A DNA stretch of 64,000 nucleotides, from IMG/VR virus record IMGVR_UViG_3300029267_004155; one strand, written 5' to 3'. The notes under the pieces were generated by a model. It ran no database searches. It saw nothing but the letters and a program-made list of their open reading frames with translations, and was not told where the DNA came from. Positions 1 to 64,000 of this stretch are shown piece by piece (positions within the stretch are counted from its first letter, which is position 1; every line of letters begins with the position of its first letter). The DNA comes from a virus (Duplodnaviria; Caudoviricetes). A program made the position numbers and the translations under genes.

Positions 1-1062
1 ATGCTCCAGATTGCCAAGAGGAGGGTCGACCTGGCCGACCAGGAGCTGGACGCGAGGGTGGCGGAGGTCGATCTCAGGGAGGGGCTGATAGAGGCGGAGA
101 CGGACTTCCTGGAGGCGACGGGCGCTCACTTCTCGAGGGTCCTGGAGCTCCAGCGCGAGGGGGTCGACCTGGAGCGGGAGCGCCTGGCGCTGATGAGGGA
201 TCGCTACAACAAGATGTCGGAGGCCGAGAAGCAGGGCCTCAAGGGCAGGCAGATGGCTGCCGACATCGTGAAGCAGGAGTATAACATCCGCAAGCAGGAG
301 ATGGGCGTCCAGAAGGACATCTTCGAGAAGATACTCGGCAAGGCGTTCGGGGAGCTGAGGAGCGACGTGGGGGCGAGGAGGCAGAGGTTCACGGACCAGG
401 CCGTGATGGGCAGGGCCGCGACCAGGAGGGTGAACCAGGCCGGCTTCTTCGCGCCGTCCGCGCCTGGCGACATAAAGACCCTCGACGAGCGGTCGGCGGA
501 ACGCGTCGCCGGCGGCGGCGGCATGTTCGGGGGTTTCGGGCCGACCAGGATCGAGCCGGAGGAGGAGCTCGCCGAGAAGATGAGCGAGAACGAGAAGAAC
601 ACCAGGAAGACGGCGGAAAGCGTCGCCAACGGGAACAGCCCGGGCTCCTTCTACACGGCGGACGTGGTCGCCCACGGCCTCCTGGCGCAGATCAGGGATG
701 GCATCGGGGTCGTCTCGTCGGCTTTCGCCGCCAGCGAGCCGGCGGCCCTGAACAAGGCGGTGGTCCCGGACGAGACGGTGCAGGCGAGCCAGCGCGACAT
801 AGAGAGGGCGAACTCTGACATGTCCGACGAGGCCGCTGCCGGCGTGGAGACGGCTCCGGGATTCGCGGGGGTCGCCGGAGCCGCGGGAGGAGGCGAGGCG
901 GCGGGCGACGCAGGCGTTCCGGCCTTGAAGTTCGTCGGAGAGCTGACTGTCAAGTTCAACACCAGGATGTTCCGGTCCGAGGTGATCCAGATCATGGGCA
1001 ACGCCATCAACACCGGAGAGGTCCGGAAGGCCCTTGAGAAGTCGGGAGTCCTGTTCCGATGA
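1..1062 (+). CDS. Tail tape-measure protein, C-terminal part (probably begins upstream of the window)
   Basis: Long helical/coiled-coil stretch, Ala/Gly-rich end and short terminal domain; lies directly before a baseplate-hub-like gene with ATGA overlap. Confidence 0.55.
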   Translation: MLQIAKRRVDLADQELDARVAEVDLREGLIEAETDFLEATGAHFSRVLELQREGVDLERERLALMRDRYNKMSEAEKQGLKGRQMAADIVKQEYNIRKQEMGVQKDIFEKILGKAFGELRSDVGARRQRFTDQAVMGRAATRRVNQAGFFAPSAPGDIKTLDERSAERVAGGGGMFGGFGPTRIEPEEELAEKMSENEKNTRKTAESVANGNSPGSFYTADVVAHGLLAQIRDGIGVVSSAFAASEPAALNKAVVPDETVQASQRDIERANSDMSDEAAAGVETAPGFAGVAGAAGGGEAAGDAGVPALKFVGELTVKFNTRMFRSEVIQIMGNAINTGEVRKALEKSGVLFR

Positions 1063-3545
1063 GCAATCCGACGGTCACGATAGCCAACACGGTGCCGGAG
1101 CCGACCGATCCGAATGTCGAGCGGGACACCTATTCCCGCATCGTCTACGACCAGCAGAAGTTCTTCCTCTACGGGGAGGGCGAGTTCGATCCGGCCTACG
1201 CCTCGTACGACCCGACCGACCAGGGCCAGGCGTTCTTCATCCTCGTCCCGCTGGATGACGCCCTGGCGACGGTCAAGCCGGATTTCGTGGCCCAGGACGT
1301 GTGGGACGAGACGCTGTTCAAGGCGCCGTCCGGCTTCGTGGCGGCGACCAACTCGGTCATGCCCAAGATATTCGTGCCGTCGGACATCCTGGTGGACAAC
1401 GGGCTGAACGCGACCGGCGACAAGATGAAGGCCTTCAATCCGGACGACCTGACCGAGGACCTGTTCAACTGGACCGTCGTGGGCGTCAGTCTCGATTCAA
1501 TCTTCGAGTACGCCCAGATCGGGCCGTCGCCAGGGTCGCAGTACGTGAGCGTCAAGTACAAGGACGACGATGCCGCGTCCTCTACCGTGACGCTGAGGCT
1601 GGAGAGCCCGGCCAGCCCTCCGACGGGCAACTGGGAGACGTCCGACGAGCTGGTGGTGACGGGGGCGTTCTGCCTCATGCTGAACGTGGTTCAGAACCAG
1701 CCGGGGACGGCGGACCCGGCGGAGACCAAGAACAATCCGTGGACCATAGGGATCGCCTTCGGGGCCGTTGAGATGACGATCAACGACGGCGGCTCCATGG
1801 AGGTTAAGTTGACGGGTGGCGACGCGGACAACACCCAGACGGTGAACCTGGCGGAGGGGAAGTCGAAGGGCGGCCCTTCCCAGCAGAAGCACGTCACCGA
1901 GGGGACGTCCTATGTCATCCTTGTCTATCCGACATGGAACGGCCTGGTGGTCGCGAGCGGGATTCAGGACTCCCCCTCGGTGGTCTTCACCAGCAGCACC
2001 TTCGTGTACTACCGGAAGACGGCCTCGATCCTGAACGCTCCGTACTCGACCGGCTTCGACCCGACGGCACCGGCGGAGGTGCTGGTCGACGTGGGCGCGG
2101 GGGTGACGTCGGTGCTTCCGTCGTTCGGGACGCAGATGGACGTGACGGTGAAGAACTGCCGTCTGGACCTGGCCTATCTCCCCTGCTTCTTCTCGGCCCA
2201 GTGCTGGTTCGACGAGTGGTTCGCGGCGTCGGACGACACGCCCGACACCGAATACGAGTACACGATGTACCCGATATGGACCAAGAACGGGACCGCGACG
2301 ACGCTCGACGCCCCGACCGTCAACGACACGACGTATCCCGGTCCGGTGGCCGACACGTCGTACCGCTACGTCAAGTGGAGGATGAGGCAGGCTCTCCCGA
2401 ACAGGCACGGGGGCCAGCTCTTCGGGGAGATACTGAGGGTCAACGAGGACCGGGATTTTCCGGTCAAGAACGGGAACGGCAACTTCGTGCTGACCTGGGC
2501 GGGAGGCACGCCGGCCGACCCGTCGCCGGCGGCCGACTGGTGGAACTACATCACGCAGCTCTCCGTCTCCGTCGGCATCGACGACTCCAGCGGCAGCATC
2601 TCGGTGGACAAGTTCGGAGTCGCGGGCCAGGATGCCGAGCCTGTTCAGAGCATTGGCGGCATCACTATCGACGCGACCGGCGGCTTCGGGACGGTGGCGG
2701 GGCGCATCTTCACGGGCCTCGCCATGGGGGTCTCCGACAACGACTCGGTCGACGGGGCCACCTGGACGATCCCGCTGGTGGGGCTGGAGAAGAAGCTGGA
2801 CGACATAGCCCTGGTCTTCGCCCCGTTCTTCGACGGGGACAGCCTGTCCAAGGCGTTCACCTTCCTGGCCAAGTACGCCGGCATCATTCCCGACTTCTCG
2901 TTCGCGCCGTCCGCGGTCTTCCAGGACCTCTCGGTCTCGGACGACATCAACGTGGCGCGGTTCGACTGGAAGACCGGCACGAGCGTCAGGTCGGCCCTTG
3001 ACGAGATCATGCAGGACACGAACTACAACTACGTGGTCCGGGACGGCCGCATCTACCTCTACGAGCTCGGGGGCCTGACGGGGCTCCCGGTCATTCTGGG
3101 GCCCGACAGGTCCGCGGGCTACGACGACACGGTCATCGTCAGCTATGACACGACGCCGGACTTCGAGGACCTGAGGAACCAGATCGTGGTGGTTGGCCTG
3201 CAGAAGGTTCCGGACGGCCAGAACACGAGCCTGGAGGAGCTGCCGATCTTTCCGAGGATCGAGCTGCGGAGCAACTCGACGGTTCCGGACGTGCCGTGGG
3301 CCAAGGCCATCGTGAAGCCGATCTCGGGCTTCATGTCGAGCTCGGAGTATGGCGACATAGCCGACAACATCCAGTCGGCGACCAAGGTCTACCAGCTGGT
3401 CGGAAGGACGACGATAGCTGGAAACGCGGACATCAAGCCGTATGACATGTGGGGGTCGGACCTGGTCATCTACAGCGTGACCCACAACATGGACTTCCAG
3501 GCGAAGACCTGGACGACCGATCTTGAGTTTATGAGGACGACATGA
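1059..3545 (+). CDS. Baseplate hub / tail-tip protein (gp27/XkdQ-like C-terminal region)
   Basis: 828 aa, beta-rich; C-terminal pattern SVRSALDEIMQDTNYNYVVRDGRIY...LRNQIVVVG...VIYSVTHNMD..WTTDLEF is typical of hub proteins; position after tape measure. Confidence 0.6.
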   Translation: MSNPTVTIANTVPEPTDPNVERDTYSRIVYDQQKFFLYGEGEFDPAYASYDPTDQGQAFFILVPLDDALATVKPDFVAQDVWDETLFKAPSGFVAATNSVMPKIFVPSDILVDNGLNATGDKMKAFNPDDLTEDLFNWTVVGVSLDSIFEYAQIGPSPGSQYVSVKYKDDDAASSTVTLRLESPASPPTGNWETSDELVVTGAFCLMLNVVQNQPGTADPAETKNNPWTIGIAFGAVEMTINDGGSMEVKLTGGDADNTQTVNLAEGKSKGGPSQQKHVTEGTSYVILVYPTWNGLVVASGIQDSPSVVFTSSTFVYYRKTASILNAPYSTGFDPTAPAEVLVDVGAGVTSVLPSFGTQMDVTVKNCRLDLAYLPCFFSAQCWFDEWFAASDDTPDTEYEYTMYPIWTKNGTATTLDAPTVNDTTYPGPVADTSYRYVKWRMRQALPNRHGGQLFGEILRVNEDRDFPVKNGNGNFVLTWAGGTPADPSPAADWWNYITQLSVSVGIDDSSGSISVDKFGVAGQDAEPVQSIGGITIDATGGFGTVAGRIFTGLAMGVSDNDSVDGATWTIPLVGLEKKLDDIALVFAPFFDGDSLSKAFTFLAKYAGIIPDFSFAPSAVFQDLSVSDDINVARFDWKTGTSVRSALDEIMQDTNYNYVVRDGRIYLYELGGLTGLPVILGPDRSAGYDDTVIVSYDTTPDFEDLRNQIVVVGLQKVPDGQNTSLEELPIFPRIELRSNSTVPDVPWAKAIVKPISGFMSSSEYGDIADNIQSATKVYQLVGRTTIAGNADIKPYDMWGSDLVIYSVTHNMDFQAKTWTTDLEFMRTT

Positions 3546-3736
3546 GAGCTTCCAGAAACTGGTTCAACACGAGGTTCGGGCAGAACACCTACGCGGAAGT
3601 GTCGGCGCTGCCGACCATCGCCAGGTCGGGGTCGCATGGCGCTCCGCCTCCGGAGGTCAAGAAGGTCAACTCGAAAGGCGAGAAGATCTTCATCGTCGGC
3701 GAGACCGGGATTGGCGGAGAGGAGGTCGTGGGATGA
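3542..3736 (+). CDS. Small hypothetical tail-module protein
   Basis: 64-aa ORF with ATGA overlaps at both ends. Confidence 0.55.
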   Translation: MRASRNWFNTRFGQNTYAEVSALPTIARSGSHGAPPPEVKKVNSKGEKIFIVGETGIGGEEVVG

Positions 3737-4641
3737 AAGGAAAGGGATACAATAGGCGCACGAGACACCTGGGGCTGCCGGTGTTGTGGTACGGGGACAG
3801 GATCATCCCGGAGCAGGAGCTCAAGAAGTGGAACGTCGTCGAGAACATGCTGCTTGGCGGCATGGGCGGCGTGCGGTCGTGCGTCTTTGACGACGGGAGC
3901 TACCGCCTGGAGCCGGAGCCGGGGGGTTCCTTCCGCGTGACCGTGTCGGCGACGGGGGCGTCCCCGGGGGCCGAGGGGGTCCACGACGGCGTCTACTTCA
4001 AGACCGAGATGGTTAGCTGGGAGGGCTTGAAGGCCGGCCATTCGTATCATCTCTACCTGACGCTGTCGGCCAGGACATACGAGGACTGCTCGGCCGTGAG
4101 GGCGGCGTCCCTGACCTATCCGAGGGATGGCGTCGGGCTTCTCATGGCCGTCGTAGACCTGACTTCGGAGCCGGGGTCCGTGAACGCGGACCCGGACGGC
4201 AAGCTGTACTCGTCGGACCTGTCGAGGCACGTGGGCGATTCCGAGAACCCGCACGGCAGGAAGCTGAGGCAGGACGAGGTGGTGGTCTCGAAGGTCCTGG
4301 AGCTGGGGCCAGAGTCGGTGGTGAGGATCGGCGAGGACGAGTTTCCCGCGTCCATGTTCCCGGCCGCGGTCGCGGAGGTCGGCGGCAGGAGGGTGGAGCG
4401 GGTGGACCTTGACAGCCCGGGGCCGTCGGGCACCGTGGTGAAGGTGAATGGCGCCCGCGAGGTATGGGCGGTCGTCTCGGTCCATGTGAGGGCGAGCCGC
4501 GGCCTGCCTTCCGGCGACGTCGGGGAGATCGGGATAGGCTATCACGGCGAGGACCCGGAGGCGGACGACAAGGACGAGTTCGTCGTCTACAACGGGGGCG
4601 ACCCCGGCCTGCCTCTCAGGGCCGTGGTGATTTGCGTCTGA
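3733..4641 (+). CDS. Putative baseplate/tail structural protein
   Basis: 302 aa, SD GAGG, coupled to upstream ORF; function from context only. Confidence 0.5.
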   Translation: MKGKGYNRRTRHLGLPVLWYGDRIIPEQELKKWNVVENMLLGGMGGVRSCVFDDGSYRLEPEPGGSFRVTVSATGASPGAEGVHDGVYFKTEMVSWEGLKAGHSYHLYLTLSARTYEDCSAVRAASLTYPRDGVGLLMAVVDLTSEPGSVNADPDGKLYSSDLSRHVGDSENPHGRKLRQDEVVVSKVLELGPESVVRIGEDEFPASMFPAAVAEVGGRRVERVDLDSPGPSGTVVKVNGAREVWAVVSVHVRASRGLPSGDVGEIGIGYHGEDPEADDKDEFVVYNGGDPGLPLRAVVICV

Positions 4642-4650
4642 GGAGACGGC

Positions 4651-6063
4651 ATGGCTGATTTCGTCAATGAGAGACCGGAGGAGTTCTTCCATATCTCGCG
4701 TAACGCCGAGCTGGTGGTCGCGCAGGATAGGGACGTTGTTGCCTTCATTCCGGAGATGAGCTACTTCGATGCGAGCTCCGGGATGAAGATATACCGGGAC
4801 GGGTTGCAGACGAGCACGCTCTACGAGTCGTCGCCGCAGGAGACCATTGACAAGGCGCGACGCGTCCTGCTTTGGGGGCGCCTGGCAGGCAACGAGCTCG
4901 TGAGCGGCATGAGGTGGGTGCCCTACACCGAGAACTTCTACCAGGCGACCACGGCCATCAAGCCGCTGATAGAGGTCTTCGCTCCGCGGGTGGTCTTCGA
5001 CAGGACGTCCAACATGCTCCACCTGTGGTTCTGGACGAACGTGAAGGCGGCCTACACGGACGCCGACTACAGCGCGTCGGAGATCGTGCCGATAGGCGAC
5101 AAGTCGCACGACTTCCAGGACCTGGCCGAGGACCAGAGCGCGAAGAGGGTGTTGTGCTACACCACCGGCCGCTTCATCCGGGCGTACGTAGAAGGGGGGT
5201 TCCTGACGTATCCGACCCTTTCCGGCACGGGCTTCGCCGACAAGACCTTCGACCTGGTCCCGATCTTCACGCTGCCGAAGATTCTGAACGTGGCGATGGC
5301 GGGCGGCAACGGTCCCGGCATCGTCGTTGACGGGTGGTACGCCATCACGGGTCCGCAGGGTCCGCAGGGTCCGCAGGGGGTCGGGGGGGACGGCGGCTCC
5401 CAGGGTTCTCAGGGTTCCCAGGGTCTCCAGGGCTGGCAGGGCAATCAGGGCTGGCAGGGCAATCGGGGCTGGCAGGGCAATCAGGGCTGGCAGGGCAATC
5501 AGGGCGTCCAGGGCTGGCAGGGCAATCAGGGCAATCAGGGCTGGCAGGGCAACCAGGGCGTCCAGGGCGTTCAGGGCAATCAGGGCAATCAGGGCGTCCA
5601 GGGCGTCCAGGGCTGGCAGGGCTGGCAGGGAAACCAGGGCTGGCAGGGTCCGCAGGGTCCGCAGGGCCCATGTGGCGCCAAGGAGGCCATCGTCCCGACC
5701 GACGACGGCTACCGAGCGCTCTATTGCATGGAGTCGCCCGAGGTGCTCTTCTTCGACGTGATGGAGGTGCGTCTGGACGGCGCCACGACCAGGTTCGCGG
5801 CCGATCCGATGTTCGTGGGCGTCTGCGAGCCGGGCACGGTCAGGGTGTTGTCGGTCGTCGTCGACGCCGACTTGCCGGTCGGGGCCAGGAGGGAGGCGGA
5901 TGGCGCCTTCACCCTCTTCGGGCAGTCGCTGGCCGCGTCCGTGGCGACGGTCACCCTCTGCGGGGTCCGGAAAGGCTGTGCAAACAGGCGGTTCGAGAAG
6001 CGGACCGAGGCGCAGCATGATAGCAACAACAGGTTCTGGGGGAGCGCCAAGGGAGGCGTATAG
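4651..6063 (+). CDS. Collagen-like tail fibre protein
   Basis: 36 consecutive G-X-Y triplets followed by a C-terminal domain with [16 protein letters not shown], a motif common at phage fibre C-termini. Confidence 0.8.
5350..5673 (+). repeat. 9-bp-periodic coding repeat (GGN-NNN-CAG) encoding G-X-Q collagen
   Basis: Units such as ggctggcag, ggcaatcag, ggcgtccag, ggtccgcag are directly visible. Confidence 0.95.
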
Positions 6064-6064
6064 T
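6055..6064 (+). promoter_or_regulatory. GGCGTATAGT promoter-like motif; probably gives a leaderless mRNA for the ATG at 6070
   Basis: Recurrent motif; ATG starts 6 nt after TATAGT. Confidence 0.5.
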
Positions 6065-6069
6065 ATGGC

Positions 6070-7740
6070 ATGGGCATATCGGTAGCCATCATTGCGAAGA
6101 ATGAGGAGGAGGTCATAGGGCGTTGCCTGGAGTGCGCCCTCCAGTTCTCCGACGAGGTGGTTCTCGTGGACACGGGCTCCACGGACAGAACGGTCGAGGT
6201 CGCGTCCGGCTTCGGGCCGGTGCGTGTCCAGTCGTCCGAGCTGTTCGACAAGGACACCGATATTTCCGACTTCGAGTTCGGGGTGGCCAAGAACGAGGCC
6301 ATCAGGAAGTGCACGGAGGACTGGGTCGTGTGGCTGGACGCCGACGACTTCGTGGACGAGGAGAACGCCAGGAGGATAAAGTCCCTGGGGGCCACTCCGG
6401 GGGACCGGCTGATGGAGTTCACGGTGGCCTACGGGAACCTCAGGTTCACTCACACCAGGATGCTGCCGAATGGGAAGGGGGTGCTCTTTGACGAGACTCA
6501 CGCCTGCCACGAGTTCCTGCTGACCAACGGGCTTCCGGTCGAGAGGGTGGACGTGACCGTTCAGCATCTCCCGGGCAAGAGGCACGTCCTGTCGCTGGTC
6601 CGCAACCTGGCGATCCTGGAGAAGGACTACAACGAGCGAGGAAGGCGCGACACGAGGACGGTATTTTATCTCGCAAACACCTACCGGGAGTGCGGTCGCC
6701 GGGAGGAGGCTGTGGCCAAGTACGACGAGTACCTGTTGAGGTCCGAGTGGCCGGAGGAGCGCTTTTTCGCCCGCTACTACAAGGCGCAGGCGCTCGACAG
6801 GCTGGATCGTCGCGCGGAGGCCAGGAAGGAGCTGTTTCTGGCGATGGCCGAGGACATGCGGTTCGCCGAGCCGCTGTGCATGCTCGGGGACATGGCCATG
6901 GGCGACGGGGAGAGTGGCAGGGCGGAGCTCTGGTTCCGGATGGCCACGCTCACGCCGTTTCCCGTCGGGTCCCGGCTGTTCGTGGCGGAGGGGATGTACG
7001 GCGACTATCCCAGGAGGAGGCTTCGGGACGTGGAGAGGCTGAGGGTGAAGGAGGAGGTTCCGGAGAAGGCCGATGAGCCTGCTCCAAAGGCGCCAGATGC
7101 CCCGAGGAGGCGGAAGACCTACGCGCTTCCGCGGGACCGCTCCATGGCGTTTCTGGCCGTGGCGGCGCTGGCGTCGTGTTCGAGGGGTGACGACTGTTCG
7201 GTTTTCGAGGTGGTGCCGGCGGACGCGTGGCAGGCCGAGCTGGTGAGGGCGGTTTCCGGGATTGGCGAGGGAGAGGGTGGCGCCAGGCCGCTGTCGGTGC
7301 CGGAGGATCGTCATGGAAGGCACGTGGTGGAGTGGTTCTGCCGGTCGGCCGGATACGTGGGGGTCCCGTGGGGTCCTCCGGAGATGGTCGCGGAGAAACA
7401 GCCCGGAGCAGGCGTCGTGGCGTTCTGCTTCGACGGGTGGGGCTCGGGCGAGTGGGACAGGCTCATAGAGTTGTCGGGGCGCAAGATCAACATGGTTCGC
7501 AGCTGCGAGTCGGTCCGCGCCGCCGTGGAGCTCGTCTCCAGGGCCGACGAGGTCCTGTGCGGGTCCGGGTGGCTCCAGCATCTCGCGGCGGCCCTGGGGG
7601 TTCCCGCGACCGTGGTGTGGACCAACGGGGCTGTTCCGGCCGAGGAGGGGTGGGGGGCCGCGCAGATGGCCGTGGCTGGCGACACGTCCCCGGAGGCGGT
7701 GGCCGCGGTGTTGAACAGGAGGGCGCGAGATGCCGGTTGA
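6070..7740 (+). CDS. GT2 glycosyltransferase with TPR repeats (SunS/SgtA-like) and a degenerate GT9-like C-terminal domain
   Basis: ISVAIIAKNEE, VDTGSTD, WLDADD, HE motif, TPR helices (FYLANTYRECG), C-terminal SGWLQHLAAALGVP. Confidence 0.85.
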   Translation: MGISVAIIAKNEEEVIGRCLECALQFSDEVVLVDTGSTDRTVEVASGFGPVRVQSSELFDKDTDISDFEFGVAKNEAIRKCTEDWVVWLDADDFVDEENARRIKSLGATPGDRLMEFTVAYGNLRFTHTRMLPNGKGVLFDETHACHEFLLTNGLPVERVDVTVQHLPGKRHVLSLVRNLAILEKDYNERGRRDTRTVFYLANTYRECGRREEAVAKYDEYLLRSEWPEERFFARYYKAQALDRLDRRAEARKELFLAMAEDMRFAEPLCMLGDMAMGDGESGRAELWFRMATLTPFPVGSRLFVAEGMYGDYPRRRLRDVERLRVKEEVPEKADEPAPKAPDAPRRRKTYALPRDRSMAFLAVAALASCSRGDDCSVFEVVPADAWQAELVRAVSGIGEGEGGARPLSVPEDRHGRHVVEWFCRSAGYVGVPWGPPEMVAEKQPGAGVVAFCFDGWGSGEWDRLIELSGRKINMVRSCESVRAAVELVSRADEVLCGSGWLQHLAAALGVPATVVWTNGAVPAEEGWGAAQMAVAGDTSPEAVAAVLNRRARDAG

Positions 7741-7849
7741 AGTGTTTTACAAGGCAAGCGAGCTGCACCCGTGCGACCTGCTGGGGATACTGGTCGCAGA
7801 GACCAGATTGTGCGGGATCGTCAACAACTATCCCATGAGGAGAAGAGCA

Positions 7850-8197
7850 GTGCCGTACGTTAGCTTCGAACTCTATGCTGGCAGCAATCGGCGCCTTCGC
7901 GTCTTCATCAAGGACTCGGAGCTCAAGGTTGTCGACCTCACGGGCGCGACGTGCGTGTTCACGATGCGCCAAACCAAGAGCGACCCGGTGGTCGTGCAGA
8001 AGAGCACGGCGGTTGCCGGGGAGGGCCAGATCGGGGCTGCGGACGAGGGGGAGTGCTTCTTCTACCTGGTCCCGGCCGACACGGGCACCCTCGACATCTG
8101 CCAGTACGTCTATGACGTGAGCGTGACGCTGGCGAGCGGCGAGGTCTACTTGTCCACGGTCGAAGGCGTGATAAATCTCCTCCAGCCCGTCACGTGA
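7850..8197 (+). CDS. BppU-like baseplate upper protein domain
   Basis: VDLTGATCVF, GECFFYL.PADT, YVYDVSVTLASG pattern; GTG start after GAGGAG (ORF track starts at 7730). Confidence 0.65.
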   Translation: MPYVSFELYAGSNRRLRVFIKDSELKVVDLTGATCVFTMRQTKSDPVVVQKSTAVAGEGQIGAADEGECFFYLVPADTGTLDICQYVYDVSVTLASGEVYLSTVEGVINLLQPVT

Positions 8198-8217
8198 CCC
8201 GGACAAGGGCGTCCGGT

Positions 8218-8227
8218 CGCGTATAAT
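8218..8227 (+). promoter_or_regulatory. CGCGTATAAT promoter-like motif at the start of the replication module
   Basis: Perfect TATAAT in an intergenic gap, followed by SD GAGGAG and ATG at 8247. Confidence 0.65.
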
Positions 8228-8246
8228 GGATTAGAGGAGTACCGGC

Positions 8247-10040
8247 ATGCCTTGGGTCACGATAGATGAAGATGGCAGGATGGCCGTTCGTTGCGAGAAG
8301 GACGACAGCGCCGTCGTCAAGGACATCGGGGGGACCTGGGACAGCTTCAACAAGGTCTGGCAGGTCACCTTCACCATATCCAACCTCAACTACCTCGTCG
8401 ACGAGATGCCGGGGATAGTCGTCTCTCCGCAGGTCGAGAGCAGGATCAGGGGGCAGTCTGAGAAGGAGAGGAGGCTGAGGCAGCTCCGCCACCTGTCCAG
8501 GGAGGACATCCCCGTGCGCCTCAGGGTGCCCGGCCTCAAGCTGCCGCTCCGAAACTACCAGAAGCTCGGCGTTCAGTTCTGCATGACCAACGGTGAAGGG
8601 GTTCTCGTCGCCGATGAAATGGGCCTTGGCAAGACGGTGCAGGCCATAGCGACGGCGCTTTTCCTGAAGGATTCCGAGGGGATCGAGAAGGCGCTGATCG
8701 TCACGCCGGCCTCCCTCAAGTACAACTGGCCGATCGAGCTGGAGAAGTTCTGCGACGAGCCGTATGTCGTGATAGACGGGACGCCCGAGCAGAGGATGGC
8801 CCAGTGGCTTCGCGACGACGCCTTCTTCTACGTGACGAACTTCGAGCTGGTGACCGAGGACCTCTTCGGTGGCCGGGAGAAGAAGACAAGGAAGGGGGAG
8901 ACGGACGCCCAGAAGGCGAAGCGCCTGGAGTATGAGGCCAAGATGAGGAGGCGCATGCGGCTGCTGAGCGGTCCGAGGACTCGGAAGTGGGGCCTCGTAG
9001 CGGTCGACGAATGCCACGCCCTCAAGATCCATGCCTCCCGGAGGTCCCGGAACGTCAAGAGGCTGCGGGCCAAGTTCCGGATGGGGCTCACCGGCACGCC
9101 GCTCGACGGGCGCCTGGAGGAGCTTCACAGCGTCATGGGCTTCATCTGTCCCGGGCTGCTGGAGTCCAAGACCAGGTTCATGCAGAAGCACGCCATCTGC
9201 GATCCGTACGGCAAGGTCAAGGGGTACAAGCGCATTGCCGAGGTGCGTGAGAGGATCGGGCCCTATTTCATCCGGCGTCTGAAGAAGCATGTCCTGAAGG
9301 AGTTGCCGGACAAGATTTACCAGAACAGGGTGGTCGTCATGTCGGCGAGGGAGAAGAAGGTGTATGACGAGCTGGCCTCTCACGGGCATGAGGCCACTAT
9401 GGACGCACAGGCCATGGTCGCGATTATCCGGTGCAAGCAGTGGTGTGACCATTCGGAGCTGATTGACCATGTTGCCATTTCCAAGGATTCTGCTGCCAAG
9501 CGCCTGATGCCGCGCGGGATCAGGTCGTCGAAGATGGAGGCCCTCAAGGAGGTGCTTCAGGAGGCGGTGGTCGAGAATGGCCACAAGGTCCTGGTTTTCA
9601 CCCAGTACGCCAAGATGGCCGAATTGCTGCTGCCCGAGTTCGATCGGCTGGGCCTCAAGTATCTCTATCTGTGGGGAGAGACCCCGAAGAGGGAACGCGC
9701 GGCCATGCAGGAGAGATTCAACGAGGACAAGACGTTGGACCTGATGGTGGGGACGGAGGCGATGAGTGCCGGGCTCAACTTCACGGCTGCCGACGTGGTC
9801 GTCAACTACGACGACAACTGGGCTCCGGCCATCATGCAGCAGAGGGCCGACAGGGCTCACAGGATAGGGCAGAGGAACGTGGTCACCGTGGTGAATTTTA
9901 TATGCCAAGCGACGATTGAGGAGCGTATCAGGAAGGTGCTCTTCTCAAAGGGGAAGTTGTCGGCGCAGGCGCTCGGGGACGATGTCGACATGGCCGTCTT
10001 GAAGCGCCTCGGGCCGATGGACGTGGCGAGGATGTTGTAG
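8247..10040 (+). CDS. SNF2-family helicase/ATPase
   Basis: ADEMGLGKT, DECH, LTGTP, KVLVFTQY, AGLNF, QRADRAHRIGQ. Confidence 0.95.
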   Translation: MPWVTIDEDGRMAVRCEKDDSAVVKDIGGTWDSFNKVWQVTFTISNLNYLVDEMPGIVVSPQVESRIRGQSEKERRLRQLRHLSREDIPVRLRVPGLKLPLRNYQKLGVQFCMTNGEGVLVADEMGLGKTVQAIATALFLKDSEGIEKALIVTPASLKYNWPIELEKFCDEPYVVIDGTPEQRMAQWLRDDAFFYVTNFELVTEDLFGGREKKTRKGETDAQKAKRLEYEAKMRRRMRLLSGPRTRKWGLVAVDECHALKIHASRRSRNVKRLRAKFRMGLTGTPLDGRLEELHSVMGFICPGLLESKTRFMQKHAICDPYGKVKGYKRIAEVRERIGPYFIRRLKKHVLKELPDKIYQNRVVVMSAREKKVYDELASHGHEATMDAQAMVAIIRCKQWCDHSELIDHVAISKDSAAKRLMPRGIRSSKMEALKEVLQEAVVENGHKVLVFTQYAKMAELLLPEFDRLGLKYLYLWGETPKRERAAMQERFNEDKTLDLMVGTEAMSAGLNFTAADVVVNYDDNWAPAIMQQRADRAHRIGQRNVVTVVNFICQATIEERIRKVLFSKGKLSAQALGDDVDMAVLKRLGPMDVARML

Positions 10041-10042
10041 GG

Positions 10043-11626
10043 ATGGCGGGATTCAACGACACGACAGACCTGGAGAGGTCCTACCTTTCCTCGGTGACGG
10101 CCAGCGTCGTCATGGCGCGGCTCTACGTCCGCAGAGCCACGGAGGGCCTGTTCTCCAGTCCGGAGCGCAAGTTCATCTACTCCAGGGCCAGGGAGGCCAT
10201 GACCGCCTCCAAGGCGAGGCTCACCAGGAAGCTCTTCGAATACGAGCTGGAGCGCCTGGTCGACAAGAAGGAGCATCCGCACTACCTGGCCGAGTGGGAG
10301 CTGGTCGCGGCGAATAAGTCGACCGACAGCCCGGACGCCATCATCAAGCTGCTGGACGAGGCGAGGATCGGCCGTCTCATCATGGACGAGGCGGAGAGGG
10401 TGGTCGAGACTCTTGAGGCCGGCAGGATAGTCGACGCCGCGGCGCTCTGGAAGAGGGCGGCCGTCAGCATGTCCGTCGAGCGCGACGCGAGTCCGGTGGT
10501 GGAGATCACCGACTACGAGGACAGGAAGAAGACCATTCGGGACAAGCAGGCCCACCCCGAGAAGTACCTCGGGATCAAGACGGGCTTTCCGAGGTTCGAC
10601 GGGATGACTGGCGGCCTCTTCCCGAAGGAGCTGACGCTGGTCGCGGGCCTGACTGGAAGCGGCAAGTCGACGTTCGTCAGGGCGATCCAGAGGGGCATCA
10701 TCCTCAACAACGAGGACAAGAACGTCCTGCATATTGCCAACGAGGAGAGCCTGGAGCAGGTCCAGCACAAGTTCGACGCGTCCCTGACCAATATCCCCTA
10801 CAACGACTTCAAGCGGGCCACCATCACCGATGCCGGCATCCAGGAGTGGACCGACTTCATGGATGTGGACATGCGGAAGCCCGGTATCGGGCGCATCTTC
10901 GTCCGGGAGGTTCCGGCCTTCACTGACGTGACGCTGGTGGAGGAGGCCATCCGCGAGTTGGAGGCCAAGGGGATCAAGATTCACGTCGTCGTGATTGACC
11001 ATCTTCCTCATGTGAAGCCGATACAGCAGGCGTGGGGGGAGAACGACGAGAAGGCGAAGGCGGCGGCGGACTGCAAGGAGATAGCCAGGTGGTGCGACTG
11101 CGCGGTGGTGGTGCCGACGCAGGCCGCGACGGAGGTGGACGCGAAGCAGGAGAAGGGCAAGAGGGCTGGCAACTTGGACGTTTACGGGTCCAAGGCCCAG
11201 ATACATGTCTCGAACACATTCATCATCATCACGATTAAGGGCAAGGACGAGACGCAGGACGACCGGGAGGAGTGGGAGCAGGACGTCTTCTGGATGGCGG
11301 ATGTCAAGAAGAACCGCGACGGGCCGAAGTTCTGGTTCAGGGTGCGCCACCAGGTCCTGGTCGGACGGGTGATCGAGGAGATCGACGCCCAGGCGGACGC
11401 CGCGGATGCCGCGACGCAGCCCGATCCTCCCGATCCTCAGCAGGCGTCTCCGGCCAGGAAGGCTCCGCCGACGTCGGCGCCTCAAGATCCTCCGGCCCGG
11501 GAAGCTCCCAAGGGGGTCCTGGAGAAGTTGAGGGAGAGGAAAAAGGCGAATGGTTCCGGAGAATCGGATGGTGCGGCGTATAATGCGGAAAGCCAGTGGG
11601 CAATAAACCATGGCAGCAGGAGGTAG
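10043..11626 (+). CDS. dnaB: DnaB-like replicative helicase
   Basis: GIKTGFPRFD, AGLTGSGKST, VVIDHL, PTQA, KKNRDG; Pro/Ala-rich C-terminal tail. Confidence 0.9.
   Translation: MAGFNDTTDLERSYLSSVTASVVMARLYVRRATEGLFSSPERKFIYSRAREAMTASKARLTRKLFEYELERLVDKKEHPHYLAEWELVAANKSTDSPDAIIKLLDEARIGRLIMDEAERVVETLEAGRIVDAAALWKRAAVSMSVERDASPVVEITDYEDRKKTIRDKQAHPEKYLGIKTGFPRFDGMTGGLFPKELTLVAGLTGSGKSTFVRAIQRGIILNNEDKNVLHIANEESLEQVQHKFDASLTNIPYNDFKRATITDAGIQEWTDFMDVDMRKPGIGRIFVREVPAFTDVTLVEEAIRELEAKGIKIHVVVIDHLPHVKPIQQAWGENDEKAKAAADCKEIARWCDCAVVVPTQAATEVDAKQEKGKRAGNLDVYGSKAQIHVSNTFIIITIKGKDETQDDREEWEQDVFWMADVKKNRDGPKFWFRVRHQVLVGRVIEEIDAQADAADAATQPDPPDPQQASPARKAPPTSAPQDPPAREAPKGVLEKLRERKKANGSGESDGAAYNAESQWAINHGSRR
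11575..11584 (+). promoter_or_regulatory. GGCGTATAAT promoter-like motif
   Basis: Recurrent motif within the dnaB 3' end, upstream of SD AGGAGG and ATG 11631. Confidence 0.55.
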
Positions 11627-11630
11627 CGAC

Positions 11631-12617
11631 ATGAGTGGCAACGGGTCAAGCGGGCATGCGATGATCGCCCACCAGGAGATCGGGGACCAGTTTTCGGGGC
11701 TTTACTACGTCGAGCAGTCGGCCATCAAGCTGACCGCGGGCGGCAAGGACTACACCGACATGCTTCTTCGGGACCGGTCGGGGAGCCGTCCGGTCAAGTT
11801 CTGGGGCAAGGTGGACGGGGTGGAGCGTGGCGGCTGGGTGTTTGCCGCGATCTTCGTCGAGGAGTACCATGGGAGGCCGTCCATGGTCGCGCGGAACCTG
11901 GAGCCGGAAAGCCCTCCGCAGGACATGGTGGACCATGTCCCTGTTTACGACCAGGAAGATGTTGGCGAGCTTGCCGACCGCTTCGACGTGGTGAAGGAGG
12001 CCATCGTCGGCTACGAGGGCGACGACAAGACGTGCTCCAGGATGGTGGAGGCGACCTACGACGGTTCGTTCTTTTCCCGTTTCGTCGAGGCTCCGGGTGG
12101 CGTGAGGCCGTATTACGGCTGCGTCGGCGGTCTTCTGGCGAGCGTGGTGCGGGTGGCTGAGACGGCGAGGGCCATGGCGGCCCTCTATCCGATGGGCGAC
12201 CGGGAGATGGCGGTGCTCCTGTCGGCGGCGCTGCTTCACCGGGCCGGGGCGCCGGACGCCTACGGCTTCATTGACTGCATCCCGGCCCAGACCGCCAGGG
12301 GCGTCCTGATCGGCGTCAAGGGGTTGACCTTGTGCCGTCTGACCATGGCGATGCGGAAGGCGATGGCTCCGAGGGAGAGCGACAAGGTGCCGGTCGCGTT
12401 CGCGGCAACGGCCATGAGGGTGCTGCACGCGATAATGTCCCATGACGCGGTCGGCGTGCTTCCGGCGACTCCGGAGGCGCTCGTGATGAACGCGGCGTGG
12501 AAGGCCGACGCCGAATGCGTTGAGGCCATGGACTTCATCGCCAACGACCAGAACGTGGATGACGAGTTCACGGCCTGGGACCCGAGCATGAGGCGGCGCT
12601 ACTACAGGGGCGGCTGA
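11631..12617 (+). CDS. YhaM/Cbf1-like OB-fold + HD-domain protein with degenerate catalytic residues
   Basis: OB fold (GKDYTDMLLRDRSG..KFW), GGLL and PATPEA motifs; metal-binding HH/H/HD positions read YY/S/HR. Confidence 0.75.
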   Translation: MSGNGSSGHAMIAHQEIGDQFSGLYYVEQSAIKLTAGGKDYTDMLLRDRSGSRPVKFWGKVDGVERGGWVFAAIFVEEYHGRPSMVARNLEPESPPQDMVDHVPVYDQEDVGELADRFDVVKEAIVGYEGDDKTCSRMVEATYDGSFFSRFVEAPGGVRPYYGCVGGLLASVVRVAETARAMAALYPMGDREMAVLLSAALLHRAGAPDAYGFIDCIPAQTARGVLIGVKGLTLCRLTMAMRKAMAPRESDKVPVAFAATAMRVLHAIMSHDAVGVLPATPEALVMNAAWKADAECVEAMDFIANDQNVDDEFTAWDPSMRRRYYRGG

Positions 12618-12621
12618 GGAC

Positions 12622-13704
12622 ATGGACGGCCCCAGTGTCAGGGAAAGGCTCAGATACAAGAACATCTCGTGGCTCATGCCGAGCGTGGACGTTCCGACGG
12701 TGCTGGACAAGCTCGGGATCGAGCACGAGGGGGTGAGGGGAGGTGAGATCAGGGGCTTTTGCCCCGACCACCACCTCTATACTGGCCGGCAGCCGTCGCA
12801 TCCGTACTGGACGGTCAACATCGAGACCGGTGAGACTTTCTGCTTCACGGAGGGCCGTGGAAGCAATCTCGTGTGGATCGTCAGGCGGCTTCTGGAGTGC
12901 CGGAGGGCTGACGACGCGGCCAAGTTCCTCGCGGGGTCGACAAGTGCCGCCATGGGCGACCTGGAGCTGGCGGGGCTCAGGAACCGTCTCCGGAAGATGA
13001 GGAGGCAGAAGGTCGACGAGGAAGGGCGCGAGGTCTCGGGCCTTGGGGAGATCGGGGCGGACCTGGCGGCCAGGCCGACGTCCGACAGGCTCTATGAGTT
13101 CTTCGTCAATCCGCCGGGAAGCAAGGGACCGACCAACATATCAAGGGAGACGGTCGACCGCTTCGAGGTGTTCGAGAGGAGCTGGGGCTACTACTGCGAC
13201 AGGGCGATCATCCCCTTCCGGCATGACGGCCAGCTGGTCGGCTTCTGCGCCGTCGACCTTCTCGGCGAGAGCGGGTGGACGGCGAAGCACCCCGCTGGAG
13301 GGGACTACCGGAAGACGCTCTACCCTCTCGGTTTCGGGGCGTCCGACTGCCTCTATGGATACGACGACTGCCGGCAGGGCGACAGGGTGATGCTGGTGGA
13401 GGACGCAAGGTCCAGGATGAAGCTGTGGCAGGAGGGATGGCCGTCCTGCTGCGCCCTCTTGGGGTCCTCGATCCACGGCCCTCAGATAAGGCTCCTGGCG
13501 ACGTTGGCGCCGGAGGAGGTCCTGCTCTTGATGGACGGTGACAGCGCCGGCAGGGAGGCCACCGACAAGATCGCTGCGAAGCTTGTTCGGAACTTCAAGG
13601 TCAGGCCGTGCTACGTGCCGGTCGGGAAGGACCCTAAGAACCTAGACTCCAGCGAGATACAGAAAGTTGTAAAAAAATCTCGTCGACTGGTGGCGAAAGC
13701 CTGA
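12622..13704 (+). CDS. dnaG: DNA primase (Zn-finger + TOPRIM)
   Basis: CPDH...FCF Zn finger, RAIIPF, LVED, MDGDSAG, KDP. Confidence 0.9.
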   Translation: MDGPSVRERLRYKNISWLMPSVDVPTVLDKLGIEHEGVRGGEIRGFCPDHHLYTGRQPSHPYWTVNIETGETFCFTEGRGSNLVWIVRRLLECRRADDAAKFLAGSTSAAMGDLELAGLRNRLRKMRRQKVDEEGREVSGLGEIGADLAARPTSDRLYEFFVNPPGSKGPTNISRETVDRFEVFERSWGYYCDRAIIPFRHDGQLVGFCAVDLLGESGWTAKHPAGGDYRKTLYPLGFGASDCLYGYDDCRQGDRVMLVEDARSRMKLWQEGWPSCCALLGSSIHGPQIRLLATLAPEEVLLLMDGDSAGREATDKIAAKLVRNFKVRPCYVPVGKDPKNLDSSEIQKVVKKSRRLVAKA

Positions 13705-13790
13705 CGGTGGTTGTAGATTGCATCATAGGCATTTTTTTATAAGCACAAGCAAGGCAAGCCGGGCAATCGGCATCGTGTGGAGGGTTTCTT

Positions 13791-14546
13791 ATGTCTGCGT
13801 CTGTCTGTCCAGACCGCATCGAGACCATCGAGATGGCACCCACCTTCAGGCGTTCCGGGAGTCCTTCGGCCGGGGCTCTGGTCGGGATGCCGGCTGAGCG
13901 GTCTCCGGTGATTGAGCGTATTCCGGTTACCCAGAAGTATCTTGCCGCTGTCATCAGCACCGGCTTCGAGGTTGACCATCCTGGTTGGGCTCGGGCGAGG
14001 CCGTATTTCGAGGAGAGCCTCCGCGACAGCGTGGCGGCGCTTGTTCATACCTTCGCTTCCAAGTATGCGACCTCTTGCGACGATGAGATTGAAGACTTGG
14101 AGCAGGAGTGCTTCCGGCGCATATTCATGAAGCTCCACCTCTACAAGCCCTTGAAGGGGGCGTTCACCACTTGGACCTCCCGCGTCTGTCATAGCGTGTT
14201 GAATGGGAAGTATCGGAAGAGCAAGAGGTGGAAGGGGCGAGTCGTGTTGTCCGAGCCGGCTATCATCGAGAGGGTTGTTGATGCGAGCGAGGAAGGGGAC
14301 CGATGCGACAGGTTCGACATGCGTGAGGCGCTGAGGGAGCTCTTCGGTCTCCATCCGGAGTTTCGGGGCTTCTTGACGGCTCTGTTCGACGGCGATCCCG
14401 AGGAGGACGACTACGAGCCGCCAGGGAAGATTAGTGTGATGGGGGCGTGCAGGATTTCCGGCGCGCCGTACGAGAGGGCGTACCCGTTCTACCTGAAGGT
14501 GGTGCGACCGTTTTTCAGGGAGCGTTTTGCTGGAGATGAGAGATGA
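13791..14546 (+). CDS. Phage sigma70-like factor (clear region 2, atypical region 4)
   Basis: EDLEQECFRRIFMKLHLYKPLKGAFTTWTSRVCHS matches the sigma region-2 pattern; SD GGAGG; AT-rich upstream gap. Confidence 0.7.
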   Translation: MSASVCPDRIETIEMAPTFRRSGSPSAGALVGMPAERSPVIERIPVTQKYLAAVISTGFEVDHPGWARARPYFEESLRDSVAALVHTFASKYATSCDDEIEDLEQECFRRIFMKLHLYKPLKGAFTTWTSRVCHSVLNGKYRKSKRWKGRVVLSEPAIIERVVDASEEGDRCDRFDMREALRELFGLHPEFRGFLTALFDGDPEEDDYEPPGKISVMGACRISGAPYERAYPFYLKVVRPFFRERFAGDER

Positions 14547-14974
14547 CAGCTGCCGATGTGATGATGGAGAAGAGGAAGGCGATAGGGGAGCTTTTGCCGA
14601 GTTCGTGTTTCGGCCACTACCTGGAAACCTCCAAGGCATGTTCGAACTGCCAGATCGCCAAGCACTGCGTCAAGACGACGGAAAGGGTCAGGAGCGGCAG
14701 CCCGCCGCCGGCCCCGGGGCATCCCGAGCCGAAGACGGTTCCGGCGCCCGACGCCAAGGAGTACCTGCTGACGACCCTCAGGGGCAAGTTTGACATGTCG
14801 GCCTCCAGGGAGGGCGACGTCCAGACTTGGAAGTTCCACAAGGATGGCAAGCCGGCCTTTTGGGTGATGGAGAAGGGTGGCAGGCTGGGCCTTCAGACGC
14901 GCAAGGGCAGGGAGGTGTTGGAGCTGCCGTCCTCGGTCGTCGAGGTCGAGGCGGCCTTGGAGAGGCTCCTGTGA
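14543..14974 (+). CDS. Hypothetical protein with an N-terminal CFG-x8-C-x2-C-x5-C motif
   Basis: CFGHYLETSKACSNCQIAKHC; ATGA overlap. Confidence 0.65.
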   Translation: MTAADVMMEKRKAIGELLPSSCFGHYLETSKACSNCQIAKHCVKTTERVRSGSPPPAPGHPEPKTVPAPDAKEYLLTTLRGKFDMSASREGDVQTWKFHKDGKPAFWVMEKGGRLGLQTRKGREVLELPSSVVEVEAALERLL

Positions 14975-15882
14975 GGACGACGGAGTACCCCTGGTACCTT
15001 CCGCCCTTCCCTGAGTTCAATGAGGCCCAGGCAGCGGCCGTTCCGTTCCTGGACGAGGACGTGAACATGGTCGTGGCCTTTCCCACCGCGACGGGCAAGT
15101 CGGTGCTGGCCGAGTGCGCCTTTGCCTATCACCTGTCAGTGGACGAGAAGGCCAGGGTGGCCTATGTCTGTCCATACAGGAGCCTGGGCGCCCGGATGTA
15201 TGCCGAGTGGGTCTCCAACGGGGCCTTCGTCGGCCACGGGGTGATGCTGAGCTCGGGGGACACGGTGCCGACGGCGCGGGAGTGGGAGAGGTGCAGGATG
15301 GCGGTCCTGACGGTCGAGTCGTTCGACTCCAAGGTCAGGTCGGCGTCGTACTCCGAGTGGGTGGAGAGCCTCGCATGCGTGGTTTTCGACGAGGCCCACC
15401 TTCTGGGCGAGAAGGTGAGAGGGGCGGCGCTTGAGGCTTCCCTCATGAGGTTCACCGCGGCCAACCAGTCGGCGCGCGTCGTCATGCTCTCCGCGACCAT
15501 GGCCAACGCGCTGGAGGTGGCCAGGTGGGTCAAGAGTCTCAACGGGAAGCCGACGAAGTGCGTTCGGAGCTCGTGGAGGCCGACGGGCATCGACATGAGG
15601 TTCCACGAGGCGGAGCGGGGGTCCGAGGCCGAGAGGGCCGTTGAGGTGGCCAGGGCCATGCGGGGAAAGACGATCGTGTTCGTCCACTCGAAGAGGGTGG
15701 GCAGGGAGGTGGCTGCGGGTCTAGTCGAGAGCGGGGTGCGCTGTGCCTTCCACAACGCGTCGGTGCCGAAGGGCCGGAGGGCCGCGATGGAGAAGGCTTT
15801 CGATGATCCCGCGTCCGGTCTCGACGTTCTGGTGTCGACGTCGACCCTGGGTGCGGGGGTGAATATAGGCAGCAGCGGTTGA
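14971..15882 (+). CDS. Ski2/Hel308-type SF2 helicase, N-terminal half (Q motif to motif V)
   Basis: FNEAQ, PTATGKS, DEAH, LSATM, IVFVHSK, FHNA, STSTLGAGVN then stop; GTG start overlapping the previous stop. Confidence 0.9.
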   Translation: MRTTEYPWYLPPFPEFNEAQAAAVPFLDEDVNMVVAFPTATGKSVLAECAFAYHLSVDEKARVAYVCPYRSLGARMYAEWVSNGAFVGHGVMLSSGDTVPTAREWERCRMAVLTVESFDSKVRSASYSEWVESLACVVFDEAHLLGEKVRGAALEASLMRFTAANQSARVVMLSATMANALEVARWVKSLNGKPTKCVRSSWRPTGIDMRFHEAERGSEAERAVEVARAMRGKTIVFVHSKRVGREVAAGLVESGVRCAFHNASVPKGRRAAMEKAFDDPASGLDVLVSTSTLGAGVNIGSSG

Positions 15883-15916
15883 TTTGTAATTGTCTACTGA
15901 ACGGGGAGTGCATCGG

Positions 15917-16501
15917 ATGAGAAGCGAGCAGGAGAGGCTGGACATCCTCAGATCGGCATGCCTGGAATGTCGGATGTGCAAGTCCATCGGTGGGGTTGTG
16001 ATCGACGGTTGCGTGTCCAACGTGTTTTCCAGCGGGGGCGTCCGTTGCGCTCTGGCGGTCGTCGGGCAGAACCCAGGCCGTGACGAGGTGGCCGCGGGCA
16101 TGCCGTTTGTCGGGGCCTCGGGGAGGTTCTTCGACGAGGCTCTGGCCGAGTGGGTTGGTCTGTCGAGGGATCAGGTCTACGCGACCAACGTGGTGCATTG
16201 CTACACGCCGGGCAACCGGGCTCCGACGTTGGAGGAGCTGGACAACTGCCGCCCCTTCCTGGAGGAGGAGATCGAGATCGTGCGGCCGAAAGTGGTGCTC
16301 GCCCTTGGGGCTTTCGCCTTCAAGATGCTGACCGGGATGAGCGGGATCATGAAGCACTGCGGGGACGTGGTCCATTCGATCCGGTACGGGGTCCAGGTGG
16401 TCGGCTGCCTGCATCCCAGCCCGTACAACACGAGCGACCCGGAGAAGCGGGAGATGTTCGCGCAGGCGATGAGGAGGCTCAGGGAGGTGCTCGATGCGTG
16501 A
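15917..16501 (+). CDS. Uracil-DNA glycosylase, family 4-like (Fe-S)
   Basis: CxxC, GQNPG..E...GMPFVGASG, TNVVHC.TPGNRAP, HPS; motif A reads GQNPG instead of the usual GE(A/G)PG. Confidence 0.9.
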   Translation: MRSEQERLDILRSACLECRMCKSIGGVVIDGCVSNVFSSGGVRCALAVVGQNPGRDEVAAGMPFVGASGRFFDEALAEWVGLSRDQVYATNVVHCYTPGNRAPTLEELDNCRPFLEEEIEIVRPKVVLALGAFAFKMLTGMSGIMKHCGDVVHSIRYGVQVVGCLHPSPYNTSDPEKREMFAQAMRRLREVLDA

Positions 16502-16525
16502 CTGGTGGCTCAGAGGTTTCCGGGC

Positions 16526-16535
16526 GGCGTATAGT
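16526..16535 (+). promoter_or_regulatory. GGCGTATAGT promoter-like motif upstream of the helicase C-half
   Basis: Recurrent motif in an intergenic gap. Confidence 0.55.
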
Positions 16536-16657
16536 TTGCAGATGAGAGCGTCTGGTGCTGGTTCGTAGCTTGGCTTGCCAGGTTTGTGGAGCGGGAGGCA
16601 TGAAGGCGGGGCCTTGTGGCAACATGACTAGCGACGAGTACGATAGGTGGTTCGGGG

Positions 16658-17665
16658 ATGGCTGACAACGTGGTCATAGTGGGAGTGAGACGGGGGCCGT
16701 CCCTGGTTCCGGTCGGCGAGCTGCGTCAGATGGCGGGGCGTGCCGGGCGCGTCCAGGGAGGCGCCGACGCCCGCATCGAGGTGGTGGTGTCCCCCGAGGA
16801 CGCCGACTACGCCGGAGAGGCGCTGTCTCCAGGAGGGGACCCGGTCGTGGGGTCGGCCATGGGGGACGAGGACGTCATGGCTTTCCACTTGCTCCCCGAG
16901 ATATGCGCTGGAAGGGTCCGTGGGGGTCGCACGGCGGCCTTGTGGCACTCGCGCGGCTTCCATGCGGCGCTGGGGTTGCCGTCGCCGGTCGACGGCGCAA
17001 TGGGGCTTCTGAGGGACTGTGGGGCGATCGAGGAGTCGACGGGGAGGGTCGTGGCTACGTCGCTTGGAAGAGTGGCGTCGCTGATGTACTTCCATCCGGT
17101 GGACGTGGCGGCGTGGGCGTCCAACTTCGACGAGGTGTTCAGGCTCGGGGCCGAGGACGACGACCTGGCTGCGGCGTGGGCTCTCGGGAGCGTCCCGTCT
17201 TCGAGGAGGTCGGGCGATCTGTCCGGGAGGTTCTGGGTGGCCGGGAAGTTCAAGGACGAGCTTCCGTCAGGTCTGGAGCCAGTGGCCGGGTCGATCGTGA
17301 ACTGCGTCCTGTGGTGGTCTCTGGTAGGGGGGCCGTCCGTCGGCCCGCTGAGGGGGCTGTCCCTCCAGCTCCGCGAAGACAGGCAGAGGGTGTTCGGCGC
17401 GCTGAGGAGGCTTGACAGGGAGGTGGGCCGGTGGGGCAGGTCGGACTACTTCGACCGTCTGGAGTTCCAGGTGGAGAAGTCGATCCCGGTTGAGCTCGTG
17501 CCCCTATGCCGGCTGCCCGGCGTCGGGAAGGGCATGGCCATCAGGTTGTACGAGATGGGGGTCGAGGGTCCGGAGGCGGTTCTGGCGGAGGCCGGCGTGG
17601 AGGGTCCGAGGAGCGACGAGGAGACGGGCATGATTGCCAGGGGGCTGGCTGATGGTCTCTGCTGA
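16658..17665 (+). CDS. Ski2/Hel308-type helicase, C-terminal half (motif VI, winged helix, ratchet, HhH)
   Basis: Starts ADNVVIVG, then QMAGRAGR, ATSLGRVASLMYFHP, LCRLPGVGKGMAIRLYEMG. Confidence 0.88.
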   Translation: MADNVVIVGVRRGPSLVPVGELRQMAGRAGRVQGGADARIEVVVSPEDADYAGEALSPGGDPVVGSAMGDEDVMAFHLLPEICAGRVRGGRTAALWHSRGFHAALGLPSPVDGAMGLLRDCGAIEESTGRVVATSLGRVASLMYFHPVDVAAWASNFDEVFRLGAEDDDLAAAWALGSVPSSRRSGDLSGRFWVAGKFKDELPSGLEPVAGSIVNCVLWWSLVGGPSVGPLRGLSLQLREDRQRVFGALRRLDREVGRWGRSDYFDRLEFQVEKSIPVELVPLCRLPGVGKGMAIRLYEMGVEGPEAVLAEAGVEGPRSDEETGMIARGLADGLC

Positions 17666-18107
17666 CAGGGCGGTCAAGGCTTTGAGCCGATGCTTCCGGA
17701 GCGGGAGCACGAACCGGATCATGGTTGAGAGGCTGCTTCGGGTGAGGGGCGGCGTGGACGTCTCTAGCCTGGAGGGGTTCGTTGGCGGCGACAACTCGGC
17801 GTGGGTCAGGGCGGACGCGTCGAGGGTGGTGGCGTCCAAGGGGCGTTCGGAAGTGGTGGTGGATGCGGCCAGGGAGGAGTTGGAGCCCAGCGTGCTTCGG
17901 GAGATGTTGGGGGCGCTGGGCGCCCGTGGAGAGGGGCCTCTGGAGGAGCTGGCGTTCTTGCTGTGCGACGAGGAGAGGCCGGGCGTGAAGCAGATGGCGA
18001 TAAGGATGTTCAAGGAGGCTGGAAGGAGCGACTGCATGATGCCGCTCCTGCTTTCCAGTTCCAAGGATGAGGTGGCGATGGCCAAGCGGTGCATCAATGG
18101 ACGATGA
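17652..18107 (+). CDS. Hypothetical all-helical (HEAT-like) protein
   Basis: Coupled ORF with a helical repeat pattern. Confidence 0.5.
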   Translation: MVSADRAVKALSRCFRSGSTNRIMVERLLRVRGGVDVSSLEGFVGGDNSAWVRADASRVVASKGRSEVVVDAAREELEPSVLREMLGALGARGEGPLEELAFLLCDEERPGVKQMAIRMFKEAGRSDCMMPLLLSSSKDEVAMAKRCINGR

Positions 18108-18771
18108 GATCAAGAGGACGCCCATACCCGAGAGCAGCGTCGAGCGGTTCATGGTGATAGTTTTCTCGATGGTGGAGGATTTCGGCATCGACGAGCTGCC
18201 GGAGGTCTACAGGCAGGTTGAGATGCTGGGGGAGGCGGTCGACCGCCATATCTGGGAGCAGCGCCACAAGGTCTCGCCCCAGAGGCGCGTCCACAATGAC
18301 AGGAAGCGGTTCATCTCGATCTTCAAGGCGCGGTACCTCCAGCTCATGGACCTGGAGTACAGGCGCAAGATAACGCCGGTCGACTCCAAGTTGATGAACC
18401 AGGCCAACAGGACGCTTCGGGACGAGGGGCACGACGCGGAGTCGTACCTCCGCTGGCTGTTCGAGGAGTACCTGGTTGACAATCCGAAGTTCTGCCCTCC
18501 GTCGCTCAAGCAGGTGTGCAGCAATTTCTTCTTGCACAAATTCATCTTCGAGAGCCGTCAGATGGGGTCCGTGCAGGCCGAGCAGGACGCACAGGAGAAG
18601 GAGGCGCACGACGTTGTTTCCAGGGGGCGCGTGCTGCTTCGGTCGGGAATAGGAAAAGAGGACAGCGAAAAGGTCCGGAAGGCTCTCAAGGACTACTCCG
18701 AAGGACGTATAATATTGCATGAGCTGAGAAGGCTCGTGGAGGCAGTCGGAGAGACGAACTTGGCAGATTGA
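18097..18771 (+). CDS. Hypothetical protein
   Basis: Typical codon usage; overlaps the previous stop. Confidence 0.65.
   Translation: MDDEIKRTPIPESSVERFMVIVFSMVEDFGIDELPEVYRQVEMLGEAVDRHIWEQRHKVSPQRRVHNDRKRFISIFKARYLQLMDLEYRRKITPVDSKLMNQANRTLRDEGHDAESYLRWLFEEYLVDNPKFCPPSLKQVCSNFFLHKFIFESRQMGSVQAEQDAQEKEAHDVVSRGRVLLRSGIGKEDSEKVRKALKDYSEGRIILHELRRLVEAVGETNLAD
18704..18713 (+). promoter_or_regulatory. GACGTATAAT promoter-like motif upstream of the uvsY-like/ssb/recA cluster
   Basis: Recurrent motif within an AT-rich gene end. Confidence 0.5.
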
Positions 18772-18787
18772 GGTAGGAGGATCGGAA

Positions 18788-19402
18788 ATGGGCGTGGTGG
18801 AGAACATCATAGCGACGTGCGAGAACCTTGGTTCGATAGAGCTGAACGGCATCAGGCTGGATACGGCGGACCCTCGTCTCCTGGATGTTACCGAGATGGA
18901 CCTGGACCGGCACGTGGCGATGCAGCCGGCGGCGATAGCCTACTTCGGGACGCTCCGGAAGGACGCCGCGAGGGCCGTGGCCAACTGCAAGAAGGCCTAT
19001 GACCGCTGGAGGAGGCCGAGGTACGTCGTCGCGAGGGCGGTGGTCGACTCCAGGTCGTCCGCCAAGTCGACGGTGAAGGTCGAGGAGGTCAAGGCCCAGC
19101 TGGAGATCGACAACGAGGCGGAGGTCGTGAAGTGGGAGGAGCGCCTGGACAGGCTCCAGCGTGAGATGGACACCCTCGACAACTGGTATGAGGCTTGGAG
19201 GCAGAAGTCGTTCACGATCCGCGAGCACGCTCAGATTGAGGAGGACGGCCTGTACAATTCGAATCCCAGCATGGGGAGTGGATACGACAAGGGTGCCGGC
19301 AGGTCCAGGGTCTCGACGCCGCAGGCGCCGGTCTCCAGGGCCGAGCGGGTGCGTGAGATGATAGGCAAGAGGCGGCAGGGTGCCGCCGAAACGGGCCAGT
19401 AA
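18788..19402 (+). CDS. UvsY-like recombination mediator
   Basis: QPAAIAYFG, long helices, EAWRQKSFTIR; adjacent to SSB and RecA. Confidence 0.65.
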   Translation: MGVVENIIATCENLGSIELNGIRLDTADPRLLDVTEMDLDRHVAMQPAAIAYFGTLRKDAARAVANCKKAYDRWRRPRYVVARAVVDSRSSAKSTVKVEEVKAQLEIDNEAEVVKWEERLDRLQREMDTLDNWYEAWRQKSFTIREHAQIEEDGLYNSNPSMGSGYDKGAGRSRVSTPQAPVSRAERVREMIGKRRQGAAETGQ

Positions 19403-19427
19403 AGGCAGAAAGGCAAAGGAGGCGGTG

Positions 19428-20630
19428 ATGAGCGTTCTGGACAAAATCAGGAAGTTGAATGAGCGGCGGGCCCGGGAGGGCCGGGGTGGCGGTCGGGTCA
19501 ACGGGATTTTTCACAACTGGAAGGATGGCCCGAATGTCATCAGGCTCGTCAGCGGCGGGTTCCTGGAGGTGAAGACTCACTTCGTGGCGCCGTCGACGAG
19601 CAGGGGCGACCGGGGGCTCTGCCAGCCGGATGCCTTCAAGGGCGACCGGGACCATCGCATCTCCAAGGTGGTGAACTGTCTGAACTGGAACCTTGATTCC
19701 GAAGAGGCGGCGGAGGTCCAGACGTGCCCCGTCTGCGAGCTCCATGCCATCGCGAGGATGGCTCTCCAGGAGAGTCCGACGCCCGAGGAGAAGAAGTTCT
19801 TCGAGGAGCTTCTGTCGGCGACGCGGCCGCGCGACTCCTTGAAGTGGAACGTGATCGACCGTGACGACCCGTATGTCATCCAGCTTGGCGAGGATGGCTC
19901 CGAGAGCAAGATTCTCGGGTTTAAGATTGCCACCATCGGGATGGAGGCGTGGAACGACATCCAGGGCATCTTCGAGCAGTGCCAGTTTGACATCTCGGAC
20001 GACGACGAGGGCATCGACATTTGCGTGACGCGCGGCAAGAACGCGATGCGCACGGTTTACTCCGCGCAGGCCGTGCTGGAAGGCAAGGGCCTGAAGGTGA
20101 CTCCGCTCACTGACGAGGAGAGGGCGCTTCCGAGGCAGGACCTGAAGGCGAGGTGCGGCAAGATGACCAAGCGTGAGGACATCATGGACGCGCTCCATGG
20201 CGACCTTCGCGAGTTGCTGGACCTGAATGCGGATGACGCGCCGGTGGCGCCTCCGGCTCGCCAGGCTCCCGCGGCTGCGCCGGCGGCCCAGAGACAGGCT
20301 CCGGCCGCGCCCCGAAGGCAGGCTCCGGCGGCCGCGCCGGTGGCGGATGACACCAACGACGCGTTTGCCGAGCCTCCGGCTGCTGTCCAGGCTGCTGCTC
20401 CGGCTGCTGCCCCGGCTGCTGCCCCGGCTGCGACCCCGGCTGCTGCTCCGGCTGCGGCCCAGGCTGCGGCGGCAGTGGCAGCCGCTGCTGTCGAGACTGC
20501 TCCGGCGGCTGACTTTTCGGAAATCGACCCGAGCACCTGGCAGTGCTTCGGGACGGCTGACGAGAACGAGACTGAGTGCAAGGGATGTCCCTTCCTGAAG
20601 GCCTGCGTTGCCAAGCGCGACCAGGGTTGA
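19428..20630 (+). CDS. gp32-like single-stranded DNA-binding protein with Ala/Pro linker and C-terminal 4-Cys domain
   Basis: KDGPNVIRL, H..C..CPVC Zn site, NVIDRD, EGIDICVTR; SD AAGGAGG. Confidence 0.75.
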   Translation: MSVLDKIRKLNERRAREGRGGGRVNGIFHNWKDGPNVIRLVSGGFLEVKTHFVAPSTSRGDRGLCQPDAFKGDRDHRISKVVNCLNWNLDSEEAAEVQTCPVCELHAIARMALQESPTPEEKKFFEELLSATRPRDSLKWNVIDRDDPYVIQLGEDGSESKILGFKIATIGMEAWNDIQGIFEQCQFDISDDDEGIDICVTRGKNAMRTVYSAQAVLEGKGLKVTPLTDEERALPRQDLKARCGKMTKREDIMDALHGDLRELLDLNADDAPVAPPARQAPAAAPAAQRQAPAAPRRQAPAAAPVADDTNDAFAEPPAAVQAAAPAAAPAAAPAATPAAAPAAAQAAAAVAAAAVETAPAADFSEIDPSTWQCFGTADENETECKGCPFLKACVAKRDQG

Positions 20631-20645
20631 CGACGAGAACCATGA

Positions 20646-20680
20646 CGGATGGGAGCCTTTTGGCTCCCGTCCGCTTCTTT
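20646..20680 (+). terminator. Intrinsic terminator/attenuator between ssb and recA
   Basis: CGGATGGGAGCC-TTTT-GGCTCCCGTCCG followed by CTTCTTT. Confidence 0.75.
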
Positions 20681-20694
20681 AGGGAGGCGAGGAC

Positions 20695-21819
20695 ATGGCG
20701 AAGGCCGACAGGAAGGCGCCGAAGACGCGGGAGCAGCAGATAACGGCGATTTGCAAGGCGATCAACAGTGGTGATTTCGGAGGTGAGAACAAGGACGCGG
20801 TGATGTGGCTCGGGTCGAGGGACAGGATCGTCCTTCCCCGGTTCTCGTCGGGATGTATGGACCTGGACGACGCCATGGGCGGAGGCTATCCGGAAGGGCG
20901 CTTCATCGAGGTGTTCGGTCCGGAGAGCAGCGGCAAGACGACGATTCTCCTTCATGCGATCGCGGAGTACCAGAAGGCGCATCCGGAGCGGGATGTGGCG
21001 ATGATAGACACCGAGTTCGCCTTCGACGAGGAGTACGCCGAGAACATTGGTGTCAACACGAAATGGCTGATCGTGAGCCAGCCGGACGACGGCGAGCAGG
21101 CCCTCAACGTGGCCCAGCAGATGATGCAGCTCGGCGTTGGCTTCATCGGTGTTGACTCCGTGGCGGCGTTGACGACGAGGGCGGAGATCGAGGGGGCCAT
21201 GGGGGACGTCCACGTCGCCGAGCAGGCACGGCTCATGAGCCAGTCGCTCCGCAAGCTGGCCGCGGAAGTCAAGCGGCGTCGGGCGACGATGCTCTGGACG
21301 AACCAGATGAGGGACAAGATCGGGGCGTCGTGGGGAGAGCAGACCACCCAGCCTGGCGGTCGGGCTCTCCGGCACTGGGCGTCCATCCGGATCAGCATGG
21401 CGAGGATCTCCTCCGTGAAGGAGGGGCCGAAGGAGAACAGGGTCGTGGTCTGCACGAAGCATCGGGCGGAGGTCAAGAAGAACAAGTGTGCCGCACCCTT
21501 CCGGAAGGCCGACTTCTATATCACGTTCGGCCACGGCATAGACGTGGTGGCGGCCATCCTGGACGCGGCCATCTCCAAGGGGGTCGTGGACAAGAGGGGG
21601 TCCTGGTTCTCGTTCAAGGGGGAGCAGCTGGGGCAGGGTCGAGTCCAGGTCTTGGAGATTCTCAGGACCGACAAGGAATACTGCCGGAAGATCGAGGACG
21701 CCACGCACCTGGAGCATCCGCCGGCGCCGGAGCCGGAGGAGGGTCCTGACGGCGTGGAGCGGGTGCCGGTCACGAGAGGGGCGATAGACGTGGAAGCGAC
21801 GGTGGTAAATGATGTCTGA
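20695..21819 (+). CDS. recA: RecA recombinase
   Basis: GPESSGKTT, VSQPDDGEQAL, VDSVAAL, ARLMSQSLRKL, NQMRDKIG, GGRAL, KNKCAAPF. Confidence 0.97.
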   Translation: MAKADRKAPKTREQQITAICKAINSGDFGGENKDAVMWLGSRDRIVLPRFSSGCMDLDDAMGGGYPEGRFIEVFGPESSGKTTILLHAIAEYQKAHPERDVAMIDTEFAFDEEYAENIGVNTKWLIVSQPDDGEQALNVAQQMMQLGVGFIGVDSVAALTTRAEIEGAMGDVHVAEQARLMSQSLRKLAAEVKRRRATMLWTNQMRDKIGASWGEQTTQPGGRALRHWASIRISMARISSVKEGPKENRVVVCTKHRAEVKKNKCAAPFRKADFYITFGHGIDVVAAILDAAISKGVVDKRGSWFSFKGEQLGQGRVQVLEILRTDKEYCRKIEDATHLEHPPAPEPEEGPDGVERVPVTRGAIDVEATVVNDV

Positions 21820-22726
21820 GGGACCAAAGCTGCTGCTGATCGACGGGAACAACATGGCCCATCGCGTCTTCTGGGCGAACCAGAAGAAGAACCTCGCTTA
21901 CAATGGCAGCTCGACGGGGCTCGTCTACGGCTTCGTCAGGCAGCTCGTGAGTCTCCACAAGAAGTGGCCGCACCATTTCCGGATTGTCGCCTGGGACACC
22001 GAGGGGGGCAGCGCGAGGCGCGTGGCCGAGTCGAAGGTGGGTGTCGAGGCCGGCGTCGTGCCGGAATACTACAAGCAGTCCAGGAGGGAGAAGGAGAAGC
22101 CTCCCGAGATCGAGGACATGTACGAGCAGATGGACGTTCTTCGGGACGGCCTGGCCGTGACCAACACCCTCCAGGTCGCGATGCCCGAGGTGGAGGCGGA
22201 CGATATTCTCTACACTTACGCAAGATGGGCGGCCCGCTGGGCCGGGTCGGCGGTGATCGTGTCGTCTGACCAGGACTTCTACCAGGCCATCGGGGATGGC
22301 GTGATCGTCTACGACGCCATGCGGAAGGAGACGTGGAGCGAGGAGCGGTTCGAGATGGAGTTCGGCTTCGCGCCGCGGCTTTGGGTCGAGGCCGGGGCGA
22401 TCATGGGCGAGGTGGGGCCGTCGAAGGACAACATCTACGGAGTCGACGGGTGGGGGCCCAAGACCACCTACAAGTACGTCAAGGAGCATGGGGGCATCTC
22501 GGGCATACGGGCTGCGATCCTGGCGAAGAGCAAGGTCGGCAAGAAGGAGCAGGTCTTTCTCGACAGCGGGGAGAGGCTCAGGCTGGCCGAATCGCTCAAG
22601 AGGATGGACGTGGTGCCCGTGCCGAGGGCGAGGATGACCAGGAAAGTGGACCCGAAGAAGGTTGAGGCCTTCTTCCTGAAGTTTGGTTTCGCCAGCCTGC
22701 TCAAGGAGGCCTGGAGGCTCTCATGA
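21809..22726 (+). CDS. 5'-3' exonuclease / flap endonuclease (PolI N-terminal-like)
   Basis: LLLIDGNN, YKQSR, EADD, SSDQDF, DNIYGVDGWGPKT. Confidence 0.92.
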   Translation: MMSEGPKLLLIDGNNMAHRVFWANQKKNLAYNGSSTGLVYGFVRQLVSLHKKWPHHFRIVAWDTEGGSARRVAESKVGVEAGVVPEYYKQSRREKEKPPEIEDMYEQMDVLRDGLAVTNTLQVAMPEVEADDILYTYARWAARWAGSAVIVSSDQDFYQAIGDGVIVYDAMRKETWSEERFEMEFGFAPRLWVEAGAIMGEVGPSKDNIYGVDGWGPKTTYKYVKEHGGISGIRAAILAKSKVGKKEQVFLDSGERLRLAESLKRMDVVPVPRARMTRKVDPKKVEAFFLKFGFASLLKEAWRLS

Positions 22727-23325
22727 CGGGGGCCGTCACGGCTTACAGGAGGTTGAGGACGCGTGCCACCGTCGTCAGGGACGAGGGTGGCTACGAGCTC
22801 GGGGCGGGCCATGCCAACCCGGTGCTCTTCGAGGAGTTCCTCGGGGAGATGCTTGAGGCGGGTTTCCCGGCGGTGGTGTGGGAGCCGTTCTCGGTCCCGG
22901 ACGGGACGCCGGCGTCCTTCGAGCTGTGCGACGACATCGGCGTGGAGCTGGTGTCCCACAGCGTCAGGTCGGGGGTCCCGAGGGTGGTGGAGGCAGACTC
23001 CACGGTGATGGGGCCCGGAAGGGAGATAGGGGGCATGTTCGTCCATCCGCCGTATTTCGGGTGCAACCCGTTCTCGCAGGTGGAGGGCGAGCTCTCCATG
23101 GCGGCGGACGAGGCGTCTTACCGGGCCGCTCTGTCGAGGACGTTCTCCCTGGGGCTGGCGGCGATGGAGAGGGGAGGCCTGGCGTGCGTCGTGGGACGCC
23201 GCTACAGGAGGGTGGTCGAGGTGAAGCTGGACGAGTGGATGGCTGAGGACCTGGAGGACGTTGGGTTCTCTCTCTGCGCGGTCATGATGAGCGATCCGGA
23301 CGTGGCGATATTGGCGAGGACATGA
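22723..23325 (+). CDS. Divergent amino-methyltransferase-like protein
   Basis: HPPY motif-IV-like; degenerate motif I (EPFSVPDGT). Confidence 0.5.
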   Translation: MTGAVTAYRRLRTRATVVRDEGGYELGAGHANPVLFEEFLGEMLEAGFPAVVWEPFSVPDGTPASFELCDDIGVELVSHSVRSGVPRVVEADSTVMGPGREIGGMFVHPPYFGCNPFSQVEGELSMAADEASYRAALSRTFSLGLAAMERGGLACVVGRRYRRVVEVKLDEWMAEDLEDVGFSLCAVMMSDPDVAILART

Positions 23326-23326
23326 C

Positions 23327-23884
23327 ATGAGCTACAGGATAGGTTTGGTTGGCGCGGGGGGAACCGGGAAGTCGACGCTGGCGAGGATGCTGGCGGAAAA
23401 GCTCGGGCTGCCGCTGCTGGCGTCGAAGTGCGTTACCCAGGAGATACTGGACCGGGACGGCTACGATTATGGCTCGGGCATCCAGATAGAGAGGTTCCTG
23501 GCGAACAGCCACAGGCAGATCGAGCTGGTCAAGAGGACCTTTCAGGCCTACGAGGGTATCGAGTTCTTCGTGACGGACAGGACGGCGATAGACCTGGCGG
23601 CCTACGCCCTCTGCGAGCTGAACGACTCCGACCCCGAGACCCTGAAGAAGGTGTTCGAGTTCTGCAGGGACAGCGTTGGGTCCTACACGCATCTCTTCCT
23701 CTGTCCGCGGGGGAGCCTTCCGATGGAGAGCAACAGGAGGAGGACGCTGAACCCCTGGTACCAGTTCCTGATCCACACCATCGAGCGGGGCATCGCCGAG
23801 GACTGGAAGGTTGGCCTGACCGAGCTGAAGAAGGAAAGCGTCGAGGAGAGGGTGGCGGAGGTCAGGTCCTGGTTGAAGGCGTAA
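23327..23884 (+). CDS. P-loop nucleotide kinase-like protein (AAA_28/NadR type)
   Basis: GAGGTGKST, FVTDRTAID, THLFL. Confidence 0.8.
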   Translation: MSYRIGLVGAGGTGKSTLARMLAEKLGLPLLASKCVTQEILDRDGYDYGSGIQIERFLANSHRQIELVKRTFQAYEGIEFFVTDRTAIDLAAYALCELNDSDPETLKKVFEFCRDSVGSYTHLFLCPRGSLPMESNRRRTLNPWYQFLIHTIERGIAEDWKVGLTELKKESVEERVAEVRSWLKA

Positions 23885-24069
23885 TATTCGTTTTATATCC
23901 TGACAGTTGTGTAGAGCGGTGCCACGCCGAGATGGAGGAAGCCATGAGCGGTAAGGGAGAGGTGCTTCACGGTTCGCGGTTCGTCCGTGACGGACTTGCG
24001 GGGGCCGAGGGGGGAGGACATGCCGAGAGGCGCAGGGTTGTCATATCGCGAGACAGCGAGGAGAGCGCA

Positions 24070-25251
24070 ATGAGCGACGACATCGTCAATGATGATTTCC
24101 TGGTTGACGTTCCGGACATCCCGATGCCCGAGGAGGGCGTCGCGGAGGGCGAGGTGGTCAAGGACGAGTTCGAGGGCGCGTTCGACTACGCCTTCGTTGG
24201 GGCCGGGCAGGCGGGCAGCCGCATCGTCGAGAGCTTCTGGAAGCTCGGCTATCGGCGCGTGTGCTGCGTTAACACGAATAGCCAGGACCTGGCCGGGATC
24301 GACATTCCGGAGTCGAACAAGCTCGTCATGGATATTGGCTCTGGCGGCGCGGGCAAGGACCCGGCAAAGGGCGCCAAGGCAATTCAGAGCTACTACGAGG
24401 ACGTCTACGACCTGATGCGGCGCAGTTTCGGACGCAAGTTCGACCGTGTCTTCGTCTCCGTCGGAGCCGGAGGCGGCACGGGAAGCGGCTGCGCGAAGGC
24501 CCTCGTCGACATCGCTCACGACATCGCCAGGTCGTTTAAGGTCGAGGAGGAGGGTGGCAAGCCGGCGGTCGGCGCCATTGCGGCGCTGCCCAAGACGACC
24601 GAGGGGGCCAAGGTGAACTTCAACGCCCACGGCGTTCTGGACGATCTGTTCTCGATGGTTGGGAGCGACGCGGGGAAGCTGGCCGGCAGGAGCCTGAGTC
24701 CCCTGATCGTTATTGACAACGACAGGATTAACCGGCTCTATCCCAATCTGCCAGTGGCGAAGTTCTGGGATGTGGCGAACCGGAACGTCTCCAGCTTGTT
24801 CCATTTGTTCAACACCATCGCGATCAGGGATTCCGACTTCACGACTTTTGACAGGGCGGACCTCAAGGACATCCTTGAGTCCGGCACGGTGACGTTCGGG
24901 GCATGCCCGATGAAGAAGTGGGGCGCCGCGGACGACATCAGCTACGCCATCCGGGACAACCTCCGGAGGAACGTCCTGGTCGGCGGCTTCGACTTGAAGC
25001 AGGCCAAGGCGGCCGGCTGCGTCTTCATCGCCCACGGCGACGTGTTGGAGAAGGTTCCCCAGGCGTATCTGGAGCACGGCTTCGAGATGCTGTCCAGGAT
25101 CATGGGCGCCGGTTCTGTCGTGCATCGCGGCATCTACCGGGGCGGCAAGCCAGGGCTCGTGGTCTACACGATCCTGGGAGAGCTCGGGCGTCCCGACGAG
25201 CGCATGGAGGAGATCGCGCGCGTCGGCGGGGCCACGTTGAGGAAGGAATAG
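24070..25251 (+). CDS. Tubulin/FtsZ-family GTPase (alternative in-frame start at 23944)
   Basis: VGAGQAGSRI, VNT..QDL, GAGKDP, GGGTGSG signature, IDND, FDRADL. Confidence 0.92.
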   Translation: MSDDIVNDDFLVDVPDIPMPEEGVAEGEVVKDEFEGAFDYAFVGAGQAGSRIVESFWKLGYRRVCCVNTNSQDLAGIDIPESNKLVMDIGSGGAGKDPAKGAKAIQSYYEDVYDLMRRSFGRKFDRVFVSVGAGGGTGSGCAKALVDIAHDIARSFKVEEEGGKPAVGAIAALPKTTEGAKVNFNAHGVLDDLFSMVGSDAGKLAGRSLSPLIVIDNDRINRLYPNLPVAKFWDVANRNVSSLFHLFNTIAIRDSDFTTFDRADLKDILESGTVTFGACPMKKWGAADDISYAIRDNLRRNVLVGGFDLKQAKAAGCVFIAHGDVLEKVPQAYLEHGFEMLSRIMGAGSVVHRGIYRGGKPGLVVYTILGELGRPDERMEEIARVGGATLRKE

Positions 25252-25255
25252 AGAC

Positions 25256-25519
25256 ATGGCTTATCGAGCGAACGTGACCGACAAGCAGCAGAGCGACATC
25301 GAGAACGCGGCGAACGACAGCGCCGACAGGCTTCTCTGGTTCGACGGGAAGCAGGAGCAGGCGGCTGCCACGAGGTTCATCCGGGCCCTCGACCTGTCGG
25401 CCCAGGGCAGCGGGGTCTCGGCGACCATGAGCGCGCAGAGGCAGTTCGGCAGCTCCGGGCACGCCGTCGGCAGCCATAATGACAAGCCCGCGACGTTCGC
25501 GAGGCCGGGCAAGGTCTAA
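25256..25519 (+). CDS. Small hypothetical protein co-transcribed with tubulin
   Basis: 87 aa with SD; followed by a terminator. Confidence 0.65.
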   Translation: MAYRANVTDKQQSDIENAANDSADRLLWFDGKQEQAAATRFIRALDLSAQGSGVSATMSAQRQFGSSGHAVGSHNDKPATFARPGKV

Positions 25520-25555
25520 CCCCGGGCGGGGTCCTCCCCTCCCCGCCCACCTCCC

Positions 25556-25589
25556 AGAGGGCCGCGTGAAAGCGCGGCCCTCTCTTTTT
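25556..25589 (+). terminator. Intrinsic terminator
   Basis: AGAGGGCCGCG-TGAAAG-CGCGGCCCTCT then CTTTTT. Confidence 0.85.
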
Positions 25590-25591
25590 GC

Positions 25592-25623
25592 CCTCCTCGC
25601 GGCGTATAGTGTCGCAAAGGAGG
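25592..25623 (+). promoter_or_regulatory. GGCGTATAGT promoter in the loop of an SD-sequestering hairpin
   Basis: CCTCCT(25592-97) pairs with AGGAGG(25618-23); inner stem GCGGCG/TGTCGC; loop TATAG. Confidence 0.7.
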
Positions 25624-25629
25624 ACGACC

Positions 25630-26550
25630 ATGACCAGGTTGCTGTTCTACACCGACCTTCAGCTGAGCGGCAAGACGCCGAGGCACAGGGTCGACGACTA
25701 CCCGTCCGCGCTGGTGGAGAAGGTGGCTGAGATATACGAGCGCGCGACCGCCGAGAGATGCGAGTTCGTGGTCTTCGGAGGCGACTTCTTCAACAACCAC
25801 AAGATATTCAGCTACGATGTCATCAACAGGGTGATGGAGCCGATCTGCTCGTCGGACCTGACGACGTACGTGGTGCTCGGGCAGCACGACGTCCACGGCT
25901 ACAACCCGAAGACCTACGAGACCTCGACCATGGCCTTCATGGCGAGGCACTGCGAGAAGCTCGAGGTGATGTGGGGGCCGACGGAGGTCGGCGAGGTTGA
26001 GCTGTGGCCGTGCCATGTCTGGGAGAAGCTGGAGGATGCGAAGGGGAAGATGATGCCGCCTGGCAGGGTCAACGTGCTCGTGGCTCATCAGTCGATCACC
26101 AACAAGAAGAAGTTCTTCGACGTGGAGTCGACGGCCGACTTCGGGGTTGGGTGCCCCTACGACCTGGTCCTGTCCGGGCACATGCACGACGGCTACGACA
26201 CGCATGTGGTCGACGGGACGACCTTTTGCAACCCGGGGGCCGTCTCCAGGGGCGCCATGGATGAGATCGACCGTGTTCCGATGGTCGCGGTGATAGAGGT
26301 CGGGGCGGGGAGGCCGCCGGCCGTGAGGCTGCTCCCCATCGAGTGCGTGAAGCCAGGATCGGACGTTTTCGGGCAGGATGTGGCGGAGATCGTCAGGGAC
26401 ATGAGCGAGTTCGACGCCAACGCCTTCGTGCGGGGCATGGACGAGCTGGAGGCCGAGTCGGTCGACGTTTACGACCTGGTTCAGAAGGCGGGAAAGGAAG
26501 AGGGCATCCCGAAGCCCGTCCTGGCCTATATCGACTCGAAGAGGAAATAA
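25630..26550 (+). CDS. Mre11/SbcD-like metallophosphoesterase nuclease
   Basis: TDLQ, GGDFF, GQHD, VAH, SGHMH, NPGA. Confidence 0.88.
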   Translation: MTRLLFYTDLQLSGKTPRHRVDDYPSALVEKVAEIYERATAERCEFVVFGGDFFNNHKIFSYDVINRVMEPICSSDLTTYVVLGQHDVHGYNPKTYETSTMAFMARHCEKLEVMWGPTEVGEVELWPCHVWEKLEDAKGKMMPPGRVNVLVAHQSITNKKKFFDVESTADFGVGCPYDLVLSGHMHDGYDTHVVDGTTFCNPGAVSRGAMDEIDRVPMVAVIEVGAGRPPAVRLLPIECVKPGSDVFGQDVAEIVRDMSEFDANAFVRGMDELEAESVDVYDLVQKAGKEEGIPKPVLAYIDSKRK

Positions 26551-26582
26551 TCGCTCGGATTTTTCAGAATTGTTGCTGGCGA

Positions 26583-26592
26583 CGTGTATAAT
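26583..26592 (+). promoter_or_regulatory. CGTGTATAAT promoter-like motif
   Basis: Perfect TATAAT in an AT-rich intergenic gap, TTCAGA 18 nt upstream. Confidence 0.55.
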
Positions 26593-26647
26593 AGGGCGGA
26601 CGAGAGTGTGGCTGGTGATTTTACGACGGCAAGAAGGAGAAAACGAG

Positions 26648-28066
26648 ATGGATGGCAAGAAGGACGACAATGATCTGTTTGGCAGTGACTTCTTCGGGGA
26701 TGACGGCGATGACTTCTTCAACCAGGGAGGGGATGGCGGCAAGCCGGAGGAGACGGATGGCGCAGCGGAGATGGAGGCGATTCCGCCAGAGGCCGTGAGT
26801 GAAGGCGGCGAGGCCAAGGCCAGGGCCAAGGTCAAGGATGAGAAGAAGCCCAAGAGGAAGGCTCCACCGCGCCAGGCTCCACCGCGCCAGGCTCCCCCGA
26901 CCAGTGCGGGGGTCGAGCCTGTGACCGGTCCGTCGCTGGGCGAGGATGGCGAGCAGGAAATTGCAACGGAGTCCAAGGCCGACACGAAGGCGGAGACCCC
27001 GGACGCCCAGGAGACCATGTCGGTCGGATGGAACGCGATGCCGCCACCGCCGAAGAAGCGGGCGCGGAAGCCGATGACGCCGGCCCAGAAGATGGTCAGC
27101 TACATGTTGAACAAGGCTGGCAAGCTGGAGGAGGCGCTTCCGCTCTCGGACATCATGAAGGGTCACCTGGGAGACGCTGTTCCCATCGAGGACGTGGCCA
27201 TCTTCAGCGAGGAGCCCGAGGATGACGGCCTCAAGGATGTGTACGCGGCGTGTCCGCTTCAGAATCACGTTAACCTGAGCTCGCGCATCGAGGCGACGCA
27301 GGTCAGGAGGATCGGCTTCGAGGTGCTCCGGGATGGCCGGATGTTCACGCCCATTCAGGTGGCGAGAGTCGGGAATGCGCTGGAGTGCACGAGCGGGCGT
27401 CACCGCCTGGTCTTCCTGGCTATGGTGTACGGGGCCAAGACGGTGGTGCCGATGATCGTGGCCGACATGAGCCTCAACGAGGCCAGGAAGGCGGTTATCG
27501 CGGCCAACGAGACCAGGTCGATCAAGGCCATGGAGAAGGCCGAGTACGCCGTCCTGACGGCCGTCGGTGGCGACGTGAAGGCGAATCAGGACGACATGTA
27601 CGGCCGAGCCGCCGTCAACAAGGGCGGCGCCAAGAAGTACGCCATCTACTCCATCGTGGAGCGCGGCTATCCGAGGGAGCTGGAGTTCGACATCTCGGCC
27701 CGCGGGGACGGCGCGATCACGACGATCAGCAACGTCGAGGCCTTCCTGGGATACTCGATCGATTGGCACAAGGGGATGACGGCGACCGACTTCGACCGCA
27801 AGCTGGAGTCGTCCATCAACTTCCTGAACACCTACGTCGAGAAGCTCCAGGCGGAGGACGCGTTCGATCCGAAGCAGCAGCTCGCCAACAAGCCGCTGAA
27901 GGCGGTCGGCAAGTACGTCCGGGAGTACGAGGCCGTCACTGGCGGCGACGCCCTGACCATCGTTGACAAGATCGTCGAGTGCATGATCGCGCTCGGCGAT
28001 GTCGCGAGCCATCCTCCGCTGGAGACGCACGCGACGCTAGCCGAGGCGATGAAGCAGGATGGCTGA
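26648..28066 (+). CDS. ParB/Srx-domain protein with a long acidic/Pro-rich disordered N-terminus
   Basis: TPIQV...SGRHRL...VPMIV...AVIAANETR ParB-N pattern; SD AAGGAG. Confidence 0.75.
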   Translation: MDGKKDDNDLFGSDFFGDDGDDFFNQGGDGGKPEETDGAAEMEAIPPEAVSEGGEAKARAKVKDEKKPKRKAPPRQAPPRQAPPTSAGVEPVTGPSLGEDGEQEIATESKADTKAETPDAQETMSVGWNAMPPPPKKRARKPMTPAQKMVSYMLNKAGKLEEALPLSDIMKGHLGDAVPIEDVAIFSEEPEDDGLKDVYAACPLQNHVNLSSRIEATQVRRIGFEVLRDGRMFTPIQVARVGNALECTSGRHRLVFLAMVYGAKTVVPMIVADMSLNEARKAVIAANETRSIKAMEKAEYAVLTAVGGDVKANQDDMYGRAAVNKGGAKKYAIYSIVERGYPRELEFDISARGDGAITTISNVEAFLGYSIDWHKGMTATDFDRKLESSINFLNTYVEKLQAEDAFDPKQQLANKPLKAVGKYVREYEAVTGGDALTIVDKIVECMIALGDVASHPPLETHATLAEAMKQDG

Positions 28067-29135
28067 CGTGCTTGGGCATGACGAGAAGGGCGGTCACCTT
28101 TTCCGGTGGGACGGCGAGTTCCACTACGACGGGAGGGTGGCTGCTCCCTTTTGCCCGATTGTCCCTGACAGCCGCGCGAGGGCCAGGGTGGCAGGTGCGA
28201 CCTTCCTCTCCGGCGTCGGGGGGCTGTCTGTCTGTCTGGACGTGAGCGGTCTTGAGATAACCTTGTGGTTTGTCTCGTGGGGAGTGCTGGGCTTCGCCGC
28301 CCGCCGGATCGACGAGCTGTCCGTGTTGTCCATCCCGACGGCCATGCCGGTGGTGGTTTGCGGGGATGTCTGCTTGGACCCGGACCGCATGCGGAGGGTG
28401 TGCCGCGCCTATCCTGCCCATTGGCTGAAGGCGTGCCCGCTCGTTGACGGGCTTGAGGCCTTCGGGGCCCTTGTCGAGCATGTGGCGGCGGAAAAGGCCG
28501 AGCGGCCCAGGGCGCTGTCGCTCATGGAGCCGGCGGAGGGCGATCTCCAGGGCGAGTTCCAGGAGTTCGACCAGGAGCTTGGGTCGGACGGCCTGGGGCG
28601 CATGGCGCACCTGGTTGCGAAAGGTCGTCCGGTCTTGAACCAGATGATGGCCGGTCCGTGCATTCGGAGGTTCAACGGGTCGGTGGTGGCCCGGTCCGGG
28701 GACGGGGTTTGGCTGACGACGTCGCGGGAGGCTCAGAGGATGTTCCCGATGGAGCCGGTGTCGCTCAAGGCCCACGCGGCCCGTCAGGTCCCGGTGATGG
28801 TGGAGCCGACTGCCGAGTTCCGGGAGGCGACGGGGTTCGACGGGGACCAGGTGGCGATCCTGGTGGCGTCCGACTCGATGCCGGGTTCGGAGGTCTTTCT
28901 GAGGATGTATTTCCCGTACTCCGGGAGGAAGTCGGTATGCCTTCTTGACCCAAAATCCCCCGAGGCTCCGCGAAACGCTCCCGTTTTTCGATATAATAAG
29001 GGTTGGAGACTGGACGAGGCGCGATACAGAGAGGTGGTCGATGGTGGACCTTCAGACTTTCTACGACGGGTGCGGGACGCCGGAGGGGCAGCGGCTGGGG
29101 AGCTGGAAGGCTGTGCTGCTGGTGGTGCCTCTTGA
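28059..29135 (+). CDS. Hypothetical protein
   Basis: 358-aa ORF coupled to the ParB gene; 3' end overlaps the dnaE start. Confidence 0.55.
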   Translation: MADVLGHDEKGGHLFRWDGEFHYDGRVAAPFCPIVPDSRARARVAGATFLSGVGGLSVCLDVSGLEITLWFVSWGVLGFAARRIDELSVLSIPTAMPVVVCGDVCLDPDRMRRVCRAYPAHWLKACPLVDGLEAFGALVEHVAAEKAERPRALSLMEPAEGDLQGEFQEFDQELGSDGLGRMAHLVAKGRPVLNQMMAGPCIRRFNGSVVARSGDGVWLTTSREAQRMFPMEPVSLKAHAARQVPVMVEPTAEFREATGFDGDQVAILVASDSMPGSEVFLRMYFPYSGRKSVCLLDPKSPEAPRNAPVFRYNKGWRLDEARYREVVDGGPSDFLRRVRDAGGAAAGELEGCAAGGAS

Positions 29136-32100
29136 GGACTTCTGCGTGGACGACTACGTGGCGCAGCTCGGCTTGGACAGGGCCGAGGTCGCGGTGACCT
29201 GGGAGAAGGACGGTGTCGACATCGTCCAGGAGATGATGCTCGCCAAGGCCGCTGTCGTCGTCCAGTGCTCTGCTCGCTTCTCTCGCAAGTTCCCCCATGT
29301 CGCCAACCCTTGGGCCATCGACGACGCCCTGAGGGAACGAGTGCATGCCGCGCTTCCTGACGCCTACGTTAGCCTGCACCACCATGACGAGTTCAGCATC
29401 AGGGACGGCCTGGGGCGCGTCGAGGACCTTGTGAAGCTCCTGAAGGCCCAGGGGCGGTCCTTCTGCTGCGTGACCAACCACGGCTCCGTGGGGGGCTGGA
29501 TACGGCAGTACAAGGCGTGCAGGGAGGCCGGGATCAAGGCCATCTTCGGTTGCCTGACGCCTGGACAGCCGATATTTGCTAAGAATGGGGTGAAAAAGAT
29601 TGAGGATGTTCGTGTCGGGGATGAGGTTCTTACTCATAATGGGCGTTTTCAAAGGGTGGTCGGATGCTCTAAGAGGAATTATTCAGGAACAGTGTACAGA
29701 ATAGAATGCTGGGGGGAGAGTGGCTTGGAGGTTACTGGGGAACATCCCGTTATGGTGTACGGGAAGACATCTCACAAGTGGGAATTTGGTTTTTCCTGGG
29801 AGAAGCCGGAAGATATTAAATTTGGACGGGCGAATATGAGGTGTTCTGCGGCTCGGAGTGGCTCTAAAGTCCGTGGATTGTGGAGGAGTTATGCAGTTCT
29901 TCCAAGAATTCCAGATACAGAGGAGTCAATGATAAAAGTCTTGGATTGGGTTGTGGGGTATGAGAATAGAGAGGGGAAGGCATATCGGACTCGCAATGGG
30001 CCGAATGATACGGTGTCAAATAGGAATTTTCCAGTAGAGATCGCACTGACTGGTGATTGGATGAGGATGTTTGGGCTGTATGTGGCGGAGGGAAGTCAGC
30101 AGCATGGGACAGTGAGGTGGACATTTAACAACTTATCGGATGTGCGGGCAATTGATTTTCTGAGGACATTTCTAAAGTCCGAGTTGGGCCTTGAATTGGT
30201 ATGTGCTGGAGAGGTCTCTTTTACGGATAAAAATGGAAATGAAAGGGTGTCGCAGGCATCGGATTATTATGTTTGCTCGGTGATTCTTCAAAAGATGATG
30301 TTGGCCATGTTTGGTGCGGGGGCGAAAGAGAAGAAGTTTCCGATTTCGTTCCTTGGATTGAATAAAAGCCTTTTGGCTGCTTTTATTTGGGGTCTTTGGG
30401 AGGGAGATGCAAACAAGCGTGGTGATGTGCTGACTACGAGTTCATGGGAGTTGGCTCATTTGAGTCGTTTGGCCGTAGCAAAAGTGAAGGGTGCAGCCTA
30501 TCAGGTGTCATGCGTGAAGAATGGAGAATTTGACAGGTATGATGTTCGATGGGGTAGGACAGCCAATACTGATGAGGTGTATACGGATAGTGATGATTCT
30601 TTTGTCTATCTTCCGATAAGGAACGTGGATCGTAGGTGGTATGATGGTCCGGTATACAATCTTCATGTTGAAGAGGATAACAGTTATGTGTCTGGTGTGG
30701 CCGTTCATAATTGCGAAATGTACGTCAACGACTACCGGGGCGACGATCCCGAGCTGAAGAAGGCGAGCCGGAGGAGCAGCCATCTGATCTTGACGGCCAG
30801 GACCGAGGAGGGCCTCTACAACCTCATCCGGATACACAACGACGCCCAGCTGGACGGTTTCTACTACATGCCGAGGATGAACCACGAGGCGGCGAGGAGG
30901 TGGGGGAAGGGAATCGTGGCGACGTCGGCCTGTTTGTCGGGCGAGGTGCCGCGGCTGCTGATGGCCGAGCCGCCGCCCCAGCGAACGCCCGAGACGGACG
31001 TGGAGTACGAGCAGCGCTGCGAGGTGGCCAAGGCCGTGGCGAAGAAGGCCAAGACGGACTACGAGCCGCCGGAACGCGACACGGGCGAGACGGACGCCGA
31101 GTACTTGGCGGCCTGCGCTGTCTTCGTGAAGGCCGCGAGGGAGGAGGCCGAGCGCATCTACCGGCTCTACGAGGAGGCCTTCGACGAGTTTTACGTCGAG
31201 CTCCAGATCATCGAGTACGAGGAGCAGCGGGAGGTCAACCGGCGCTTGATCGAGTTCGGTCGCGAGGTCGGGGCCAAGTTCATGCTGGCATCAGACTCCC
31301 ACTACCTGGACGCGACTCACGCGAACACCCACGACCTGCTTCTCATGATGCGCCAGGGCAAGACCGTGCTGGACAAGAGGGAGAGCGAGGAGGAGGTCTG
31401 GAATTTCCAGGTGGCGAACCTCTACTACCGGGACGCCGCGGCCATGCGGGACGTCTTTGAGAACGGCTTCGTCGATAAGAAGGGCGGCAGGCACGGGCCG
31501 TTCCGGGACGACGTCTTCACCGAGGAGGTGTTCGTCGAGGCCATGGCGAACACCAGGAGGGTGGCGGTCGCGGCCGACCCCATCAGGTTCGATCCGACGA
31601 TTCAGCTTCCGAAGCTCTACGACAACGGCGCGGAGATGCTGCGCCGGAAGGTGAACGCCGGCTTCGGCGAGCGCGGGATCGGCAGGAGGGTGGACGTCCA
31701 GGACTACCTGGACAGGGTCAGGCACGAGTTCGCGGTCATCACCAAGCTCGGGTGGGCCGACTACTTCCTGATCATGGACAGGATCGTGGCTGACGCCAAG
31801 GAGAAGTTCGGCGAGTGGGCCGTCGGGTATGGGAGAGGGAGCGCCGCTGGGAGCCTGGTCTCCTATTGCCTCGGACTGACGGACTGTGACCCGCTGGAGC
31901 ACGGCCTCCTTTTCGAGAGGTTCCTGGATGAGGGGCGCCGGGATGCTCCGGACATCGACACCGACTTCGACCCGCGGGTGAGGGAGTGGGTGAAGGGCCA
32001 TATTGTCAAGGTCTTCGGGGAGGACAACGTCTGCTCCATCGGGACCTACTCGACCTACAAGACCAGGGCTGTCATACTCGGCGTCGCCAGGGTTCTGGCC

Positions 32101-33984
32101 CTGGACGTCCACGAGGCCAACGCGGTGACGAAGAAGCTGGAGCCGCTGAAGTCGTTCGAGGTCGGGGACGAGGGCGACGAGGAGATCGTCGACAAGATGG
32201 ACCTGGACGACGTCTGCGCCCACTACCCGGAGCTGGCCGACTACCTGGACCGCAACCCGGAGGTCCGCTTCCATGCCGAGATCATCCGGAACCAGGTCAG
32301 CAACATGGGCAAGCACGCGGGTGGCGTCATCATATCGGGGAGTAGCCTGAAGGGGCGCATCCCGGTCCTGAGGGACTCCAAGGGCGGCATCCTGTCCGCC
32401 TGGGCCGAGTCCGGCACTGTGCAGGAGCTCAGCGAGCTCGGCCTGGTGAAGTACGACATCCTGGGGCTCAACAACCTCCCGGTGATAGCCGATTGCATCA
32501 GCTTCATCGAGGACAGGCATGGGGTCAGGCCGATTCGGGACGAGATTCCTATTGACGACCGGAACTCCATCCGGCAGGAGGCCAGGAGGGACCTGGTTGG
32601 CATCTTCCAGTTCGAGAACCCGGCCACGATGCCGATAGTGGCCGAGGTGGGCATGGAGTCGCTGAACGACGTGGCCGCGATCACGTCCCTCATCCGGCCT
32701 GGTCCGAAGGACATGGGCATGGACATGGAGTACGCCAGGAGGAAGCACGGGCAGCCGTACGAGGTGCTCGACTGCATCCGGGAGATACTGGCGCCGACCT
32801 ACGGGATCATCGTCTACCAGGAGCAGATGATGCAGATAAGCCAGGCCCTCTGCGGTTTCGACGGGCCCAAGGCTAACAGGCTTCGGCGCGCGTGCGGGAA
32901 GAAGAACGTGGAGCTGATGAGGAGCGTCAAGGAGGACTTTGTCAACGGGGCGCAGCCGAGGATCGACTCCGGTGAGGTGACGACGAGGCAGGTGGAGGAC
33001 CTGTGGGAGTTGGTCGTGAAATTCGCAAAATACGGGTTCAACAAATCACACGCGATCACCTACAGCGCGATCACGACGGTGGAGCTGTGGCTGAAGCACA
33101 ACTACCTGGTGGAGTACATGGCGGCGCTGCTCAACAACACGAAGCAGGGCAAGAAGAAGCACGGCTCCTCGAACATCCTGGTCCGGTACGTCAACTACGC
33201 CAGGCGCCGGGGGATCGACATGCTGCCCCCGGACGTCTCCAGGAGCGGCGTGGGGTTCAGGCTGGAGGGGCCGTCCATCCGGTTCTCGCTGGGGCACGTC
33301 AAGAACGTGGCGACGTCGGCGACGGAGATCGAGGCGGCGCAGCCGTTCACGGGCATCGAGGATTTCAACGCTCGGGTGATGGCGACCGTCAACCGGAAGC
33401 AGAAGGACGGGACCTACAAGGCGACGAAGCAGAAGCTCAACAAGAGGGTCTTTGAGAGCTTGCTGTATGCTGGGGCTTTTGACTCTTTCGGTGCCCGGAA
33501 CGAGGTGGCGGCCAAGTTCGCCGAGCTGCGAAAGCAGAAGACGCCCCCCGTCGAGCTGTCGGACGACGAGTGGCTGGAGAAGGAGCGCGAGATGTGCGGG
33601 CTCGTGATGTCGGTCGACCCGCTGGTGAAGAGGTGCGGGGCCCTGATATCGGAGGCCAAGGCCCAGACCATAGGGGAGGAGGCGATCCGGGACAGGGTGC
33701 GCCTCTTCGGCCGGATAGACTCGATTGTCAACCACACGTCCAGGAACGGGAACCCGATGTGGAAGGTGTTTCTGGACGACGGGATAGACTCGATCATGTT
33801 CTACGTGTTCGAGGGTGGAAAGCAGAGGTTCAAGGACGAGTTCGAGACTGGCGACGTGGCGCTGGTCCCGATGAAGAGGTTCGAGGATGGCGGCCAACGC
33901 TTCTTCGACGACGATGGTGATTGCGTGGTGTTCACAAAGGAGGACGTTGATGATGCTGAAGCCGGGAGACTGTCTCAGGGTTAA
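29041..33984 (+). CDS. dnaE: DNA polymerase III alpha subunit with intein
   Basis: PHP domain (LHHHDEFSIRDG, TNHG, DSHY), GRGSAAGSLV, PDIDTDF, HAGG, KYDILGL, YQEQMM, FNKSHA; start 29041 after SD GAGGT and CGATATAAT at 28989. Confidence 0.97.
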   Translation: MVDLQTFYDGCGTPEGQRLGSWKAVLLVVPLEDFCVDDYVAQLGLDRAEVAVTWEKDGVDIVQEMMLAKAAVVVQCSARFSRKFPHVANPWAIDDALRERVHAALPDAYVSLHHHDEFSIRDGLGRVEDLVKLLKAQGRSFCCVTNHGSVGGWIRQYKACREAGIKAIFGCLTPGQPIFAKNGVKKIEDVRVGDEVLTHNGRFQRVVGCSKRNYSGTVYRIECWGESGLEVTGEHPVMVYGKTSHKWEFGFSWEKPEDIKFGRANMRCSAARSGSKVRGLWRSYAVLPRIPDTEESMIKVLDWVVGYENREGKAYRTRNGPNDTVSNRNFPVEIALTGDWMRMFGLYVAEGSQQHGTVRWTFNNLSDVRAIDFLRTFLKSELGLELVCAGEVSFTDKNGNERVSQASDYYVCSVILQKMMLAMFGAGAKEKKFPISFLGLNKSLLAAFIWGLWEGDANKRGDVLTTSSWELAHLSRLAVAKVKGAAYQVSCVKNGEFDRYDVRWGRTANTDEVYTDSDDSFVYLPIRNVDRRWYDGPVYNLHVEEDNSYVSGVAVHNCEMYVNDYRGDDPELKKASRRSSHLILTARTEEGLYNLIRIHNDAQLDGFYYMPRMNHEAARRWGKGIVATSACLSGEVPRLLMAEPPPQRTPETDVEYEQRCEVAKAVAKKAKTDYEPPERDTGETDAEYLAACAVFVKAAREEAERIYRLYEEAFDEFYVELQIIEYEEQREVNRRLIEFGREVGAKFMLASDSHYLDATHANTHDLLLMMRQGKTVLDKRESEEEVWNFQVANLYYRDAAAMRDVFENGFVDKKGGRHGPFRDDVFTEEVFVEAMANTRRVAVAADPIRFDPTIQLPKLYDNGAEMLRRKVNAGFGERGIGRRVDVQDYLDRVRHEFAVITKLGWADYFLIMDRIVADAKEKFGEWAVGYGRGSAAGSLVSYCLGLTDCDPLEHGLLFERFLDEGRRDAPDIDTDFDPRVREWVKGHIVKVFGEDNVCSIGTYSTYKTRAVILGVARVLALDVHEANAVTKKLEPLKSFEVGDEGDEEIVDKMDLDDVCAHYPELADYLDRNPEVRFHAEIIRNQVSNMGKHAGGVIISGSSLKGRIPVLRDSKGGILSAWAESGTVQELSELGLVKYDILGLNNLPVIADCISFIEDRHGVRPIRDEIPIDDRNSIRQEARRDLVGIFQFENPATMPIVAEVGMESLNDVAAITSLIRPGPKDMGMDMEYARRKHGQPYEVLDCIREILAPTYGIIVYQEQMMQISQALCGFDGPKANRLRRACGKKNVELMRSVKEDFVNGAQPRIDSGEVTTRQVEDLWELVVKFAKYGFNKSHAITYSAITTVELWLKHNYLVEYMAALLNNTKQGKKKHGSSNILVRYVNYARRRGIDMLPPDVSRSGVGFRLEGPSIRFSLGHVKNVATSATEIEAAQPFTGIEDFNARVMATVNRKQKDGTYKATKQKLNKRVFESLLYAGAFDSFGARNEVAAKFAELRKQKTPPVELSDDEWLEKEREMCGLVMSVDPLVKRCGALISEAKAQTIGEEAIRDRVRLFGRIDSIVNHTSRNGNPMWKVFLDDGIDSIMFYVFEGGKQRFKDEFETGDVALVPMKRFEDGGQRFFDDDGDCVVFTKEDVDDAEAGRLSQG
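29551..30711 (+). mobile_element. Intein (387 aa) with LAGLIDADG homing endonuclease, in the DnaE PHP domain
   Basis: GIKAIFG|CLTPG...VTGEHP...YNLHVEEDNSYV...VHN|CEMY; LAGLIDADG-like FGLYVAEGS and IWGLWEGDA; sharp GC drop bounded by the splice junctions. Confidence 0.96.
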
Positions 33985-34297
33985 GACGAAGACGCGGGAC
34001 GACGTGTTCGGGGTCTGTGTCTACAAGGTGCTGGAGGTGGGGATACTGCCTCCGGAGAAGGAGAGGCGCGAGGCTGGAGCCATGGACGGCGTCAAGTGCG
34101 TTATGCTCGGCGGCACCGGGCCGGCCGCGAGGCCGGGCATGACCATCATGGACTCCACCAAGGCCATCTCGCGCGACGTGAAGGCGGGGACGACCGAGAT
34201 CATCAAGGAGGCCGAGGCCGAGCGGGTCGCGGTGCAGTACGCCAAGTCCAAGGACAAGGAGGCTCCGTCGACCGGGGTCACGGAAGTCGATTGGTGA
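33950..34297 (+). CDS. Hypothetical protein
   Basis: SD AAGGAGG; 115 aa. Confidence 0.65.
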   Translation: MMLKPGDCLRVKTKTRDDVFGVCVYKVLEVGILPPEKERREAGAMDGVKCVMLGGTGPAARPGMTIMDSTKAISRDVKAGTTEIIKEAEAERVAVQYAKSKDKEAPSTGVTEVDW

Positions 34298-35190
34298 GCG
34301 CGGTCACGATAGTCTGCTGCTACCGGACCGGCACGCTTCGCATGATGGAGGCGTGCGCCAGGGCCGTCGTCCGCCACACCAAGATGGACTACGAGTTCCT
34401 GATCGTGACCCGGGACGCCGAGCCAGGAGAGCTGGACGGCGTCCTGGGGGCCTTCTGTCCCTCCACGGCCATGGTGCTGAGGGTCGACGTGCTGGACGGG
34501 CCAGGGGTCCACGGGAGGATGCTGGACGAGGCCCTGGCGTCAGGCGTGGCGCGCCATGGGGCTCCGTTCGTCCTGACTCTCGACTCCGACTGCCTGCCGG
34601 TGGCCGACGGGTGGCTGGCTGGGCTCCATGCCGGCGTGGTCCGTGCCGGCGTCGGAGCGGCGGGCATCCTGCATCCGTGGGCGCCCCCTCCGGCCGACAT
34701 GGGTCGGGACACGATCGAGTGGAGAGTCAGGAGCCAGCACTGCTGGGAGTCGACGCACGTGGCGTGCCAGCTTGTCCCGAGGGAGTTCGCGACCCATTTC
34801 GGGGTCGGCTTCGCGGACGGGGACGACACGGGCCTGGAGGTGGTCAAGCTGATAAAGACCATGGGGCTCCGGTGCGAGGGTTTCATGCCGAGCCGGTGCC
34901 CGCTCTCCATGACCGACTTCGATCCGGAGCTGAACAGGCAGGTCGGGGTGGTCTACGGGGACATGGTCTACCATCACGGGGGCCACACCAGGGTGTCGGC
35001 GTGCGGCGGCGACGCGGCTCTGAGGAGGAGCTTCGGATGGGCCCTGGACCGGGTCCTGGAGGAGGGCGGGGCGGAGTGGCTGCTGGACGACGCGGTCTCC
35101 CACCGGTACGCCCTGGACCGGGAGGAGGAGGTGGCGGCCGAGAAGATGAAGAGGCTGTTCGGGTTCGACTCGTGGAGGGTTGAGGGATGA
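34294..35190 (+). CDS. GT-A fold glycosyltransferase-like protein
   Basis: HG..LD, FVLTLDSDCLP (DxD), DTG, YHHGG. Confidence 0.7.
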   Translation: MSAVTIVCCYRTGTLRMMEACARAVVRHTKMDYEFLIVTRDAEPGELDGVLGAFCPSTAMVLRVDVLDGPGVHGRMLDEALASGVARHGAPFVLTLDSDCLPVADGWLAGLHAGVVRAGVGAAGILHPWAPPPADMGRDTIEWRVRSQHCWESTHVACQLVPREFATHFGVGFADGDDTGLEVVKLIKTMGLRCEGFMPSRCPLSMTDFDPELNRQVGVVYGDMVYHHGGHTRVSACGGDAALRRSFGWALDRVLEEGGAEWLLDDAVSHRYALDREEEVAAEKMKRLFGFDSWRVEG

Positions 35191-35393
35191 GGATAGAGAA
35201 GCTGGACAGGCATCATTCCGAGTTGCCGACGACCGACGAGGATCGGGAGTTGGGGGCTGAGTTGGCGGGTGAGATTGGCGACACGCTGATCGACTTCAAG
35301 TCGATGTGGCCGGTTGCGCAGTGGACGGTCGTCGCCAAGGCGTTGAGGATTCACGGGCTCAAGGTGGCAGAACGACGAAAGGGAAAGACATGA
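35187..35393 (+). CDS. Small hypothetical protein
   Basis: ATGA overlaps at both ends. Confidence 0.55.
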   Translation: MRIEKLDRHHSELPTTDEDRELGAELAGEIGDTLIDFKSMWPVAQWTVVAKALRIHGLKVAERRKGKT

Positions 35394-36115
35394 AGGGCGT
35401 TATACTGGCGGGTGGCAAGGGAACGAGGTTGATGCCGGCGACTAAAGTGACCAACAAGCATCTTTTGCCGGTCGGGGTGAAGCCGATGCTCCAGCACTGC
35501 GTCGAGAAGATGGTGGAGGCCGGGATCGAGGACATCATGGTCGTGACCGGCGGCGAGCACGTGGGCCACATGGCCGAGTTCCTCGGGAGCGGGGCCGAGT
35601 ACGGCTGCCAGACCACGTACAGGGTCCAGGACCAGGCTGGCGGGATCGCCGAGGCTCTCGGGCTGGCGCGCGGCTTCGTTCGGGAGGGGGACTCCATGTG
35701 CGTCCTTCTCGGGGACAACATCTTCAAGGACCCGTTGGGGCCGTTCGTCCAGGCGTTCCTGGAGTACAGGGACGTGGACTACGGGGCGATGGTGGTGCTC
35801 AAGAAGGTGTCCGACCCGTGGCGGTTCGGGGTGGCCGAGGTGAACGCCGAGCTGAGGGAGATCGTCGGCATCGAGGAGAAGCCGGAGAAGCCGAAGTCGA
35901 ACATGGCCGTGACTGGAATCTACTTCTATGACAGCTCCGTCTTCGAGATCGTGGACGGCCTGGGGCCGAGTGAGCGGGGAGAGCTGGAGATCACGGACGT
36001 GAATAACGCGTACCTTATTAGGGGCGAGTTGTCGTTCTCGACCATGAAAGGATGGTGGACCGATGCAGGGACCGAGGAGAGCTACGCCAGGGCGAACGAC
36101 CTCGTCCGAGGTTGA
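35390..36115 (+). CDS. rmlA: Glucose-1-phosphate thymidylyltransferase (short RmlA/SpsI type)
   Basis: GVILAGGKGTRL.P.T...NKHLLPV, LGDNIF, EEKP, PSERGELEITDVN, WTDAGT. Confidence 0.95.
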   Translation: MKGVILAGGKGTRLMPATKVTNKHLLPVGVKPMLQHCVEKMVEAGIEDIMVVTGGEHVGHMAEFLGSGAEYGCQTTYRVQDQAGGIAEALGLARGFVREGDSMCVLLGDNIFKDPLGPFVQAFLEYRDVDYGAMVVLKKVSDPWRFGVAEVNAELREIVGIEEKPEKPKSNMAVTGIYFYDSSVFEIVDGLGPSERGELEITDVNNAYLIRGELSFSTMKGWWTDAGTEESYARANDLVRG

Positions 36116-36128
36116 TGCGACATACGCC

Positions 36129-36365
36129 TTGACCGTCGACGACGTGGCGATGGCCATGTCGAGGGCGGAAGGGACAAGGGGGCCGGTTGACGCGGTGGTG
36201 GTCTCGGACCACCTGTACGAGAGATTGAGCGCCCAGGCCGTGAAGGTCGGGCCTTTGCCGCACCTGGACCCGGTCCAGACGGGCAGAACTACCTTGTTCG
36301 GGATGAGGTTGAGGACGGGACCGGAGCCGGGAGAGGTGATAGTCGGAGAGGACGAGGTCCGATGA
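36129..36365 (+). CDS. Small hypothetical protein (start uncertain)
   Basis: Fills the gap and ends in an ATGA overlap with the next gene. Confidence 0.4.
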   Translation: MTVDDVAMAMSRAEGTRGPVDAVVVSDHLYERLSAQAVKVGPLPHLDPVQTGRTTLFGMRLRTGPEPGEVIVGEDEVR

Positions 36366-37201
36366 GTGAGTGGATGACACTTGAGGCTGCTAAACAGCAT
36401 GCCTTGGAGAAGTTTCACTCGTGTCTGACGGGCGAGGTTTGCGCGGCAGAGCACGGGATGCTGGCTGACTGGCTCGGCGAGCTTCAGAGGCGCCGGGACC
36501 TGGGGGGAATCTCGATCTGCATTCTGACCTGGAACGTGCTTCCCTACACGAAGGTGGCCATCTCCCAGATCAGGAAGCTGACGAGGATGGTCGACTACGA
36601 GATTCTGATCTACGACAACGGGTCCACCGACGGGACGCCGGAGTGGCTGTCGGATCAGGACGATGTGATTCTTCTCAAGGGGGCCAATAACTCCATGCGG
36701 CACGGGGAAGCCTTGGACCGCCTCGTCCGGCACGCCTCGAAGAACATCGCCTGCACCCTCTGCTCAGACGCCTTCCCGGTGAGCCCGGCCTGGACGACGC
36801 CGGCCCTGTTCCTGGACGAGGACACGGTTCTGGCCGGGATTGACAGGGGCTGGGGCCGGAAGCTGAAGAGCTACGTCTGCCCGTCCTACCTGTTCGGCTG
36901 GACGAGATGGGTTCGGGACCATACCTTCATGGACCATTGGCCGGAGACGGACACTGGCGAGCAGATGGCCATCGACTGCGAGGCCGAGGGCAAGAGGATG
37001 AAGATGTGGAAGTATGAGCTGGTGTCGTTCGGGGAGGGCTACAAGCCGAACCCGTGCGACTACGCAGGCTGGGTCTGGCACACGTGGTGGGGCGGCAGGT
37101 CGCAGAGCGTCCCCGGGCTGGCCGGCAAGGAGTTCGAGCCCACTTACCATGCCAGGGCGATAGAGGTCATTGGAGAAAGGTTCGGAATAGAAGTGAGGTG
37201 A
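36362..37201 (+). CDS. GT2 glycosyltransferase with a short N-terminal helical extension
   Basis: ISICILTWN, YDNGSTDGT, HGEALD, CSDAFP, DTG. Confidence 0.85.
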   Translation: MSEWMTLEAAKQHALEKFHSCLTGEVCAAEHGMLADWLGELQRRRDLGGISICILTWNVLPYTKVAISQIRKLTRMVDYEILIYDNGSTDGTPEWLSDQDDVILLKGANNSMRHGEALDRLVRHASKNIACTLCSDAFPVSPAWTTPALFLDEDTVLAGIDRGWGRKLKSYVCPSYLFGWTRWVRDHTFMDHWPETDTGEQMAIDCEAEGKRMKMWKYELVSFGEGYKPNPCDYAGWVWHTWWGGRSQSVPGLAGKEFEPTYHARAIEVIGERFGIEVR

Positions 37202-37204
37202 AAG

Positions 37205-38101
37205 ATGAAGACCCCGACGTTCCCGTTCACGCACGAGTCGGTCCAGGAGGAGCTGTGCGACAGGAGGCTGACGCTGGCGCGCAACATAAAGGGGAACTCG
37301 TACTACCGAAGGATGGGCAGCCTGACGCTGACGCACCCGGGGGACTGGGATGTCGACGGGGGCGCTCTCCTGGTCCTGGACCAGAAGGACCGGGTGCTGC
37401 ACCGCCTCGACGGCCTGGAGGCGGGGTACGGCGGCTGCCGGATCGTCGGGGAGGACGTGACGAGCGCAAGCTCGAAAGGTTTCGCCCGGGTCGCCATCTG
37501 GCCGTACGAGCCTCTCGGGACCGACTTCTCGGTGGCGGTGTCGAGCCATGTCGACTATCACGAGCAGACGATGCCGCGGCTGCTGAAGTCGCTGGCCAGG
37601 GCCGGGGTGGAGTCCGGAGACGTCGAGGTTGTCGTCTGCGGGGCCAGGAAGGACCCGAGGGAGGAGGAGCGTGACGGTGTCAGGTTCGTCTTCGTCCCGT
37701 GGGACATGCAGGGCTTCGCGGGGCTGGCGGCAGAGGGGAAAGGGAACAAGTACGTCCTTCTGCTGCACGACACGTGCTCGGTCGACGAGGGCTTCGCCGA
37801 GAGGGTGATGGCGGTGGACGTGGGCGTCCCGCATGACATCATCCTGGCGTCGAACGACAACGAGATTGGACTCTACTCGTCGTGGCTGACCGGCCAGCTG
37901 TCGCTGGAGGACGCGAAGCCGAAGGGTTTCATGAAGCGGCTCAGGCAGATCGCGAGGTCGTGGTCCGTCATGGAGGGGGCGAGACGGAGCCTCGGGGAGA
38001 AGGATGTCTACGGGGGCGGCGTGAAGAGGGAGGTGGTGGCGTACGACGGGCTCGGCGTGAGGAAGTTCTTCGGCGTCTCGGAGTCGGGGGGAAGGCCGTG
38101 A
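37205..38101 (+). CDS. Hypothetical protein with a GT-A-like C-terminal domain
   Basis: FSVAVSSH...LLKSL...YVLLLHDTC. Confidence 0.55.
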   Translation: MKTPTFPFTHESVQEELCDRRLTLARNIKGNSYYRRMGSLTLTHPGDWDVDGGALLVLDQKDRVLHRLDGLEAGYGGCRIVGEDVTSASSKGFARVAIWPYEPLGTDFSVAVSSHVDYHEQTMPRLLKSLARAGVESGDVEVVVCGARKDPREEERDGVRFVFVPWDMQGFAGLAAEGKGNKYVLLLHDTCSVDEGFAERVMAVDVGVPHDIILASNDNEIGLYSSWLTGQLSLEDAKPKGFMKRLRQIARSWSVMEGARRSLGEKDVYGGGVKREVVAYDGLGVRKFFGVSESGGRP

Positions 38102-38150
38102 GCGTGGCTGCCGTCAGCGGTCGGGTGTGGCCAAGAACAAGAGGTGGGGA

Positions 38151-40184
38151 ATGAGAGAGACGAGCAAGGCGTACAGAAGACGCGTCAAGGACCCGTTCTG
38201 GGACGAGGTCTTCGTCGGGCGCGGGCTTGACATAGGCTCCGGGGACGATCCGTTCCTGAGCGAGTGGTGGGAGGGCGTGGTCTCGGTGGAGACGTTCGAC
38301 CGCCAGGACGGTAACGCCGAGGAGATACTCCGGTTCCCGAAGGGTCGCAAGGGCGCCTACGACTTCGTGCACTCGTCGAACTGCCTGGAGCACATGTCCA
38401 GGCCGAGGGACGCCCTCCTCCAGTGGCTCGCGCTGCTGAGGCCGGGAGGCCACCTGGTCCTGACGGTCCCCGACGAGGACCTCTACGAGCAGGGCGTCTG
38501 GCCGTCCAGGTGGAACAGGGATCACAAGTACACCTTCACGATATGGAAGGCCGAGTCGTGGAGCGAGATGTCGGTCAACGTGGCCGAGATGCTCGCGGGC
38601 CTGGATGGCTATCACGTTCGCAGGTTGCAGGTCGTCGACACGGGGTACGACCGTTCCAAGAGGGGCGTCGACCAGACCAGGAGGAGCGACGGGGCCGAGG
38701 CGTTCCTGGAGGTGGTGATACGCCGGGCGCAGGTGGTTCCCGGAAGGGGCGTGTTCAAGCACTCCGGCGCCCGGGGCGACATCATCTACTCGCTCCCGGC
38801 CATGGAGGCTCTCGGCGGGGGCGTCCTGGCGGTGGCGATCGATCCGGAGAGGTACGTCGGCAGGCCGATGAGCGAAAAGGACCTGGCGCAGCTGGCCGAG
38901 CTTCTGAGGAGGCAGCCGTACGTCGAGGACGTGGTAAGGTGGGACGGCTCGGAGCCGGATTGGGACCTGGACCTGTTCAGGGACCTCCCGACCGAGGGCG
39001 AGCATCTGGCCAGGCAGCACCTCGACAGGTTCGGGGTGGAGCGCGACCTGGCCATGCCGTGGATCGACCCGGGGACGGTTGAGCCTCTGCACGAGGCGGA
39101 TATCGTCGTGGCCAGGAGCTCCAGGTACCACGGGCCCATGGACTGGGCGGTCCTGAAGCCGCACGAGTCCAGATGCGTCTTCGTCGGCTTCGAGGACGAG
39201 CACGAGGCGTTCGTCAAGGAGACCGGGGTCAACGTGGGAATGGCGGGTCCGCTGTCGGTTCTGGAGCTGGCCTCGGTCATCAGGGGGTCAAAGCTGTTCG
39301 TGGGCAATCAGAGCTTCCCGTACGCCATTGCCGAGGCCATGAAGGTGCCGAGGGCCCTGGAGGTCTGCCCGAGCTGCCCGAACTGCATGCCGAGGGGGCC
39401 GGACGGCCATGTCGGGATCACGGCGCGGCTGGTCGACGACCATCTCGGCGACGAGATCGTGCTGGGGCTGCCTGGGGGTGATCCGGTCGAGCACAGGCCG
39501 TGGAGGGTGGCGACGCCGACGACGAGGTCGGAGCAGCCGAGGAGATGGAAGCCGGTCCCGGGGCGTCCGATGTTCAGCGTGGTCGCGGTCCATGACGGGG
39601 ATGACGTCGATGGCGCCGTCGAGAGGGTCCGAGAGCTTCATGTGAATGACGCCATCGAGGTGCTGATGCTCATTCGCGGCTCGGTGGATCAGGCGGCGCT
39701 GGCCAGGGAGGCCGTGGCGCGGGCCCTCGGGGGTGATGCCGTGTCGGTCGCGTGGACGCCGACCAGGACGTGGGGCGCGGCCATGAACGACGGCGTGAGC
39801 CGGACGTCCGGCGATTTCATCTGCGTCGCGCGTGACGACTTCGAGCCGTGGAAGGGGTGGGTCCGGCATCTGGTCGACCTGTTCAGGGACGAGCGGGCGG
39901 GCCTTGTTGGGACGACGATGGTGACGGACCATGGTTTTCCGCATGTCGACGGGGCTTGCCTGGTCCTGTCCAGGAGGGCATATGAGGAGGTCGGCATGTT
40001 CGACGACAGGATGGAGCTCGGGGGGCCGTGGCTGGCGCTCGATCTGAGTATGAGGATGATGGACGCAGGCTACGCCTACCGCCACTGCAACAAGATCAAG
40101 AAGTGGAAGGGCGTCTCGGCATCCGCGGAGGCGGAGGCGAGGAACAGGGCATTTATCCTGATTGAGCACGGGGTGGAAGTATGA
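38151..40184 (+). CDS. Fusion: class I SAM methyltransferase + GT9-like + GT2-like domains
   Basis: GLDIGSG, YDFVHSSNCLEH, LRPGG; GARGDII...FVGNQSFPYAIAEAMKVP; GACLVLSRRAYEEVGMFD. Confidence 0.85.
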   Translation: MRETSKAYRRRVKDPFWDEVFVGRGLDIGSGDDPFLSEWWEGVVSVETFDRQDGNAEEILRFPKGRKGAYDFVHSSNCLEHMSRPRDALLQWLALLRPGGHLVLTVPDEDLYEQGVWPSRWNRDHKYTFTIWKAESWSEMSVNVAEMLAGLDGYHVRRLQVVDTGYDRSKRGVDQTRRSDGAEAFLEVVIRRAQVVPGRGVFKHSGARGDIIYSLPAMEALGGGVLAVAIDPERYVGRPMSEKDLAQLAELLRRQPYVEDVVRWDGSEPDWDLDLFRDLPTEGEHLARQHLDRFGVERDLAMPWIDPGTVEPLHEADIVVARSSRYHGPMDWAVLKPHESRCVFVGFEDEHEAFVKETGVNVGMAGPLSVLELASVIRGSKLFVGNQSFPYAIAEAMKVPRALEVCPSCPNCMPRGPDGHVGITARLVDDHLGDEIVLGLPGGDPVEHRPWRVATPTTRSEQPRRWKPVPGRPMFSVVAVHDGDDVDGAVERVRELHVNDAIEVLMLIRGSVDQAALAREAVARALGGDAVSVAWTPTRTWGAAMNDGVSRTSGDFICVARDDFEPWKGWVRHLVDLFRDERAGLVGTTMVTDHGFPHVDGACLVLSRRAYEEVGMFDDRMELGGPWLALDLSMRMMDAGYAYRHCNKIKKWKGVSASAEAEARNRAFILIEHGVEV

Positions 40185-40987
40185 TAGTGAGGACGGTGCC
40201 GACGGTGGAGGGGGTGCTGATGGCCACGCCGGCCATCAGGGAGTTCCGTCTGCGTCATCCTGACGAGAGGGTGGTCGTCGAGACGGCGCTGCGGGAGCTG
40301 CTGTGGGGGAACGAGGACGTCGAGGACGTAGGCTGCTTCATGGAGCCGGAGCCGCTGGAGAGGGTGGTCAGGCTGGACATGGTCGAGGTTTGGCGTTCGG
40401 AGCACCTGGTTGACCTGTTCGCGAAGGGGTTGCTCGGGGATGCCAGGCTCTCCGACAGGAGAATCGAGATGAGGCCGGATCGGAAGCAGGAGGAGGAGGC
40501 TGCCAGGATCAGGTCCGGAATGGGTGACAGGGTGGCCGTTGTGGCCCTTCCGACAGACAGCTTTGCCGGCGCGGTCGCCGGGTTTGAAGATCTTCTTCGA
40601 GAGGCGGGCTACGACGTGATGCCGGCGGCCGGGAGGCCGCTGGGGGGATGGGGGGTGCTGAAGGCGGTGGTGGACCTGGCTGACGTCTTCGTCGGCGTCG
40701 ACGGGTGTCCTGAGCCTTCCGTGGCGTCCGCGACCGAGACTCCGATGGTGGTGGCTCACTCCTGGCGCGACCCGAGGTTCTCAAGGCCGTTTAGGAGAGG
40801 CGTCCCGTTCGAGGCGGTGACGCCGGGGTCGAAGTGCGACGCGGCCAGTTTCTGCATGGAGGCCAATGTCAGGGGCGAGTTTTGCCACGTCTATCGCGTC
40901 GAGTGCTCCAATGAGGATCGGATGGCCTGCGAGAGGGCCGTGACGGCGAAGAGGCTGATGAGGGCGGTCGGGAGGGTCGTCCCGTGA
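40181..40987 (+). CDS. GT9 (heptosyltransferase-like) divergent glycosyltransferase
   Basis: VLMATPAIREFR..HP, ADVFVGVDG, A.ATETP. Confidence 0.7.
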   Translation: MIVRTVPTVEGVLMATPAIREFRLRHPDERVVVETALRELLWGNEDVEDVGCFMEPEPLERVVRLDMVEVWRSEHLVDLFAKGLLGDARLSDRRIEMRPDRKQEEEAARIRSGMGDRVAVVALPTDSFAGAVAGFEDLLREAGYDVMPAAGRPLGGWGVLKAVVDLADVFVGVDGCPEPSVASATETPMVVAHSWRDPRFSRPFRRGVPFEAVTPGSKCDAASFCMEANVRGEFCHVYRVECSNEDRMACERAVTAKRLMRAVGRVVP

Positions 40988-42405
40988 GGCCAGTCGCCGT
41001 CGTAATGTGCCACAACGACGGAAGGCGCGCCGAGAGGCTGAGGGACGCCTTGTCCGAGGCCTTCGAGGTGGCGGTCTTCGACAGCGGGTCTGACGAGGAG
41101 GAGGTGCCGTCCGGGGCCGAGAGGTTCCCGAACATCTACTGGACCCGCATCTGGAACGAGGCCCTTCGGCGATTCGGGGGGCGTGACGCGATCTGGGTCC
41201 TCTGCTCCGACATCGAGCTGACGGCGCCGGCGTCGGACTATCTGGAGGCGATGGGTTCCGCGATGCCGTTCGGGTGCTGGAGCCCGGCCATAGAGGGTCG
41301 GTCTCTGGATTTCATGAAGGCGTCAAGGACGGCCGGCAAGGCGTGCTCCGTCCTGTCGCTGGAGGGCATGTGCATGGGGGTCAGCAGGGAGGGGGCGGCC
41401 GCGGTCGGCAAGCTCCCGTCCAGGAATCGGGTCGGATGGGGCATGGACCACCTCATGAGCTGGAGATGCAGGAAGGACGGGATGAGGAACGTGCTTGATG
41501 GCCGGGTCGTCGTGCGCCATTCCGAGGCCTGTGGCTACGACGACCGCCTGGCCCTCATGGAGATGTACCACACCATGTCCGAGGAGGAGGGCCCGCATTG
41601 GCGCGAGGTGATAGGGTCGTCCTCGGACTGGTTCCGGGACAACGTGCTCAGGAAGGGGCTGGCCGGCAGCCGGGTGAGCGTCGTGGTGGCGTCATACAAC
41701 CAGAGACGGACGCTGCCGCTGACCCTGGCCTCCCTGGCTGGGCAGACCGCGACACCGATGGAGGTGGTCGTCGCCGACGACGGGTCGACGGACGGGACCC
41801 TGGAGTGGCTGGACACGTGCCGTCCGGAGTGGCCCTTCCCGGCCCGGTACGTGACGAGGAGGCATGGTGGCTACGACCTGGTCGGCGTCAACAACGCGGC
41901 GCTTCCGTGGCTCAGGGGCGACAGGGTGCTCTTCACCAACGGAGACGTCGTTCTGAGTCCAGAGTCGGTGGAGGCGCATGCCGATGTCGATGATGTCGCT
42001 GTCGGGGGCGGCTTCGTGACCGGCGTATCCCATCCCGCCTCGGAGTCCGTGCGGGAGGGGGACGTCAGGGACTTCGGTAGGCTCCGCAGCCTGTCGGCGC
42101 GGAACCCTCCGGACATGACCAACGAGGAGTGGTTCCACCAGGGGCCCGGGGGCAACTTCTACGGCGTATGGGGTGGGAACTACTCCGTCCCGAGGAGCTT
42201 GTTGCTGGCGATGGGTGGTTTCAATGGCAGCTACCGGCTACTCTACGGAGGGGAAGAGGCGGACACGATTCAGAGGGTCATCGCCGCTGGCGGATCGGTC
42301 GGGTGGGTTAGGCGGGCCGAGGCGTATCATCTCGAACATTCTCCGAAAAGCTATCGGAAACGAGCTCTTGGTAACGTAAAGTACAAGCAGGAGCACTTGA
42401 TATGA
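40984..42405 (+). CDS. Two-domain GT-A/GT2 glycosyltransferase
   Basis: VFDSGS, GWGMD; VSVVVASYNQ, ADDGSTDGT, GGNYS, YGGEE, YHLEH. Confidence 0.85.
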   Translation: MRPVAVVMCHNDGRRAERLRDALSEAFEVAVFDSGSDEEEVPSGAERFPNIYWTRIWNEALRRFGGRDAIWVLCSDIELTAPASDYLEAMGSAMPFGCWSPAIEGRSLDFMKASRTAGKACSVLSLEGMCMGVSREGAAAVGKLPSRNRVGWGMDHLMSWRCRKDGMRNVLDGRVVVRHSEACGYDDRLALMEMYHTMSEEEGPHWREVIGSSSDWFRDNVLRKGLAGSRVSVVVASYNQRRTLPLTLASLAGQTATPMEVVVADDGSTDGTLEWLDTCRPEWPFPARYVTRRHGGYDLVGVNNAALPWLRGDRVLFTNGDVVLSPESVEAHADVDDVAVGGGFVTGVSHPASESVREGDVRDFGRLRSLSARNPPDMTNEEWFHQGPGGNFYGVWGGNYSVPRSLLLAMGGFNGSYRLLYGGEEADTIQRVIAAGGSVGWVRRAEAYHLEHSPKSYRKRALGNVKYKQEHLI

Positions 42406-42797
42406 AAAGCGTGGTGGTAACCAGAAGCCAGAGTGCGATGAAGGTGCCGTGGGGTAATCCGTTCGGGCTTCAGTCCTCTCTTGGGATGGTGGTTCTTCCA
42501 GGCAAGAACAAGGTGGTCCCGACTGGTCTGAGGGTGGAGTTGCCGGCTGGCACGGAGATGGGTGTCGAGAGCGTCGTCGAAGGCGTGACGGTCGTCTCTC
42601 ATCAGCAGGGGCGGGGCGATCTGGTGTGCCTCGTGTTCGGCGTGGGGTCGTTGCCGGTCAGGCTGGAGGTTGGAGACGTCTTCGCCAGGGCGACGATCAC
42701 CGAGGTGATGGTGGCGCCTGTCAGGTTCATGGAGAGGACGGAAGGCGGTCACAGGATGGTGAGAGGGGAGGCGCGAGACGTTGAGACTGGCGCTTAG
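42402..42797 (+). CDS. Degenerate dUTPase-fold protein
   Basis: VLPG..KVVPTGLRVELPAG and LEVGDVFA scaffold; catalytic RSG and GxIDxDY motifs absent. Confidence 0.55.
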   Translation: MKSVVVTRSQSAMKVPWGNPFGLQSSLGMVVLPGKNKVVPTGLRVELPAGTEMGVESVVEGVTVVSHQQGRGDLVCLVFGVGSLPVRLEVGDVFARATITEVMVAPVRFMERTEGGHRMVRGEARDVETGA

Positions 42798-43599
42798 TCG
42801 AGAGGTTCCGAGCCAGGAGTCAGAGCTCGTCGCGAAGGCGCTCGGGACGATGGGCGACGTGGTCCAGCTGGACCCGTGGAACCCGGAGGCCTGCGCGTCG
42901 AGGTTCGACGTGGCGGTCTGCGTCGGTCCGGTGGCGGCGTGCCCCGTGGCCCGCGGGAGGGTGCTCGTGGCCCTTGGTTGCATGGCATCGCAGCGGGACC
43001 TCGGGTGGGATGTGGTGGTCGTGTCGTCCAGGAAGGCGGCGAGGCTGGCCGGAAGGATGTTCGGCGTTCGGACCGGGGTGGTGATGGCGCAGCCGCCGGT
43101 CCTCGGCCTGCATCACGGGAGACGGCGCCTGGTGACGCCGTGCGCGGGGCTGCTGCATGCTTCCGAGTTCGGGTTTCACGCCCCCGACAAGAAGGGGGCC
43201 CTGCTGGCTTTCGGGCTGTGGGCGGACAGGGAGGCCACGGAAGAATGGGCGTGTCCGCCGTCCGCCTGCGAGGCGTGGCCGGAGTCGTGCGAGTATGGCG
43301 GTCCGAAGAAGAGAAGGGTCTTCTCTCCGAACGACTTCAACTCGGCCGTGCGGGGAGGGGCGATAGGCTTGTATCCGGAGTGGATGGCCGACGGCTACGA
43401 TCTCCAGGTCAGGAGGCACCTGTGCCTCGGTGGCCGCGTGATGTGCCGCAGGGACCCGGAGGTGCTGGGTGACCTGGCGGACTTGTGCTCGGAGGCGACC
43501 TCCGACATGGAGGATGCGAACAGGAACGATCCGGTCGACTGCTCCGGCGACGCGGACGCGTGGGTCGAGGCGGTTTGTGACGTGGCAAGGAGGGTGTGA
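42781..43599 (+). CDS. Hypothetical protein, possibly a divergent GT-B
   Basis: In the GT locus; LYPEWMADGYDL resembles the GT4 PS..EGFG region. Confidence 0.45.
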   Translation: MRLALSREVPSQESELVAKALGTMGDVVQLDPWNPEACASRFDVAVCVGPVAACPVARGRVLVALGCMASQRDLGWDVVVVSSRKAARLAGRMFGVRTGVVMAQPPVLGLHHGRRRLVTPCAGLLHASEFGFHAPDKKGALLAFGLWADREATEEWACPPSACEAWPESCEYGGPKKRRVFSPNDFNSAVRGGAIGLYPEWMADGYDLQVRRHLCLGGRVMCRRDPEVLGDLADLCSEATSDMEDANRNDPVDCSGDADAWVEAVCDVARRV

Positions 43600-44840
43600 T
43601 GGCAGGATGTCTTCCGGTGGTCTCCGTTTTCGGGGTCGAGAACATCGAGTTGAGATCGGGCGTGGCGCCACCTTTCGAGACGGGGGAGCTAGACGTCAGG
43701 TGTCATTTGACGGACGACGATCTTTCCAGGGTGCTGGCCGAGGAGAGGCCCGGCGTCGTCGTGACGTTCGGGGATGTCAGAGACTTCCCGGCCTTGGCAG
43801 CGGCGGCGTGGGAGGTTCGGAAGAAGTGGCTGCACTACGAGGACACTTCCGACTTGGAGAGGGTCGGGAGGGAGGCGATCCAGTGCTTCATCGGCGCCGC
43901 GTGCCTCGACCGCCGGGAAGTCAAGCTGGTGACGGTGTTCACCCCGGCCTACGAGACCGGGGACAGGATCATGCGGCCCTACCTCTCCCTCAAGGGGCAG
44001 ACGTACAAGGATTGGGAGTGGGTCGTCGTCGACGACTCGGACGACGACGGGGAGACGTTCGAGATGCTGTCCGGCATCGCCGAGAGGGATCACCGCGTCC
44101 GGGTCTTCAGGGAGAGCTGTCACTCGGGGGTCATTGGCCGGGTTAAGCGGAACGCCTGCATGCTCGGAAGGGGCGACTACCTGGTCGAGCTGGACCACGA
44201 CGACGAGCTGACCGACGACGCGCTGGCCAGGGTGGTCGACGCGTACGGGAGGAACCCGGAGATCGGGTTCGTCTACACCGACTTCGCGGAGCTCTTTCCG
44301 GACGGGAGCCCGGTCAGGTACGGGCAGAACAGGGAGCTGAAGCCCCCGTTCACGGACTGGGGGTTCGGATACGGCTCCTACCGGGAGGAGGTTCACGCCG
44401 GCCAGAAGTACGCCGTGGCCAATTCCCCGAATGTCAACGCGAAGACGATCAGGCACATCGTCGCGGCCCCGAACCACCTGCGGTCATGGAGGAGGTCGGT
44501 CTACGTGGGCATCGGCGGCCACCGGGACGCGATTCACGTGGCGGACGACTACGAGATCATGGTGAGGACCTTCCTGGCGACCAGGATGGCGCGGGTGCCG
44601 CACATGTGCTATCTTCAGTATCGGAACCTGGAAGGCAACACCCACCGCGTGCGGAACCAGGAGATACAGAGGCTTGTCAGGTGCTTCTCGCAGTTCTACG
44701 ACCAGAGCATCCACGCCAGGCTCCTGGAGCTGGGGGTGGAGGACCACGTGTGGGCCGAGGGTCAAAACTCGTTTGCTCGGCTCGGGATGGTGATGAACCC
44801 GCCGGAGGAGTCTCATTGCACGATCATGGTGGATGGATGA
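43599..44840 (+). CDS. GT2 glycosyltransferase
   Basis: VTVFTPAY, QTYKDWEWVVVDDS, ELDHDD, ADDYE. Confidence 0.9.
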   Translation: MAGCLPVVSVFGVENIELRSGVAPPFETGELDVRCHLTDDDLSRVLAEERPGVVVTFGDVRDFPALAAAAWEVRKKWLHYEDTSDLERVGREAIQCFIGAACLDRREVKLVTVFTPAYETGDRIMRPYLSLKGQTYKDWEWVVVDDSDDDGETFEMLSGIAERDHRVRVFRESCHSGVIGRVKRNACMLGRGDYLVELDHDDELTDDALARVVDAYGRNPEIGFVYTDFAELFPDGSPVRYGQNRELKPPFTDWGFGYGSYREEVHAGQKYAVANSPNVNAKTIRHIVAAPNHLRSWRRSVYVGIGGHRDAIHVADDYEIMVRTFLATRMARVPHMCYLQYRNLEGNTHRVRNQEIQRLVRCFSQFYDQSIHARLLELGVEDHVWAEGQNSFARLGMVMNPPEESHCTIMVDG

Positions 44841-45409
44841 GGTATGTGGAGGCAATCGAAAGGCTGCGCGGCCAGCGAAGGGTGCTCGTGACCGGGCCTG
44901 CTCGTTCGGGGACGACCATCGCCTCGCGAATGATCGCTGCCGACCTCGGGCTGCCGTGGCTCAAGGAGGACCGGGTCCGGAACGACGACGTGGCCCTCTT
45001 CCGGCGGCTTGTCGGGTCCGGTTCCGACTTCTGCCTTCAGGGTCCGGGCTTGTCCCATGTCCTCCACAGGGAGTGTGGGGACGTCGCGGTCGTCTTCATG
45101 CGCAGGGACCTGATGTCCATCATCCGCTCGCAGATAAGGCTGGAGGGGCAGATGCCGGGGTGGGTGGAGCTGAACGAGCGCAGGTACGGGGGTTTCTACA
45201 GGAACGAGTTCGGCTCTGCCATGCCAGGCTGGCGATGGGAGTATCCGGTGCCGGTCATCAAATACGAGATATGGGAGATGCAGAGGTCGTCGGTCCCGTT
45301 CTCGCTGGAGCTGGACTACGAGTCGATGAGCTCGCACGAGCTTTGGGTGAGTAAGGACGAGAGGGCGGGGTTCACCCCGCACCAGACCCAGAAGGAGGAG
45401 AAGATATGA
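44837..45409 (+). CDS. Sulfotransferase-like P-loop protein
   Basis: VTGPARSGTT (5'-PSB loop), VFMRRD...S (3'-PB), LDYE. Confidence 0.75.
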   Translation: MRYVEAIERLRGQRRVLVTGPARSGTTIASRMIAADLGLPWLKEDRVRNDDVALFRRLVGSGSDFCLQGPGLSHVLHRECGDVAVVFMRRDLMSIIRSQIRLEGQMPGWVELNERRYGGFYRNEFGSAMPGWRWEYPVPVIKYEIWEMQRSSVPFSLELDYESMSSHELWVSKDERAGFTPHQTQKEEKI

Positions 45410-46524
45410 TACCGCTGTTCAAGGTCCACATGCCGCGCAACGTGATGGAGCCGCTTCAGGAGGTTTTGTTCTCCGGGTACATCGGCCAGGGAGCCAAGGT
45501 CAAGGAGTTCGAGGAGCGATTGGGGCAGCGCCTCGGCAACCCGAGATGCCTGACCCTGAACTGCGGGACGGCTGGCCTTCACCTGGCTCTTCGGCTTGCC
45601 GGGGCGGAGCCGGGGACGAACGTCATCACGACACCACAAACCTGTTCGGCAACGAACGAGCCGATCCTGGAGAGGGGGGCCGACATCAGGTGGGCCGACG
45701 TCAACCCCAAGACGGGGGAGATCGATCCCGACAGCGTTGCGCTCTTGATCGATGACAAGACAGCCGCCATCGTCTGCGTGCACTGGGGCGGCTACCCGTG
45801 CGATCTTGACGCTCTCAATGAGATAGGCGAGTTCTATGAGGTGCCGGTCATTGAGGATGCGGCCCATGCCTTCGGGGCGGTCTACAAGGGGAAGCCAATC
45901 GGCTCGATCTCGAACTTCACCATGTTCAGCTTCCAGGCCATCAAGCATCTGACGACGGTGGACGGCGGCCTGCTGACCTGCAGGAGCGACGAGGACTACG
46001 CCAGGGGCAAGCTCCTGAGGTGGTACGGCATCTGCCGGGAGTCCAGTTCGGGTTTCAGGTGCGAGCCGGACATCAAGGAGTTCGGGTACAAGTTCCACAT
46101 GAACGACGTGTGCGCGACCATCGGGCTGGCGCAGCTGGGGCATGTCGACAGGATTCTGGGTCAGCACCGGTCCAACGCCAGGTTCTACGACCGGGAGCTT
46201 CAGGGCGTCGATGGCGTCGAGCTGCCTCCCTACGAGCCCGACAGGGAGAGCGCCTACTGGCTCTACACGATCCTGGTCGACGGCGGCGTGAAGGAGTTCG
46301 AGAGCTTCATGGGCCAGCACCATGTTCAGGTGTCGCCGGTCCACAAGCGGAACGACGGCCACACCATGATGGCCGAGTTCGCCCCGACGGGCAGGCTTTC
46401 CGGCGTCGACGAGTTCGAGCGTCGGCAGATCAACATCCCGGTCGGGTGGTGGGTGACGCACGAGGATCGCTCGTTCATCGTTGACACGATCAGGAAGTGG
46501 TCCGTCCAGAGGAGGAGGAAATAG
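45406..46524 (+). CDS. DegT/DnrJ/EryC1/StrS NDP-sugar aminotransferase
   Basis: GTAGLHLAL, VHWGG, IEDAAHAFG, FSFQAIKHLTTVDGG, GYKFHM. Confidence 0.95.
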   Translation: MIPLFKVHMPRNVMEPLQEVLFSGYIGQGAKVKEFEERLGQRLGNPRCLTLNCGTAGLHLALRLAGAEPGTNVITTPQTCSATNEPILERGADIRWADVNPKTGEIDPDSVALLIDDKTAAIVCVHWGGYPCDLDALNEIGEFYEVPVIEDAAHAFGAVYKGKPIGSISNFTMFSFQAIKHLTTVDGGLLTCRSDEDYARGKLLRWYGICRESSSGFRCEPDIKEFGYKFHMNDVCATIGLAQLGHVDRILGQHRSNARFYDRELQGVDGVELPPYEPDRESAYWLYTILVDGGVKEFESFMGQHHVQVSPVHKRNDGHTMMAEFAPTGRLSGVDEFERRQINIPVGWWVTHEDRSFIVDTIRKWSVQRRRK

Positions 46525-47297
46525 TGGCTCCGAGGGTCAACTATGTGATTTCGTCGTGGCATGGCCGAAGGACCATGGCGGCGTCGTATTTCGACCGATA
46601 CGGGTGGCATGCGGTCCAGAAGCACGTGGAATGCCTCAGGCGCGTCAGGCACGGGTGCGACAGGATCACGATCGTGGCGCCGACCGGGCCCGAGGACACC
46701 TATCCGCCGGACTACGAGGAGTACCTATGGTGGCTGAGGGAGGTGAACGGGGTGCCGGTGAGGCATATCCGGAGGGACAACAGGGGGCACTCCTATGAGG
46801 GATGGCGGCTTGCCTATCTCGACGATCCGACCTTCGACTACTACATCTTCATCGAGGACGACTACTGTCCCGTGCATGACGATCTCGCCCCGATCCTGGC
46901 GTGGGAGCTGGACGGCCGCTTCGCCTACCTTTGTGGCTACATGTGGAGGTGCACGGCCAGAGACGTCAAGTGGGCGCAGATGGAGCCGTGCGATGACGGG
47001 GACGTGATTGACGTGGCGTCGGTCAGCAACGGGATCGTCGCGGCTTCCGCGATGAAGGCGGCAGCCGCCAGAGGCCCGTTCTTCAACCAGGTGCACTTCT
47101 CGCAGCTTTTGCAGTTTGCCGGAGTGGAGGTAGTGGACTGGGTCGGGCGTTACAGGAGCCCGTTCTTTTGCGACAACCCGAAGGCTCCGGAGCTCAAGGA
47201 CTTTTCTCCGGACTCGAACGAGTACGTCATGGTGCCGATCCAGATGCTGGTCGGCGAATGCCCGCTGGTCCAGGAGCTGGAGAGGTACCGGTTGTAG
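46524..47297 (+). CDS. GT-A-like protein, tandem paralogue 1
   Basis: R.N.G.SY, YYIFIEDDY; highly similar to the next gene. Confidence 0.7.
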   Translation: MAPRVNYVISSWHGRRTMAASYFDRYGWHAVQKHVECLRRVRHGCDRITIVAPTGPEDTYPPDYEEYLWWLREVNGVPVRHIRRDNRGHSYEGWRLAYLDDPTFDYYIFIEDDYCPVHDDLAPILAWELDGRFAYLCGYMWRCTARDVKWAQMEPCDDGDVIDVASVSNGIVAASAMKAAAARGPFFNQVHFSQLLQFAGVEVVDWVGRYRSPFFCDNPKAPELKDFSPDSNEYVMVPIQMLVGECPLVQELERYRL

Positions 47298-47311
47298 TCG
47301 AGAGGATGGAC

Positions 47312-48049
47312 ATGGCTTCGAGGGTCAATTACGTCGTGGCGTCCTGGCATGGTCGAAGGACGATGGAGGGGTCCTATTTCGACCGATACGGGTGGCATGC
47401 GGTCCAGAAGAACATCGAGTGTCTCTCCAGGTTGAGGCAGAAGCTGTCCCAGATCACGATCGTGGCTCCGACCGATCCGGACGGGACGGTGCCTCCGGAC
47501 TACGACGACTACCTCTGGTGGCTGAGGGAGATGGGCGGGGTGGACGGGGTGCCGGTCAAGGTCATCAAGCGGCCGAATGTCGGCTTGTCGTACGAGAGCT
47601 GGAGGACGGCCTACCTCGACGATCCGACCTTCGACCACTACATCTTCATCGAGGACGACTGGTGTCCTGTGATGGATGATTTCGACTCCGTCCTGATCGA
47701 CCTCCTGGCGGACAGGGATGTCTACCTTTGCGGGTACATGTGGATCAACCTGAGAAGGGGCGGCTGCAAAAACGCGGCCCATAGCAACGGGATCGTCCTG
47801 GGGCGCGTGATGGGGAGGGTCGCGAGAATGGGTCCGTTCAAGAACCAGAACCACTTCTCGGACTGCCTGATCGAGGCCGGGATCGACATCGTCGACTGGC
47901 AGGAGACGCATAGGAGTCCGTTCTTCCATGACAGGCCGTCGCTCCCGAGCATGGCTTTCTACGCTCCCAGTCAGAAGGAGCACCTCATCGTCCCGGTTCA
48001 ACTGCTGATGTTGCATGAGAACCTGAGAAGATTCTCATGGTGGGTGTGA
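47312..48049 (+). CDS. GT-A-like protein, tandem paralogue 2
   Basis: RPNVGLSY, YIFIEDDW; shares SYFDRYGWHAVQK and AYLDDPTFD with paralogue 1. Confidence 0.7.
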   Translation: MASRVNYVVASWHGRRTMEGSYFDRYGWHAVQKNIECLSRLRQKLSQITIVAPTDPDGTVPPDYDDYLWWLREMGGVDGVPVKVIKRPNVGLSYESWRTAYLDDPTFDHYIFIEDDWCPVMDDFDSVLIDLLADRDVYLCGYMWINLRRGGCKNAAHSNGIVLGRVMGRVARMGPFKNQNHFSDCLIEAGIDIVDWQETHRSPFFHDRPSLPSMAFYAPSQKEHLIVPVQLLMLHENLRRFSWWV

Positions 48050-48243
48050 AGAGAACTAACTACGTTGTGGAGTCCCGCATGGAAGGTGCACCGTCATGGT
48101 CCGAGGGAGGCACGAGGGAGCGTGACCAGATCGAATGGACGAGGAAGCACGGCAACGTGCCGATCGAGAGCGTGAAGGAGGAGGTCGGCTACGAGGTCCT
48201 CGACCCGTCTTTCCCGTCGCTTTCGATAGTGAGGAGAGCGTGA
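48046..48243 (+). pseudogene. Chimeric remnant: start of a third paralogue fused to the tail of a methyltransferase
   Basis: KRTNYVVES matches RVNYVVAS; EGGTRERDQIEW...VKEEVGY matches EGGKRARDEVGW...VQEETGY in the gene at 49015. Confidence 0.65.
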
Positions 48244-49025
48244 TGGGTAGGGTTTTGCTCGTGATGGGACAGCACAGGGGAGGGACGTCGGCCATGGCCG
48301 GGTCTCTTTATCATCTCGGCGGCGTCATTGGTGCCAATGGCGATTTCCACCGGGACGCTCACAACGTGAAGGGCTATTTCGAGAACGCGGACGCCCTCGG
48401 TGCCAACGAGGAGGCCTTGCGGCTGGCCGGGGCGTCCTGGGACTCGGAGGAGGTCCTGCCGGCCGACATGGGCTCCGACCCGCGCTACGACATGCTCGTC
48501 ATGCGGATGGGAGACTTCTTCGCTCGGGACATGGAGCTGGCACGGGACAGGTTCCTGGTCGTCAAGGACCCGAGGATAAGCCTGCTGCTGCCTCTCTACC
48601 TAAAGGTCTTCCGGGGGCTCGGGGTCGAGCCGTCCTTCCTGTTCTGCGACCGCCGGAACGAGGAGATAGCCAGGTCCCTGTCGGCGCGCGAGGGGTTCGA
48701 TCCCGCCCACGCGGTCCTGACGGCGGAGGCTCACAGGGAGAGCGTTCGGCGGTTCGAGGGGGACATCGACGTGGCGTGGGTCTCCGCGTTCGACTGCCTG
48801 CTGGGGCATCGGGAGTCCTTCTTCAGGTGGATGAGGGACAGGTTCGACCTGCCGCTGGAGATCGGTCCGGAAGGCATGGGGAGAGTGGCCGACTTCCTGG
48901 ACGCCGGCCTCCGGCATCACCGTGGGGCCGGCCCTGACGGCTTGTGGGGGACCGCGCTCATCCGAGATCCCGTCAGGGCCACGGTGCCCGAGTGGGCGAC
49001 GATCGGGGACGGACATGCGCATTGA
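48243..49025 (+). CDS. Sulfotransferase family protein
   Basis: VMGQHRGGTS, NVKGYFEN, VKDPRISLLLP, R...EIARSL. Confidence 0.85.
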   Translation: MGRVLLVMGQHRGGTSAMAGSLYHLGGVIGANGDFHRDAHNVKGYFENADALGANEEALRLAGASWDSEEVLPADMGSDPRYDMLVMRMGDFFARDMELARDRFLVVKDPRISLLLPLYLKVFRGLGVEPSFLFCDRRNEEIARSLSAREGFDPAHAVLTAEAHRESVRRFEGDIDVAWVSAFDCLLGHRESFFRWMRDRFDLPLEIGPEGMGRVADFLDAGLRHHRGAGPDGLWGTALIRDPVRATVPEWATIGDGHAH

Positions 49026-52000
49026 GGCGATAGCGATAGGTGACGAGAGCTGTGGGTCGGCCAGGCTGAGGTGCCACAGGCCGGCGAGGCTGGCGCCGTC
49101 AGGTTTCCGGTGGAAGCTGGCCTCGAAGGGGGACGTGAGCTTCGATTGCGACGTGCTGTACGTCCAGAAGATCGCGGAGCCGTGGGTGGTGGAGGCGGCG
49201 AGCAAGGCCGTGGCCGAGGGCGTCCCGGTGGTCTACGACATCGATGACGACTTCGGGGTGTGGCCAGGCATGGACGAGGCGGCGATGGTGGAGCTCGCCT
49301 CCAGGGTGACCGTCGACACCGAGGGTCGGAAGGCGCTGCTGGGGTGCGACCCGTCCAAGGTGAGGGTGGTGCCTCCTGGCGTCGACTACATGGACCACGC
49401 CCCGCCTCCGCTGGAGGCCTCCGGCGGCGTGTCGGGGATCGTCACTTTCGGGAGCAACCACTCCGTCGTGGCGTCGAGGGGGTGGATGGACGCCGCCGAG
49501 GTCGGGGAGAAGACGCATATCGCCTCCATCCAGCTCATTCCTGGCAAGTGGGTGAGCTGGGACCTGGGGACGTTCGTGGACGAGTTGAGGTCTTGCGACG
49601 TCTGCCTGCTGGTGCATGGGGACGGGGCCGACAGGAGGTGCGCGAACCGGCTGCTGGCGGCGATGGCCGCGGGGGTGCCGACGGTGACCAGCGACTCCAT
49701 GGCCTATCGCCGGGTTCTTGACTCCATCGGCCTGGGGTGGCTGGTCGCGAGAGGGCCGGAATGGCTGGCGGCCCCGCTTCGGAGGCTGGCCGACCCGGAG
49801 ATGCGCATGGAGGTCTCCAGGACGTTCATGGAGCACGCGTGGGGAAGGCACCATCCGAGGGTCCAGGCGGAGGCCCTGGCGAGGGTTCTGGCCGAGGTCG
49901 GGCCTCCGGACTCGAGGAGGACCCTGCGTCGGCTCGTGGCCGATCCGGTCGTGAACAGGCACTCCTACCAGATGGCGCACGTGGAGGCCATGTACCGGGA
50001 GGTCCGGGAGGGAAGGCCGAGGGCCGGGGTGGAGTTCGGGGTGGGACGCGGCCTCACCTCCATCGCGATGGCGCTGGGGATGAAGGACAACGGCATGGGG
50101 AGGATGGTTTCCTACGATACGTTCGAGCTCGATCCGGAGGAGGGCCGGCAGAGTCTCGGCATCCCGTTCGGGGAGGCGAGCCTGAACATGGAGAGGTACG
50201 GCGTCGACGACATCGTCACGCTGGCCCGGGGGGACGTCAGGAAGTGGATGGGGGAGCCGCAGCCGTTTCAGCTCCTCCATGTGGACATAGACAACGACGG
50301 CGAGAAGATCAGGTCGATATGGAGCGCCGTGAGGCCGATGCTGGACTTCGGCGGCGCGATGCTGTTCGAGGGAGGCAAGCGCGCTCGGGACGAGGTCGGA
50401 TGGATGAGGGCCGGCGGCCATGTCGGAATGGCCGACGTCCAGGAGGAGACGGGGTACACGCTGGCGGACGAGACGAAATGGGGGCTGGGAAGGATAGGGG
50501 CTGGGGCTCGGAGGCTGGGAGGGGCGCCGAAAAGGGTCCTGGTGGTGATTGACGAGTACGGGTGGGCGTTCGAGTTCTTCGCCAGGGGGTGGTCGGCACA
50601 CTCCCGGCACGAGGTGTCGTTCGTCCGGCACGACGAGTTCGATCCTCCGACGGCCTATGCCGAGAACGACGTCGTGGTCGTGATGACGACGCTCCTGGCG
50701 TCGCTCTACCTGGGCGAGAAGGTGGAAAGGCTGATCCCGGCGAGGACGATCCTGGGCGTGCGGTCGGCTCTCGGGTGGGAGCTGGCGGACCCCGCCGACT
50801 TCGCGGCCCTGGTGGCCAATTCGAAGGTGGCGCACGACATGATCCTCCGAAAGTGGCCGAGGGCCTTGAACGTCTGCTACTCCAGGGGCGCGGTGGACGA
50901 CTCGATCTTCACCCCGGGGCCGCTGGGGGACAAGGTCGGATGGAGCGGGAACCCGCGGCAGCCGGTGAAGCGGGTCCACCTCCTGGACGGGATCGCGAGG
51001 AGGTGGGGCGGCGTGAGCCGGAAGAGCGACTGGGGCGAGAGGTTCTTCAAGAGGGGCCGCTCCAGGGAGGACCAGCTGGCATGGCTGAGGTCGCTCCGGT
51101 GCTTCGTCCAGCTGTCGTCGTCCGAGGGCATGAGCCAGGCGCTCATGGAGGCGGTGGCCTGCGGCGTCCCGGTGGTGGCGACCGACGCGGGGGACACGGC
51201 GCAGCTGGTGGCGGAGCCGTGGGTGGTCCCGGTCGAGCCGGAGTCGGGGTGCGTCGAGAGGGTGAACGACCTGGTTGACGGGATCATGGCCGACGACGAC
51301 GTGGCCGCGACGGCAGCCGCCGAGAACCTGAGGAGGTTCCGCGAGGGCGGCTGGGGATGGTCGAGCCGGGCGTCGGACATGGACGTCCTGGTTGACGGCG
51401 TCACGACCGAGCCGCTGGTCAGCGTGGTGGTTCCTTGCTGGAAGCAGGCCGAGTACCTGGAGAGGTCCGTCGGAAGCGCCCTGGCCCAGACGGTGCCGGT
51501 GGAGGTCGTGATCGTCGACGACGGGAGCCCGGACGACTGCGCGGAGGTGGCGACCCGGCTGGCCAGGGCCAACATCGGCAGGGTTCGGCTCGTCCGGCAG
51601 GAGAACACGGGGCTGCCGGGAGCCAGGAACGCCGGGATCGGGGCGGCGAGGGCCAGCTACGTCTTCCCGCTGGACGCCGACGACGAGCTCGGGTCAAGGG
51701 ATGTCCTGGCGAGGGCGTTCGGGGTTCTCATGCGCGGCTTCGACGTGGCCGGGGTCGATCTGGTCCGGGCGTCGGACGGGTCGGTGCTGAGGGCCGAGAT
51801 GGACGAGGGGAGGATCGCGAGGGAGAACTGCGTGCCGGCCTGCGCGATGTACCGCAAGTCGCTGTGGGAGCGGGTCGGGGGCTACAAGAAGGAGATGAGG
51901 GGCGGCTATGAGGACTGGGAGATGTGGGTGTCGGTCCTGGAGGCCGGCGGCACGTTCGGGAGGGCGGAGGGGGTGCACGTGGACTACGACGACGCCCATC

Positions 52001-52848
52001 CCGGGAGGATGAGCCCGGAGGCGAGGACGTCCCGCGGGTACTGGAGGCTCGTGGCCGAGATGGACAAGCTGCATCCGGGGTTCTTCCAGCCGGAGCAGCC
52101 GGCGGCCGGGGTCAGCGTGATCCTGTCGTCCTACAACCAGGCCGGGAAGCTGCCGCTGGCGCTGGAGGCGCTGAGGGGCCAGGGCGTCGCGCCGCTGGAG
52201 GTGGTCGTCGCCGACGACGGGTCGACGGACGGGACCCTGGAGTGGCTCGACGAGCAGGAGGACGCGGCGTGGCCTTTCCGGTTGAGATACGTAACGAGGG
52301 AGCACTCGTGGTACCGGCTGGCGTCGGCCAACAATCTGGCGGCGGCCCGGGCGAAAGGTTCCAGGCTCCTGTTCACCAACGCCGACCAGGTACATTGCCC
52401 CGGCTCGGTCGGGGCCCACTCTGGGCTTTCCGGGAACGTCGTCGGAGCTGGCATGTTCAAGGGTGTCGACGCCTCCCGGTCGGGGCTCGTGGACCTGGGG
52501 ATGGTGCGCCGGTTCGGCGAGGTGGAGAGGCTCGCTCGCGATCACCCGTCACGGAAGACGAACGAGGGCTACGTCGGCAAGGTGGACCCGAATCGGAACC
52601 CCATCGGGGTCTGGGGCGGCAACTTCTCCGTGCCGGCCGGCGTCTTCAGGGACGTCGGGGGTTACGACGCGGCTTTCGACGTCGGATGGGGAGGGGAGGA
52701 GAACGACCTGGTGGGAAGGTGCGTGAGGGCCGGGGCCACGGTATCCTGGGTCGCCCGCTCGGTCATCTACCACCTGGACCATCCCGCCAGGGCGTACGCG
52801 AGGGCCCAGCTCGGATCGGGGCTCTACGGCAGGAAGACGTCAGGATGA
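49015..52848 (+). CDS. Five-domain glycan enzyme: GT-B + SAM methyltransferase + GT4 + GT2 + GT2 (1277 aa)
   Basis: VYDIDD..NRLLAAMAAGVP; VEFGVGRG, LLHVDID; SSSEGMSQALMEAVACGVPVVATDAG; VDDGSPD..LDADD..YEDW; ADDGSTD..WGGEE. Confidence 0.9.
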   Translation: MRIEAIAIGDESCGSARLRCHRPARLAPSGFRWKLASKGDVSFDCDVLYVQKIAEPWVVEAASKAVAEGVPVVYDIDDDFGVWPGMDEAAMVELASRVTVDTEGRKALLGCDPSKVRVVPPGVDYMDHAPPPLEASGGVSGIVTFGSNHSVVASRGWMDAAEVGEKTHIASIQLIPGKWVSWDLGTFVDELRSCDVCLLVHGDGADRRCANRLLAAMAAGVPTVTSDSMAYRRVLDSIGLGWLVARGPEWLAAPLRRLADPEMRMEVSRTFMEHAWGRHHPRVQAEALARVLAEVGPPDSRRTLRRLVADPVVNRHSYQMAHVEAMYREVREGRPRAGVEFGVGRGLTSIAMALGMKDNGMGRMVSYDTFELDPEEGRQSLGIPFGEASLNMERYGVDDIVTLARGDVRKWMGEPQPFQLLHVDIDNDGEKIRSIWSAVRPMLDFGGAMLFEGGKRARDEVGWMRAGGHVGMADVQEETGYTLADETKWGLGRIGAGARRLGGAPKRVLVVIDEYGWAFEFFARGWSAHSRHEVSFVRHDEFDPPTAYAENDVVVVMTTLLASLYLGEKVERLIPARTILGVRSALGWELADPADFAALVANSKVAHDMILRKWPRALNVCYSRGAVDDSIFTPGPLGDKVGWSGNPRQPVKRVHLLDGIARRWGGVSRKSDWGERFFKRGRSREDQLAWLRSLRCFVQLSSSEGMSQALMEAVACGVPVVATDAGDTAQLVAEPWVVPVEPESGCVERVNDLVDGIMADDDVAATAAAENLRRFREGGWGWSSRASDMDVLVDGVTTEPLVSVVVPCWKQAEYLERSVGSALAQTVPVEVVIVDDGSPDDCAEVATRLARANIGRVRLVRQENTGLPGARNAGIGAARASYVFPLDADDELGSRDVLARAFGVLMRGFDVAGVDLVRASDGSVLRAEMDEGRIARENCVPACAMYRKSLWERVGGYKKEMRGGYEDWEMWVSVLEAGGTFGRAEGVHVDYDDAHPGRMSPEARTSRGYWRLVAEMDKLHPGFFQPEQPAAGVSVILSSYNQAGKLPLALEALRGQGVAPLEVVVADDGSTDGTLEWLDEQEDAAWPFRLRYVTREHSWYRLASANNLAAARAKGSRLLFTNADQVHCPGSVGAHSGLSGNVVGAGMFKGVDASRSGLVDLGMVRRFGEVERLARDHPSRKTNEGYVGKVDPNRNPIGVWGGNFSVPAGVFRDVGGYDAAFDVGWGGEENDLVGRCVRAGATVSWVARSVIYHLDHPARAYARAQLGSGLYGRKTSG

Positions 52849-53180
52849 CCAAGAGGGAGGTCAGGCGAGCCAGGCGGTCCGGGGAGTACCCCTGCGACAT
52901 TTGCGGGAAGAGGCGGCCGCTCACCGAGCACCACATACATGGTCGCGAGGTCAGGAATTGGAGGAGCGGCTGGAATCTGGCCGCGATATGTCCAGATTGT
53001 CATGAGGACGTCCATATTGGTGTCTTGATTATTCTAGGCTGGTATCAAACTGACACTGGTCGATGTTTGGTTTGGCATAAAAAGGGGGAGCCGCTGCCGC
53101 CGTTTGGAGAAGCGGCAACACCGCCGCTATGGGGGGAGGAGCCGAAATTGGGGGAGGGGGCGACTCCGTATATTTTCTGA
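52845..53180 (+). CDS. HNH endonuclease
   Basis: CDIC...HHI...NLAAICPDCH..VH; AT-richer 3' half. Confidence 0.85.
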   Translation: MTKREVRRARRSGEYPCDICGKRRPLTEHHIHGREVRNWRSGWNLAAICPDCHEDVHIGVLIILGWYQTDTGRCLVWHKKGEPLPPFGEAATPPLWGEEPKLGEGATPYIF

Positions 53181-53195
53181 TCTTTTCTCCGCGTT

Positions 53196-53248
53196 TCTCG
53201 TGGAAAATCCTCCTCTTTTGGCAATATAGGGGTAGGAGGATTACGAGA
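53196..53248 (+). promoter_or_regulatory. Hairpin sequestering the SD and start of the SWIM gene
   Basis: TCTCGT..AATCCTCCT (53196-53214) is complementary to AGGAGGATT-ACGAGA (53234-53248). Confidence 0.7.
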
Positions 53249-53571
53249 TGCCTGACCTAACGATCGAGACCTACCACCACTGCCGGTCCGCCTTGGAGCT
53301 TTCCAAGGAGGTGGCCGGGAGCCACGGCGAGACGTACGTCGTCACCCTGAGCAGACAGAACCCGGGGCCGTGCCGGTCCAACTGGCATTGCACCTGCCCG
53401 GCGTTCCGCTACCGGAGGGGCGACTGCAAGCACATCCGGCGCGTCAGGGCCGACGACCATTGCGGGTGGGCCGAGTTCCTCGACGGTGGCGAGCCCGACC
53501 GCGACGCGAACGGGAACGTGACTTGTCCGAGGTGCGGGGGGCCCGCGGAAGCCATGGGCTGGGCCGTATAA
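53248..53571 (+). CDS. SWIM zinc-finger protein
   Basis: YVV...WHCTCPAF....CKHI plus C-terminal CPRC. Confidence 0.85.
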   Translation: MPDLTIETYHHCRSALELSKEVAGSHGETYVVTLSRQNPGPCRSNWHCTCPAFRYRRGDCKHIRRVRADDHCGWAEFLDGGEPDRDANGNVTCPRCGGPAEAMGWAV

Positions 53572-53572
53572 T
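53563..53572 (+). promoter_or_regulatory. GCCGTATAAT promoter-like motif
   Basis: Recurrent motif followed by SD GGAGG and TTG start. Confidence 0.55.
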
Positions 53573-53589
53573 GTCGTGGAGGTGACGAG

Positions 53590-54177
53590 TTGAACAGGGC
53601 CATGATCATGCCGGACGGGACATACTTCGTCTACTCGGTGCTCAAGGTGCCGAGGACGGAGGCGGGGCACGAGGTCCGGGGGCTCAGCGTGAATCTGGAC
53701 GGCTCCGTTCGGGAGGTCACGGTGAAGGCCGTCTTTCGGTCCAGGAAGGCGGCCGAGGACAGGCTCAGGACCCTCGCCCGCATGAAGATGCTGAAGAAGA
53801 AGGCGAGGGAGGTGTCGGAGCATGAGCTTCCGGACGTCGTCAGGTCGAAGCTGGCGCCGGACCTCGATAGCGTGATGGGACCGGCCGACTTTCTCGGCAT
53901 GGTGGAGCGTGAGAAGAACCGGAGGGTGGTCGTCTTCAGGGACGTGACGGGGTTAGAGGACGTCTTCGAGCCGGACGTCGAGTACGACGGGGTCGAGGAC
54001 CCGGACGACGGGGACATCGTCGTCGTGACGGGACCGGACGGCGAGCCGCGGAACTGCTTCCGGTCGCGGTTCTTGAGGATCGACATAACTCCGGGGGCGC
54101 GGGAGGCGAGCGCCAAGGGTATCCTTAATCGCACGAGGGCGAGCGGGGCGTTCGACAGGTTCCGGAGGAACTCATGA
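53590..54177 (+). CDS. Hypothetical protein
   Basis: SD GGAGG; typical codon usage. Confidence 0.6.
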   Translation: MNRAMIMPDGTYFVYSVLKVPRTEAGHEVRGLSVNLDGSVREVTVKAVFRSRKAAEDRLRTLARMKMLKKKAREVSEHELPDVVRSKLAPDLDSVMGPADFLGMVEREKNRRVVVFRDVTGLEDVFEPDVEYDGVEDPDDGDIVVVTGPDGEPRNCFRSRFLRIDITPGAREASAKGILNRTRASGAFDRFRRNS

Positions 54178-54758
54178 GCGTTGGATACCACAACGGCGTC
54201 TATTACAAGCATGGTGGGGTTTCCACGGCTCGAAAGTGGGTCGCCTTCGAGGACGACCGGGAGACGATAGTCGGGAGATTCGGCACCAAGCGCGAGATGA
54301 TGGCGTTCATAGACTCGAGGAAGGGAGCAAAGACCATGGGTGCGCCTTCTGACAGGGTGGTCGGGGTCCGGGACAGGCTCAACGAGATGATCGAGTCCAT
54401 CGAGGGCGACGACCAGGAGTCGCACGTCATGCGGTGCTGCGTCGCCGTGGCGGTCGAGGAGATGGAGAGGTGGATGTACGACGGCAAGTACACGCCTTCC
54501 GTGAGGCCGGTGGACGAGCCGGGCAGGCCGGCCGGGAGCCAGTCGAAGGCTCCGGCCGACCGCGTGCTGGATTTCGAGCTTCCGTACGAGGACTGGCCGG
54601 AGGATGAGAGGATGGCGTTTCAGAGGGGGGAGCTCATCGTCATGGTCAAGGCGGTCCGGACCAGGTCCGGACGTGGCCTCAAGGAAGGGAAGGCGTACGT
54701 CGATCACCAGAAGGAGCGCTATCCGGGGTTGTGGGGTTACATTTCGAGAAAGAAGTAG
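54174..54758 (+). CDS. Protein with a C-terminal ribosomal L7/L12-CTD-like domain
   Basis: IVMVKAVRTRSGRGLKEGKAYVD resembles KIxVIKxVRxxTGLGLKEAKxxVE. Confidence 0.65.
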   Translation: MSVGYHNGVYYKHGGVSTARKWVAFEDDRETIVGRFGTKREMMAFIDSRKGAKTMGAPSDRVVGVRDRLNEMIESIEGDDQESHVMRCCVAVAVEEMERWMYDGKYTPSVRPVDEPGRPAGSQSKAPADRVLDFELPYEDWPEDERMAFQRGELIVMVKAVRTRSGRGLKEGKAYVDHQKERYPGLWGYISRKK

Positions 54759-54770
54759 CGGTTTGGGCCG

Positions 54771-54810
54771 GCATCGTCCTTCGAAAGGCGTATAATCTCT
54801 TAGGAGGTGC
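54771..54810 (+). promoter_or_regulatory. GGCGTATAAT promoter (54787-96) within an SD-sequestering hairpin
   Basis: GCATC-G-TCCT (54771-80) pairs with AGGA-GGTGC (54802-10). Confidence 0.65.
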
Positions 54811-54812
54811 GT

Positions 54813-56162
54813 ATGCTGGAACGAATAGAGCTTTGGGACTGGGAGAGCCACGAGCACACCCTCATTGACGGGTTGTCGCCGGGCTTCAACCTTCTTTTCG
54901 GGGAGTCAAACGCAGGAAAATCGAGCGTTCTTCGGGCGCTGGAGCTGCTGGGCTACAACGACTTCGACCCGCAGTCCGTTCGCGTCGGGAGCAAGTTCTG
55001 CGTCGTCGAGGCCCAGACCGAGCGCGGCGTCGTCAGGTGCAGGAGGGGCAAGGGGGTCAACGAGTGGACGGTGACGACCAATGCGGGGGTGCAGGAGTTC
55101 AAGAACATCGGGAAGGCTCCGCTGAAGGAGGCGATGGACGTGCTCGGCTTCGGCCTCGTCACCCTCGGGGACGTGGACGTGCCGGTCAACATCATGGACC
55201 AGCTGGAGTCGCACTTCCTGCTGGCGGGGCTTGGGAGCAAGGACGCATCGGGGTCCGTCAGGGCCCAGGTGGTCGACGAGGTCTCCGGCCTGTCCGGGAT
55301 CGAGGGGCTCATCAAGGAAGTGAGCCTCGACAATCACAGGTGGGGGCGTGAGGTCAAGCAGCAGGAGGACAAGGCCAAGGAGTTCCGCAAGCAGAAGCAC
55401 GACGCGACCGAGCTCATGGCGGAGGCGGAGATAGTCAAGAGGGCCGGGGACCTGCTGAAGAGGAGCAGGGACCTGCGCTGGGCCTCCGAGACGGCCGACT
55501 CCATGGCCGACGAACACGAGACGCTGGAGGCGGAGACGGCCTTGATGGTCCTGGAGCTGGCACGTCTTCCTGACGAGGACGTGGTCCGGGTGATGGCCGA
55601 CATGATCGAGGAGGCGGTCCGGGGGGCGAGGAGGGCCGAGGAGGACCATGTCTCGTGGTTGTCGCTGACGGCCGAGATAGACTGCGTCGAGGACGTCTTG
55701 AGGAAGCTGCCCGACGAGGTCGCGGCGAGCAAGGCCGTGGAGTCGACGCCGGCCATGATGGACAGGGCGCGACGGGTGTCGGAGCTGCTTGGCTCCTTGG
55801 AGTCCGAGATGCTGGCCCGGGACGCCTTGGAGGCGGAGTCGGTCGCCCTTCCGGATGAGAGGGCGGCCATGGCCGCGGCGGACAGGGCGCACACGCTGGT
55901 GGCGAGGGCCAGGGGGGCGGCGATCCTGTCCGCGGAGACCGGGAAGCTCCAGGCGGAGATCGACGTCCTGGAGGGGCATCTCGGCTCTCTGGATGTCGAC
56001 GATGAGAAGCTGACCAGGGAGGAGTTCGAGCTGATGGCGTCTTTCGACGTGTGCCCGCTGACGATGGAGCCGATCGGCCCCGAGTGCCTGAAGCGGGTGC
56101 GCATACCGGTTTTGGACAAGGGCGACGTCGAGTCGGTCCTGAAGGAGAAGGGAATCGGGTGA
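54813..56162 (+). CDS. Rad50/SbcC-like ATPase, N-terminal half only
   Basis: IELWDWESH, GESNAGKSS, Q-loop (DQLE), coiled coil ending at hook-like CPLT; no signature or Walker B. Confidence 0.8.
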   Translation: MLERIELWDWESHEHTLIDGLSPGFNLLFGESNAGKSSVLRALELLGYNDFDPQSVRVGSKFCVVEAQTERGVVRCRRGKGVNEWTVTTNAGVQEFKNIGKAPLKEAMDVLGFGLVTLGDVDVPVNIMDQLESHFLLAGLGSKDASGSVRAQVVDEVSGLSGIEGLIKEVSLDNHRWGREVKQQEDKAKEFRKQKHDATELMAEAEIVKRAGDLLKRSRDLRWASETADSMADEHETLEAETALMVLELARLPDEDVVRVMADMIEEAVRGARRAEEDHVSWLSLTAEIDCVEDVLRKLPDEVAASKAVESTPAMMDRARRVSELLGSLESEMLARDALEAESVALPDERAAMAAADRAHTLVARARGAAILSAETGKLQAEIDVLEGHLGSLDVDDEKLTREEFELMASFDVCPLTMEPIGPECLKRVRIPVLDKGDVESVLKEKGIG

Positions 56163-56590
56163 TGAGGAAGCTGGTCGGCGGAAGGATCAAGATGGTCGTC
56201 GTCGGGGTGGGTCCGGTGAGCGGCGTGCTCATGGCGGACGAGAAGGACATCGTCTATCTCAGGGGCGACGACGACGGGTCGCTTACCAGGATCGTCAAGA
56301 GGCATATCGCGATGTTCAAGCCGGAGAAGGAGCCGGAAGGGTCGGCGAGCGCCTATGTCCTCTTCTGCGAGAACAAGGCGGCGCGCTGTCCCGGGGTTCA
56401 GTTTGTCGTGTCCGGCGAGGGCTTTCGGAAGGCGGATTTCGACTTGTTCATGGGACCGTGCCCGTGCCGGAGGGACGACTGCCGGCACGGCAGCAAGGGC
56501 GAGATAAGGTGCGTCGATCCGGCCTTCCTGGCTGGCATGCTGGACGGGACGTTGTATGGTGGCTATCCGGAAAAGGAGGCGCAGGGATGA
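56162..56590 (+). CDS. Sm/Hfq-like domain + Cys-rich domain protein
   Basis: KLVGGRIKMVV.G.GPVSGVLMADEKDIVYL...IVKRHIAMFKP. Confidence 0.5.
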   Translation: MRKLVGGRIKMVVVGVGPVSGVLMADEKDIVYLRGDDDGSLTRIVKRHIAMFKPEKEPEGSASAYVLFCENKAARCPGVQFVVSGEGFRKADFDLFMGPCPCRRDDCRHGSKGEIRCVDPAFLAGMLDGTLYGGYPEKEAQG

Positions 56591-56868
56591 GTGAGGTAAC
56601 GCAGGATGTTGAAAGGAAGCTGGAGCGTCTGAGGAAGGTTCGGTCCGAGGCGGCCGACGTTGGCCGGCGGCGTGAGAGGATCGGTGGGGAGCTGGAAGCC
56701 AAGCAGAAGCGCGTGGCCGAGCTGGAGAAGCGGTCCCATGATGAGTTCGACTGCGAGCCCTCTGAGCTTCGGATCTTGGCGACGGACCTCATGTCCGAGG
56801 CGGACAAGGCGATAGCTAGCGCGGAGGCGATCCTGAGCGGAGGGGAGACCGATGATGCGGAAAGTTGA
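56587..56868 (+). CDS. Small coiled-coil protein
   Basis: Heptad pattern; SD AAGGAGG. Confidence 0.65.
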   Translation: MSEVTQDVERKLERLRKVRSEAADVGRRRERIGGELEAKQKRVAELEKRSHDEFDCEPSELRILATDLMSEADKAIASAEAILSGGETDDAES

Positions 56869-57466
56869 GAATGGCCTGCGCTGGATGGGCGAGAGCCTGG
56901 AGAAGGTGAGGGGCGCTCCGGTGGTGCTGAAGCCGGAGGTCCACAGGGACGGCCGCGGGTATTTCGTGGAGACGTTCAACGAGCGGGACTTCCACGAGGC
57001 GCTAGGCTCGAAGGTCGGCGCCTTTGTTCAGGACAACGAGTCCATGTCGGCCATGGGGACCTTCAGGGGCCTCCACTACCAGATCGGGAACCCTGGGCAG
57101 GCCAAGCTGGTCCGGGTGTCCAGCGGGGCCGCGTACGACTTCGTGATGGATGTCAGGGAGGGGTCTCCAACCTTCGGGGAGTGGGGAGTCGCCTGCCTGA
57201 ACCATGAGAGCAAGTGGCAGATGTACATACCGGCCGGCTTCGCCCACGGCTTTCTGGCGACGGGGCAGCCGACCGTCTTCTCCTACAAGGTGGACTGCTA
57301 CCGGGAGAAGGAGAACGAGAGGGGCGTGAGATGGGACGATCCGGAGATAGGGATCGAGGAGTGGCTGATGGCCGGACATTGGTCCCGGAAGGAGGGCATG
57401 AGCCTGTCGAAGAGGGACATGGCGCTTCCGACTCTGGGGAGCTGCGAGCCTTCGCCGACGGCATGA
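56852..57466 (+). CDS. rmlC: dTDP-4-dehydrorhamnose 3,5-epimerase
   Basis: DGRGYFVE, FVQDNES, RGLHYQ, QAKLVR, GSPTFG, GFAHGF, WDDPEIGI. Confidence 0.95.
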   Translation: MMRKVENGLRWMGESLEKVRGAPVVLKPEVHRDGRGYFVETFNERDFHEALGSKVGAFVQDNESMSAMGTFRGLHYQIGNPGQAKLVRVSSGAAYDFVMDVREGSPTFGEWGVACLNHESKWQMYIPAGFAHGFLATGQPTVFSYKVDCYREKENERGVRWDDPEIGIEEWLMAGHWSRKEGMSLSKRDMALPTLGSCEPSPTA

Positions 57467-57693
57467 TCCGGGGGATGGTCGAGGGGCTCGGGCTGCCGGC
57501 TCCGCTCTTTGGGATCGACCTCGGGGAGCCTGGCGGGGACAGGACCGTCCACGCGGTCGCCGACCGGGAGGGGCATGCCAAGGCCTTCGCCGAGAAGGCC
57601 CGGGAGGAAGGCGAGGAGGTCATGAAGGCCATGATCATGAACAACGAGCTCAAGGGAGCCGTGCAGGCGGGAGACGAGGAAATTGAAGGTTGA
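57463..57693 (+). CDS. Small hypothetical protein
   Basis: ATGA overlap; fills the gap. Confidence 0.5.
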   Translation: MIRGMVEGLGLPAPLFGIDLGEPGGDRTVHAVADREGHAKAFAEKAREEGEEVMKAMIMNNELKGAVQAGDEEIEG

Positions 57694-58429
57694 ACACCTG
57701 TCGGCGTCGAGGATCAAGACCTACGAGCAGTGCCAGCTCAAGTACCACGCCATCTACGACCTGAAGGTGCCGGAGGGCGAGCCTCATCCCCTGACCATCA
57801 TGGGGAAGGCCATCCACTGGGTCTTCGAGGACGGCGTCCTGAAAATGATAGGCGGACAGGTCGTGAACCTCCTGGAGACGGTCGAGCCGGCCTGCGAGAA
57901 GTTCAAGGTGGATGCGGACCTGTGGCCGCTCGCCCTGGAGCTGGTAGGGAACGGCATCCGGTGGGGCGCCCTGAGGAGGGTTGGCAGCACCATGGAGTGC
58001 GAGGTCGGGTTCGACGTGGAGCTGGCCGAGGACGTGAAGGCGGTCGGCTACATCGACCGGGTGGACTCCATGGCCGGCGGCCTGGACGTCCTGGACTACA
58101 AGAGCCAGAAGCGGGAGTTCGACGACGCGAAGCTGCCCGAGGACTGGCAGGCCCGCATCTACAACATCGCCGTCCGGGACAAGTATGCGGTGACGGGGAA
58201 CGTCAGGGTCTCCTTCTGGGTGCTGCGTCACAGGGTCCAGAGAGTGCTGAAGACGGCTGAGGACGCGAGGCGAGACCGGAAGGTCCTGATCGACCTGGCG
58301 GCCGAGATAAGGGCCTGTGACGATCCCGTGGCGTCTCCGTCGGCGCTGTGTCCGTGGTGCCCGTACCTGCCCAGGTGCGCGGAGGCCAAGAAGAGCAAGA
58401 AGCAAAGGTTCAAGGAGCGCTATGGCTGA
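57683..58429 (+). CDS. Cas4/AddB-like PD-(D/E)XK exonuclease with Fe-S cysteines
   Basis: LSASRI..Y.QC, G..IH, GYIDRVD, LDYKS, Q..IY, CPWCPYLPRC. Confidence 0.88.
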   Translation: MKVEHLSASRIKTYEQCQLKYHAIYDLKVPEGEPHPLTIMGKAIHWVFEDGVLKMIGGQVVNLLETVEPACEKFKVDADLWPLALELVGNGIRWGALRRVGSTMECEVGFDVELAEDVKAVGYIDRVDSMAGGLDVLDYKSQKREFDDAKLPEDWQARIYNIAVRDKYAVTGNVRVSFWVLRHRVQRVLKTAEDARRDRKVLIDLAAEIRACDDPVASPSALCPWCPYLPRCAEAKKSKKQRFKERYG

Positions 58430-59012
58430 CATGGAGTTTCAGAGGGTGCCGGTGACTCATGCGACGGTGGGGCTAGACTTGTCCCTGGCGGCGACGGGGG
58501 TCTGCGTTAGGCAGGGTCAGGTGATATCGGTTGAGACGCTGAGGACGACGCCGAGGACGTGCGGGAGCGACCTGCTGAGGTTGGCGCACATCAGGGACGA
58601 GGTGATGTCCCGCATCCCGGCCTGCACCGCCATGGTCTGCGTCGAGGACATCTTCATGCCCCGGCAGCAGGCCAGGATCAGGCAGGCCATCAACCTGGCG
58701 CAGCTGGCCGGGGTGGTGCGCGTGGCCCTGGTGGAGGCGGGCTTCCCGTTCTTCGTGGTCGGGGATGGCCAGCTCAAGAAGTACGCCTGCGGCAAGGGCT
58801 CGGGGGTCCAGAAGAGCATCATCGTCCGGGAGGTGTACCGGAAGTGGGGCGTCGAGGCGAAGGACGACAACCAGGCCGATGGATGTGTGCTCGCCTATCT
58901 TGCTGAGACGATCTTTCAGATAAGAAGAGGCGAAGATGTTTCGCATTTGCCCAAGTACCAGATAGATGTAGCCAGAAAGGTGATAAAGGAAAGGCCTAGG
59001 TACAATGTCTGA
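58422..59012 (+). CDS. RuvC-like Holliday junction resolvase
   Basis: GLDLSLAATG, CVED, LKKYACGKG, DDNQADG. Confidence 0.85.
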   Translation: MADMEFQRVPVTHATVGLDLSLAATGVCVRQGQVISVETLRTTPRTCGSDLLRLAHIRDEVMSRIPACTAMVCVEDIFMPRQQARIRQAINLAQLAGVVRVALVEAGFPFFVVGDGQLKKYACGKGSGVQKSIIVREVYRKWGVEAKDDNQADGCVLAYLAETIFQIRRGEDVSHLPKYQIDVARKVIKERPRYNV

Positions 59013-60951
59013 GGAGTGGGTCGTCGTTGTCACCGAGAGGAACGTCTGGCCTCCGGAGCACGGGTGCGACGCGAGGATCGTCAGGATGCTGAAGGGATGG
59101 AGGGCCTCGGGTTTCCGGGTGTGCCTGGTCGGCAGCTCCCTTGCCGGGGTGGCCGCGGCCGGGGACCTGGTCGACGACCTGGTCCTGGTCGGGGACGGCC
59201 CGCTCTGGGACTACTGCATGGACCTGGACCACTTCGACTTCTGGAGCTACCTGGTCCCGGTGGCCGACGCGTGCGCCAGGCACTCGGCCGTGGCGGCCGT
59301 GGCGGAGTACGTCTGGATGGCCCCGGCCCTGAGGTGCGTCCCGCAGGGGGTCGTCAGGGTGGTGGACACCCACGACCTGATGCACCGCCGGCGGGAGATA
59401 TACGAGGATCACGACATCGAGCCGTGGATCAGGGTGAGTCGGGAGGAGGAGGCCGCGATCCTGTCCGGGGCCGACGTCGTCGTGGCCATCCAGGAGGACG
59501 AGGCCGTGGAGTTCCGGGACATGATGCCCGGGACGTGCGTCGTGGTCGCGGGGCACTGGGTCGACGAGCCGCCGGCGATTCGTGTCGCCGTCCGCGACGA
59601 GGTGATGTTCGTGGGCTCCGACAACCCGTCCAACGAGCACTGCCTGCGGAAGTTCGTGGAGGAGACGTGGCCGCTGGTCCTGGACGAGGTCCCGGACGCG
59701 GTCCTGAAGGTATACGGGAAGGTGGCCGGGATCGACGACTTCTCGGCGTTCAAGGGAGTCGAGCCCGTCGGCTTCGTCGACGACCTGGCCTCGGCCTACG
59801 CCCAGGCGAAGGTGGTGGTCAACCCGGTGGCGCTGGGCACCGGCCTCAAGATCAAGACGGTCGAGGCCCTGGCGGCCGGCAAGGCGGTCGTCTGCACGTC
59901 GGAGGGTTGTTCCGGCATGACGAGGAGCGATGCGTCGTTCCTCGTCGAGGACGACGGGCCCGCGTTCGCGAAGCAGGTGGTTGCCGTCCTTCGGGACGAT
60001 TGCCGGCGTGTCGCGATGGAGGAGGGGGCTGCCTCCTACGCCAGGCGCCACTTCTCCGTGACGGCCGTCATGGGGCCGCTGGCCGCGGAGGTCCGGTCCC
60101 GGGCGCCGAAGGGTCGCGAGGGGTGGGCCGAGCCCAGGAGGAAGGCGAGGACGCCGGTCTTCCTTCACGCCATGGGTGACATGATGCTGGCGAGGGCCGT
60201 GGAGTGCTGGCGGCGCGCCGCGTGGAAGGGCAGCGTCCAGTCCGCGAGGAACCTGGCGTGGGCCTACAAGGAGGGGATCGGCGTGGACCGGGACGGGAAG
60301 ATGGCGGCCATGTGGGTCGGCGTGGCCCGGGGCGACGTCTTTCGGTCGGACCCCCAGATAGGGCAGGACAGGTGGGTGGTCGACCTGCTCGGCGGCATGC
60401 GGGGAGGCTACTTCGTGGACGCCGGGGCGTCGGACGGCCTCGGTGGCAGCAACACCTACGCCCTGGAGAAGCTGTTCGGCTGGGACGGCGTCTGCATCGA
60501 GGCAAGCGCCGAGTTCTATCCGGTCCTGTCGAGAAGCAGGACGTGCGCGTGCGCGTGCGTGTGCCTGTCCGACAGGGTCGGCTTCGAGAGGTTCGCGGAG
60601 GCCGGGTACCACGGCGGCATAGAGGGCCATCTCAAGGAGCACCACCGGGAGCACTGGGGCGGCGCGACGACGAGGGAGGCGCCGGCCGACACGCTGGACT
60701 CGGTCCTGAGGGGCGCGGGGGCGCCGAGGAGGATAGACTACATGTCGGTGGACCTGGAGGGCGGGGAGGTCGCCGTCCTGAACGCGTTCCCGTGGGACGA
60801 GTGGGACGTCCGCTGCATGACCGTCGAGAGGTCGTGTCCGGAGGTCGAGGGCGTCGTGCGCGACGCGGGCTTCGAGATCGTGAGGAGCGACTTCTGCTCG
60901 GAGGACGTGGACTGGGAGCTGCATTGCGTCGGGAGGTCCCGGGATGGCTGA
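59005..60951 (+). CDS. Fusion: GT4 glycosyltransferase + Sel1 repeat + FkbM methyltransferase
   Basis: VDTHD, GTGLKIKTVEALAAG; NLAWAYKEGIGVDRD; QIGQD, FVDAGASDG..SNT..LE...W.G..IE, IDYMSVDLEGGE. Confidence 0.9.
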   Translation: MSEEWVVVVTERNVWPPEHGCDARIVRMLKGWRASGFRVCLVGSSLAGVAAAGDLVDDLVLVGDGPLWDYCMDLDHFDFWSYLVPVADACARHSAVAAVAEYVWMAPALRCVPQGVVRVVDTHDLMHRRREIYEDHDIEPWIRVSREEEAAILSGADVVVAIQEDEAVEFRDMMPGTCVVVAGHWVDEPPAIRVAVRDEVMFVGSDNPSNEHCLRKFVEETWPLVLDEVPDAVLKVYGKVAGIDDFSAFKGVEPVGFVDDLASAYAQAKVVVNPVALGTGLKIKTVEALAAGKAVVCTSEGCSGMTRSDASFLVEDDGPAFAKQVVAVLRDDCRRVAMEEGAASYARRHFSVTAVMGPLAAEVRSRAPKGREGWAEPRRKARTPVFLHAMGDMMLARAVECWRRAAWKGSVQSARNLAWAYKEGIGVDRDGKMAAMWVGVARGDVFRSDPQIGQDRWVVDLLGGMRGGYFVDAGASDGLGGSNTYALEKLFGWDGVCIEASAEFYPVLSRSRTCACACVCLSDRVGFERFAEAGYHGGIEGHLKEHHREHWGGATTREAPADTLDSVLRGAGAPRRIDYMSVDLEGGEVAVLNAFPWDEWDVRCMTVERSCPEVEGVVRDAGFEIVRSDFCSEDVDWELHCVGRSRDG

Positions 60952-63304
60952 GAAGGTCACGTGCGTGGTCTGCGTGAAGACCGCGATGGGGCGTCCGGAC
61001 AGGATGGCGGCGTGCCGGGAGACCTGGATGTCCGGACTCCCGGCGGACTACGCCGTGGTCGAGGTCGTCGGCCGGGACGGGCCGGACGTGCCGAGGCTGG
61101 AGGGCGCCCGGCTCCACGTGGACGCTCCGGACGACTACTGCCATCTTCACCTGAAGGTCTGGGCCATGCTGGTGGCCGTTCCGACGTTCTTCGACTTCGA
61201 GTGGCTCGCCATGGTGGACGACGACACCTACGTCGTCGACCTTCGCGGCATCGTCGGCAACCCGCGAGGCGACGTGGTCGGCTCGTGGCGGAGGGTGACG
61301 CCGGAGTCGGTCGACGGGGTCCGGGGACGGGTGGCTCGCAAGTGCGGGGAGGGGGAGCCGCTCCGGCAGCCGCTCCCGGCCACGTACCCGGACGGGAGCA
61401 TGGTCGTGATGAGCAGGAGGGCCGTGGACCTGTTCCGGTCGGTGCCGCCGGACGAGGTCGAGGACCTCCGGTGGGGTTCCGGCATGGACTCCGTCATGAT
61501 CGGGAACCTGCTGGAGAGGTTCGGCGAGCTGACCAGGGGCGAGCTGGTCGCAGGAGACCACGTCCATGGCCTGGTCGGCGTGGCGCCGGCCGAGATGAGG
61601 GAGCTTCATGGCGCCGTCTCCAGGGGCGAGCGCTGGCGCGTCGGGGACCCGGCCGCCATGGGGAGGCTCTGCTCCGGGGGATGCGCCGAGGAGGCGTTCA
61701 GGGTGTGGATGGCCGGGGCCAGGATGGGGTCGGCCGACTGCGCGGCCGAGGTCTCCAGGTGCCTCCGGGACGGCGACGGGGTCGGGGCGGACGAGGACGG
61801 GGCCGCGGGATGGGACGCCATGGCGTCGCAGATGGTCCCCGGCCTGTCCCTGGTCCACGCAATGCCGTCGACGGGGGCCTCGGTGCTCTGCGCCGTCCTT
61901 GACTCGGTCGAGGGCTTCTCCTGCGCCTGGGACCCGTTCGGGTCGCCGAGGGGCCGCAGGACGGCGTCCCACGCCCCCGCTGACGCGGCGCGGGCCCTGG
62001 CCGAGCTGGCGGCTCCGAGGACTTGCGCCGTCCACAGGGCCGGCTCGGCTTCTCCGGCCGTCGAGGGGGAGATGCTCCGGGAGCCATGGTGCGCCGTGAG
62101 GGTGGTCCTGCTCCGGAGGAGGAACAGGCTTCGCGGGGCGGTCCTGGCGGAGATGAGGGAGAGGGCCCGGGCCTGGGCTCGCGGGGACCATGGCGACGGC
62201 GCCCCGGACTGGACGCTCGACGTCGACGCCGTGAGGGCGAGGATGGGGGAGGAGGGGGAGATGGCGTCCAGGGCCGAGGAGGCGCTGGCGCGGAGGTTCG
62301 CGGACGGGTCCGCCGAGACGTTCTGGTACGAGGACCTGTTCGGGGACGGGAAGGCGCTGCACGAGCGCCGCGGCGCGCTGGCCAGGCTGCTCGGGTTCGT
62401 CGGGGCTCCGAGGCCCCCGCCGGAGCGGGACGCCGAGCTGATGGCGATGCTGGACGTGGTTCCGGACGGCTCCTGGGGCGTCTTCGAGAAGGTCGGCAAC
62501 ATTCACGCCGTCGAGGACGCGCTGGGCTCGGACGAGGACGGCTGGGTCTTCGGGGCCATGAGGCTGGACGACTGCCACCTGGAGCTGATGAGGAGGTATT
62601 TCCAGCTGGAAGGGGACCGATGCCGGTACGGCGTCGGCAGGGAGGTGAACGAGAAGCTGGCCGTCGACTTCTGGACCAGGGGCGTCAGGATGGGCTCCGT
62701 CAGGTGCGTGGCCAACCTGGCCTGGGCCTACAAGGAGGGGATCGGCCTGGACCGGGACCTGGGGAAGGCGGTGGAGCTCTGGGAGAGGGGGGCGGCCGAG
62801 GGCGACGCGGAGTGCGTGCGGCACCTGGCCTGGGCCTACAAGGAGGGCGAGGCCGTCGAGCGGGACATGGCCAGGGCCGTGGGGCTCTGGGAGAGGGGCA
62901 GGGGCATGGGCGACTACGAGTGCGTGAGGCACCTGGCCTGGGCGTGCTCGGAGGGCCTCGGGACGGAGAGGGACGGGGAGAGGGCGGCGTCGATGCTCCA
63001 GGAGCGCGTCGACGAGGGCATGCCCGAGGCGGTCCTGGACCTGATATGGCTGATCGGGCAGGGCAAGGTGGCCAGGCCGGCAGGCACGATCAGGGCTCTT
63101 CTCCGGAAGGGCGCGGCCATGGGGGACGCGGAGTGCATGCGGGGCCTGGCGTGGCAGCTGCGGGAAGGGAGCGACGGGCCGGCGGACGAGGACGAGGCCG
63201 CGAGGTGGGACGAGGCGGCCGCTGAGGCGGTCACCGGCGCAGCGAGTCCCATAGCGACTCCCGGAGGGAGTGGATCGGGACCGTCCCGGACGCCCTCAGC
63301 CTGA
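60944..63304 (+). CDS. Fusion: GT31/Fringe-like glycosyltransferase + Sel1 + sulfotransferase-like + Sel1 repeats
   Basis: RETW, DDYCHLHLKV, WLAMVDDDTYV; AMPSTGAS, LLRRRN, WYEDL; multiple LAWAYKEG.G..RD repeats. Confidence 0.75.
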   Translation: MAEKVTCVVCVKTAMGRPDRMAACRETWMSGLPADYAVVEVVGRDGPDVPRLEGARLHVDAPDDYCHLHLKVWAMLVAVPTFFDFEWLAMVDDDTYVVDLRGIVGNPRGDVVGSWRRVTPESVDGVRGRVARKCGEGEPLRQPLPATYPDGSMVVMSRRAVDLFRSVPPDEVEDLRWGSGMDSVMIGNLLERFGELTRGELVAGDHVHGLVGVAPAEMRELHGAVSRGERWRVGDPAAMGRLCSGGCAEEAFRVWMAGARMGSADCAAEVSRCLRDGDGVGADEDGAAGWDAMASQMVPGLSLVHAMPSTGASVLCAVLDSVEGFSCAWDPFGSPRGRRTASHAPADAARALAELAAPRTCAVHRAGSASPAVEGEMLREPWCAVRVVLLRRRNRLRGAVLAEMRERARAWARGDHGDGAPDWTLDVDAVRARMGEEGEMASRAEEALARRFADGSAETFWYEDLFGDGKALHERRGALARLLGFVGAPRPPPERDAELMAMLDVVPDGSWGVFEKVGNIHAVEDALGSDEDGWVFGAMRLDDCHLELMRRYFQLEGDRCRYGVGREVNEKLAVDFWTRGVRMGSVRCVANLAWAYKEGIGLDRDLGKAVELWERGAAEGDAECVRHLAWAYKEGEAVERDMARAVGLWERGRGMGDYECVRHLAWACSEGLGTERDGERAASMLQERVDEGMPEAVLDLIWLIGQGKVARPAGTIRALLRKGAAMGDAECMRGLAWQLREGSDGPADEDEAARWDEAAAEAVTGAASPIATPGGSGSGPSRTPSA

Positions 63305-64000
63305 ACTCGAAGACTCCCCGCCTCTCCGACGCTTCCGCGAACGGCACCCAGCCGCAGGCCCTGAGGATGCTCGGGACGGCGCGGCTCCGCGCCATCGAGC
63401 CGAGGCCGACCTTCCGGGCCAGCTTGCCGACACCTATCCTGTGGGACCTCCTGCGTCCCTGGTGGGACAGGTGCCACGCCAGGGCCAGCGCCACGCAGCT
63501 CGGGGCCCGGGCCAGCTCCAGCGGGAAGAACCATGGGGAGGACGAGAGGGCCTCCACGTATCTTGGGGAGAGATGGGCCTCGACGTCGTTCCCGCAGACG
63601 GCCGAGCCGAGGAGGTAGTCCTCGGAGACGAGGTCCTCCAGCGCCCGGGAGAGCGAGCGGCCCCAGGAGGTGCCGGGGCTCTTGCCGACCAGCTCGGCGA
63701 ACCGGCGCTTGTGGAACTCGACCATGCGGGCCTCGGGGTCCACGTGGCCGTTCAGGGCGTGCCATCCGATGCCGAGCAGCGTCTGGAACGCCGTCAGTCT
63801 CAATCCTCGGCCCTCTGAGCGGCTGCCGGCCAGGAAAGGGCTCCAGAGCACGCGCGGGGCGGCCGTCCACGCCACGACGGACGCAAGGGCCTTCCTGGAG
63901 GGGGCGCCCCTCGGCCTCCCGCCGGCGTGGAGCCGGTCGTGGCACGCGACGCACAGGGTGACGCCCTCGCACGAGTCGTCGTCGTGCATGGCGACGGCGT
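63231..64000 (-). CDS. HNH-motif + winged-helix (Rep-like) protein, 5' end outside the window
   Basis: GVTLCVACHDRLH; frame open to the window edge; only credible minus-strand gene. Confidence 0.55.
   Translation of the reverse strand, partial: AVAMHDDDSCEGVTLCVACHDRLHAGGRPRGAPSRKALASVVAWTAAPRVLWSPFLAGSRSEGRGLRLTAFQTLLGIGWHALNGHVDPEARMVEFHKRRFAELVGKSPGTSWGRSLSRALEDLVSEDYLLGSAVCGNDVEAHLSPRYVEALSSSPWFFPLELARAPSCVALALAWHLSHQGRRRSHRIGVGKLARKVGLGSMARSRAVPSILRACGWVPFAEASERRGVFEFRLRASGTVPIHSLRESLWDSLRR

Follow-up and report, generated by a model that had tools for sequence, protein, structure and literature searches.

A Hel308/Ski2-like helicase of a jumbo phage is probably made as two separately translated polypeptides, divided after motif V of RecA domain 2

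The window analysed here is a stretch of 64,000 nucleotides from a virus of the Caudoviricetes (IMG/VR record IMGVR_UViG_3300029267_004155), in which two open reading frames corresponding to the N- and C-terminal parts of a helicase (hereafter N-half and C-half) lie on either side of a uracil-DNA glycosylase (UDG) gene. The order is N-half, UDG, spacer and C-half, all on the + strand, and the coordinates that a first-pass annotation had given for the three genes were all confirmed (Table 1). The GTG start of the N-half overlaps the TGA of the upstream gene and has the sequence GGAGAGG 5 nt upstream, while a longer UDG reading frame, starting from TTG 15890, shares its frame with the ATG at 15917. 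The neighbours of this module are genes for SNF2, DnaB-like, primase, sigma factor, RecA, FEN and DnaE proteins. Given this replication/recombination neighbourhood and the adjacent DnaB-like helicase, the enzyme described here would be an accessory helicase of fork repair or recombination rather than the replicative one.

Table 1. Features of the helicase and UDG locus (positions counted from the first nucleotide of the window)
Feature	Position	Strand	Details
Helicase N-half	14971..15882	+	303 aa; GTG start, TGA stop 15880-15882
Shine-Dalgarno-like GGGGAG, preceding UDG ATG	15902..15907	+	
UDG gene, family-4-type	15917..16501	+	194 aa; CxxC...C...C, GQNPG, HPSP
Spacer, non-coding or decayed ORF	16502..16657	+	156 nt
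Copy of the GGCGTATA[GA]T..GCA motif, candidate phage promoter	16526..16541	+	5' of C-half
Shine-Dalgarno-like AGGTGG	16645..16650	+	7 nt upstream of C-half ATG
Helicase C-half	16658..17665	+	335 aa; ATG start

Both halves were matched by the NCBIfam Hel308 models, with scores far below the equivalog cut-offs, and when combined they carry the full set of helicase motifs I, II (DExH), III, IV, V and VI. The N-half, whose Pfam content is DEAD plus part of Helicase_C, consists of RecA1 and the first four strands of RecA2, and ends in ...STSTLGAGVNI followed by the four-residue tail GSSG and a TGA. The C-half begins with M-ADNVVIVGVRRG...QMAGRAGR and consists of the last RecA2 strands, motif VI (QMAGRAGR) and then winged-helix, ratchet and HhH domains; it aligns with residues 358-491 and 595-660 of A. 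fulgidus Hel308 (2p6r). Its AlphaFold model (pLDDT 91.6) starts with 45 residues folded as strand-hairpin-helix-strand, after which the helical domains follow. As the first-pass annotation had it, both halves keep their motifs, namely I (TATGKS), II (DEAH), III (SAT), IV and V (STSTLGAGVN) in the N-half and VI in the C-half. The phage enzyme shares motifs I-VI and the five-domain order RecA1, RecA2, winged helix, ratchet and HhH with archaeal Hel308/Hjm and Ski2-like proteins (2p6r, 9b15, 2zj8, 2va8; Brr2 cassettes; the Pol theta helicase domain), but it consists of two polypeptides, and its identity to the solved structures is only about 22%. When 185,579 prokaryote genomes were searched for members, only a remote archaeal Hel308 was recovered.

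Comparison with unsplit relatives, which at the junction read ...GLNLP-ARRVVILGVHRG (L001) and ...GVNTP-AKGVIVLG (L019), locates the break precisely. The joined halves are collinear with both proteins, with the four-residue tail as the sole extra sequence, and the Met of the C-half falls exactly at the Pro position of the unsplit relatives, which means that nothing was lost; the earlier observation that joining the halves restores the family pattern almost without loss therefore holds. The placement of the break inside RecA domain 2 also stands. Indeed, in the AlphaFold model of the re-fused relative P0242 (pLDDT 87.6), which matches Hel308/Hjm/Brr2/Pol-theta helicases over its full length (9b15, 2p6r and 2zj8, TM about 0.7), the break corresponds to a loop (304-313) between two RecA2 strands, within a low-pLDDT block.

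The same split was found in more than 100 independent metagenomic contigs, and the two genes were always neighbours, in order and with the same orientation. N-halves of 276-320 aa, 51-73% identical, form more than 120 clusters that share the end residue, and 19 of 20 aligned N-halves stop 0-4 residues past GVNx, the exception carrying a 21-aa tail. The best C-half clusters (about 50, at 50% identity) are 320-357 aa long and align from residue 1. Motifs I-V were invariant in the 20 aligned N-halves, as was motif VI in 46 C-halves. For start codons and UDG presence we counted 38 distinct loci with both halves: in every one of them the C-half start codon (24 ATG, 8 GTG and 6 TTG) sits at the Pro position of GVNxP-A, and an SD-like element precedes it in 21-29. 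All three genes showed pS of 0.65-0.90, which is saturated, versus pN of 0.08-0.38, and dN/dS was about 0.05-0.09 where computable (about 0.07 for the UDG), so that selection on both halves is purifying, not relaxed.

Judging from these comparisons, the Hel308/Ski2-like helicase of this jumbo phage is probably made as two separately translated polypeptides, cut after motif V of RecA2. That many related phages keep an old arrangement under strong selection argues for a working two-piece enzyme and against gene breakage, an intron or an artefact. With the cut in a surface loop directly after motif V, RecA1, most of RecA2, Walker A/B and motifs III-V fall to the N-half, and the C-half contributes the motif VI arginines, the RecA2 strands that are left and the winged-helix, ratchet and HhH domains. 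Since motifs and domains are shared out over two chains, an active enzyme should form only upon assembly. The two chains would then complete one RecA2 sheet, and the C-half would wrap around its partner in the way seen for domains 3-5 of single-chain Hel308. The cooperation of two polypeptides in trans, which the first-pass annotation had proposed as a heterodimer, is strongly supported by comparative genomics (break point, starts, coupling, purifying selection and re-fusions), and it is from these that we infer physical assembly. We found neither a precedent for a two-chain RecA2 domain in SF2 helicases nor a description of this Hel308 split in the literature searched; lacking such a precedent, the stability of the pair is assumed from the single-chain fold.

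The protein encoded between the halves matches PF03167 (E 2.7e-32), reaches 123.9 bits against the family 4 model TIGR00758 (cut-off 125.3) and finds family-4 structures in the PDB at E 1e-21 to 1e-24. With family 4 UDGs (Thermus UDGA 1ui0, Thermotoga 1l9g, Sulfolobus 4zbx) and UdgX it has in common the UDG fold, as judged by sequence, four Cys and HPSP, and the CxxC...C...C Fe-S ligands and motif B HPSP are conserved in 13 orthologues. It differs from family 4 in motif A, which is GQNPG in all orthologues versus GEAPG in these enzymes and a family pattern of GE(A/G)PG, and in that its gene is nested between the halves of another gene. A UDG lies between the halves in 27 of the 38 loci, where the gaps measure 558-2238 nt; in the compact loci (L002, L004, L008, L011 and L013) its ORF occupies the entire gap, with stops and starts that overlap or abut (ggATGa; ATGGCTGA). 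In relatives, the codons of the N-half tail (GGA, GGAGG) form the SD element of the UDG or overlap its start, and the C-half start ATGGCTGA contains a TGA where the upstream ORFs of relatives terminate. The UDG would be co-transcribed with both halves and, in most relatives, translationally coupled to them. The remaining 11 loci lack a UDG; their gaps, of 1-57 nt, differ in frame, and some contain tandem in-frame stops. UDG-less lineages comprise the deepest split lineage (L088, L093-98), with 12-57 nt and such tandem stops between the halves, as well as the L016 group, L069 and L041, in which both halves are intact.

The first-pass annotation tied the UDG to the split in its title, but the rooted tree suggests a split that predates the UDG insertion. 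The split clade is supported by an SH-aLRT of 99, the loci of its first branch (L088, L093-98) are split and lack a UDG, and the unsplit proteins P0129 and P0242 are nested within it as two natural re-fusions. By parsimony on this single tree, obtained with a short search and in which one extra UDG loss would reverse the order, the split most likely preceded the insertion. It probably arose once, in a phage from which a large clade of uncultured large phages descends, turning the break into an intergenic junction at which a family-4-type UDG would have been inserted later and then inherited vertically; the UDG tree largely agrees with that of the helicase. Further genes and mobile elements have gathered there too. 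ORFs that combine Zn-ribbon and DUF559/Vsr-like domains were identified by Pfam in the gap of L030, L045 and L049, and the gap of L035 and L048 holds ORFs that resemble the DUF559/Vsr-like ones by sequence only. L083 has a TnpB gene after the N-half, and ThyA-like genes and methylases are also gathered at the junction in relatives. The UDG has the appearance of cargo acquired later, at a site where mobile elements and other genes gather as well.

Alternatively, the UDG could be an obligate third subunit on the split helicase that couples uracil excision to fork remodelling, with the split being kept for assembly. Phage UDGs are known to act in physical association with replication enzymes (PMC13697223), and both the coupled N-UDG-C order, kept at 27 of 38 loci across deep divergence, and a selection on the UDG as strong as that on the halves would fit. 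We nevertheless consider this unlikely, given that the deepest split lineage and the other UDG-less lineages do without it while their halves stay intact, that the L017 record (202 kb, 62% complete) holds no UDG homologue at all, that no N-UDG or N-UDG-C fusion proteins occur among the longer relatives, whose long close matches are N-halves with inteins, and that unrelated other genes occupy the same gap. The UDG is also absent from the L020 record, and in LR756511 it is found about 100 kb from an unsplit helicase. A wider version, in which the arginine-finger motif VI and the DNA-ratchet domains sit on a separate, exchangeable subunit of an assembly-gated helicase that forms a three-protein uracil-excision/fork-remodelling machine with the UDG as partner, and in which the junction is a plug-in site for DNA-modification/repair genes, is likewise doubtful.

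A second alternative is that the halves no longer cooperate, the N-half serving, for example, as an ATPase or DNA binder without motif VI and the C-half as a DNA-binding accessory protein. The ORFs are indeed separate, and separate promoters are possible in the window. The GGCGTATA[GA]T motif has 10 sites in the window versus 1.75 expected, several of them closely upstream of ORF starts, whereas no sigma-70-like promoters and no terminators were found on the + strand. Of the C-half's own promoter motif and SD reported in the first-pass annotation, the AGGTGG stands, and the motif copy at 16526 is a candidate. Separately timed halves, as had also been suggested, would be possible only in the window, through this candidate; it does not extend to the relatives, most of which have a C-half start that is coupled to the stop codon before it. 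With its C-half 156 nt from the UDG and possibly under its own promoter, the window does offer a less sure stoichiometric coupling than its relatives. Functional separation is nonetheless improbable, as the motif VI arginines and all N-half motifs are invariant across the clade, the genes always keep their adjacency, order and orientation, two lineages have re-fused them to one ORF, and residues 1-45 of the C-half make up only part of a RecA sheet.

The spacer itself was also inspected. Read in another frame, its last 14 or so codons show a weak similarity to the C-terminal end of an ORF of 131-161 aa found at the spacer position in L003, L005 and L049. We considered a target-site-like duplication, the N-half tail NIGSSG being similar to TIGGSG in frame upstream of the C-half ATG, and set it aside as coincidence, since it occurs in the window only, its codons differ and the other-frame remnant of a neighbouring ORF explains the DNA better.

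Rejoining at the level of RNA or translation, either through a group I/II intron with the UDG ORF inside it or through a bypass like that of T4 gene 60, would account for the exact break point and for the early stop behind it, which is what a 5' splice site would show. Moreover, several N-halves end in GGA-stop, like the gene 60 take-off site, but these GGA codons are explained as SD or overlap for the UDG start. Bypass of the T4 gene 60 type has matched take-off and landing codons and a gap of about 50 nt, and needs no downstream start codon. Here, the gaps with a UDG are far above 50 nt and the start codon is conserved in 38 of 38 loci. The compact loci leave no non-coding RNA, the UDG-less gaps are short, vary in frame and can contain tandem stops, and the folding of the spacer RNA does not exceed that of shuffled sequences (z = -0.13). 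Rfam gave no match at E up to 10 on 15700-16800, and none at the gathering threshold in the whole window or in 13 relatives. We therefore reject the splicing or bypass event raised in the first-pass annotation as very improbable. A decaying pseudogene or an assembly artefact, for which nothing speaks beyond the interruption itself, is practically refuted by the more than 100 independent contigs with the same split, the low dN/dS and the intact motifs.

The two-piece helicase is closest in kind to the intein-less 'fractured genes' or genes-in-pieces of phages, for which eight enzyme types have been listed (Dassa et al. 2009, PMC2677866), and of which the nrdA of Aeh1, split by mobE, is an example whose NrdA pieces assemble without covalent joining (PMC3045599). 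As in those cases, an essential DNA-metabolism gene has been divided at its original locus into two co-oriented genes separated by foreign ones, an upstream stop and a downstream Met lie at the edges of the insert, Vsr-like (DUF559) free-standing endonuclease genes occur in the gap of some relatives, and the pieces are expected to assemble non-covalently. However, the eight types do not include a Hel308-type SF2 helicase with a cut inside RecA2, the phage helicase has no split-intein halves or added interaction domain, the usual occupant of its gap is a UDG and not an endonuclease, and the split is ancient, clade-wide, kept with an empty gap and twice reversed by re-fusion. Consistent with the first-pass annotation, intein residues were present in neither window half; split-intein halves (IntN/IntC) were not found, the tails being 0-4 aa and the C-half beginning at the extein, and the window's gap holds only the UDG and the spacer, with no free-standing homing endonuclease gene. 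Elsewhere in the relatives' proteins, inteins were seen at the P-loop, DEAH and motif VI, and in P0244 at motif V. In phiKZ-like jumbo phages, the RNA polymerase beta/beta' subunits are encoded in pieces. There, too, several polypeptides rebuild a fold that is single-chain elsewhere, but the enzyme is a different one and the helicase is cut within one small domain.

If the two chains assemble as proposed, an SF2 helicase motor domain made of two polypeptides, one bearing Walker A/B and the other the motif VI arginines, would exist in nature as an old and widespread arrangement. It would provide a ready-made split-helicase pair for studying RecA2 folding and the coupling of ATP hydrolysis to translocation by motif VI, and possibly a design for assembly-gated helicases. 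It would also mean that a fractured gene can persist for long, shed its invader or exchange it for another, acquire useful cargo such as a UDG and sometimes re-fuse. For annotation, ORFs of about 300 aa and about 335 aa in large-phage metagenomes would have to be read as one enzyme.

Sequence searches against Pfam, NCBIfam and the PDB assigned both halves to the Hel308-type helicases and the gene between them to the family-4-type uracil-DNA glycosylases (UDG). The window has a G+C content of ~65% and carries almost all of its genes on the + strand. A small Cys-rich ORF overlaps the stop of the sigma factor gene (ATGA) as well as the start of the helicase N-half (GTGA), so that the three genes look translationally chained. 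The module farther on includes RecA, a 5'-3' exonuclease, a tubulin-family protein and a DnaE-type polymerase, which probably carries an intein, since Hint and intein-splicing matches fall inside its PHP region. An identical N-half is present on metagenomic contigs as long as 233 kb, and a near-identical cluster member on some reaching 298 kb; the source is a large uncultured phage.

Features of the split helicase locus in the window and in related loci (handles L003 to L089)
Feature	Location	Remark
SNF2 helicase	8247-10040	replication and recombination module
DnaB-like helicase	10043-11626	replication and recombination module
Toprim primase	12622-13704	replication and recombination module
Sigma-70-like factor	13791-14546	replication and recombination module
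Small Cys-rich ORF	14543-14974	
Helicase N-half	GTG 14971 to 15882	ends ...STSTLGAGVNI-GSSG-stop
UDG gene	ATG 15917 to 16501	between N-half and C-half
Spacer, 156 nt		between UDG and C-half
Helicase C-half	ATG 16658 to 17665	starts M-ADNVVIVGVRRG...QMAGRAGR
DnaE-type polymerase, 1679 aa	28945-33984	
GGCGTATA[GA]T(n)T(n)GCA motif sites	6055, 11575, 16526, 18704, 25601, 54787 and others	
Zn-ribbon and DUF559/Vsr-like endonuclease genes	L030:1478-2389, L045:4949-5743, L049:4952-5905	between N-half and UDG; Pfam
Look-alike Zn-ribbon/DUF559 ORFs	L035, L048	sequence inspection only
TnpB/IS605 OrfB gene	L083:4969-6150	directly after N-half
C5 DNA methylase and thymidylate-synthase-like gene	L080:4834-6640	directly after N-half
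ThyA-like (thymidylate-synthase-like) gene	L089:4940-5962	after N-half, ahead of UDG
Small ORFs of no assigned family	L003, L005, L010, L045, L048, L049	between UDG and C-half
UDG with ~360-aa intein	L014:6157-7812	

The first-pass annotation had placed the break between motifs V and VI, and alignment to unsplit homologues bears this out with an exact join. The 675-aa homologue of the 595-kb uncultured phage LR756511 reads ...TSTLAWGLNLP-ARRVVILGVHRG and the counterpart in the IMG/VR phage L019 ...GVNTP-AKGVIVLG; against both, the Met of the window C-half falls at the Pro position and the sole extra residues are the four of the N-half tail. The same break recurs in relatives. With the N-half as query, a word-indexed search gave 236 proteins, whose best 120 clusters measure 276-320 aa and are 51-73% identical; 20 N-halves aligned from these end 0-4 residues past GVNx, except for one with a 21-aa tail. 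An exhaustive HMMER search for the C-half yielded about 50 clusters (50% identity), 320-357 aa long and aligned from residue 1, with unsplit proteins (600-1500 aa) entering the list only from E about 1e-33. From 19 IMG/VR and 80 metagenome loci we obtained 38 distinct loci with both halves, and a search of 185,579 prokaryote genomes found no member of the split helicase. The split is clade-wide and old.

Besides assembly in trans, the annotation had proposed that splicing or bypass might rejoin the halves. At the Pro-homologous position, however, every one of the 38 loci has a start codon (24 ATG, 8 GTG and 6 TTG), preceded by an SD-like element in 21 of them by a strict criterion and in 29 by a loose one. 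In compact loci the gap is wholly occupied by the UDG ORF, which either shares its ATG with the N-half stop (ggATGa) or starts after AGGAGGgtaa, and whose TGA sits within the first codons of the C-half (ATGGCTGA); this explains the short, G-rich tails of the N-halves, which supply the SD or the overlap to the gene that follows. Where UDG is absent (11 loci), the halves lie 1-57 nt apart in differing frames, some with tandem in-frame stops (TAG TGA). No Rfam family matched in the window or in 13 relatives, the fold of the window spacer is no more stable than those of shuffled controls (z = -0.13), and the junction has no room for split-intein halves. Taken together, these observations exclude an intron, a bypass element or trans-splicing as general mechanisms. 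Pseudogene and artefact readings are refuted by pN values (0.08-0.38) far under saturated pS (0.65-0.90) in five pairs of relatives and by the conservation of all helicase motifs and of the UDG Cys ligands, GQNPG and HPSP; where dS was computable, dN/dS was about 0.05-0.09 for the N-half, UDG and C-half.

Unlike most relatives, the window has a spacer before the C-half. It contains GGCGTATAGT..GCA, a copy of the repeated GGCGTATA[GA]T(n)T(n)GCA motif, which is a candidate for a promoter used by a phage polymerase or one directed by a phage sigma factor; GGCGTATA[GA]T-like sites number 10 against 1.75 expected, and several copies lie 20-120 nt upstream of ORF starts. No sigma-70-type promoter or terminator was seen on the + strand of the window. 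With this motif ahead of it, the C-half may here have its own phage-type promoter, so the promoter motif earlier ascribed to it is borne out in part, by a candidate repeated motif and not by a sigma-70-type site. A short frame in 16600-16665 stops at the TGA inside ATGGCTGA shared with the C-half start. The ~14 codons at its end (MTSDEYDRWFGDG), in a different frame from the C-half and just ahead of its ATG, show a weak resemblance to the C-terminal end of a 131-161-aa ORF found at the same place in three related loci (L003, L005 and L049). The spacer may have decayed from such an ORF, and the frame is possibly a remnant of it or a coupling leader.

We built a tree from the concatenated halves and nine unsplit proteins, rooted on seven distant unsplit proteins. 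The split forms are a single clade (SH-aLRT 99), whose first branch (loci L088 and L093-98) is split without UDG. The remainder (support 96) contains every UDG-bearing locus together with three lineages lacking UDG: the L016 group and L069, both placed by the tree, and L041, known from locus inspection. Nested within the split clade are two unsplit, single-ORF proteins, P0129 (606 aa) and P0242 (659 aa), which read GVNI-LSSNDRE-HVVIVG and GVNL-S-CDRAIIVD across the old break and, given these short odd linkers (LSSNDRE; S), look like secondary re-fusions. The most parsimonious history is one split, followed by one UDG insertion at the junction so created and later by loss of UDG in a few lineages and the two re-fusions. 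Since a single extra loss would permit UDG to have arrived together with the split, this sequence of events is likely but unproven. Broad agreement between the trees of UDG and of the helicase supports vertical descent of UDG from one insertion.

Other genes have also entered the junction (see the table). The gap endonucleases of L030, L045 and L049 are of the homing-endonuclease type known from fractured genes, in which Dassa et al. (PMC2677866) describe a predicted Vsr-related family. In L080 no C-half was found within 4 kb. Inteins occur within the halves at the P-loop (about residue 45), at DEAH (about residue 141) and in motif VI (QM|C...), in the N-halves P0121-P0130 and the C-halves of L090-L092, and the outgroup protein P0244 has one in motif V itself (...SHN|CNLPARRV), at a site three residues before the split point. 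The DNA that encodes motif V is therefore targeted by mobile elements, which makes an origin of the split by endonuclease invasion plausible, though the founding event is not visible. The nested UDG of L014 carries its own intein, inserted after NVVK beside a conserved Fe-S Cys, ending ...VVHN|C and containing LAGLIDADG-like sequence.

An AlphaFold model of the re-fused P0242 (pLDDT 87.6, pTM 0.84) gave full-length matches to Hel308, Hjm, Brr2 cassettes and the helicase domain of Pol theta. The break maps to its loop 304-313, which leads from RecA2 strand 297-300 (motif V) to strand 314-318 and falls in a low-confidence block. The modelled window C-half (pLDDT 91.6) opens with strand 4-8, a hairpin, helix 19-26 (motif VI) and strand 39-43, in the model an incomplete piece of a RecA sheet followed by helical domains. 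The two chains together would complete RecA2, and the pair would be held by the large surface where domains 3-5 embrace the RecA core, as in Hel308.

Among known systems the nearest are the intein-less fractured genes, or genes-in-pieces, that phages carry (PMC2677866; Aeh1 NrdA, PMC3045599), with which this system shares a break at the same locus, the same order and foreign genes in the gap. In contrast to those cases, the split affects a Hel308-type helicase and lies within one of its RecA domains, the usual gap occupant is UDG and not an endonuclease, no interaction domain has been added, and the split is old, kept where the gap is empty and twice reversed. Our literature search found no paper describing this split. 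Phage UDGs that work alongside or fused to replication enzymes are already known (PMC13697223). Here the data show conserved co-expression of UDG with the helicase halves; contact between them is conjectural. The comparative evidence thus supports assembly of the helicase in trans from two polypeptides and rejects splicing or bypass, with the physical assembly of the halves being a prediction and any UDG partnership hypothetical.
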